From Propionibacterium freudenreichii subsp. freudenreichii (lineage in GTDB: Bacteria; Actinomycetota; Actinomycetes; Propionibacteriales; Propionibacteriaceae), in assembly GCF_000940845.1 (NCBI RefSeq), contig NZ_CP010341.1, forward strand, positions 2,617,167-2,649,166: a stretch of 32,000 bases of DNA. Direction: 5' to 3'. The first letter of the stretch is position 1, and every line of letters starts with the position of its first letter. Both the position numbers and the translations under genes were made by a program. Of the stretch, positions 1-32,000 are shown piece by piece. The notes beneath the pieces are model-generated. The model made no database searches. It had not been told where the DNA came from and saw only the letters and a list, made by a program, of their open reading frames with translations.

Positions 1-279
1 GGGTGAACACTATCCCTGTGCCGGCGCTGGCACAGCCCCGCAACTTCCCGACATCCCACGACAAGATTCGAATTCCGGCGTGACTGCCGATGCCTGAGTC
101 AACGGCTTTTCGTGATGTTAACATGCGAATCGCCGATATGGACGCCATTCTCATCACCACTGAGAAGGATCCGAATCTCGCCAATCCGCCAAAGGGTTTC
201 GGCAGGTCGAACTATGAATCGGCCTTGTGTAACCCGTCACGACGCAATGAATCCTCAATGACCTTTCTGTGGACAAAGA

Positions 280-314
280 GGGGGCGTCCGTGGATCGACT
301 CCACGGACGCCCCC
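280..314 (-). terminator. Stem-loop directly 3' of the MMPL gene
   Basis: Perfect 14-bp stem GGGGGCGTCCGTGG (280-293) / CCACGGACGCCCCC (301-314) with a 7-nt loop. On the minus strand it is followed by TCTTTGT. It lies 29 nt after the stop codon at 343-345. Confidence 0.5.
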
Positions 315-342
315 TGCATCTTCTGCAATACCGGGTTCGGCG

Positions 343-2847
343 CTACTGCGTCGCCGGATTCACGCCCTTGCCATGCGAAGCAGCCGGATCGTGGGCCGAG
401 TCGGACACGAGCACATTGTGCGTGCGCTCCAACGAGGTTCCCTCGACGTCGACATTGGGCAGGATGCGGTCAAGCCACTTCGGCAGCCACCAGGCCGTCT
501 TGCCCATGAGGTGCATCAGCGCCGGCATGATGAACAGCCGCACGCCGAAGGCGTCGAAGAGCACGCCGAAGGCCAGGCCGAAGCCGAGCGGACGAATCAC
601 ATTCATTGGCGAGAAGATGAAGCCTGCGAACACCGAGATCATGATGATCGCGGCGGCACGCACAACCGGGGCGGCCATGCGCAAACCGCTCTTCACGGCC
701 ACCCGCGCCTCGACTCCGTGCTCATAGGCCTCGCGCATACCGCTCACCAGGAACAGCTGATAGTCCATGGCCAGGCCGAACAGCACACCGATGATAATCG
801 TGGGTGCGAAGCTCAGCAGCGGGCTTGGATCATGCACGCCGAACACCGAGCCCAACCAACCCCATTGATAGACGGCCGTGGTGGCCCCCAACGCGGCGAA
901 CAGGGACAACACGAACCCGCCGGTGGCCACGATAGGCACCAGGATCGAGCGGAAGACCACCATGAGAATGACCAGCGACAGGCCGACCACCACGATGAGA
1001 TAGGAAGGTAGCGCATCGGCCAGTTTCTGAGAGACGTCGATACTCATCGACGTCTGACCCGCCACACCCAGAGTGGTTCCGTCTGACGTAGGTGACAGAT
1101 CGCGCAGATCGTGCACCAGTTGCTCGGTGGACTTGTCGGTCGGCCCGCTGTTGGGGATCACCTGGAAGGCGATCACCGTGCGCGAGTCCGAAACCGCCGC
1201 CGGCACCACCGCAGCAACATCGTTCTGGGCAGCCAGCTGCTGTCCGATCTTTGCCTCCACGATCTGCTCTTCGTCGGTCGACATGGCCTGTGGCAAGGTG
1301 GCCACCACCATGAGCGGGCCGTTGACACCGGCGCCGAACTTCTCATCGGTCGTCTTGTAGTTCTTGTATTGCACCGAATCGGTCGGTTCCTGGGCGCCGG
1401 TTGGCATGCCCAGCTGCATGGACGTCGCGGGCAGCGCAATCACCACGAGTACGGCGGTGGCGATCACCGCACGAAGCACCGCATTACGGGTGCGCATCGG
1501 CCGGATCACGGGGGCTGCCTGTTCGGGGGTGCCGATGCTCTTGCGTGACTTCTTGTTGAGCGCATGGTTACCCATCAGGCTCAGCAACGCCGGGGTGAAG
1601 GTGATGGCCACCAGCACGGCAACCAGCACAGCGACCGCGGCGACATCGCCCATCACGCGCAGGAAGGGGATGCCGGTGATGTTGAGCGCCAGCAAGGCGA
1701 TGAACACGGTGGAACCGGCGAAGACAACGGCGTTGCCGGCGGTGCCCACCGCCAGACCGATCGACTCGCGCTTGTCCATGCCGGCCAGCAGCTGCTTGCG
1801 ATGCCGGTTGAGGATGAACAGCGAATAGTCGATGCCCACCGCCAGGCCGATCATCAGGCCCAGCATCGGGGTGACGTTCATCATGGTGACCTTGCCCGAC
1901 AGGGCCAGCGCGCCGGTCACGGCTACACCCACGCCCACCAGCGAGCTGATCAGCGGCGTAATGGCAGGCAGGATCGCCCGCATCATGAACACCAGCACCA
2001 CGAGTGCGACCGCAACGCCGACCACCTCCATGCCGCCCAGGCCGCCGATGTCAAAGGCCAGGCCGTTGGAATAGGTGGTCTGCACACCGGGGATCGAGGT
2101 GTCGTCGATCACGTCGCGGATGGCCTGTTTCTGGCTCGAATCCATCTCCACTGCTTCCTTCTCCAGCGAGACGGTGGCGAAGGCGCTGCTGCCGTCCTGC
2201 GAGACGGTGCGCAGATTCTGTGACATCTCGATCAGGGACTTGGCGGCAGTGGCCTTTTCCTGCTGCGTCGACAGCTGATTGGCGCTGTCGTCCAGTTTGG
2301 ACTTCTGGGCGTCCAACTGAGCCTGCTGCGCCTGGAACTGGGCCGCCATCGCGTCATAGACACCGGCCGCCTTGGCTTGGTCCTCGGCGGCGGTCAATTT
2401 CTGCTGAGCCGCATCGAACTGGGTGCGTCCAGCGTCCAGCTGCTGCTGGGCAGTTTGCAGCTGAGTCTCAGCGGCGGCAAGTTGCTGAGCCTGCGCCTCG
2501 CGCTGGTCGGCGGTCTGGAACGGGTTGACCGTGCCGGTAACCCCCTCGGCCTTGTCCACCCGACCGAGTAACTCTGCGATCTGCGTCTTCTGGGCGTCGG
2601 AGAAGCTTCCCGAGTCGGAGGTGAAGACGATCCGCTCGCTGCCGCCCGACGCCTGTGGCAGCGCCTGCTTCATCGAGTCGGCAACCTGCTGGGTCTCGGT
2701 GTTGGGAATGGAGAATGAGGTGCTCAGGGTGCCGTGGAACGCGGCATAGGCGCCACCGGCTGCGGCCAGCACGATTAGCCAGCAGATGATCACCGCCCAG
2801 GCCCGGTGTGCGGCCCCTCGGCCCAACCGGTACAACAACTTCGCCAT
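343..2847 (-). CDS. MMPL family (RND-related) membrane transporter
   Basis: 834-aa ORF with two hydrophobic blocks carrying MMPL-type motifs (GIDYSLFILNRHR and AMDYQLFLVSGMREA). A long Gln/Ala coiled-coil lies in the first extracytoplasmic loop. GGAAGG SD sits 7 nt upstream of the ATG. A TetR gene is divergent. Confidence 0.9.
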   Translation of the reverse strand: MAKLLYRLGRGAAHRAWAVIICWLIVLAAAGGAYAAFHGTLSTSFSIPNTETQQVADSMKQALPQASGGSERIVFTSDSGSFSDAQKTQIAELLGRVDKAEGVTGTVNPFQTADQREAQAQQLAAAETQLQTAQQQLDAGRTQFDAAQQKLTAAEDQAKAAGVYDAMAAQFQAQQAQLDAQKSKLDDSANQLSTQQEKATAAKSLIEMSQNLRTVSQDGSSAFATVSLEKEAVEMDSSQKQAIRDVIDDTSIPGVQTTYSNGLAFDIGGLGGMEVVGVAVALVVLVFMMRAILPAITPLISSLVGVGVAVTGALALSGKVTMMNVTPMLGLMIGLAVGIDYSLFILNRHRKQLLAGMDKRESIGLAVGTAGNAVVFAGSTVFIALLALNITGIPFLRVMGDVAAVAVLVAVLVAITFTPALLSLMGNHALNKKSRKSIGTPEQAAPVIRPMRTRNAVLRAVIATAVLVVIALPATSMQLGMPTGAQEPTDSVQYKNYKTTDEKFGAGVNGPLMVVATLPQAMSTDEEQIVEAKIGQQLAAQNDVAAVVPAAVSDSRTVIAFQVIPNSGPTDKSTEQLVHDLRDLSPTSDGTTLGVAGQTSMSIDVSQKLADALPSYLIVVVGLSLVILMVVFRSILVPIVATGGFVLSLFAALGATTAVYQWGWLGSVFGVHDPSPLLSFAPTIIIGVLFGLAMDYQLFLVSGMREAYEHGVEARVAVKSGLRMAAPVVRAAAIIMISVFAGFIFSPMNVIRPLGFGLAFGVLFDAFGVRLFIMPALMHLMGKTAWWLPKWLDRILPNVDVEGTSLERTHNVLVSDSAHDPAASHGKGVNPATQ

Positions 2848-2976
2848 CGGATGTCCTTCCGTTTCTCACATGTGGCGGCCCCACCCGCACGCCCCCGCAG
2901 GGACGCGGCGAACTGGAGCCACCTGGTCGTTCGTGGTTGGCACATCGTCGGGCCGTGAGCCACGATACACAACGAG

Positions 2977-2992
2977 TGTTGCATAAACAACA
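2977..2992. promoter_or_regulatory. Candidate TetR operator in the divergent MMPL/TetR promoter region
   Basis: TGTTGcataaaCAACA, a 5-bp inverted repeat around an AT-rich centre. It sits in the least GC-rich part of the 213-bp divergent intergenic region, and further CAAC/GTTG motifs flank it. No binding data. Confidence 0.25.
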
Positions 2993-3060
2993 TCTGTCGC
3001 ATATCCTGTGAAGGTCGTCGCAGATCGCCCGTCGGTGGGCGGTCATCGGGGGAGGGCACC

Positions 3061-3747
3061 ATGGACGCACGCATCGTCAGGACGCGGCACGCGCTGCAGG
3101 GCGCCCTGCTGGAATTGGCGCGCGACAGGCCGCTCGACGACATCACGGTGGGCGACATCACCAAGCGCGCCCGCGTGAACCGCTCGAGCTTCTACCTGCA
3201 CTACACCGACAAGGACACGCCGCTGGCCGACGCACTGGAGATGCAGATCGACAGGTCGGCCGACGACGAGGACCTGCGCACCGACTCACCCGAGCACATG
3301 CCGCCGGGGCTGACGGACTACCTCAACCACGTGGCGGAATATGCCTCGCTGTACGGCCGGGTGCTCAACGACGGCGGGTCGGGCGTGGTGGCCAACCGGC
3401 TGCGCAGCCACGTGCACGACATCGTCGAGCGCGCCCTGAACGACTCGGACGCCGATCCCTTCCCCAACCTGCCGCGCGACATCGCCGCAGCCGGGGTCGC
3501 CGGCCTGGCAGTGGGCATCATCACCGCCTGGCTCGGGCGCGACCCGATGCCACCGGTACACACCGCCGCCACCTGGATCTGGGACATGCTCGTGCCGGTC
3601 GCCGGCGTGGCCGGACGTCCGTCGGATGCTGCGTCGTCCTCCAACGACGGGTCCGGGCCCAATCCTGCGGCCCCCTCGGGCGGCGACTCCGGATACCTCG
3701 CGCTGGGGCTGCGCCGAACAACCGGGAAATCATCGATCCCGGGCTAG
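3061..3747 (+). CDS. TetR/AcrR family transcriptional regulator
   Basis: N-terminal HTH ITVGDITKRARVNRSSFYLHYTDKD is typical of TetR_N. GGGGGAGGG SD precedes the ATG. The gene is divergent from the MMPL transporter. Confidence 0.9.
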   Translation: MDARIVRTRHALQGALLELARDRPLDDITVGDITKRARVNRSSFYLHYTDKDTPLADALEMQIDRSADDEDLRTDSPEHMPPGLTDYLNHVAEYASLYGRVLNDGGSGVVANRLRSHVHDIVERALNDSDADPFPNLPRDIAAAGVAGLAVGIITAWLGRDPMPPVHTAATWIWDMLVPVAGVAGRPSDAASSSNDGSGPNPAAPSGGDSGYLALGLRRTTGKSSIPG

Positions 3748-3804
3748 CTACTGTGGATACAGCCAAGTAGACAACCGGGGTCATCTCTCCGAAGGAGAAC
3801 AACC

Positions 3805-4461
3805 ATGGAGAAGAAGACAACCACCAAGAACGTCACCGTCCTGGGCGCCCACGGGCAGATCGCCCGCATCGTCATCGAACGGCTGCTGGCCGAAACCGAC
3901 GACCACCTCACCCTGTTCATGCGCGACGCTGCGCGCCTGGGCAACGTCGACGCCGCCCGCGAGACCGTGGTGGAAGGCGATGCCACCAGCACCGACGACC
4001 TGGCGAAGGCCGTGCGGGGCGCAGACATCGTCTACGCCAACCTCGCCGGAAAGATCGAAGCCGAGGCCGACGCCGTCGTGGCGGCCATGCGGGCAGCCGG
4101 CGTCAAGCGCCTCATCTGGATCTCGTCGCTGGGCATCTACGACGAGGTTCCCGGGGCCTTCGGCGCATGGAACCACAAGATGCTCGACGGCGGATACCTG
4201 CAGACCTATGCGCGCGCCGCCGCCACCATCGAGGCGTCCGGACTCGACTACACGATCATTCGTCCCGCCTGGTTGCAGGACGAACCCACCGTTGATTACG
4301 AGACCACCCAGAAGGGCGAGCCCTTCAAGGGCACCGAGGTCTCGCGTGCTTCGGTGGCCGACGTCGTGGTGCACCTGATCAACCAGCCCGACCGCGACAT
4401 CGGCCATTCGGTGGGCGTCGACAAGCCGGGCACCGACGGCGACAAGCCCTCGTTCTATTGA
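3805..4461 (+). CDS. NAD(P)H-binding protein, atypical SDR / NmrA-like
   Basis: 218 aa with the Rossmann start VTVLGAHGQIARIVIERLL. The length and C-terminal pattern (WLQDEP...) fit NAD(P)-binding oxidoreductases. GAAGGAG SD lies 7 nt upstream. Confidence 0.85.
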   Translation: MEKKTTTKNVTVLGAHGQIARIVIERLLAETDDHLTLFMRDAARLGNVDAARETVVEGDATSTDDLAKAVRGADIVYANLAGKIEAEADAVVAAMRAAGVKRLIWISSLGIYDEVPGAFGAWNHKMLDGGYLQTYARAAATIEASGLDYTIIRPAWLQDEPTVDYETTQKGEPFKGTEVSRASVADVVVHLINQPDRDIGHSVGVDKPGTDGDKPSFY

Positions 4462-4553
4462 TCTGCGGCGGCGACTCGGGCACCGGGCATCGCGATCACT
4501 CAGCCCCCAGTCCAATCCCTCCCACCCAGCATTTCCACCCCCAGGAGTCAGAC

Positions 4554-4985
4554 ATGTTCCACCGTTCGCAGAAGCAGTCACCATCCAGCTCGTCACCCTC
4601 GGCACGCCGCCACCCGGTGCGCACCGCCGCCCGCTGAGGCCTGGCCGGAGCGCTGGCATTCACCGGTGTGGGCCACCTGAGCTTTGCCCGCGAGGGCTTC
4701 GCCGTCGCGGTGCCCGATTGGATGCCGGGCAGCAAGGACGCCACGGTGCTCGCCTCGGGCGTGGTCGAGCTGGCGCTTGCCGCCGCGCTTGCCTCCGGCG
4801 TCCAGCGCAAGCAGGTGGGACGCGCCACGGCCGCCTTCTTCGCGGCCGTGTTCCCGGGCAATGTGCACCAATATGTGAAGCACCTCGACGCATCATTCCT
4901 CAACAGTGACCAGCGACGCCTGGTACGCCTGTACTTCCAGCCCCTGCTCGTGGCGTGGGCGCTGGAGGCGACGCGCGAGGACTGA
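4554..4985 (+). pseudogene. DoxX-like small membrane protein interrupted by an in-frame TGA (codon 28)
   Basis: ATG 4554 has AGGAG 6 nt upstream. It runs 27 codons to TGA 4635-4637, and the same frame then continues open to 4985. The downstream part (GLAGALAFTGVGHLSF...VPDWMPG...FPGNVHQY) resembles DoxX-like membrane proteins, whose first helix would span the stop. Confidence 0.55.
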
Positions 4986-5024
4986 GCGCACCGCCACCCG
5001 GCAGTCATGCCCGGCGGGCGATGC

Positions 5025-5816
5025 TCACTCCACCGCCCTGCGGACGATCTCGGCGGCCTGCGCCGGCGTCACCCCGCCGCGCCACTGGTTGTCGGGATAG
5101 CTGACCACCACCGGGGCTTGGTTGCACGGGAACAGGCACAGGGTGCGGGTGATCAACACCTCGTCGTGCACCACGCCCAGCTCCTTGGCGGTGCGCACCA
5201 TCGACTCCACCACCTCGCGGCTGCCCTGCGCGTTGCAGCGCACGCCGCAGCACACCAGCAGGTGACGCCGGAACGGCGGGGGAGCCTGCCACGCCGGGCT
5301 GTGCAGCGGGGCCTCGTCGCCACTGATCGGGTCCCAGCGGGTACCGGACGCGGAGCCATCCCGGGGGGATTCCCCGGGCGCGGACGCCACAGCCACTGGC
5401 CCACGCAGCGGACCGGCATCTGGCGGCTCAACGCCATCGTGACGCTCATGGCGCACCTGCAGCACCACGGCGGGCGCGCCATCGCGGCGGGTGCGCAGCC
5501 AGTGTCCGGCTACCCGACGCAGCCACGACACCGACGTGGCACCACCGCCGGGCTGGCAACCGATCAGGCGGATGCCCACCCCGGACGAACCGAGCGGCGC
5601 GCGCCCACTCGTCGAGGCCCGCCCCTCGGGCCCGGCCCCCGGGGACGCGTCCACGCCCGCCAATTCATCGAGCACCTCGACCAGCGGCGTGCCATCACCC
5701 TCCAGGCTGGCCGACGCCAAGCCCGGCAGCTCCGCGGCCCAGGCCTGCACCGCCGCGTTGCTCGTGGCGTTCATCGACACCAGCACCACCTGCCAACCCC
5801 GCTCCTCAGCCGCCAT
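5025..5816 (-). CDS. Thioredoxin-like [2Fe-2S] ferredoxin domain protein with uncharacterised N-terminal domain
   Basis: The C-terminal about 90 aa carry CX4C (C-CGVR-C) and CX3C (C-LFP-C) in the LLVC...FPCN context typical of thioredoxin-like [2Fe-2S] ferredoxins. The start overlaps the upstream ATPase gene by 11 nt. It is the last gene of the riboswitch-controlled operon. Confidence 0.7.
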   Translation of the reverse strand: MAAEERGWQVVLVSMNATSNAAVQAWAAELPGLASASLEGDGTPLVEVLDELAGVDASPGAGPEGRASTSGRAPLGSSGVGIRLIGCQPGGGATSVSWLRRVAGHWLRTRRDGAPAVVLQVRHERHDGVEPPDAGPLRGPVAVASAPGESPRDGSASGTRWDPISGDEAPLHSPAWQAPPPFRRHLLVCCGVRCNAQGSREVVESMVRTAKELGVVHDEVLITRTLCLFPCNQAPVVVSYPDNQWRGGVTPAQAAEIVRRAVE

Positions 5817-6537
5817 CGCTGACCAACCCCTGCCATGAGAACCTGAGTCGATCGGTGCGGCTCACCTGTCCACGCACCGCGAAGCGCTCGGCCACCAGCT
5901 GGGCGGTCAGCACCTCGTCGGTAGGACCCTGCGCCACCAGGTGGCCGTCGTCGAGCACGATGAGGCGGTCGGCGAAGGCTGCCGCCAGGTCGAGGTCGTG
6001 CAGCACCACCAGCGTGGTCAGCCGCAGCGAGGTGACGATGCGCAACAGGGCGATCTGATGGTGCAGGTCGAGGTGGTTCGTCGGCTCGTCAAGCATCAGC
6101 ACCTGCGGCTCCTGGGCCAGGGCGCGTGCCAGCTGCACCCGCTGGCGTTCCCCACCTGACAAGGTGTTCCACGACCTGTCGTCCACCCGGGCGCCATGGG
6201 CGTTCAGCTGCCAGCGTCCCTCGTGGGGGATGCGGCCCAGCGCCACCACGTCGCGCACGGTGAGCGCCACGCGGGCCTGTGGCAGCTGTTCCATGAGCGC
6301 CATCGTGCGGGCGATCTCGCGGCGCGACATGTCGGTGAGGCGACGATCGTCCACCAGCACCTGACCCCGACTGGGCTTGCGCAGCCCACACAGCAGTTGC
6401 AGCAGGGTGGTCTTGCCGGAGCCGTTCATGCCCACCAGCGCGGTGCAGCAACCCTCGGCCACCTCGGTGGTGATGTCGCGGACGATCCACCGGTCGTCCA
6501 CCTGCCAGCCCAGGCCACGGCATGCCAGGCGCGTCAT
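5806..6537 (-). CDS. ABC transporter ATP-binding protein (BtuD/FepC-type, metal-chelate/corrinoid importer)
   Basis: Walker A GMNGSGKTT, signature LSGGERQR, Walker B VLMLDEPTNHLD, H-loop LHDL. The start ATG 6537 overlaps the permease stop (ATGA). The ORF-track extension to 7059 overlaps the permease and is not coding. Confidence 0.9.
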   Translation of the reverse strand: MTRLACRGLGWQVDDRWIVRDITTEVAEGCCTALVGMNGSGKTTLLQLLCGLRKPSRGQVLVDDRRLTDMSRREIARTMALMEQLPQARVALTVRDVVALGRIPHEGRWQLNAHGARVDDRSWNTLSGGERQRVQLARALAQEPQVLMLDEPTNHLDLHHQIALLRIVTSLRLTTLVVLHDLDLAAAFADRLIVLDDGHLVAQGPTDEVLTAQLVAERFAVRGQVSRTDRLRFSWQGLVSDGG

Positions 6538-7640
6538 TGCGACGCCTGCCTGCGCAACAGCACGGCCAACACGGGAGTGCCCAGCAGCGCGGTGATCACG
6601 CCCACCGGGATCTCGGTGTTGCCGGTGATCGACCGTGCCGCGGTGTCGGACCACAAGAGCAGCAGGGCCCCACCCAGCGCGGTGAGCGGCAACAGCCCGG
6701 CGTGCCTGGGGCCCACCAGCAGGCGCATGATGTGGGGCACGGTGAGCCCCACGAAGCCGATCGGGCCCACGAAGGCCACCGTCATGGCGGTGGTCAGGGC
6801 GGTGAAGATCATCAACCCCCAGCGCACCCGGGTGACGTTGATGCCCAATGAGGCCGCCGAGGTGTCGCCGAAGCTGAAGGCGTCCAGGGTGCGCGAATAA
6901 CCCATCGCCCCCACCAGCGTGACCAGCGCGACGCCCGCCAGCACGCCCGCAGCCAACCACCGCGCCCCGGCGAACGAGCCGAGCCTCCACTCCATCGCCG
7001 TGCGGGCCGCGGTGGTGCCCCCGAACACCATGATCAACAGGGAGGTGATGGCGGCGCACACCTGCGCCACCGCCACGCCGGCCAGCACCGTGCGGGCCGG
7101 CGGCAGCTCACCGCCGCGTCCGGTGGCCAGCACGAGCACCAGCAGCATCGCCAGCACGGCACCCACGAAGGCGGCGCCCATCATGAGCACCGACTGCGAC
7201 AGGCCCACCGACAGGCCGATCTCCAGCACGAAGACCGCCCCGACGCTGGCGCCGCTCGAGATGCCCAGCAGATAGGGGTCGGCCAGCGCATTTCCGGTGA
7301 GCGTCTGCAGGATCGCACCGCACACGGCCAGCACGGCTCCGGCGGCGATGGACGCCAGCACGCGCGGCAGGCGCAGCTGCCAGACGATCTGGTCGGCCAG
7401 CGGCGTGACATCGGCGCCGGTGATCAGCCGCAGGCGTCGCGCGATCACGCCCACCACCTCACCGGGTGACAGCGGCACCGATCCGATGCCCAGCGCCATC
7501 ACGACACTCACCGCCAGCGCGACCACCAGGACGCCCAGCCACAGCCAGTGCGCGGTACGAGCGTGCCCTGCGTGGGTCCGGCTGCCCGCATCGGCGCTAC
7601 CGCCGGCATCAGCCCGGGCGTCCGCCGCGGTCCGCGTCAT
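6534..7640 (-). CDS. FecCD/BtuC family ABC importer permease
   Basis: 368 aa and highly hydrophobic, with the FecCD-type motif GPIGFVGLTVPHIMRLLVGPRH. It is translationally coupled to the ATPase. Confidence 0.9.
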   Translation of the reverse strand: MTRTAADARADAGGSADAGSRTHAGHARTAHWLWLGVLVVALAVSVVMALGIGSVPLSPGEVVGVIARRLRLITGADVTPLADQIVWQLRLPRVLASIAAGAVLAVCGAILQTLTGNALADPYLLGISSGASVGAVFVLEIGLSVGLSQSVLMMGAAFVGAVLAMLLVLVLATGRGGELPPARTVLAGVAVAQVCAAITSLLIMVFGGTTAARTAMEWRLGSFAGARWLAAGVLAGVALVTLVGAMGYSRTLDAFSFGDTSAASLGINVTRVRWGLMIFTALTTAMTVAFVGPIGFVGLTVPHIMRLLVGPRHAGLLPLTALGGALLLLWSDTAARSITGNTEIPVGVITALLGTPVLAVLLRRQASQ

Positions 7641-7647
7641 GGACGCA

Positions 7648-8732
7648 TCACCTGGGCAGTGCGGCGAGCTGGTCCGAGACGGACTTGGCGCCGTCCACCA
7701 GCGTGGCGCCCGGCGTGGTCTGCGAGAACGGCACGGTGATGAAGCGCTTGTTCTGCACGGCCTTGAGGTTCTTCAGCGCCGGATCGTTGGAGATGTAGTC
7801 GATCTTCGACTGGGCGGTGGACCATGACGCGTCGGCCAGCACGATCACATCGGGATCGGCGGCCACGACCTTCTCCCAGGGCACATTGGCCCAGGCCCCG
7901 TCCACGTCGGCGAACGCGTTGGTGGCACCGACCGCCTGCATCACCAGCGCCGGACCGCCGGCATTGCCGCCGGTGAACGGGGTGTCGGTCTGCGAATCCC
8001 ACCAGAACACCTTCTGGCCGTCGCCGGCCTTCGCCTGCTTGACGGCGTCCAGCTCGGTCTTCTGCGCGTCGATCACCGTGGTGGCATTGCCGGGCTGGCC
8101 GAACAGCTTGGCGATGTCGCCCAGCGACGACCACACATTGTCGAAGCTCACCTGGGCGCGGTCGGCCTTGTTGTCACAGGCGAAGGGGTCTAGGTAGGTG
8201 GGGATGCCCTGCTGCTCGAGTTCGTCGCGGGTGCCCACCGCCTTGTCGCTGAAGGCGCTGGCATACGACGCCAGGGCGAAGTCGGGCTTGGCCTGGGCGA
8301 AGACCTCCTTGGTGGGGTACTTGTCGGCCAGCACCGGGATCGACGCGTAGGCGTCCTTGTACTTGTCGGCCACCTTGTCGTCGAGGTAGGCGGTGCCTGC
8401 CATCTGCTTCTGCACGCCCAGCGCGAGCGCCTCCTCGATGGCGCCCTGGTTGAGTGCCACCGCGCGCGTCGGCTGCTGCTTCACGGTGACGGTGCGCCCG
8501 CAGTTGTTCACCGACACCGGGAAGGCACCACCGGTGGCGCTTGCCGACGAGCTTCCCGAGCCGGGCGCGCCGGCGCATCCGGTGGCGGCATGGCCAGGCC
8601 GAGGCCCAGGGCCACCAGGCGGGAGCGGACCGGCAGGCGGCGGGCGACGTTGGGGCGCGCAGAGCTTGAGCGCCCAGAGCTTGAACGCACGGAATTCGGG
8701 CGCGGGGAATTGGGACGTGAGTACGCGGACAT
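7648..8732 (-). pseudogene. Periplasmic-binding-protein type (BtuF/FecB-like) substrate-binding lipoprotein, frameshifted in the signal peptide
   Basis: ATG 8732 has AGGAAGG SD 7 nt upstream and gives MSAY...ARRLPVRSRLVALGLGLAM, then hits a stop at 8508. The lipobox AATGC (Cys codon 8575-8577) and the whole mature class-III SBP (to 7648) are in another frame that has no start codon or signal peptide. One missing base near 8578-8592 would join the two parts. Confidence 0.7.
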
Positions 8733-8779
8733 TGCGAAACCTTCCTGAGGGGCCCTTCGCGGGGCCGACCGTGACAAGA

Positions 8780-8935
8780 GCGTTGGGCTTGGTCTTCGGA
8801 CTCGGCGTCATCCGCGGCAGGCGCCTTCCCGGGGATCCGCCCCAGTGACCTGATGCCTGCTGCGTCGGCCTCACCGCTGCGCGACAGTCCCGGTTTCCCA
8901 CCGGATTCCCACACATCTGTGATGCGACCCAACGG
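8780..8935 (-). promoter_or_regulatory. Cobalamin (AdoCbl) riboswitch
   Basis: The minus strand reads GGGAATCCGGTGGGAAACCGGGACTGTCGCGCAGCGGTGAGG ... GTCACTGGGGCGGATCCCCGGGAAGGCG ... GAGTCCGAAGACCAAGCCC. This matches, nearly block for block, the conserved core of the E. coli btuB leader (GGGAATCCAGTGCGAATCTGGAGCTGACGCGCAGCGGTAAGG, CACTG...GGGAAG, and the B12 box AGCCCGAAGACCTGCC). It ends about 50 nt upstream of the SBP start codon. Confidence 0.8.
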
Positions 8936-9141
8936 GCAGACAGTCTAGGGCTCCGGCCGCGGTCGGGTGCGATCCCGGACCCCTCTGCCTGCCACCCGGG
9001 ACCCCTTTTCGCCGACCGACCCACGACCTGGGCACCACCGCACCGGTGATCCTCAGCCAACACACAGTCTTGACGCTCCGCACGGGTTCCCGACTGGGGC
9101 ACACTGGTATCAGGTCCACGGCCGCCGGTGGGCCCGGAAGG

Positions 9142-10923
9142 ATGTCCATGATTCCGCTGGAGGTCAGCGTCAAGTTCCCTGAGACCGTCATCGAGATCGT
9201 CGTCACCCTCGTGCTGGCGCTGGTCTGCCGCTTCGCGCTGCGCAAGGTGATCGATCGCGCGGTGGCGCGCGCCACCCAACGTCAGGGCGAGCACGGCCTG
9301 CTGGCGATGGGACGTTCCTCGAGCGTGGTCGCCACCACCGGCGGGGTGAACACCAACCGCTCCATGCAGCGGGCCAAGACGCTGGGTTCGGTGCTGAAGT
9401 CGATGACCGACGTGGTGTTGATCATCGTCGTGGTGCTCATGGTGCTGAACTCACTGAACATCAACATCGGACCCGCCCTGGCAAGCGCCGGCATCGTCGG
9501 CGTCGCGGTCGGCTTCGGCGCGCAAAGCCTGTTCAAGGACCTGTTCAGTGGCGTATTCATGCTTGCCGAGGACCAGTACGGCGTCGGCGACATCATCGAG
9601 GTGAACAAGCTCAAGGGCACCGTGCGATCGGTGGGCTTCCGCGTCACCGAGTTGCAGGACTTCAATGGCGAGGTCTGGTACGTGCGCAACGGCGAGATCA
9701 GCACGGTGGGCAATGTGAGCCAGGGCTTCACGTCGAGCCTGGTGACCATTCCGGTGAGCGTCGACGAGAGCCCCAAGCTGGTGATCCGGCTGCTGGCGCG
9801 CATGTTGAAGAAGATGGACTCCGAGCCCGATTGGCACAACAAGATGCTGGAGGAGCCCAGCATGCTGGGCCTGTCCGCCCTGGACGCCACCACCGCCAGC
9901 TACCAGATCTCGATCAAGTGCCCGGCCAATTCGCAGTGGGACGTCGAGCGCGAGATCCGCAGCCGCGCGTTGTCGACGCTGAGCCAGGCCGGCGTGCGGA
10001 TGCCGGTGACGCGGGTGGCCACGGTGCCGCCGCACACCGCCGACGAGACCATGGCCATGCCCCATTCCCGCAGGCGCCGCCTGGGCCAGTTGGCGCAGCA
10101 GCGCATGGCCGAACGGCACGCCACCGACCAGTCGGCCACGGGACGGACGGGCACCGAACCAGCCGGGGAGGCCACGCAGGAGCCGTCGGCCGAGCAGGGC
10201 ACGCCCCCCACCGGCGAGGTGATCCGGCGTCCCGCCGAGCCGGGACAGGCCGCCGCCGACAGCCGGCCGACCGACGCAGCCCAGGCCGCAGCGGGTCCGG
10301 CATCCGATCAGGTGGTGCCGGCTGACGACACCCTGCCCGCCCCGAAGGTGAAGGCCGCCGACACCGGCCAGCTGCGCAAGGCCCGCGCCTGGCTCGACCA
10401 CGGCGCCGACCGCTCGGTGCGCTGGGTGGCGCAGGCCACTCCCGGGGCCAGCGAGGTGCACGACATGACCGCCGACCAGACGGTGCTGATGAGCGCCGAT
10501 GATGTGCTGCGTCGGCCCGATCAGGCCGACGGCACCGGCCGGACGCACCGCAGCACCGCGGCATCGGGCACGACGGCATCAGGCACTGCCGCATCAGATA
10601 CTGCGGCATCGGGCTCGGGCACCGACGGTGCGAAGCCCACGGGCGACAGGCCCGGCGCCGACCCCAGTGACCCCCGCACCGGTGCCGCCGACTCCGGCGC
10701 CACCAAGTCCACTGCGGCCGGCTCCTCCGATGCGAAGGGCGACGACGAGGCCAGCAAGACCCGCAGCCTGCGGGCGATCGACACCGGGCACCAGCCCGGC
10801 ACCGACCCGGAGCAGGGCACCGGCGATCCGGCCCCGCAGTCCGGCGACCGATCCGACCCGTCCGAGCCGCCGGCCGACCAGACACGGCGCCTGTTCGGGC
10901 GTCGCGGCCGCAAGCGCGACTGA
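9142..10923 (+). CDS. Mechanosensitive ion channel family protein (MscS-like) with a long disordered C-terminal tail
   Basis: MscS core GVAVGFGAQSLFKDLFSGVFMLAEDQYGVGDIIEV preceded by TM helices. The start is taken at ATG 9142 (or 9148) after GGAAGG; the upstream part of the track ORF is leader. The last about 290 aa are Ala/Pro/Gly/Asp/Thr-rich low complexity. Confidence 0.85.
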   Translation: MSMIPLEVSVKFPETVIEIVVTLVLALVCRFALRKVIDRAVARATQRQGEHGLLAMGRSSSVVATTGGVNTNRSMQRAKTLGSVLKSMTDVVLIIVVVLMVLNSLNINIGPALASAGIVGVAVGFGAQSLFKDLFSGVFMLAEDQYGVGDIIEVNKLKGTVRSVGFRVTELQDFNGEVWYVRNGEISTVGNVSQGFTSSLVTIPVSVDESPKLVIRLLARMLKKMDSEPDWHNKMLEEPSMLGLSALDATTASYQISIKCPANSQWDVEREIRSRALSTLSQAGVRMPVTRVATVPPHTADETMAMPHSRRRRLGQLAQQRMAERHATDQSATGRTGTEPAGEATQEPSAEQGTPPTGEVIRRPAEPGQAAADSRPTDAAQAAAGPASDQVVPADDTLPAPKVKAADTGQLRKARAWLDHGADRSVRWVAQATPGASEVHDMTADQTVLMSADDVLRRPDQADGTGRTHRSTAASGTTASGTAASDTAASGSGTDGAKPTGDRPGADPSDPRTGAADSGATKSTAAGSSDAKGDDEASKTRSLRAIDTGHQPGTDPEQGTGDPAPQSGDRSDPSEPPADQTRRLFGRRGRKRD

Positions 10924-10977
10924 GCGACCGACCTCGCCCCCACCACCGGGCCGGCACCGCCACTAAACTCGTGACTC

Positions 10978-12468
10978 GTGTCCGATTCTTCGCAGGCCCT
11001 GTCTGTTGCCCAGCGTCACGCGGTGGATGAGCTGTTGCGCATCACACCGGTGATCGACGAGCTGGGCGCGCTGTTCCACAAAGCCGGCGAGGAGCTCTAC
11101 CTGGTGGGCGGTTCGGTGCGCGACGCCCTGTTGGGCCGCCTGGGCCACGACCTCGACTTCACCACCTCGGCCGATCCCGACACCACCGAGCGGTTGCTGC
11201 ACCGGTTCAGCTCCGCGGTATGGACCGTCGGCAAGGAGTTCGGCACCATCGGGGCGTCCAAGAAGTCGAACGGCCACGAGCTGCAGATCGAGATCACCAC
11301 CTTCCGCGCCGACGCCTACGAGCCCGATTCGCGCAAGCCGATCGTGGCCTACGGCGACAATGTGCAGGACGACCTGGTGCGCCGCGATTTCACGGTGAAT
11401 GCGATGGCCATCGACGTGCATTCCAAGGCGTTCGTCGACCCCCACGGCGGCATCCGGGACCTCGCCGCGAAGGTGCTGCGCACCCCGACGGCCCCCGAGA
11501 TCAGCTTCAGCGACGATCCGCTGCGCATGATGCGGGCCTGCCGGTTCGCCGCCCAGCTGGGGTTCAAGGTTGACCCGGTCACCTTCAATGCGATGAAGGC
11601 CATGCACGAGCGCATCGAGATCGTCTCGCCCGAGCGAGTGCGCGACGAATTGTCGAAGCTGCTGCTGGCCGACGCGCCGCGCCCGGGCCTCAACCTGTTG
11701 GTGGCCAGCGGACTGGCCGACATCGTGCTGCCCGAACTGCCCGCAATGCGCCTGGAACGCGACGAGCACTTCCGCCACAAGGACGTCTACGAGCACTCAC
11801 TGACGGTGCTCGATCAGGCGATCGCGCTGGAGAAGGCCCGCGACTACAAGGACGGCAAGCCCAACCCCCACCACCAGCCCGACCTGGTGATCCGCCTGGC
11901 GGCGCTGCTGCACGACATCGGCAAGCCGGCCACCCGGGGGCTGGACGGCGACAAGGTCACCTTCCACCACCACGACATCGTGGGCGCCAAGCTGGCGCGC
12001 AAGCGGCTGCGTGCACTGCACTATCCCAAGGCCGTGGTGGACGCGGTGGGCCAGCTCATCGAACAGCACCTGCGCTTTCATGGCTATGGCGAGGCGAGCT
12101 GGACCGATTCGGCGGTGCGCCGCTATGTGCGCGACGCCGGCGACCAGCTGGAGCACCTGCACATCCTCACCCGCAGCGACTGCACCACCCGCAATGCCCG
12201 CAAGGCCGACACCCTGCGCCGCGCCTACGACGAGCTCGAGGCCCGCATCGACGAGCTGGCCGCCACCGAGGAGTTGAAGTCGATCCGTCCCGACCTGAAC
12301 GGCGACGAGATCATGACGATCCTGGGCATCGCGCCGGGTCCGCAGGTGGGCCGGGCCTACCAGCACATGCTGTCGGTGCGCATGGACCAGGGCCCCCTCG
12401 ACCATGACGCCGCAGTCGCCGAGCTGAAGCGCTGGTGGGCCGCGCAGCCCCACCCGGATGCCAGCTGA
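10978..12468 (+). CDS. cca: CCA tRNA nucleotidyltransferase (PcnA-type, with HD domain)
   Basis: LYLVGGSVRDALLGR...DLDFTT nucleotidyltransferase motif, RRDFTVNAMA, and a C-terminal HD domain (LLHDIGKP). 496 aa with a GTG start. Confidence 0.9.
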   Translation: MSDSSQALSVAQRHAVDELLRITPVIDELGALFHKAGEELYLVGGSVRDALLGRLGHDLDFTTSADPDTTERLLHRFSSAVWTVGKEFGTIGASKKSNGHELQIEITTFRADAYEPDSRKPIVAYGDNVQDDLVRRDFTVNAMAIDVHSKAFVDPHGGIRDLAAKVLRTPTAPEISFSDDPLRMMRACRFAAQLGFKVDPVTFNAMKAMHERIEIVSPERVRDELSKLLLADAPRPGLNLLVASGLADIVLPELPAMRLERDEHFRHKDVYEHSLTVLDQAIALEKARDYKDGKPNPHHQPDLVIRLAALLHDIGKPATRGLDGDKVTFHHHDIVGAKLARKRLRALHYPKAVVDAVGQLIEQHLRFHGYGEASWTDSAVRRYVRDAGDQLEHLHILTRSDCTTRNARKADTLRRAYDELEARIDELAATEELKSIRPDLNGDEIMTILGIAPGPQVGRAYQHMLSVRMDQGPLDHDAAVAELKRWWAAQPHPDAS

Positions 12469-12478
12469 GGCAACGAGC

Positions 12479-12495
12479 GGATTGCACGGCAATCC
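12479..12495 (+). terminator. Small stem-loop after cca
   Basis: GGATTGC-acg-GCAATCC, a 7-bp perfect stem 11 nt after the cca stop. There is no U-tract. Confidence 0.3.
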
Positions 12496-12780
12496 ACGAG
12501 CACCGCTTGCCCACAGACAGGGGCGACTACACTAGGTGAGTTGGCTTCATCCGTCACCGATGCCCCGGCGGCTTGCGCCTTCCTGAATGGGTTGGCCACT
12601 GACCGCCACGGAATCGGTTGGATATGCCAGCCACCACGCAATGAATTCTCAGGTACGGCGCTCGACACGAGATATATTCCGGTATCACGTCGGATGGCCA
12701 TCTCGCGGCGATAGCCCTTGGCGCCCCGTGCACGGAAGCCGGCGTGGACCACCACATGCGTGGACGAAACAAGCATGCAC

Positions 12781-12823
12781 AAGGCGAAGCTGCCACCCCC
12801 GAGCATCGGTGGCGCTTCGCCTT
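12781..12823 (+). promoter_or_regulatory. Long hairpin in the 5' leader of the MFS gene
   Basis: AAGGCGAAGC(T)GCCACC - cccgagcatc - GGTGGCGCTTCGCCTT, 16 bp with one bulge. It lies about 45 nt upstream of the MFS start and has no U-tract. Confidence 0.35.
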
Positions 12824-12870
12824 GACTATGCGTGCTGCGGGAATGACAAGCAGAGAAGTTGAGGAACTCA

Positions 12871-14361
12871 GTGGATTTCAGGAACGAGCGGCACCTTATT
12901 CACGTGCCGGGCACCGATCGGGTGTTCAACCGACTCAAGGTACTGATCGTACTGATGATCCCGCTGGCGATGTCACTGATGTCGATCAGCTCGATCAACG
13001 TGGCACTGCCCACCATCGAAACCTCCATCGGCGCCTCCGACACGTCCGTGCAATGGATGCTGTCGGGCTACGCCCTGGTGTTCGGCATGCTGCTGGTGCC
13101 CTCGGGGCGCCTCGGCGACGCGATCGGACGCGGCACCGTGTGGATCACCGGCGTGTCGATCTTCTCGATCGGCTCGCTGGTCTGTGGCTTCGCGAGCACC
13201 CCGGGGCTGCTCAACATCGCCCGCGTGGCGCAGGGCTTCGGTGCCGGCGTGCTCAATCCCCAGACCATCGGCATGATCCAGCAGTACTTCCGCGGTGAGG
13301 GCCGGGCGCGCGCCTACAGCGTCTTCGGCCTGGTGATCGCCGCATCGGTGGCCGCCGGCCCGCTGTTCACCGGCCTGATCATCCGTGCGCTGGGCGCCCA
13401 GAACGGCTGGCGCGCCAGCTTCCTGTGGAACGCCCCGCTCGGTTTCCTGGGCATCGCACTGGCCCTCATGTGGTTCCCCTTCGACGGGGAGCGCCGGCGT
13501 CGCCACGCCAAGGAGGCCGGCGAGGCGGTGCACACCAAGCTCGACCTCGACCCGGTGGCGATGGTGTTGCTGGCCGCCGCCGTGCTGTGCATCATGATGC
13601 CGTTCATGCTCAAGACCGGCCCGGGCTTCCTGCTGTTGCCGGTCGCTGCCGTGCTGCTGGTGGCGTGGGTGCGCTGGGAGCGCCACTACGGCGCCCGCGG
13701 GGGTCAACCGATGGTTGACCTGAAGCTGTTCCGCTACCGCTCGTTCACCCATGCCACCGCCGTGTCGGGCACGCAGTTCCTGGGTGGCACGTCGATCTTC
13801 GTGCTCGTGGCGCTGTTCCTGCAGGACGGCATGCATGTCTCGGCCCTGCAGGCGGGCATGATCGGCCTGCCGAATGCGGTGTTGTCGGCCATCGCGTCCC
13901 TGTGGTGTGGACGCCAGGCCCTCACCCGCGGACGCAACCTGGTGATCGTCGGCCTGTCGTGCATCCTGGTGGGCGTGCTGGGTTCCATCGGCATGGCCAA
14001 GCTGATCATGGAGCACGGGGTCAACTTCTGGTGGCTTGCCGTGCCGCTGTCGCTGATCGGCATCGGCAACGGCTGCATGACCGGCTGCAACCAGACCCTG
14101 TCGATGCTCGAGGTGCCCCCGAAGGAGGGCGGCGTCGCCGGCGGCGTGAAGTCGACCACCGAGCGCGTGGCCACCGCCATCGGCAATGCGGTGATCACCG
14201 CCGTGTTCTTCACCCTGGTCACCAAGGGCTGGGCCGTGGCGCTCACCTGGGCCTATGTGGTGATCGCCGTGATCATCGCCGTCGCCATCGGACTGGCGAT
14301 CTACGACCGCGTCACCCTGGGCCGTGGCGCGCCGCCCACCGCACACTCCGTGACGGTCTGA
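12871..14361 (+). CDS. MFS transporter, DHA2 (EmrB/QacA-like, 14-TMS) drug:H+ antiporter family
   Basis: TM1 is followed by INVALPTIE and the motif-A-like LVPSGRLGDAIGR, with 14 hydrophobic segments. The start is uncertain: GTG 12871 has GAGGA 5 nt upstream, while the track start is TTG 12859. Confidence 0.85.
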   Translation: MDFRNERHLIHVPGTDRVFNRLKVLIVLMIPLAMSLMSISSINVALPTIETSIGASDTSVQWMLSGYALVFGMLLVPSGRLGDAIGRGTVWITGVSIFSIGSLVCGFASTPGLLNIARVAQGFGAGVLNPQTIGMIQQYFRGEGRARAYSVFGLVIAASVAAGPLFTGLIIRALGAQNGWRASFLWNAPLGFLGIALALMWFPFDGERRRRHAKEAGEAVHTKLDLDPVAMVLLAAAVLCIMMPFMLKTGPGFLLLPVAAVLLVAWVRWERHYGARGGQPMVDLKLFRYRSFTHATAVSGTQFLGGTSIFVLVALFLQDGMHVSALQAGMIGLPNAVLSAIASLWCGRQALTRGRNLVIVGLSCILVGVLGSIGMAKLIMEHGVNFWWLAVPLSLIGIGNGCMTGCNQTLSMLEVPPKEGGVAGGVKSTTERVATAIGNAVITAVFFTLVTKGWAVALTWAYVVIAVIIAVAIGLAIYDRVTLGRGAPPTAHSVTV

Positions 14362-14371
14362 GGCCGTCGCG

Positions 14372-14410
14372 GGACGACGGGACTGCGGGCCTGCCGCGCA
14401 GGTGTCGTCC
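14372..14410 (+). terminator. Compound stem-loop after the MFS gene
   Basis: Outer stem GGACGAC (14372-78) / GTCGTCC (14404-10) and inner stem CTGCG / CGCAG. It lies 11 nt after the stop and has no U-tract. Confidence 0.4.
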
Positions 14411-14424
14411 GTCACCGGGCACGT

Positions 14425-14520
14425 CATCAACAGGGTCGGGCGTCAACAGGCCCCGGCATCAACAGGCCCCGGCATCAACAGGCCCCGTCGTCAACAGGCA
14501 GGGCATCGACAGGCACAGGC
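14425..14520. repeat. Tandem array, 6 x 16 bp (consensus CATCAACAGGCCCCGG)
   Basis: Units start at 14425, 14441, 14457, 14473, 14489 and 14504/5. The three central units are near-identical and the outer units are degenerate. The period is not a multiple of 3. The array ends 14 nt before GTG 14535. Confidence 0.9.
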
Positions 14521-14534
14521 AATACGATGGGCGG

Positions 14535-16631
14535 GTGAGCCCACGACATGCCGACGACGCCTCCGGTGACCGCCGGCGCACCGGCCCGCAGGCCCGGCTG
14601 CCGCGCTGGCTGGCCGGGCTGTTGTGCATCGTGCTCACCACGCTGTCGCTGGGCGTCGTGCATCCCGCCGTGCGCGCCGACGACGCGACACTGGACGTCA
14701 CCTTCACCTCGATGTCGCCGTCGGCGGTCACCGACGAGGGCGACCTCACGCTCACCGGCACCATCACCAACAAGGGCTCGGCCACGGTGAACCGTCCCAC
14801 CGTGCACATGTGGCGCAATCGGGCGCCACTGACCAACGCCGACGCGCTCAACTTCCTGGTGAAGAACCAGTCGTCCGAGCCGATGGGCGATGTGGTCACC
14901 ACCTCGGCCGCCGCCCAGACGGTGGCCAGCCTGACGCCGGGGGCGAGCGCCAACTTCACGGTGCGCGCCGCCTTCTCGGGCGGTGGCGACCCGTTGGCCC
15001 TGGTGAGCCCGGGCAACGCCTACCTGGTGGGCGTGCGCGTCGACAACAGCGCAGGAACCCAGGTGGGCAGCTCACGCACCCTCATCTCCTATCCCGGCAC
15101 CTCGAAGTACGACGTCACGACGGTGGCCGAGCTGGCCAGCGCGCCCAGCTATGTGGGCACCGACAACGGCAAGCCCGTGTTCACCGACGACCACCTGGCC
15201 GCCGAGATCTCCCCCGACGGACGCCTTGGCCAGCTGGTGCAGCTCGCCGAGGCCGACAACGTCAGCTCGGTGATCGACCCCCTGCTGGTCGATGAGCTCA
15301 CGGCGATGGCCTCGGGCTACGAGGTGCGCAGCACCGACGGCACGCGGGTTCCCGGCCGGGGACAGGACGCCGCCAGCTCGTTCCTGCGGCGCATCCAGGG
15401 CGTCGCAGCGAACGGACGCAGTTACCGCGGCCTGTACGGGATGTTGGGCGTCAGCGCGGCCGCGTCGGCGTCCCGCCACGACCTGCTGGTGTCGGCGGCG
15501 CAGCAGTCGGCGGGCAACCAGACCCTCAAGGCACTGCCGCTGGCGATCACCGCCACCGGCAATGCGCTCACCAGCAACGACCTCGAATACCTGGCCAGCG
15601 CCAAGCCGACGCTGGTGTTGGCGCAGGGCATCGACCCGGCATCGCCGGTGCGTCAGGCAACGGTGCGGCAGGGTGCACCCACCCAGCTCACCGTGGTGTC
15701 GGTGCAGACCACGCTGGGCGACGGCGGGCCCGCGCCGGCCCCCGACCAGGACCTGGTGCACCGGGTGGGACGCCTGCAGAGCGAGCAGCTGGTGCGTGCC
15801 GCCGCCTATGGCACGTCGGTGCACCTGGTGACCGGTGGCGATGCTGCTCGCGCCGAACTTGCCGCTGCCACTGGGCGGGTGCGCGTTCCGCTGCAGGAAC
15901 TGCTGAAGAAGCAGACCACGCCGGTAGCGCTGCAGACCGGCAACACCGACGAGATCAGCGCCCCGGGCAGCCTCACCGGGGCCGAGTCAACGGCCCAGAC
16001 GCAGTTGGGCTTCTACAAGGCGCTGACGGGTGAGGATGCCGGCATCGACACGGAGTTGCTGATCACGCGGGTGTGGAGCGGTAGCTTTGCCGACGCGGAC
16101 GCCGCCGAGGCCTACCTGAACACGGCGATGGCCACCGTCAGCGCCGCCCTGCAGTCCGGGGGCGTGGAGGTGCACATGAGCGAGAAGCTCATCGTGCCCT
16201 CGAAGTCCACGTCGTTGCCGATCAGCCTGACCAATTCGATGTCGATCCCCGTGCGGGTGCGGGTGCACTTCGACTCCGACAACTCCTCGCGCATCGACAT
16301 CGACGACACCGATGTGATCCGGCTCGACCCGGGTGAATCCGCGACGGTGCGCATCACCCCGCATGCCAGCGGGTCGGGCACCGTGCAGATGGACGCCATG
16401 GTGATGACCGCCGGCGACCAGGCCCACCAGCTGGGCGATTCGGTGCGCTTCACCGTGCAGGCCAACAATGTGGGCAACATCGGGTGGATCATCATCATCG
16501 CCTCCGGCGTGGTGTTGTTGGGGGCCACCGCGCTGCGGGTGCGCCAGGTGCGCCACGAGCGTGCCCAGCAGCACACGCCTGCCGACGACGACCCCGACGT
16601 GCCCTTCGACCCGCGCCCCCTCGACGACTGA
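14535..16631 (+). CDS. Rv3909-like conserved actinobacterial envelope protein (probably DUF6049 family)
   Basis: GTG 14535 gives an N-terminal signal/anchor (RLPRWLAGLLCIVLTTLSLGVVHPAVRA), a large extracytoplasmic body and a C-terminal TM (IGWIIIIASGVVLLGATAL). Its position between cca and the MviN-type pseudokinase matches Rv3909. The upstream 633 nt of the track ORF overlap the MFS gene. Confidence 0.65.
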   Translation: MSPRHADDASGDRRRTGPQARLPRWLAGLLCIVLTTLSLGVVHPAVRADDATLDVTFTSMSPSAVTDEGDLTLTGTITNKGSATVNRPTVHMWRNRAPLTNADALNFLVKNQSSEPMGDVVTTSAAAQTVASLTPGASANFTVRAAFSGGGDPLALVSPGNAYLVGVRVDNSAGTQVGSSRTLISYPGTSKYDVTTVAELASAPSYVGTDNGKPVFTDDHLAAEISPDGRLGQLVQLAEADNVSSVIDPLLVDELTAMASGYEVRSTDGTRVPGRGQDAASSFLRRIQGVAANGRSYRGLYGMLGVSAAASASRHDLLVSAAQQSAGNQTLKALPLAITATGNALTSNDLEYLASAKPTLVLAQGIDPASPVRQATVRQGAPTQLTVVSVQTTLGDGGPAPAPDQDLVHRVGRLQSEQLVRAAAYGTSVHLVTGGDAARAELAAATGRVRVPLQELLKKQTTPVALQTGNTDEISAPGSLTGAESTAQTQLGFYKALTGEDAGIDTELLITRVWSGSFADADAAEAYLNTAMATVSAALQSGGVEVHMSEKLIVPSKSTSLPISLTNSMSIPVRVRVHFDSDNSSRIDIDDTDVIRLDPGESATVRITPHASGSGTVQMDAMVMTAGDQAHQLGDSVRFTVQANNVGNIGWIIIIASGVVLLGATALRVRQVRHERAQQHTPADDDPDVPFDPRPLDD

Positions 16632-16720
16632 GCGTCGGGTGGTGCCCCTCACCGGATGGCGTTTGCCCACCGGCGGGCGGGCTCGTCCTGCTGTCTCCCC
16701 TCGGCCATCACCCCACCGAC

Positions 16721-16775
16721 CACTAACTGGTCACCTATGCGGAGTCATTCCCGCACAACTGTCCAGTTAGTGACC
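16721..16775. repeat. Nested-hairpin repeat, copy A
   Basis: CACTAACTGG-TCACCTA-TGCGG-agtcattc-CCGCA-caactgt-CCAGTTAGTG-ACC. It has a 10-bp perfect outer inverted repeat plus an inner 5-bp stem. The core GGTCACCTATGCGGAGTCATTCCCGCACAACTG is shared with copy B. Confidence 0.85.
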
Positions 16776-16856
16776 AGGCGGCGGTGGACTCGGGGCGGCG
16801 TCGACTCGATCGGTTCTTAGGTGGAGGGTTTCGATGCGTCTAGTCATCACAACCAT

Positions 16857-16970
16857 CCACTGAGTGGCCCGACGTCGCCTGGCACGGAAACCTCGTTGGG
16901 TGGTCACCTGTGCGGCGTCATTGCCGCACAACTGCCCACTCAGGGGGATCGTCATGCCCACTCAGGGGGA
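16857..16970. repeat. Nested-hairpin repeat, copy B, with a duplicated right end
   Basis: The left arm CCACTGAGTGG (16857-67) is followed by a 34-nt insert. The core is GGTCACCTGTGCGGCGTCATTGCCGCACAACTG (16902-34), which contains the perfect TGTGCGGC/GCCGCACA inverted repeat. The right arm GCCCACTCAGGGGGA occurs twice (16934-48 and 16956-70). About 30 of 34 core positions are identical to copy A. Confidence 0.85.
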
Positions 16971-17143
16971 GCGTCGCCCCCGGGCGAGCACCGGCCCAGC
17001 CCCCAACCCCCCACCTCCAAGATGGGCGATTCCCCGCAGCATCGGCACGCCCACGTGCCCCGCGCCCGCGCGCGAGGGCAGACTAGAGCCGGTACGCCCA
17101 CGCACGGGACAACCAGTCGTCGGAGCGGAGGCCAGCGAGGGGG

Positions 17144-19222
17144 ATGATGAGCGCCGAGAGCCAGCCGGAGCTGCCCGGCGCACGCCCCTATCCGCGCAAT
17201 CTCATCGCGGGCGACCTCGTGGCCAATCGCTATCAGCTGGAGGCCCAGCTCAACCAGTGGGACGCCGGCGTCACCTGGCGGGCGATCGACCGCACCCTGT
17301 CGCGTCGCGTGGTGGTGCACCTGTTCAACCCCCACTCGCCCGAGACGGCCCGCGCCCTGGAGGCCGCCCGACGCGCGGCCGTGGCAGTGGACTCCCGCTT
17401 CGTGCGCGTCCTCGACGCCATGGACGGCGACCAGCCCTTCATCGTCACCGAATTCGCCACCGGCATCACGCTGCGTTCGCTGCTCGCCCACGGCCCGGTG
17501 ACGGCCCTCGAATCGGCCCATATCGTGCGCGAACTTGCCGACGCCCTGGCCCCCATGCACGCCGAGGGCCTGTTCCACCGTCGCCTCAATCCCGACACCG
17601 TGGTGGTCACCCGCACCGGCAATGTGAAGATCATGGGCTTCCTGCTCGAGGCGGCCCTGGCCGGCGCCACGATCTCGTCGTCCGACAACTGGGCGCGCCA
17701 GGAGGCCGAGGACGTCCGGGCGCTCGGCAAGGTCCTGTATGCGTGCCTGGTGGCGCGCTGGCCGATCGACCCGTCCCTGGCCCAGACCAGCCAGTGGGGG
17801 CTGCCCGCCGCCCCGATGAGCGCGCCCGGCCCCGACGGACCGCACTGGGCGCCGCCGACCAGCGTCGACCCACGCGTGCCGCCCACGGTCAACGCCATCT
17901 GCATCCAGTCCTTCGACCCCCGCCCCGATTCGGTGCCGCTGCGCACCGCCGACGAGATCGTCATCGCGCTGGGCCGCGTGCTCGGCACCGCGGAGGCCGA
18001 CGAGGTGCTGGGACGACGCATCCGCGCCCTGCCCGCCGACGAGGCCGGCGAGAACGCCCACATCGGCCTGCATGCCCCCGGCATCGACGAGCTCCCGCAG
18101 CGCGCCGCCACTCCCGACGACGACGGACCGGCCACCCAACGCATGCCTCCCGTTAGGGGCCACGACGATCCGAACTGGCCCGGCGGCGACGACCCCAACT
18201 GGCCCTTCGGGGCCGACGACAGCTCTCCACTGGGCACGACCGATACCGGCACGCGCACCCCCCTGACCGGGGCCCAGGCGGAGGCAGCGGGCTCAGCAGC
18301 GCCGCGGCCGCCGGCACCGGTGGGCGCCGGTTCCGCCGTGCCGGTGGGGACGGTCCAGACCTTCATCACCGCCCTGCCCGAGCCCGGAGACGGCGGCGCC
18401 CCTCACCCCGACCACCGGGATCTCGACCGCAGGGATCTCGACCACAGGCATTCAGACCTCCGGGATTTCGATCCCGACCGCACCGATCCGCGGTTGCGGC
18501 GCCTGCGGCAGTCCGACGCCGACGCCTTCGACGATGACGACGATCCCGATGACGACCTCACCATCGACGTCAGCGGCAAGCTGGTGGGCCCGCTGCCCGA
18601 CCGCGACGCCGAACCCCGGCGCCTGGCCACTGATGCGCGCGCCTATCGACTGGCGCGCTGGCTGATACCGCTGGGCGTGGTGCTGATGCTGGTGATCGCG
18701 CTCACCGGCATGGTGCGCTCCTGCCAGGCCACCAGTGCCGCGAAGTCCGCCCAGGCGAAGGTGGTTGCCCCGGCCTCGGTGGTCGAGTTCGATCCCACCG
18801 CCGATGGCGGCGAGGCCGCCGAGTCGCCCAGCGAGGTGGCCCTGGCCACCGACGGCTACCCGTCCACTGCTTGGCACACCCAGGAGTACGGCGGCAGCGC
18901 AGCATTCGGCGGAGTCAAGCCCGGCAGCGGCCTGCTACTCGACCTCGGCCGCGCCCACGAGCTGTCGTCGGTGACCCTGACGTTGATCGGCGCGCCAACC
19001 GGCGTCCAACTGCTCGTGCCCCACGACGACGCGAACCCCTCGATGTCCACGGTGAAGGACTGGACCGTGGCCAGCCGTGCCGACGCCGCCGGCCAGAGCG
19101 TCACGCTGACGCCTGACAAGGCCACCAGTACCCGTCACCTCGTGGTCTACCTCACCTCGCTGCCGCAGCTCACCAACGGGCGCTATCAGGGCGCGATTGC
19201 CGAGATCTCGGTGAATTCCTGA
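17144..19222 (+). CDS. Protein kinase family protein: membrane-anchored pseudokinase with an extracellular beta-sandwich-like domain (MviN/Rv3910 C-terminal type)
   Basis: The kinase fold is recognisable but the catalytic motifs are lost. There is no GxGxxG loop. VAIK is replaced by VVVHLF, HRDLKPxN by HRRLNPDT, and DFG by MGF. A Pro/Asp-rich linker and a single TM (WLIPLGVVLMLVIALTGMV) follow, then an about 165-aa extracytoplasmic domain. Confidence 0.85.
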   Translation: MMSAESQPELPGARPYPRNLIAGDLVANRYQLEAQLNQWDAGVTWRAIDRTLSRRVVVHLFNPHSPETARALEAARRAAVAVDSRFVRVLDAMDGDQPFIVTEFATGITLRSLLAHGPVTALESAHIVRELADALAPMHAEGLFHRRLNPDTVVVTRTGNVKIMGFLLEAALAGATISSSDNWARQEAEDVRALGKVLYACLVARWPIDPSLAQTSQWGLPAAPMSAPGPDGPHWAPPTSVDPRVPPTVNAICIQSFDPRPDSVPLRTADEIVIALGRVLGTAEADEVLGRRIRALPADEAGENAHIGLHAPGIDELPQRAATPDDDGPATQRMPPVRGHDDPNWPGGDDPNWPFGADDSSPLGTTDTGTRTPLTGAQAEAAGSAAPRPPAPVGAGSAVPVGTVQTFITALPEPGDGGAPHPDHRDLDRRDLDHRHSDLRDFDPDRTDPRLRRLRQSDADAFDDDDDPDDDLTIDVSGKLVGPLPDRDAEPRRLATDARAYRLARWLIPLGVVLMLVIALTGMVRSCQATSAAKSAQAKVVAPASVVEFDPTADGGEAAESPSEVALATDGYPSTAWHTQEYGGSAAFGGVKPGSGLLLDLGRAHELSSVTLTLIGAPTGVQLLVPHDDANPSMSTVKDWTVASRADAAGQSVTLTPDKATSTRHLVVYLTSLPQLTNGRYQGAIAEISVNS

Positions 19223-19297
19223 GCCCGTCACCGCAGCGTTGGCGCCCCGTCACCCCGCAGTTGGCCGTTCGTGGTGCGCCCCTGAGACAATGGCCCG

Positions 19298-20017
19298 ATG
19301 AAGCTGCTTCTCATTCGTCATGGCCAGTCCGCAAACAACGCACTCAGCGGATCAAACCACCCGGTGAGCAGCCAATATCCCGATCCCACGTTGACCGACC
19401 TGGGCCGTCAACAGGCCGAGACGCTGGCGCATGCCTTCACCGACGGGCTGCTGCCGCGTCCCAGTGTGTTGCTCAGCTCCCCGATGACCCGCGCCGTGCA
19501 GACGGCCTCTCCGCTTGCCGACGAGCTCGACATGCCGATCGAGTTGGAGACGCAGGCCCACGAGGTGGGTGGCATCTTCCAGAGCGTGCAGGGCGAGCCC
19601 GGTAGCTTCCAGGGGGCGTCGCGCGCGGAGCTGGCTGACATCAGTGACCGGCTGATCTTCAACGAGGACATCCACGACGAGGGTTGGTACCGCCTCGGAT
19701 CGCATGTGGAGACCCCGGCCGAGGGGCAGGGACGCGGCAAGCGCCTCTATCGCTCGATCCTGGAGCGGTACGGCAACCAGGACGGCGTGGTCGCGCTGGT
19801 CTGCCACGAGTGGATCACCAACTATGTGCTGCGTGCCGCGCTCGGCCTGTCCGATCCCGAGGGCGAGCCCGATCCGTGGTTCTCGCTGCCGAACACCTCG
19901 AGCACCTTCATCCAGACCGGCCTTCCGTTGCCCGGCCCCTACGAGGGTGGCGGCACCGCGATGATCTGGTGGGTCGGCCGCTTCGACCACCTTCCGGACG
20001 AGCAAGTGAGCCGCTGA
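19298..20017 (+). CDS. Histidine phosphatase family protein (phosphoglycerate-mutase-like)
   Basis: N-terminal LLLIRHGQSANN (RHG catalytic motif) and a downstream CHEW second-His region. 239 aa. Confidence 0.85.
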   Translation: MKLLLIRHGQSANNALSGSNHPVSSQYPDPTLTDLGRQQAETLAHAFTDGLLPRPSVLLSSPMTRAVQTASPLADELDMPIELETQAHEVGGIFQSVQGEPGSFQGASRAELADISDRLIFNEDIHDEGWYRLGSHVETPAEGQGRGKRLYRSILERYGNQDGVVALVCHEWITNYVLRAALGLSDPEGEPDPWFSLPNTSSTFIQTGLPLPGPYEGGGTAMIWWVGRFDHLPDEQVSR

Positions 20018-20145
20018 CAAGGGATGATGCCCGCAGGGCCCGCGACACTCCATGAGTCTCGGGATGAGTCTCGGGGGCCCCGGCGTCCCTGCACGGGTTC
20101 CTGATTCCCGCGGGCCATGCCCGTCGGGGGTTGGGGCCGCAGGCC

Positions 20146-21465
20146 TCAGGCGCCGCGGCTCAGCGAGTCCGAGACCACCTTCGCCAGGTTGCCCACGGTC
20201 ATGTCCGACGACTGCTGCCCACGGATCGCCGCCATCAGCTGGCCCTCGATCACCGGCTCCAGATCGAGCCAGGCCGGGCAGCCGCCCAGCGAGGCGGTGG
20301 CGTACCTCACATTCGCCAGCCCGGCGCTCATCACGCGGTTGCCGGCCAGCTGCGACCCGGCGATCACGTCGGAGCGCGGGGGCACCGCCGGCAGCATGCT
20401 CACCGCCGACAACAGCGGCTGGGACTGCAGGGCGTACTGGCAGAACTGGAAGGCCACTTCCTTGAACTGCGACTGGCGGCTGACGGCCAGCTGGGTGCCG
20501 GTCTGCAGCACCACGGGGTCCTTGGACGCCTGGTCGGGGGGCAGCGGGAAGAAGCCCAGGTGGCCCTCGTCGTCCAGGTGTGAGCGCCGCAGCGCCGGCC
20601 ACAGGGTCGACGACATCGGCGACATGGCCGTCTTCTGCTGGATGAACAGGGGCTGGGCGCCATCGGTGGGGATCTTCGCCGGGTCGGCCGTGCCGTCCTT
20701 GACCAGGCCGATGATGTAGTCGAGCGCCTTCACCCCGGTGCCGTCGTTGAACGCCAGGCCGCCCTTGGGCGTGAACAGCGAGCCGCCGTAGCTGCCCACC
20801 AGCATCGCCCACAGGTGCACCACGCCCGCCCCGAAGACGTCGAAGCCACCATGGTCGGGGGCATTGAGCTGCTTGGCCATCTCGCGCAGCTCGTCGAGCG
20901 TGCGCGGAGGGGCGCTGATGCCGGCGTCGGCCAGCACATCGGTGCGGTAGCCGATCACGGTCAGGTCGAGTGCATAGGGCAGCGCGAACAGCTTGTCGCC
21001 CCAATAGCACCCGGTCATCAGGCGTTGGTCCAGGTTGAGGCCGTCGGTGATGTCGGCAGGCATCTCGGCCAGCGCATTCTGCCGTTCCAGCACGGGCACC
21101 CAGCCCTGGCCGGGCATGAGCACATCGGCCAGCTTGCCGGCAGCCAGTGAGGTGATCACCTTGTCGGGCAGCTTGTCCAGGCTCGTATAGGTGGCCGCAA
21201 GCGAATAGCCGGTGCCGGCGAAGAAGCCGGTGAGCATGTTGTTGGCGTAGGAGTCCTGGCTCGCCTGGTCCTGGTAGAGCGCCGACAGCATGTTGAGCCG
21301 TCCGCTGCCGTGGCTCTTGGCGTCCTGCCAGGTGGGCGTCGGCGACGGCGTACAGGCCGACGACAGGGTCGAGCTGGAACTGCTCTTCCCGCCACAGGCG
21401 CTCAGCGTTGCCGCAGCGGCGGCCGCACCGGCCCAGGCCAGCAGTCCCCGTCGCTGTAGGCGCAC
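20146..21465 (-). CDS. ABC transporter substrate-binding lipoprotein (family-1 extracellular solute-binding protein, sugar type)
   Basis: Signal peptide with a twin-arginine-like n-region (MRLQRRGLLAWAGAAAAAA) and lipobox TLSAC-GG. 439 aa with SBP_bac_1-like composition. GAGGGGGG precedes the GTG start. No permease or ATPase gene is adjacent. Confidence 0.8.
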   Translation of the reverse strand: MRLQRRGLLAWAGAAAAAATLSACGGKSSSSSTLSSACTPSPTPTWQDAKSHGSGRLNMLSALYQDQASQDSYANNMLTGFFAGTGYSLAATYTSLDKLPDKVITSLAAGKLADVLMPGQGWVPVLERQNALAEMPADITDGLNLDQRLMTGCYWGDKLFALPYALDLTVIGYRTDVLADAGISAPPRTLDELREMAKQLNAPDHGGFDVFGAGVVHLWAMLVGSYGGSLFTPKGGLAFNDGTGVKALDYIIGLVKDGTADPAKIPTDGAQPLFIQQKTAMSPMSSTLWPALRRSHLDDEGHLGFFPLPPDQASKDPVVLQTGTQLAVSRQSQFKEVAFQFCQYALQSQPLLSAVSMLPAVPPRSDVIAGSQLAGNRVMSAGLANVRYATASLGGCPAWLDLEPVIEGQLMAAIRGQQSSDMTVGNLAKVVSDSLSRGA

Positions 21466-21713
21466 GACGCCCCCCTCATTCGATGATCAGTGGCCGGTTC
21501 GCGGGTGTCCCACGCGTGGCCTCGGCAGGCCGATGCCATGGCGACGCCGGCCCGCGTCACGACTTTATCCGGCCCGCGGCATCGGCGCTCCCCGCTGGCG
21601 TCCGTGTCGATGGCGCACCGGGTGGCGGACGGCGCAGGCCCACAGCGACGGCGCGGCATGCCGGTGCATCGCTACCGCTCTGCGGGGCGGTCCAGCGCGG
21701 CGGGGCAGGGTCG

Positions 21714-21740
21714 GGAATTGTGGCGCCCGCAATAGAGTTG
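21714..21740 (+). promoter_or_regulatory. SigH/SigR-type (thiol-oxidative-stress ECF sigma) promoter candidate for trxB-trxA
   Basis: GGAAT (21714-18), exactly 18 nt, then GTTG (21737-40), matching the actinobacterial SigR/SigH consensus GGAAT-N18-GTT. It lies 145 nt upstream of the trxB ATG. Confidence 0.45.
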
Positions 21741-21883
21741 AGGAAGGTGTGGTCCCTCCACTTGGGGGTGCGGGGCATGACCGCCGGGTGTGCACCCGGG
21801 CGCGATGCCGTACCCTACAGATTGTGGTGCGCCACGTTTCATTCAACTAGAGCTTGTGGTTTTGCTCAAGGAGAAGGGGAAGC

Positions 21884-22861
21884 ATGAACGACGAGATTCG
21901 CGATGTCATCATCGTGGGTTCAGGCCCGGCCGGCTACACGGCCGCGATCTACACCGGACGCGCCGGCATGCGACCGATTGTGCTCGAGGGTTCGGTCACC
22001 GCAGGCGGTGCGTTGATGACCACCACCGAGGTGGAGAACTACCCCGGATTCCCTGATGGCGTGCTGGGTCCTGTGCTGATGAGCGATATGCGCGCCCAGG
22101 CCGAGAAGTTCGACGCCGAGTTGATCGCCGATGACGCCACCAAGATCGAACTGGGCGGCGACATCAAGAAGGTCACCGACTCCGAGGGCAATGTGTACCG
22201 CGCCCGCGCGGTCATCCTGGCCATGGGCTCGGCCTATCGTCATCTCAACCTGCCCGAGGAGGAGGAGTTCTCCGGACGCGGCGTCAGCTGGTGCGCCACC
22301 TGTGACGGGTTCTTCTTCCGCGGCAAGGAGATTGCCGTGGTCGGTGGTGGCGATTCCGCCATCGAAGAGGCAACCTTCCTCACCCGCTTTGCGGACAAGG
22401 TGACGCTGATCCATCGTCGCGACGCATTCCGCGCCAGCAACATCATGGCCAAGCGCGCCTTCGACAACCCGAAGATCGAGATCGCCTGGAACTCCGAGGT
22501 AGTGGGCATGAAGGGCGACGGCACGCTCAACGCACTGCGCCTGCGCGACACGCAGACCGGCGAGGAACGTGAGTTGGCGGTGGCCGGCCTGTTCGAGGCC
22601 ATCGGCAATGTGCCGCGCTCCGAACTCGTCAAGGGCCAGGTAGAGCTCAATCCCGACGGCTATGTGAAGGTTGCCGGCGACTCGACGCTCACCGACGCAC
22701 CCGGCGTCTTCGCCTGTGGCGACCTGGTCGACCATGTGTACCAGCAGGCCATCACGGCTGCCGGCACCGGTTGCCGCGCCGCACTGGACGCCGAGCACTA
22801 CCTGAGCGCCCTGATGGACGAGAACAGCGATCAGGCGACGGAGGCACTTGCCAACGCCTGA
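21884..22861 (+). CDS. trxB: Thioredoxin-disulfide reductase
   Basis: [19 protein letters not shown] site, redox-active CATCDG, NADPH site [12 protein letters not shown]. The start is at ATG 21884 after GGAGAAGGGG. Confidence 0.95.
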
Positions 22862-23034
22862 CCTCCCTGCGGACCAACCCGGCCCCGGACGGCCGGAGTA
22901 TCCGCTCCACAAGCCATAACGGCCCTGCGGTCCACTCCGTACACGGGGTGGATCCGCGGGACCCGTGCGACGGCCCCGAGGGGCCACAGACAACGGCTCC
23001 CAACCGGGCCACCAGACAACAACAAGGGGTAACC

Positions 23035-23358
23035 ATGGCACAGCCCAAGGACGTCACTGACGCCACATTTTCCGACGAGGTGCTCAAGGCCGACAAGCCC
23101 ACCGTCGTTGACTACTGGGCGGATTGGTGCGGGCCCTGCAAGCAGCTCAGCCCGATTCTCGACCAACTCGCCGAGGAGTACGGCGACAAGATCAACTTCG
23201 TGAAGGTCGACGCCGACGCGAACACCAAGGTCGCCACCGACCAGGGGATCCTGGGCCTGCCGACCGTGCAGATCTACCAGAACGGCGAAGTGGTCAAGCA
23301 GTTCCAGGGCGGCAGGCCCAAGAGCGTGATCGTCAAGATGCTGCAGGAGTTCGTGTGA
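23035..23358 (+). CDS. trxA: Thioredoxin
   Basis: 107 aa with the WCGPCK active site. AAGGGG SD precedes ATG 23035. The upstream part of the track ORF is non-coding spacer. Confidence 0.95.
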   Translation: MAQPKDVTDATFSDEVLKADKPTVVDYWADWCGPCKQLSPILDQLAEEYGDKINFVKVDADANTKVATDQGILGLPTVQIYQNGEVVKQFQGGRPKSVIVKMLQEFV

Positions 23359-23804
23359 TGTCCGGCGAGCAGACGAAGACCTCCCGGGTGGGTGTGAACC
23401 TGAAGCGCGTGAGCCCCGTGCACTACGAGGTCACCAATGGCAGGGGATCCACCATCAGCGTGGGACATGGCGATGACGTGTTCAGCCCCGTCGAGCTGCT
23501 GTTGGCAGCCGTCGGTGCCTGCTCGTCGATCGACGTCGACGTGGTCACCACGCGACGTGCCGACCCGGAGAAGTTCGATGTGAGCATCGCCGGCGACGTG
23601 GAGAAGGGCCCCGAGGGGAACCGGGTCAAGGACGTTGACCTCAACTTCTCGCTGAGCTTCCCCGACACCGACGAGGGACGCACCGCGCAGAGCCTGGTGG
23701 CCCGGCTGGTGAAGCTGAGCCACGACAAGGACTGCACCGTGGGACGCACCGTGATGCTGCCCACCGAACTGCACAGTGCTGTTGATGGTGAGGTTGTCGC
23801 CTGA
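23358..23804 (+). CDS. OsmC family protein (OsmC/Ohr-type peroxiredoxin fold)
   Basis: 148 aa with FSPVELLLAAVGACSSID and HDKDCTVGRT (the two conserved Cys contexts of OsmC/Ohr). The ATG overlaps the trxA stop (TGATG). Confidence 0.8.
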   Translation: MSGEQTKTSRVGVNLKRVSPVHYEVTNGRGSTISVGHGDDVFSPVELLLAAVGACSSIDVDVVTTRRADPEKFDVSIAGDVEKGPEGNRVKDVDLNFSLSFPDTDEGRTAQSLVARLVKLSHDKDCTVGRTVMLPTELHSAVDGEVVA

Positions 23805-23829
23805 GGCGACCAACCAAGACAACCAGATG

Positions 23830-23867
23830 GTGAGGGCCCGATCGGAGAAATCCGGTCGGGCCCTCAC
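23830..23867 (+). terminator. Strong stem-loop after the osmC-family gene
   Basis: GTGAGGGCCCGATCGG-agaaat-CCGGTCGGGCCCTCAC, 16 bp including one G-U pair, followed by TGTGTTG. Confidence 0.6.
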
Positions 23868-23871
23868 TGTG

Positions 23872-23969
23872 TTGAAGTGCCCGCCTTGAAGTCACTGCCT
23901 TGAGGTCACTGTGTGGAAGTCACCATGTTGAAGTCACTGCGTAGAAGTGACTGTGTTGAAGTCTCCTGG
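23872..23969. repeat. Tandem array, 7 x 14 bp (consensus TTGAAGTCACTGNN)
   Basis: Units start at 23872, 23886, 23900, 23914, 23928, 23942 and 23956. Unit 6 carries the inverted core AGTGACT, which forms a 7-bp inverted repeat with unit 5. The array lies in the convergent osmC/parB intergenic region, and the period is not a multiple of 3. Confidence 0.9.
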
Positions 23970-24154
23970 CACCCGTCGCACGTCGAGCGCCCCCGCGCCG
24001 CCCCGATCGTTCGAATCAGGCTTTGCGGAGCCCGGATTCCGGCCGGATCACACGGGTGCTATTCCGCTCAGAATCCGTTGGGCACAAGATGGGGTTTCGT
24101 CCTCCCCAGCGCCCTTATGGGGTGCGCCAGTGGGGAGTAAGGATCACTTTCCAA

Positions 24155-25138
24155 CTATTTTGTGTGTCCATGTGGAGGAATCAAGAAATCCCAGGGATCT
24201 GCCTGATTTGAGGGGCGTGGGGCGGCCCCAGAACCGGCCGAAACGCCCTTCAACATCTCGACGATCCGCTGCAGGTCATCCTCGCCGGCGAAGTCGATGG
24301 TGATGCGACCCTTCTTGCGTCCCATGTTCACCTTCACCCGGGTGTCGAACCGGTCGGACAGGGACGTGGCGAGTTGCTCGGCGCGTGGGTCGTGTTCCTT
24401 CGGACGCGCGATCCGCTGCCTGGGCTTCTCGTCCCCACCCAGGGCAACGATCTCCTCGGTGGCCCGCACGGAGAGGCCCTCGGCCACGATGCGCTGCGCC
24501 AGGCGCTCCTGGGCCAGCGGATCATCCAGGGCGAGCAATGCCCGGGCGTGGCCCGCAGACAACACCGCGGCGGCAACACGGCGTTGAACGGTGACCGGCA
24601 ACTTGAGCAACCGGATGGTATTGGAGATGTGCGGACGCGACCGCTTGAGGCGTCGCGCAAGCTCGTCCTGGGTGATGCCGAAGTCACCCATCAACTGCTC
24701 GTAGGCGGCCGCCTCCTCCAGGGGATTCAGCTGGACGCGGTGCAAGTTCTCGAGCAACGCATCGGTGAGCATCGATTCGTCATCGGTGGCGCGGACGATC
24801 GCCGGAATCTGCGCGATGCCGGCCTCCTGGTGGGCCCGCAATCGCCGCTCGCCCATGATGAGTTCATAGTGCGTGGCGTCCAGCTTGCGCACGACGATGG
24901 GTTGCAGCAGGCCGACTTCCTTGATCGACTCCGTGAGCTCCTGCAGGTCGTCCTCATCGAACACCTGACGCGGCTGCTTAGGATTCGGGGTGATCTGCGC
25001 CACCGGCAGTTCCGCGTAATAGGAACCGTCAGCCATCTGATCAGATGCGGACTCGCGAGGTTCCTCTGCGGCCTGGATGTCGGTGCGCTGAAACAGTTCA
25101 CCCAGTCCGCGGCCAAGACCACCAGGACGTGCGCTCAT
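24155..25138 (-). CDS. parB: ParB/Spo0J chromosome partitioning protein
   Basis: [11 protein letters not shown]-terminal box, ParB box QPIVVR...[12 protein letters not shown], and an HTH ([25 protein letters not shown]). The ATG overlaps the parA stop (ATGA). Confidence 0.95.
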
Positions 25139-26832
25139 TCCTGCTCCTTCATTGCTCGTTGCGACAATTCCTGGGCCACCTTGCGGTAGGCGTTGGAGCC
25201 CACCGAGTTGGGGTCGTAGTTCAACACGCTCTGCCCGTAGCTGGGTGCCTCGCTGATCCGCACCGAGCGGGGGATCATCGTGTGCAGCGTCTCCTTCGGG
25301 AAATGTGCCATCACTTCCTCCGCCACCTGCGCCGAGAGGCGCGTCCTGGCGTCATACATGGTCACCAACACCGCCCACAGCTCCAGGTCGCTGTTCAACT
25401 GGCGCTTCACCAGCGAAATCGTGCGCATCAACTGCTGCACGCCTTCCAACGCGTAGTACTCCGACTGAATCGGAATGAGGATGTCACTTGCCGCGACGAG
25501 TGCATTCACGGTCAGCAGTCCCAGCGACGGCGGGCAGTCGAAGATGACGAAGTCGACGTCGTGGTCGGCCTCGTAGTCCCTGATCGCACGCGAAAGGCGC
25601 TGCTCGCGAGCCACCTTCGAGACGAGCTCCAGCTCCGCGCCTGCCAGGTCAATCGTTGCCGGAACAACCTTGAGGCCCTTCGCCTCGGGAGAGTCGACCA
25701 CCAGGTCCGCGACGGGAACCTCGTCGAGCAACAGCTCGTAGCTTCCCCTGACGCCCTCCTGGTGGGGAATGCCGAGCGCAGTGGACGCATTTCCCTGCGG
25801 GTCGACATCCACGACGAGCACATTGAGCCCGCCCTGGGCGAGTGCAACCGCCAGGTTCACCGACGTCGTGGTCTTTCCGACCCCGCCCTTCTGATTGGCA
25901 ATAACAATGCGCCGCGGTGCATCGAGGTGCGGCAGTGGAACGGTCTTCACTCGTGTTTCACGTGAAACATTCATCGTCTCCAACGAGAGCGGCTCCTCAT
26001 AGAGCGCCCGCTCCGGACGGTGCCTGGGTTCTTCGGGGGGACGCGGCGCAGGATGCCGGGCGGCCGGATTGCGTAGCGGTCGCGGAGCGGCGGGGTCATT
26101 GCTACCAGTCAAGGCCTCACCCTCCTCGGACGTTTCACGTGAAACATCCACCGCTGGATCCACGTCGTTGGTGAGTCCAACCGCGGAATCGTTCTGCTCG
26201 ACCCGGCCGCTCGCAGCTCGCGAGCCATCAGGCCGCGGGGAACTTCCAGCGCTCGAGTCCGAGTCATCGGCCATCGATGTTTCACGTGAAACATCGTGCG
26301 TCTCCTCGTCGGACGCCATTCCACTCCCCACTGCATCTCGCGAGCCCCTTGGCTCGATGTCTGAGTGATGGGCGCCCGCACTGCTCTGGCCATCACCCAC
26401 GGCGCTCAATGTTTCACGTGAAACAAGTGGGACGTCATTCCCTGGCACCACACCGATAGGCGCCGCCGGCTGGATCGACGGGGAGGAGTCCGCCGGCGTC
26501 TGGCCACTGTCTTTCCCGCTCATGCCAGCCTGCTCATCCGCGGATGTTTCACGTGAAACATTTGGCTCTCCCATGGAGCCGGGCCGGTGTGAGTCAGGGT
26601 CGCCATCACCGGCGTCGTCTTCGCCCGAAGCATCGTCATGGTCGTCACCGACGGGGCGCGTCGCACCCACTTCGAGGGTCTCGATGTCACGCCCATCAAT
26701 GGTGTGGCGGGGCACCTCGCGGTGCTCCTCCGCAGTGATCTCCAGTTCCGAGGGGTATCCCAGCGGACGCGTCGTCTTCCTGTGATCCTTCACCGGATAG
26801 CCCAGTGGTTCGCTCATCGCGATCATCTCCAT
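25135..26832 (-). CDS. parA: ParA/Soj chromosome partitioning ATPase with a long acidic N-terminal extension (start uncertain)
   Basis: The C-terminal about 265 aa are canonical ParA (deviant Walker [22 protein letters not shown]). The frame is open for 565 codons back to ATG 26832. An alternative start at ATG 25974 would give 279 aa. Confidence 0.8.
25954..25969. promoter_or_regulatory. parS site 1 (TGTTTCACGTGAAACA)
   Basis: Perfect 16-bp match to the canonical parS palindrome. It is read as VSRET in the parA frame. Confidence 0.85.
26131..26146. promoter_or_regulatory. parS site 2 (CGTTTCACGTGAAACA, 15/16)
   Basis: 15 of 16 positions match the parS palindrome. It is read as VSRET in the parA frame. 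Confidence 0.8.
26278..26293. promoter_or_regulatory. parS site 3 (TGTTTCACGTGAAACA)
   Basis: Perfect 16-bp parS palindrome, read as VSRET. Confidence 0.85.
26410..26425. promoter_or_regulatory. parS site 4 (TGTTTCACGTGAAACA)
   Basis: Perfect 16-bp parS palindrome, read as VSRET. Confidence 0.85.
26545..26560. promoter_or_regulatory. parS site 5 (TGTTTCACGTGAAACA)
   Basis: Perfect 16-bp parS palindrome, read as VSRET. Confidence 0.85.
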
Positions 26833-27535
26833 CCATACTGACGACTCCGACAGCTCACTCTACTGGCCCGCGGCGACTGAACCGCTGCACAACAGATCCA
26901 CACGACAACGGACCCGTCTCACAACAATCGGTCCGCTAGGAAATCTTTCCCTGAGAAGCCCTCTGCGCCACCGGTGAAGGACGAAATCGGCTCGCGCGCA
27001 CGACTTCGGAAAGGCCGGGGGAGGTACCCCACAAAGGGCACCGCCTGCGAAATGCTCTGGGGTGGCAGGCGTGGCCTCAGCGATCACTGCGCTCCCACGC
27101 TGGCCCAGCCCTCCACGCGCGAGCGAGCGCTTCCCCCGGACACTCTGGGGGACAGCGCCATCGCCGGTGCCAACTCTCGCTGGGGATCCACGGCGAAGCG
27201 GACCCAATGGAGATCGACCTTCTGCTCGTGGAGTCCTGGCGCCATACCGACCCGCCAGTAAAGGTGCCAGACCCCCAGCCAGCGCCACCCGCAGTGCGAG
27301 CGGGTCGAAGCGTGGATGCTCCCCGAGGAGACACCCCAACACGCCTCCGAAACCCCGAGGGCACCTGCTCTGCTGACCGAATGAACCGTCCTGGCCGTGG
27401 AGGCTCCGAGGCGCGCTCTCGCGAACCGTCCCCGGACCCGGCTGCTCCCTTGCAGCCGCTCAAGTGAGCGGCCCCGACCCCCCAGCAGCTCCCCAGAGGA
27501 CCACTCACGTGAGCATCGCCCCACCCCCGCATGCT

Positions 27536-27567
27536 CTCGCTTCGCTGCACGAGTGCAGCGAAGCGAG
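27536..27567. repeat. Perfect 15-bp inverted repeat in the rsmG-parA spacer
   Basis: CTCGCTTCGCTGCAC-ga-GTGCAGCGAAGCGAG. There is no adjacent U/T tract on either strand. Confidence 0.85.
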
Positions 27568-27794
27568 CCCCGGCAGTACCGCTGTGAACCACTCGCTCGA
27601 ACTGCCCGGCCCCAGGTGGTCCCTTGACGTCCCCCGCCAATCGCCCGGGCGGCTCCAACTCCGCTGACCGTGCGAACAGACCCCACCGCACGTCTTCGGC
27701 GCACTCATCGGAGCGTCTAGGTCGGGACTACTGAACCCTCGGGGCGCCCGCGCCACGCCGCACGATCATAGGAAGGATCCCGCCGCGGCACACA

Positions 27795-27813
27795 GGTGGA
27801 CCATGCGTCCACC
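27795..27813 (-). terminator. Stem-loop just 3' of rsmG
   Basis: GGTGGAC-catgc-GTCCACC, a 7-bp stem 17 nt downstream of the rsmG stop (27830-32). Confidence 0.35.
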
Positions 27814-27829
27814 CCCGGGTACGGCAGCC

Positions 27830-28615
27830 TCAGCCGGCCTGCACGCGCAGGATGTGCGCGACGTCCACCTCGGGGGTCGCCCGCACCTGCATCACCTGGG
27901 CGCTGAGCCCGTTGCGGGCAATGATGTCGGCGCTGTCGGCGAGTTCCTCGTCAATCGACTCACCCTTGAGTGCCAGCAGCTCGCCATCGGGCAGGAACAA
28001 CGGCATCGTCCAGCCCAACAGCTTCGGCAAGCGGGCAACGGCCCGGCAGGTGACCACGTCGAAGTGCTGCTTGAGGTCCTCAGCGCGTCCACGCTCCACG
28101 AGCACCTGGCCATCGAGGCCCAGCTCGTCAACGGCCTCCTTGAGGAAGTTGAACCGCCGCAGCAAGGGCTCCAGCAGCGTCACATTCAGGTCGGGACGTG
28201 CGATGGCGATCACCAGGCCGGGCAGGCCGGCACCACTACCCACGTCGAGCACGTCAACGCCCTCGCCGATCACCTCGAGCAGCGCGGCGCAGTTCATGAT
28301 GTGCCGCGACCAGATGCGCTCGGGCTCCCGGGGCCCCAACAGCCCCCATTCAACGCCTTGTCCAACCAATATGTCGACATATCCACTCATCGACTCGAAC
28401 TGGTCACCGAACAACGCCCGGGCACCCTGCGCAGCCTGCTGTTCGCGGCCCGCGTCGTCGTCACGCGCCTGCGCCACGCGGCGTTCCCGGGAAGCGTGCA
28501 CTTCGTGCGGCGCATCGTCCGAGGGCCCGCCCGTGCGCTCCACGCGACCATCATCGCGTCGAGCAGCACCGTGCCGGGCGTCATCCATCGGGTCGTCCAT
28601 CGGCGTGTCGCTCAC
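27830..28615 (-). CDS. rsmG: 16S rRNA (guanine(527)-N(7))-methyltransferase RsmG (GidB)
   Basis: SAM-binding VLDVGSGAGLPGLVIAI, RAVA motif, and the conserved position between jag and parA. It has an about 60-aa acidic N-terminal extension and a GTG start. Confidence 0.9.
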   Translation of the reverse strand: MSDTPMDDPMDDARHGAARRDDGRVERTGGPSDDAPHEVHASRERRVAQARDDDAGREQQAAQGARALFGDQFESMSGYVDILVGQGVEWGLLGPREPERIWSRHIMNCAALLEVIGEGVDVLDVGSGAGLPGLVIAIARPDLNVTLLEPLLRRFNFLKEAVDELGLDGQVLVERGRAEDLKQHFDVVTCRAVARLPKLLGWTMPLFLPDGELLALKGESIDEELADSADIIARNGLSAQVMQVRATPEVDVAHILRVQAG

Positions 28616-28622
28616 CGTCGGC

Positions 28623-29570
28623 TCACTTGGCGGGCTGCACGATCACGCGACGTCGGGGCTCCTCGCCCTCCGACTCGCTGAACAGCCCTGCCGCCTTCAC
28701 GGCGTCGTGCACGATCTTGCGCTCGAAGGGGTTCATCGGGGCAAGCCGCACGGGCTCGCCGGTCTCGTTCACGTCGTTGATCGCGTCCTGGGCCAGCAGC
28801 TGCAGCTCCTTGCGGCGCTTCTCGCGGTGACCGGCCACATCGAGCATGAGGCGGCTGCGGTGTCCGGTGGTGGTGAGCACGGCCAGCCGGCTCAGTTCCT
28901 GCAGGGCCTCGAGCACCTCGCCGTCGCGGCCGACCAGCACCTCGGAGTCGGTGACCACCGAGACATGGGCGCGGTCGCCCTCGCTGTAGGTGTCGATATC
29001 GCCGTCCAGGTCGGCGATGTCGAGCAGTTCCTCGAGGTAGTCGGCGGCGGCGTCGGCCTCCTCGATCAGGGAATCCTCGGCGCTAGACGACGAACGCTCG
29101 CGTGCCACGGGGCCGGCGGGCTTCTCCTCGCCCTCGGTGTCGTCCTCGTCCTCGTCGTCGCTGTCATCCTCGGCATCGTCATCGGCGTCTTCGTCGGCCG
29201 ACACCGGACCACCCTCGGAGATCTCGTCCTCGACGGCCTCCTCGTCCTCGTCCTCGAGCGCGGTGACCTTGCGCGCCACCGGCGAGTCATCGGGCTGCAC
29301 CGGTCCACCCTCGGCCACCTCATCGGCGGCGGCAGCCTGATCGGCCGCAACCTCGGAGTCGACCTGCTGGGCCACCGGCGACTCGTCGGGCTGAACGGGG
29401 CCGCCCTCGGACTCCTCGTCGGCAACCGCGTCCTCGATGGCCTCCTCGCTGGCGTCCACCTGCTCGTCGGGCGCAAGGGAGTAGTCCTCGGTCGCCGTCT
29501 GATCGGCAGCCGCCTCCTGCTCCGTGGCCGTCAGCTCGTCGTCGCGCTTGATGCCCTGCTCTTCACTCAT
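28623..29570 (-). CDS. jag: Jag/KhpB-type RNA-binding protein (KH + R3H domains)
   Basis: C-terminal R3H (LAPMNPFERKIVHDAVK) preceded by a KH-like region. It sits in the conserved position after yidC. AGGAG SD. The N-terminal half is acidic with EGGPVQPD(D/E)SPVA repeats. Confidence 0.85.
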   Translation of the reverse strand: MSEEQGIKRDDELTATEQEAAADQTATEDYSLAPDEQVDASEEAIEDAVADEESEGGPVQPDESPVAQQVDSEVAADQAAAADEVAEGGPVQPDDSPVARKVTALEDEDEEAVEDEISEGGPVSADEDADDDAEDDSDDEDEDDTEGEEKPAGPVARERSSSSAEDSLIEEADAAADYLEELLDIADLDGDIDTYSEGDRAHVSVVTDSEVLVGRDGEVLEALQELSRLAVLTTTGHRSRLMLDVAGHREKRRKELQLLAQDAINDVNETGEPVRLAPMNPFERKIVHDAVKAAGLFSESEGEEPRRRVIVQPAK

Positions 29571-29621
29571 GAAAGTCTCCTAGTCGAAACATCTGAAAGC
29601 TCAATGGGGAGCGCCAGGGCG

Positions 29622-30689
29622 CTATTTCTTCTTGCGGGTGGCCCGCGTCTGACGGCTGGGCTGGCGACGCACCACGGTCTGCCGGTCGCTGTCGTCGCGA
29701 CGCACGGTGGTGCGCTGGGTCGACTGGCGGCTCACCACGGTGCGACCATTCTCATCGGTCTTCGCCTGGGCGGTCTTGTTGCTGGCGCGCGGGTGCTTGC
29801 GTCCACGGTTCTGACGGGCACGCTCGATCTCGCGCGGGTCCTTGCCCTGCTCCTTCATCCGCTCTTCCCACTCGATGTAGGCAGGGGTGCCCGGCGTCGG
29901 GTAGTTGCGGATGATCACATACTGCTGGGCCATCGTCCAGATGTTGGTGGCAAGCCAGTAGAGCAGCACGCCGATGGGCATTGCCATGCCGCCGAACAGG
30001 TACATCAGCGGGAACATATACAGCATCATCTTCTGCTGCTGGGCCATCGGGCCGGTCTGCGCGGCCGGGGGCATATTGCGCTTGAGCATGTGCAGCTGCT
30101 GCACGAACATGAGGCCGGTCATCAGGATCGCCAGTGCGAGGGCGAAGCCCTGGGTGGCGCCGAAACCACCGGTCAGGGGCCAGAAGGTGCCCGACAGCTT
30201 GGCGCCGAACAGGTCGGCGTGGCTCAGTGAGGCGGTGATCTCGGGGCTGCGCTGCAGCCAGTAGCCGTGCACATTGCGGTCGGACGCCGCGGAGCTGAGC
30301 ACCCGGAACAGTGCCCAGAAGATCGGCAGCTGGATCAGCAACGGAAGGCACGACGAGGCGGGGTTGACGCCCTCCTCGTTGTAGAGCTTCATCGTCTCCT
30401 GGCCCAGCCGCTCACGGTCGGAGCCGTACTTCTTCTGCAGCTCCTCGACCTTCGGCTGGATGGACTGCATGGCGCGCGAGGAGTTCAGCTGCTTGGCATA
30501 CAGCGGCATCATGAGCAGCCGGATGAAACAGGTGAGCAACACGATGGCCAGGGTCCAGGTGAGGCCGGAGTCCGGGTTCATGAAGAACGAGAACAGCTTG
30601 TGGAAGAGCACGATGAGTCCGCTGACCGCCCAATAGAGCGGCTGCATGATGGCAGACCCGATCTTCCCCAGGGAGTCGCCAATACCCAT
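29622..30689 (-). CDS. yidC: Membrane protein insertase YidC
   Basis: YidC/Oxa1 core (MPLYAKQLNSSRAMQ..., CLPLLIQLPIFWALF) and a basic C-terminal tail. The start is taken at ATG 30689 (MGIGDSLGKI...); GTG 30722, directly after the yidD stop, is an alternative. Confidence 0.88.
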   Translation of the reverse strand: MGIGDSLGKIGSAIMQPLYWAVSGLIVLFHKLFSFFMNPDSGLTWTLAIVLLTCFIRLLMMPLYAKQLNSSRAMQSIQPKVEELQKKYGSDRERLGQETMKLYNEEGVNPASSCLPLLIQLPIFWALFRVLSSAASDRNVHGYWLQRSPEITASLSHADLFGAKLSGTFWPLTGGFGATQGFALALAILMTGLMFVQQLHMLKRNMPPAAQTGPMAQQQKMMLYMFPLMYLFGGMAMPIGVLLYWLATNIWTMAQQYVIIRNYPTPGTPAYIEWEERMKEQGKDPREIERARQNRGRKHPRASNKTAQAKTDENGRTVVSRQSTQRTTVRRDDSDRQTVVRRQPSRQTRATRKKK

Positions 30690-30723
30690 CAACGTCAACA
30701 AACCGGCGTTCAAGTGATTCACC

Positions 30724-31074
30724 TCACAAAGCGGCGTTCCCGGTGACGGCGCTGGTGCCGGCCGCGGAACGCTGAGGGCGGCTGCCCTCGTGGTCATGGT
30801 TCTTCAGGTTGTGGTCGTGGCCGCCGACCTGCTCACCCGCGGCAATGCGGGCCTCCAGTGGCGAACCGGGAACGGGATCGACCCCGCCCATCGACCAGGG
30901 GTGGCATCGGGCCAGGCGGCGCATGATCAGCCAACTGCCCCTCACGGCCCCGTGCAGCTGCAGTGCCTCGAGACCGTAGGCGGAGCAGCTGGGGTAGTAC
31001 TTGCAGACGTCGCCGTACAGCGGCGAGATGAACTTGCGCCAGGCCTTCACGAATCCGATCAGCAGGAACTTCAT
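30724..31074 (-). CDS. yidD: Membrane protein insertion efficiency factor YidD
   Basis: ISPLYGDVCKYYPSCSAYGLEALQLHG is the hallmark YidD motif. The ATG overlaps the rnpA stop (ATGA). Confidence 0.9.
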   Translation of the reverse strand: MKFLLIGFVKAWRKFISPLYGDVCKYYPSCSAYGLEALQLHGAVRGSWLIMRRLARCHPWSMGGVDPVPGSPLEARIAAGEQVGGHDHNLKNHDHEGSRPQRSAAGTSAVTGNAAL

Positions 31075-31499
31075 CGCGCACCGCCCGAGGGGGAGGTGCC
31101 GGCTGCCGACGGCGCGGGCGTGAGCCGGGCCAACGCGCGATCCCAGGCGGAATCGAAGTCGCCGGCCAGGCGCTTCGGTTCGGTGGCCGCGGCGGGCAGC
31201 GCCCGCACGACCACCCGCAGCGCCCCGGGCAGGGGGACGTCCGCGGTGGAGGCCACCACGCGGGCGCGTGCCATGTGGCGCAGCCGACGCTTCACCCGGT
31301 TGCGGGTGACGGCGTTGCCGACCTTCTTGGACACGACAAAGCCGACCTTGGTCGATGTGGGCCCCGGGGTGTTGCCCCGCGGGGCGTGCTCGGCAAGGTC
31401 GGCGTGCACGACAAGGGTTGGCCGGCCGACCCGCACACCATGACGCACGATGCTGCGGAACTCAGCTGAGTTACGCAGGCGTGCCGCGGTCGGCAGCAC
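31071..31499 (-). CDS. rnpA: Ribonuclease P protein component
   Basis: LRNSAEFRSIVRHG... and the RNR motif VGNAVTRNRVKRRLRH. It lies immediately downstream of rpmH. Confidence 0.9.
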   Translation of the reverse strand: MLPTAARLRNSAEFRSIVRHGVRVGRPTLVVHADLAEHAPRGNTPGPTSTKVGFVVSKKVGNAVTRNRVKRRLRHMARARVVASTADVPLPGALRVVVRALPAAATEPKRLAGDFDSAWDRALARLTPAPSAAGTSPSGGAR

Positions 31500-31504
31500 G
31501 ACGC

Positions 31505-31642
31505 TCAGGCAGACAGCTCTGAGCGGCCCTTGCGACGGCGAGCGGCCAGAATGGCCCGCCCGGCGCGGCTGCTCATACGAGCGCGGAAGCCGTGGGTACG
31601 TGCCCTACGACGGTTACTGGGCTGGTAGGTGCGCTTGCTCAC
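31505..31642 (-). CDS. rpmH: 50S ribosomal protein L34
   Basis: The 45-aa product [39 protein letters not shown] is L34. GTG 31642 has AGGAG 7 nt upstream. The rest of the 144-aa track ORF is upstream non-coding DNA. Confidence 0.95.
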
Positions 31643-31756
31643 GAGAAGAGCTCCTGAATATCTGAGAGTGGCGGTTCGCATCGCCCCGAGAACCCACAAT
31701 CGTGGACCAACCCGAAAATGGGACAGGCCGGCACGGTGCGAGGACGCGAAAGCGGC

Positions 31757-31770
31757 CGCTGACGTCAGCG
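31757..31770. promoter_or_regulatory. 14-bp perfect palindrome CGCTGACGTCAGCG upstream of rpmH
   Basis: Seen directly in the sequence. It lies about 115 nt upstream of the rpmH start, in the region expected to face dnaA. The binding factor is unknown. Confidence 0.3.
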
Positions 31771-31824
31771 ACTCGGGCAAGTTTACGCTGAACAGCGCTC
31801 CGTTCCCAAAACGGCCCACTGTTT

Positions 31825-31861
31825 TGGCGCGGACCGCCCTGCGTTCTGGCGCGGACCGCCC
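31825..31861. repeat. Direct repeat TGGCGCGGACCGCCC x2 (22-bp period)
   Basis: Identical 15-mers at 31825-39 and 31847-61. Related GTGGACC motifs occur at 31701-09 and 31873-81. Confidence 0.7.
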
Positions 31862-32000
31862 GCTGGCGTGGGTGTGGACCGTCCCCGTCCCCGGGCGCAG
31901 ACGGTCCGGTCCGCCGGGCCCCACCGCCGGGCGTCGCAACGGCCCGCAATGCCACGTCTGTGCAACAGGCTCGGGAGCTGACTAGACTCGCCAGAAGGGC

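Follow-up and report, generated by a model that had tools for sequence, protein, structure and literature searches.

In chromosomal partition systems of the ParABS (Soj/Spo0J) type, such as those of Streptomyces coelicolor, Corynebacterium glutamicum, and Bacillus subtilis, the parS sites are clustered near the origin. In plasmid systems of type Ia, ParA (P1 ParA or F SopA) carries an N-terminal domain that binds DNA and serves in autoregulation. A parS inside the spo0J gene of B. subtilis was reportedly found by Lin and Grossman in 1998. In Mycobacterium bovis BCG, a single intragenic parS is present in parA, and a modulation of parA expression by ParB has been suggested (Casart et al. 2008, PMC2346475). 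In Actinomycetota, ParA has an N-terminal extension of 20–25 aa, for which a role in binding DivIVA is known from M. smegmatis only (PMC9298525). No description of an intragenic parS array in a ParA extension was found in the literature searched, including text searches for VSRET and LGWP.

The DNA analyzed here (the window, 32,000 nt of Propionibacterium freudenreichii) contains the origin-proximal par locus of this species, in the order rpmH-rnpA-yidD-yidC-jag-rsmG-gap-parA-parB. The block rpmH-rnpA-yidD-yidC-jag-rsmG lies upstream of the par genes in the window, and dnaA is found directly beyond it in the syntenic loci of three other species, namely the sister species (L083) and two others (L084 and L085); the window's own sequence is called WIN in the comparisons. 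The minus-strand ORF 25135–26832 encodes 565 aa with ParA at its end, and the parA stop overlaps the parB start (ATGA). Residues 308–536 match AAA_31 (1.5e-57) and CbiA (1.2e-27), the motif KGGVGKT is the deviant Walker A of the Soj/ParA proteins, and the core has an AF2 pLDDT of ∼90. The preliminary description of this DNA rightly saw ParA at the end of the ORF; its position for the motif, near residue 300, was approximate, since in the 565-aa form the first residue of KGGVGKT is number 315. The neighboring protein is a canonical ParB: ParB_N, HTH_ParB, and ParB_C all exceed their cutoffs, GERRLRA is present, and the score against TIGR00180 is 194.6 bits (cutoff 58). The sequences make it likely that parA encodes a protein of ∼560 residues and that the five parS sites in its 5′ coding half form the centromere on which ParB would load. 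The features are as follows, from low to high coordinates.

24155–25138, minus strand: parB, with ParB_N and ParB_C; the product is expected to load at the five parS.
25135–25974, minus strand: ParA ATPase core with the deviant Walker A KGGVGKT; RefSeq places the start at ATG 25974.
25954–25969, no strand: parS-1, a perfect 16-mer with the reading N-V-S-R-E-T, located 26 residues ahead of the Walker A.
25975–26055, minus strand: conserved segment before the core (26 protein letters), located upstream of the start chosen by RefSeq.
26035–26040, minus strand: C6 homopolymer; C5 and C4 forms in some contigs split the long ORF.
26056–26649, minus strand: linker, acidic, disordered, and hypervariable, codons 57–254 of the 560-aa form; holds parS-2 to parS-5.
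26131–26146, no strand: parS-2, 15/16 with a perfect 14-bp core, VSRET phase.
26278–26293, no strand: parS-3, a perfect 16-mer, VSRET phase.
26410–26425, no strand: parS-4, a perfect 16-mer, VSRET phase.
26545–26560, no strand: parS-5, a perfect 16-mer, VSRET phase.
26650–26817, minus strand: conserved N-terminal module of ParA (MSEPLGYP...RPLGYPSE...EHREVPRHT...LEVGA), omega 0.10–0.21.
26701–26715, minus strand: decayed sixth parS, GTG CCC CGC CAC ACC (V-P-R-H-T).
26827–26862, minus strand: putative promoter and ribosome-binding site, with a −10-like TAGAGT at 26862–26857 and GGAG at 26830–26827, 9 nt before ATG 26817.

A search of the 32-kb window for TGTTTCACGTGAAACA with at most two mismatches returns exactly five matches (0.01 expected by chance, and none of 100 shuffles reaches five), and no further site appears in the window with up to three mismatches. 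The 14-bp core is perfect in all five, four of which are perfect 16-mers and one 15/16, and each conforms to the 16-bp palindrome of chromosomal ParABS (tGTTTCACGTGAAACa; the 16-mer word is also written GTTTCACGTGAAAC). The array spans 25954–26560, with spacings of 177, 147, 132, and 135 nt, each a multiple of three. By direct reading, frame 1 of the palindrome includes TGA; all five copies are read V-S-R-E-T in the minus-strand ORF. The preliminary description had given the same five positions, the 15/16 copy, the spacings, the common reading, and the frame with TGA, and all of these hold. The spurious MFHVKH-initiated ORFs that it mentioned do occur, on both strands of the window. The proximal site, parS-1, is conserved across Propionibacteriales and in many other Actinobacteria, and parS-5 aligns with the sole linker parS of the sister species. 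At the position of the decayed sixth site, L084 and L085 have a true parS (GTT TCA CGT GAA AC), and relatives from soil conserve GTT(C/T)CACGTGAAAC.

Upstream of the ATPase core, the long ORF has in-frame start candidates at ATG 26817 (the probable one), ATG 26826, and ATG 26832. The module contains LGYP...LGYP in P. freudenreichii and LGWP...IGWPxV[P/S]RETLxWP in the relatives, and no counterpart of it was found in Pfam, NCBIfam, the PDB, or the literature searched. The pre-core segment is the counterpart of the PPGPRRARFDEDE motif of the relatives. Disorder-promoting residues make up 74% of the extension. A type Ia ParA with a folded N-terminal DNA-binding domain was considered and rejected: residues 1–281 have no match in Pfam or NCBIfam, no HTH or other fold was detected there, and the AF2 pLDDT is <50 over residues 1–290. 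In the gap upstream of parA, only 26827–26862 is conserved with the sister species, and this is the sole basis for proposing TAGAGT and GGAG; no match to a sigma-70 consensus promoter was found upstream of parA, and a search for structured RNAs or riboswitches in the leader or gap (25000–28700) gave no Rfam match at E up to 1.

The extension stays free of stops in 5 of 20,000 mononucleotide shuffles, 2 of 5000 dinucleotide shuffles, and 63 of 20,000 shuffles preserving codon position (p ∼3e-4 to 3e-3), which bears out the earlier estimate, for ∼285 codons, of a chance far below 1%. In this stretch, the five remaining frames have 3–19 stops. The values of GC1/2/3 are 0.72/0.55/0.67 in the extension and 0.66/0.40/0.80 in the core; GC3 above GC2 in the extension had been noted correctly, but as a signal of codon bias it is weak. 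Within P. freudenreichii, the N-terminal ∼56–60 codons are under purifying selection (module omega 0.21), and between WIN and L083 the module differs by 9/10/34 at the three codon positions (omega 0.10). The 28 codons that lead up to ATG 25974 differ by 9/8/19, with 10 synonymous-only codon changes. The linker has an omega of 0.6–0.9, so that its amino acid sequence is almost unconstrained. Two alleles of P. freudenreichii differ at 15% of linker sites without indels: over 594 nt they show 87 substitutions and no indel, whereas the non-coding gap next to it, 1 kb long, has 58 substitutions together with 13 gap openings. Taken by itself, the absence of new stops among the 87 substitutions is not significant (27%–31% of simulated random sets of equal size are also stop-free).

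The frame of the extension is open in L083, L084, and L085, and the extensions of the relatives carry one to three parS. In all 54 distinct metagenomic loci, the module is in frame and the sequence is stop-free up to the Walker A, with linkers of 219–597 nt; this is the alignment of orthologues that had been proposed as a check. The module is found again in ∼49 of 85 long orthologues. When a profile of 34 residues of the module was searched against 1.84 billion cluster representatives, only 26 sequences matched, along with some repeat proteins that are unrelated; full-length ParAs are probably represented there by sequences without the module, and the sparse matches are then uninformative on its distribution. 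A scan of genome contigs with the ParA core returned no close relative; generic Walker A and VDxDPQGN patterns dominate it, and its loci served only as background from distant Actinobacteria.

The parS words are conserved in another manner. In 46–57 distinct lineages, their codons are GTT/(C|T)CA/CGT/GAA with zero synonymous variation, which places the constraint on the DNA. Variation is free in the flanking codons (Gly, Pro, Leu, Asp) and at the third position of the Thr codon. The codons GTT TCA CGT GAA ACA are rare in the window's own genes (joint probability 3e-6). Between alleles of P. freudenreichii, the 64 nt of parS have one to two differences and the 530 nt outside have 85–90 (p = 0.004 and 0.0003). 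At the lost site of the module (WIN and L083), drift has replaced the codons by GC-rich synonyms. The linker maintains its open frame and its parS words but no particular peptide sequence. Because the amino acids of the linker are nearly free to vary, its DNA can hold rigid words of 14–16 bp. A general preference of coding regions for the V phase could not be shown: clearly coding stretches of other genes, outside the 5′ region of parA, have four V against four F by a crude frame test that leaves most distal sites unclassifiable. By the same kind of test, most other actinobacterial parS in the compared loci are not assignable to a clearly coding frame. The count of sites all in V phase leans on two ancient orthologous sites, so that the counts are not independent events.

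The number of sites is polymorphic. Strains of P. freudenreichii have four or five parS, and the alleles differ by exactly one 147-nt in-frame unit, the one from parS-3 to parS-2, which the 4-parS allele lacks. Since the copies share one phase and lie a multiple of three apart, recombination between them would add or remove whole in-frame units. A recent tandem duplication of the units is ruled out by their dissimilar bodies: homology among the bodies is not significant (z at most 2.6), and only the parS words are common to the units. A second polymorphism concerns the C6 tract. The contigs with C5 or C4 all come from one SRA project and contain further homopolymer indels, and a sequencing error is possible; by far most contigs have C6, as do the complete genomes. 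A tract of C5 brings the extension ORF to a TGA, which forms an ATGA overlap with ATG 25974. If these forms are real, ParA would have to start in such contigs at ATG 25974, with its own GGAG, and the fusion would be dispensable.

Submitters annotate a ParA of 560–565 aa and RefSeq one of 279 aa starting at ATG 25974, the latter on >100 contigs through PGAP. A ParA of 279 aa as the sole product, with the upstream 840 nt an untranslated leader or a centromere region and the open frame a relic of an ancestral coding extension, is quite unlikely. The GGAG upstream of ATG 25974, to which the preliminary description had pointed for its alternative start, is present, yet the gap between the two is merely 3 nt. 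The omega of the linker is a value that non-coding DNA would also give, and the GC3 of the extension lies well below that of the core; both count against the long form, and a short ParA would also agree with the PGAP annotation, with the frameshift alleles at the C-run, and with the non-significant lack of stops within the species. However, the frameshifts are confined to the one SRA project, purifying selection acts on the module both inside P. freudenreichii and across species, the 28 codons preceding ATG 25974 have their excess of third-position changes along with the synonymous-only ones, the linker has no indel against the 13 gap openings of the neighboring non-coding gap, all other species and metagenomic loci keep the frame open, and none of L083, L084, and L085 has Met at the position of ATG 25974. 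The selection on the module, the conserved frame, and the indel-free linker indicate that the extension is most likely translated; the proposal of a translated extension with phase-locked parS is thereby supported, whereas ATG 25974, although chosen by RefSeq, is unsupported as the sole start. The supplement of an extracellular-vesicle proteome of P. freudenreichii has no ParA or ParB entry.

Two isoforms, with a long ParA begun at ATG 26817, a short one begun at the internal ATG 25974, and slippage at C6 possibly switching strains or cells between fused and split forms, are unlikely. The internal ATG with its GGAG is specific to P. freudenreichii, C6, C5, and C4 occur at one tract, and the ATGA overlap of the C5 form is a classic arrangement for translational coupling; but the Shine–Dalgarno spacing of 3 nt is poor, the variants of the C-run may be homopolymer errors, C6 prevails in the genomes and contigs, and the relatives have no conserved internal start. 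It is very improbable that VSRET is selected as a protein motif (for phosphorylation or binding, for example), with the match to parS secondary. V-P-R-x-T is indeed kept in WIN and L083 after decay of the parS word, and the flanking residues of the module are conserved as protein. Against this, the 14-bp core shows no synonymous change among the lineages despite its rare codons while the first base outside it varies, the perfect 16-bp palindromes reach beyond the five codons, and the five sites stand out as conserved within a linker whose omega is near 1.

In the preferred reading, with a long translated ParA, the protein would consist of an N-terminal module of ∼56 residues, an acidic disordered linker of ∼200 residues, a short pre-core motif, and the canonical ATPase. 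The five parS, four in the DNA coding for the linker and one 26 codons before the Walker A, are predicted to bind the ParB encoded immediately downstream and together would form the centromere. The reading frame would forbid the phase of parS with TGA; all five sites use the VSRET phase, and exchange between in-phase copies would produce the alleles with four and five sites. The module is probably a partner- or pole-binding motif, and ParB may affect the expression of parA; a coupling of ParB loading to parAB expression, if it operates here, is an idea already proposed for the single parS of M. bovis BCG (PMC2346475). A bolder combination, which we regard as doubtful, is that centromere and motor are deliberately co-encoded: ParB clamps at the five parS would throttle transcription of the 5′ part of parA, the occupancy of the centromere would set the output of long ParA and subsequently of ParB, and the LGYP/LGWP module would be a new partner or pole motif on a disordered tether with a length adjusted as parS-to-parS units are gained and lost.

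For P. freudenreichii, a cheese and industrial species, a conflict of annotation is thus resolved: the RefSeq ParA of 279 aa probably lacks ∼280 real residues, and many ParA entries of Propionibacteriales are likely truncated in a similar way. The locus offers a clean natural case of dual coding, in which a DNA-binding site remains invariant in a coding region and the cost is absorbed by a disordered linker. Such dual coding accounts for the phase-locking with no exotic mechanism needed. The module gives a handle on the coupling of ParA to the cell-cycle machinery in bacteria that lack the partners known from model organisms.

The par locus of P. freudenreichii shares with chromosomal ParABS the 16-bp consensus, a canonical ParB, a ParA with deviant Walker A, and the adjoining rpmH/dnaA origin region; it differs in that its five parS (in 32 kb) all fall within the 5′ half of parA, 132–177 bp apart and in one codon phase. 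Like type Ia ParA, its ParA has a long N-terminal addition, and cis sites occur near the 5′ end of the par operon, but those sites are predicted ParB sites and not ParA operators. As in M. smegmatis, residues precede the ATPase, and the proximal VSRET falls in that zone; instead of 20–25 aa, however, there are ∼281 residues with their own LGYP/LGWP module and a hypervariable disordered linker. As with parA of BCG and spo0J of B. subtilis, a par gene contains a ParB site within its coding sequence. Unlike those single parS, P. freudenreichii has an array of five sites with polymorphism of copy number and a long disordered extension, and the in-frame embedding is conserved across the whole order, under a dual constraint on DNA and protein.

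The 16-bp parS word TGTTTCACGTGAAACA is matched five times in the window, with 0.01 matches expected by chance, and its 14-bp core is perfect in 5/5 sites; no further parS is present in the 32 kb at up to three mismatches. All five copies lie within the minus-strand ORF 25135..26832 (565 aa), whose end is the ParA ATPase, and each is read V-S-R-E-T. Pattern matching and ORF translation thus agree with the preliminary description on the sites, on their spacings (177, 147, 132, and 135 nt) and on the common reading. The elements are as follows:

25954, parS-1
26131, parS-2 (15/16)
26278, parS-3
26410, parS-4
26545, parS-5
26650..26817, minus strand, N-terminal module of ParA
26056..26649, minus strand, linker
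25975..26055, minus strand, pre-core segment
25135..25974, minus strand, ATPase core

On the minus strand, the gene order is rpmH, rnpA, yidD, yidC, jag, rsmG, a gap of ~1 kb, parA, and parB, and, in syntenic loci, dnaA lies directly past the rpmH-rsmG block, which identifies the origin-proximal par locus. The parB start overlaps the parA stop, and domain profile searches return a canonical ParB (ParB_N, HTH_ParB, ParB_C). The ORF-poor rsmG-parA gap (26833-27829; 39% G on the minus strand) has a flat GC over codon positions in all gap ORFs, is without match in an Rfam search, and, against sister species, is without homology save for the last ~37 nt. In related species, that gap is only 100-400 nt; in two P. 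freudenreichii loci (L169 and L171), an IS transposase is found just upstream of the gap region.

The 286 codons upstream of ATG 25974 are stop-free, a run equalled in 5/20000 mononucleotide, 2/5000 dinucleotide, and 63/20000 codon-position-preserving shuffles, as improbable as had been estimated; the remaining five frames contain 3-19 stops each over the same stretch. GC at positions 1/2/3 is 0.72/0.55/0.67 in the extension vs. 0.66/0.40/0.80 in the core, so that GC3 does exceed GC2 in the extension, as was noted from partial translation. Very long antisense ORFs also occur (27852-30230 on the plus strand and similar, e.g., 792 aa opposite rsmG, jag, and yidC). These are ordinary high-GC artefacts, and ORF length alone therefore says little in the P. 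freudenreichii genome.

Three further species have the same synteny, with ParA core identities of 92% (L083), 85% (L084), and 75% (L085, P. acidifaciens). All three have a parA frame that stays open far upstream, and these upstream frames share with that of the window the N-terminal module MSEPLGYP...RPLGYPSE...EHREV.... Compared with L083, the window has 9/10/34 differences at positions 1/2/3 of the 60 module codons (omega 0.10) and 23/9/124 in the ATPase core (omega 0.04). A purine-rich RBS and a start codon shortly precede PLG(Y/W)P in all compared species. About 49 of the 85 ParA orthologues with >60 residues before Walker A start with LGWP...(I/V)GWPxV(P/S)RETLxWP, and many also contain PPGPRRARFDEDE upstream of the proximal VSRET. 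A metagenome scan with the LGWP module gave 80 loci. Walker A is also present in 54 distinct ones, and in 54/54 the module and Walker A share a frame uninterrupted by stops; the linkers span 219-597 nt, always a multiple of 3. Within P. freudenreichii, a diverged allele (L168-L173; 93-95% identity across the region) matches the window in its five sites, their spacings, and the open frame. Its linker (codons 57-254) differs at 87/594 nt with 0 indels, the adjacent non-coding gap by 58 substitutions and 13 gap openings; the absence of new stops within the species is not statistically significant. From the module constraint, the open frames in relatives, and the indel-free linker, we conclude that the extension should be regarded as part of ParA, and comparative sequence evidence upholds the main reading of the preliminary description, a coding extension with phase-locked parS. 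Seven loci (L004, L008, L010, L016, L018, L053, L029) of Intrasporangiaceae, Streptosporangium, Actinopolymorphaceae, Kineococcus, and unclassified Actinomycetota MAGs likewise have two LGWP (or LGW-like) motifs ahead of ParA, so that the module is wider than Propionibacteriales.

The public annotations hold the same two readings as the preliminary description. Submitters give parA products of 560, 563, or 565 aa (511 or 514 aa for the shorter allele), and AJQ92051.1 ("Chromosome partitioning protein", Propionibacterium freudenreichii) matches the window's 560-aa product, read from ATG 26817, without a single difference. RefSeq/PGAP gives 279 aa from ATG 25974 in >100 contigs, which is the alternative start proposed earlier. 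That alternative is disfavored: the three other species have Leu, Thr, or Asp/Gly at the position of ATG 25974, and the sequence upstream is constrained, the 28 codons directly before it differing 9/8/19 times from L083, with synonymous-only change in 10 codons. These comparisons indicate that ParA is probably truncated in the RefSeq annotation. P. acidifaciens annotations are split likewise (262 aa vs. 427 aa).

Constraint differs by segment. Between the window and L168-L173, the module has an omega of 0.21, the pre-core segment two changes, both synonymous, and the core 5-17 changes, synonymous with one exception; all three are constrained, unlike the linker, where substitutions are even over codon positions (30/25/32; omega 0.6-0.9). 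AF2 (75-sequence alignment) predicts residues 1-290 with pLDDT <50 and the core with ~90. The extension contains 58 Asp+Glu vs. 26 Lys+Arg and 74% disorder-promoting residues, and has no match in a Pfam, NCBIfam, or PDB profile search. The linker (26056-26649) diverges by ~15% between these alleles; the non-coding gap next to it shows about half that divergence (7.4%), and dS in the ParA core is far lower (0.02-0.08). The excess may stem from mosaic recombination, from diversifying selection, or from hypermutation confined to the surroundings of the predicted ParB sites.

Within the linker, the parS words are conserved islands, with 1-2 differences in 64 nt vs. 85-90 in the other 530 nt (Fisher p = 0.004 and 0.0003). 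Across 46-57 distinct lineages, the V-(P/S)-R-E-T of the module is always GTT-(C/T)CA-CGT-GAA-ACN, and the 14-bp core is free of synonymous change. Immediately beyond it, the Thr codon varies at its third base (ACG/ACA/ACC/ACT), and there is free variation in the codons for the flanking Gly, Pro, Leu, and Asp. Such A/T-ending codons are rare in window genes (frequencies 0.13, 0.08, 0.17, 0.18, and 0.01; joint probability 3e-6). Where the module site is lost, in the window (GTG CCC CGC CAC ACC) and L083 (GTT CCT CGA ATG ACG), the codons have drifted; L084 and L085 retain GTT TCA CGT GAA AC at that position. The invariant core, the rare codons, and the drift after site loss argue that the word is kept by selection on DNA, and the module around it is kept by selection on protein. 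Selection at the DNA level is consistent with a predicted ParB site. Most soil relatives (L086-L165) have an asymmetric GTTCCACGTGAAAC, read VPRET and without synonymous variation, which may be a parS that functions despite one mismatch, or may differ in its affinity for ParB.

With the extension translated, the TGA-containing phase of parS is excluded, and the chance of five sites in one of the two remaining phases is 1/16, unremarkable taken alone. In the 54 metagenome loci, 75/75 parS-like sites are in the V phase (V-S-R-E-T) and 75/75 within the extension, as is every upstream parS of L083-L085, and several other actinobacterial lineages have additional in-frame V-phase sites. However, such family counts derive mostly from two ancient orthologous sites and are non-independent. 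Where other genes are clearly coding, 4 sites are in the V and 4 in the F phase (F-H-V-K) and, with F-phase sites elsewhere, a universal V-phase preference is not demonstrated. In Microbacteriaceae (L005, L011, L033), the ParA-proximal parS is in the F phase, and ParA could even start within ATGTTTCACGTGAAAC (MFHVKQ...), in which case the MFHVK reading taken as spurious in the preliminary description may be real in that family.

One effect of the shared phase is seen directly in a 511-aa allele, present in L081, L082, and many strains, from which the 147 nt that run from parS-3 to parS-2 are missing as one exact unit; between sites, the units are dissimilar to each other. Recombination between in-phase copies 3n apart changes the number of sites and, because of the shared phase and spacing, leaves parA unbroken. 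Over 24155-26148, the window and L081 have 0 differences in the parA core and 29, mostly synonymous, in parB, with 99.95% identity upstream of the array, a pattern suggestive of recombination with breakpoints where parA meets parB and at the parS array. At 26035-26040, where the window has a C6 run within the extension, several Logan contigs of one SRA project (SRR284098xx) have C5 or C4, which splits the ORF; with C5, the stop of the upstream ORF and ATG 25974 overlap as ATGA. Since these contigs contain other homopolymer indels, the variants may be sequencing errors; if real, the fusion is dispensable or two isoforms exist.

A single parS inside the parA gene of M. bovis BCG is on record from Casart et al. 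2008 (PMC2346475), who proposed that ParB could modulate parA expression there. The N-terminal extensions described for actinobacterial ParA are of 20-25 aa only, with DivIVA binding in M. smegmatis (PMC9298525). Our literature search found no account of a long disordered ParA extension, of the LGYP/LGWP module, of in-frame parS embedding under dual constraint, or of a multi-copy intragenic parS array. In every character assessable from sequence, the P. freudenreichii system agrees with chromosomal ParABS; its ParA is unlike plasmid type Ia ParA, since the N-terminus is without a folded domain. The locus thus reads as a predicted standard ParABS centromere, with the sites written in one codon phase into a putative disordered N-terminal tether of ParA. 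Having four or five sites, P. freudenreichii is the extreme case of an architecture common to Propionibacteriales and seen, by sequence comparison, in parts of other actinobacterial lineages.
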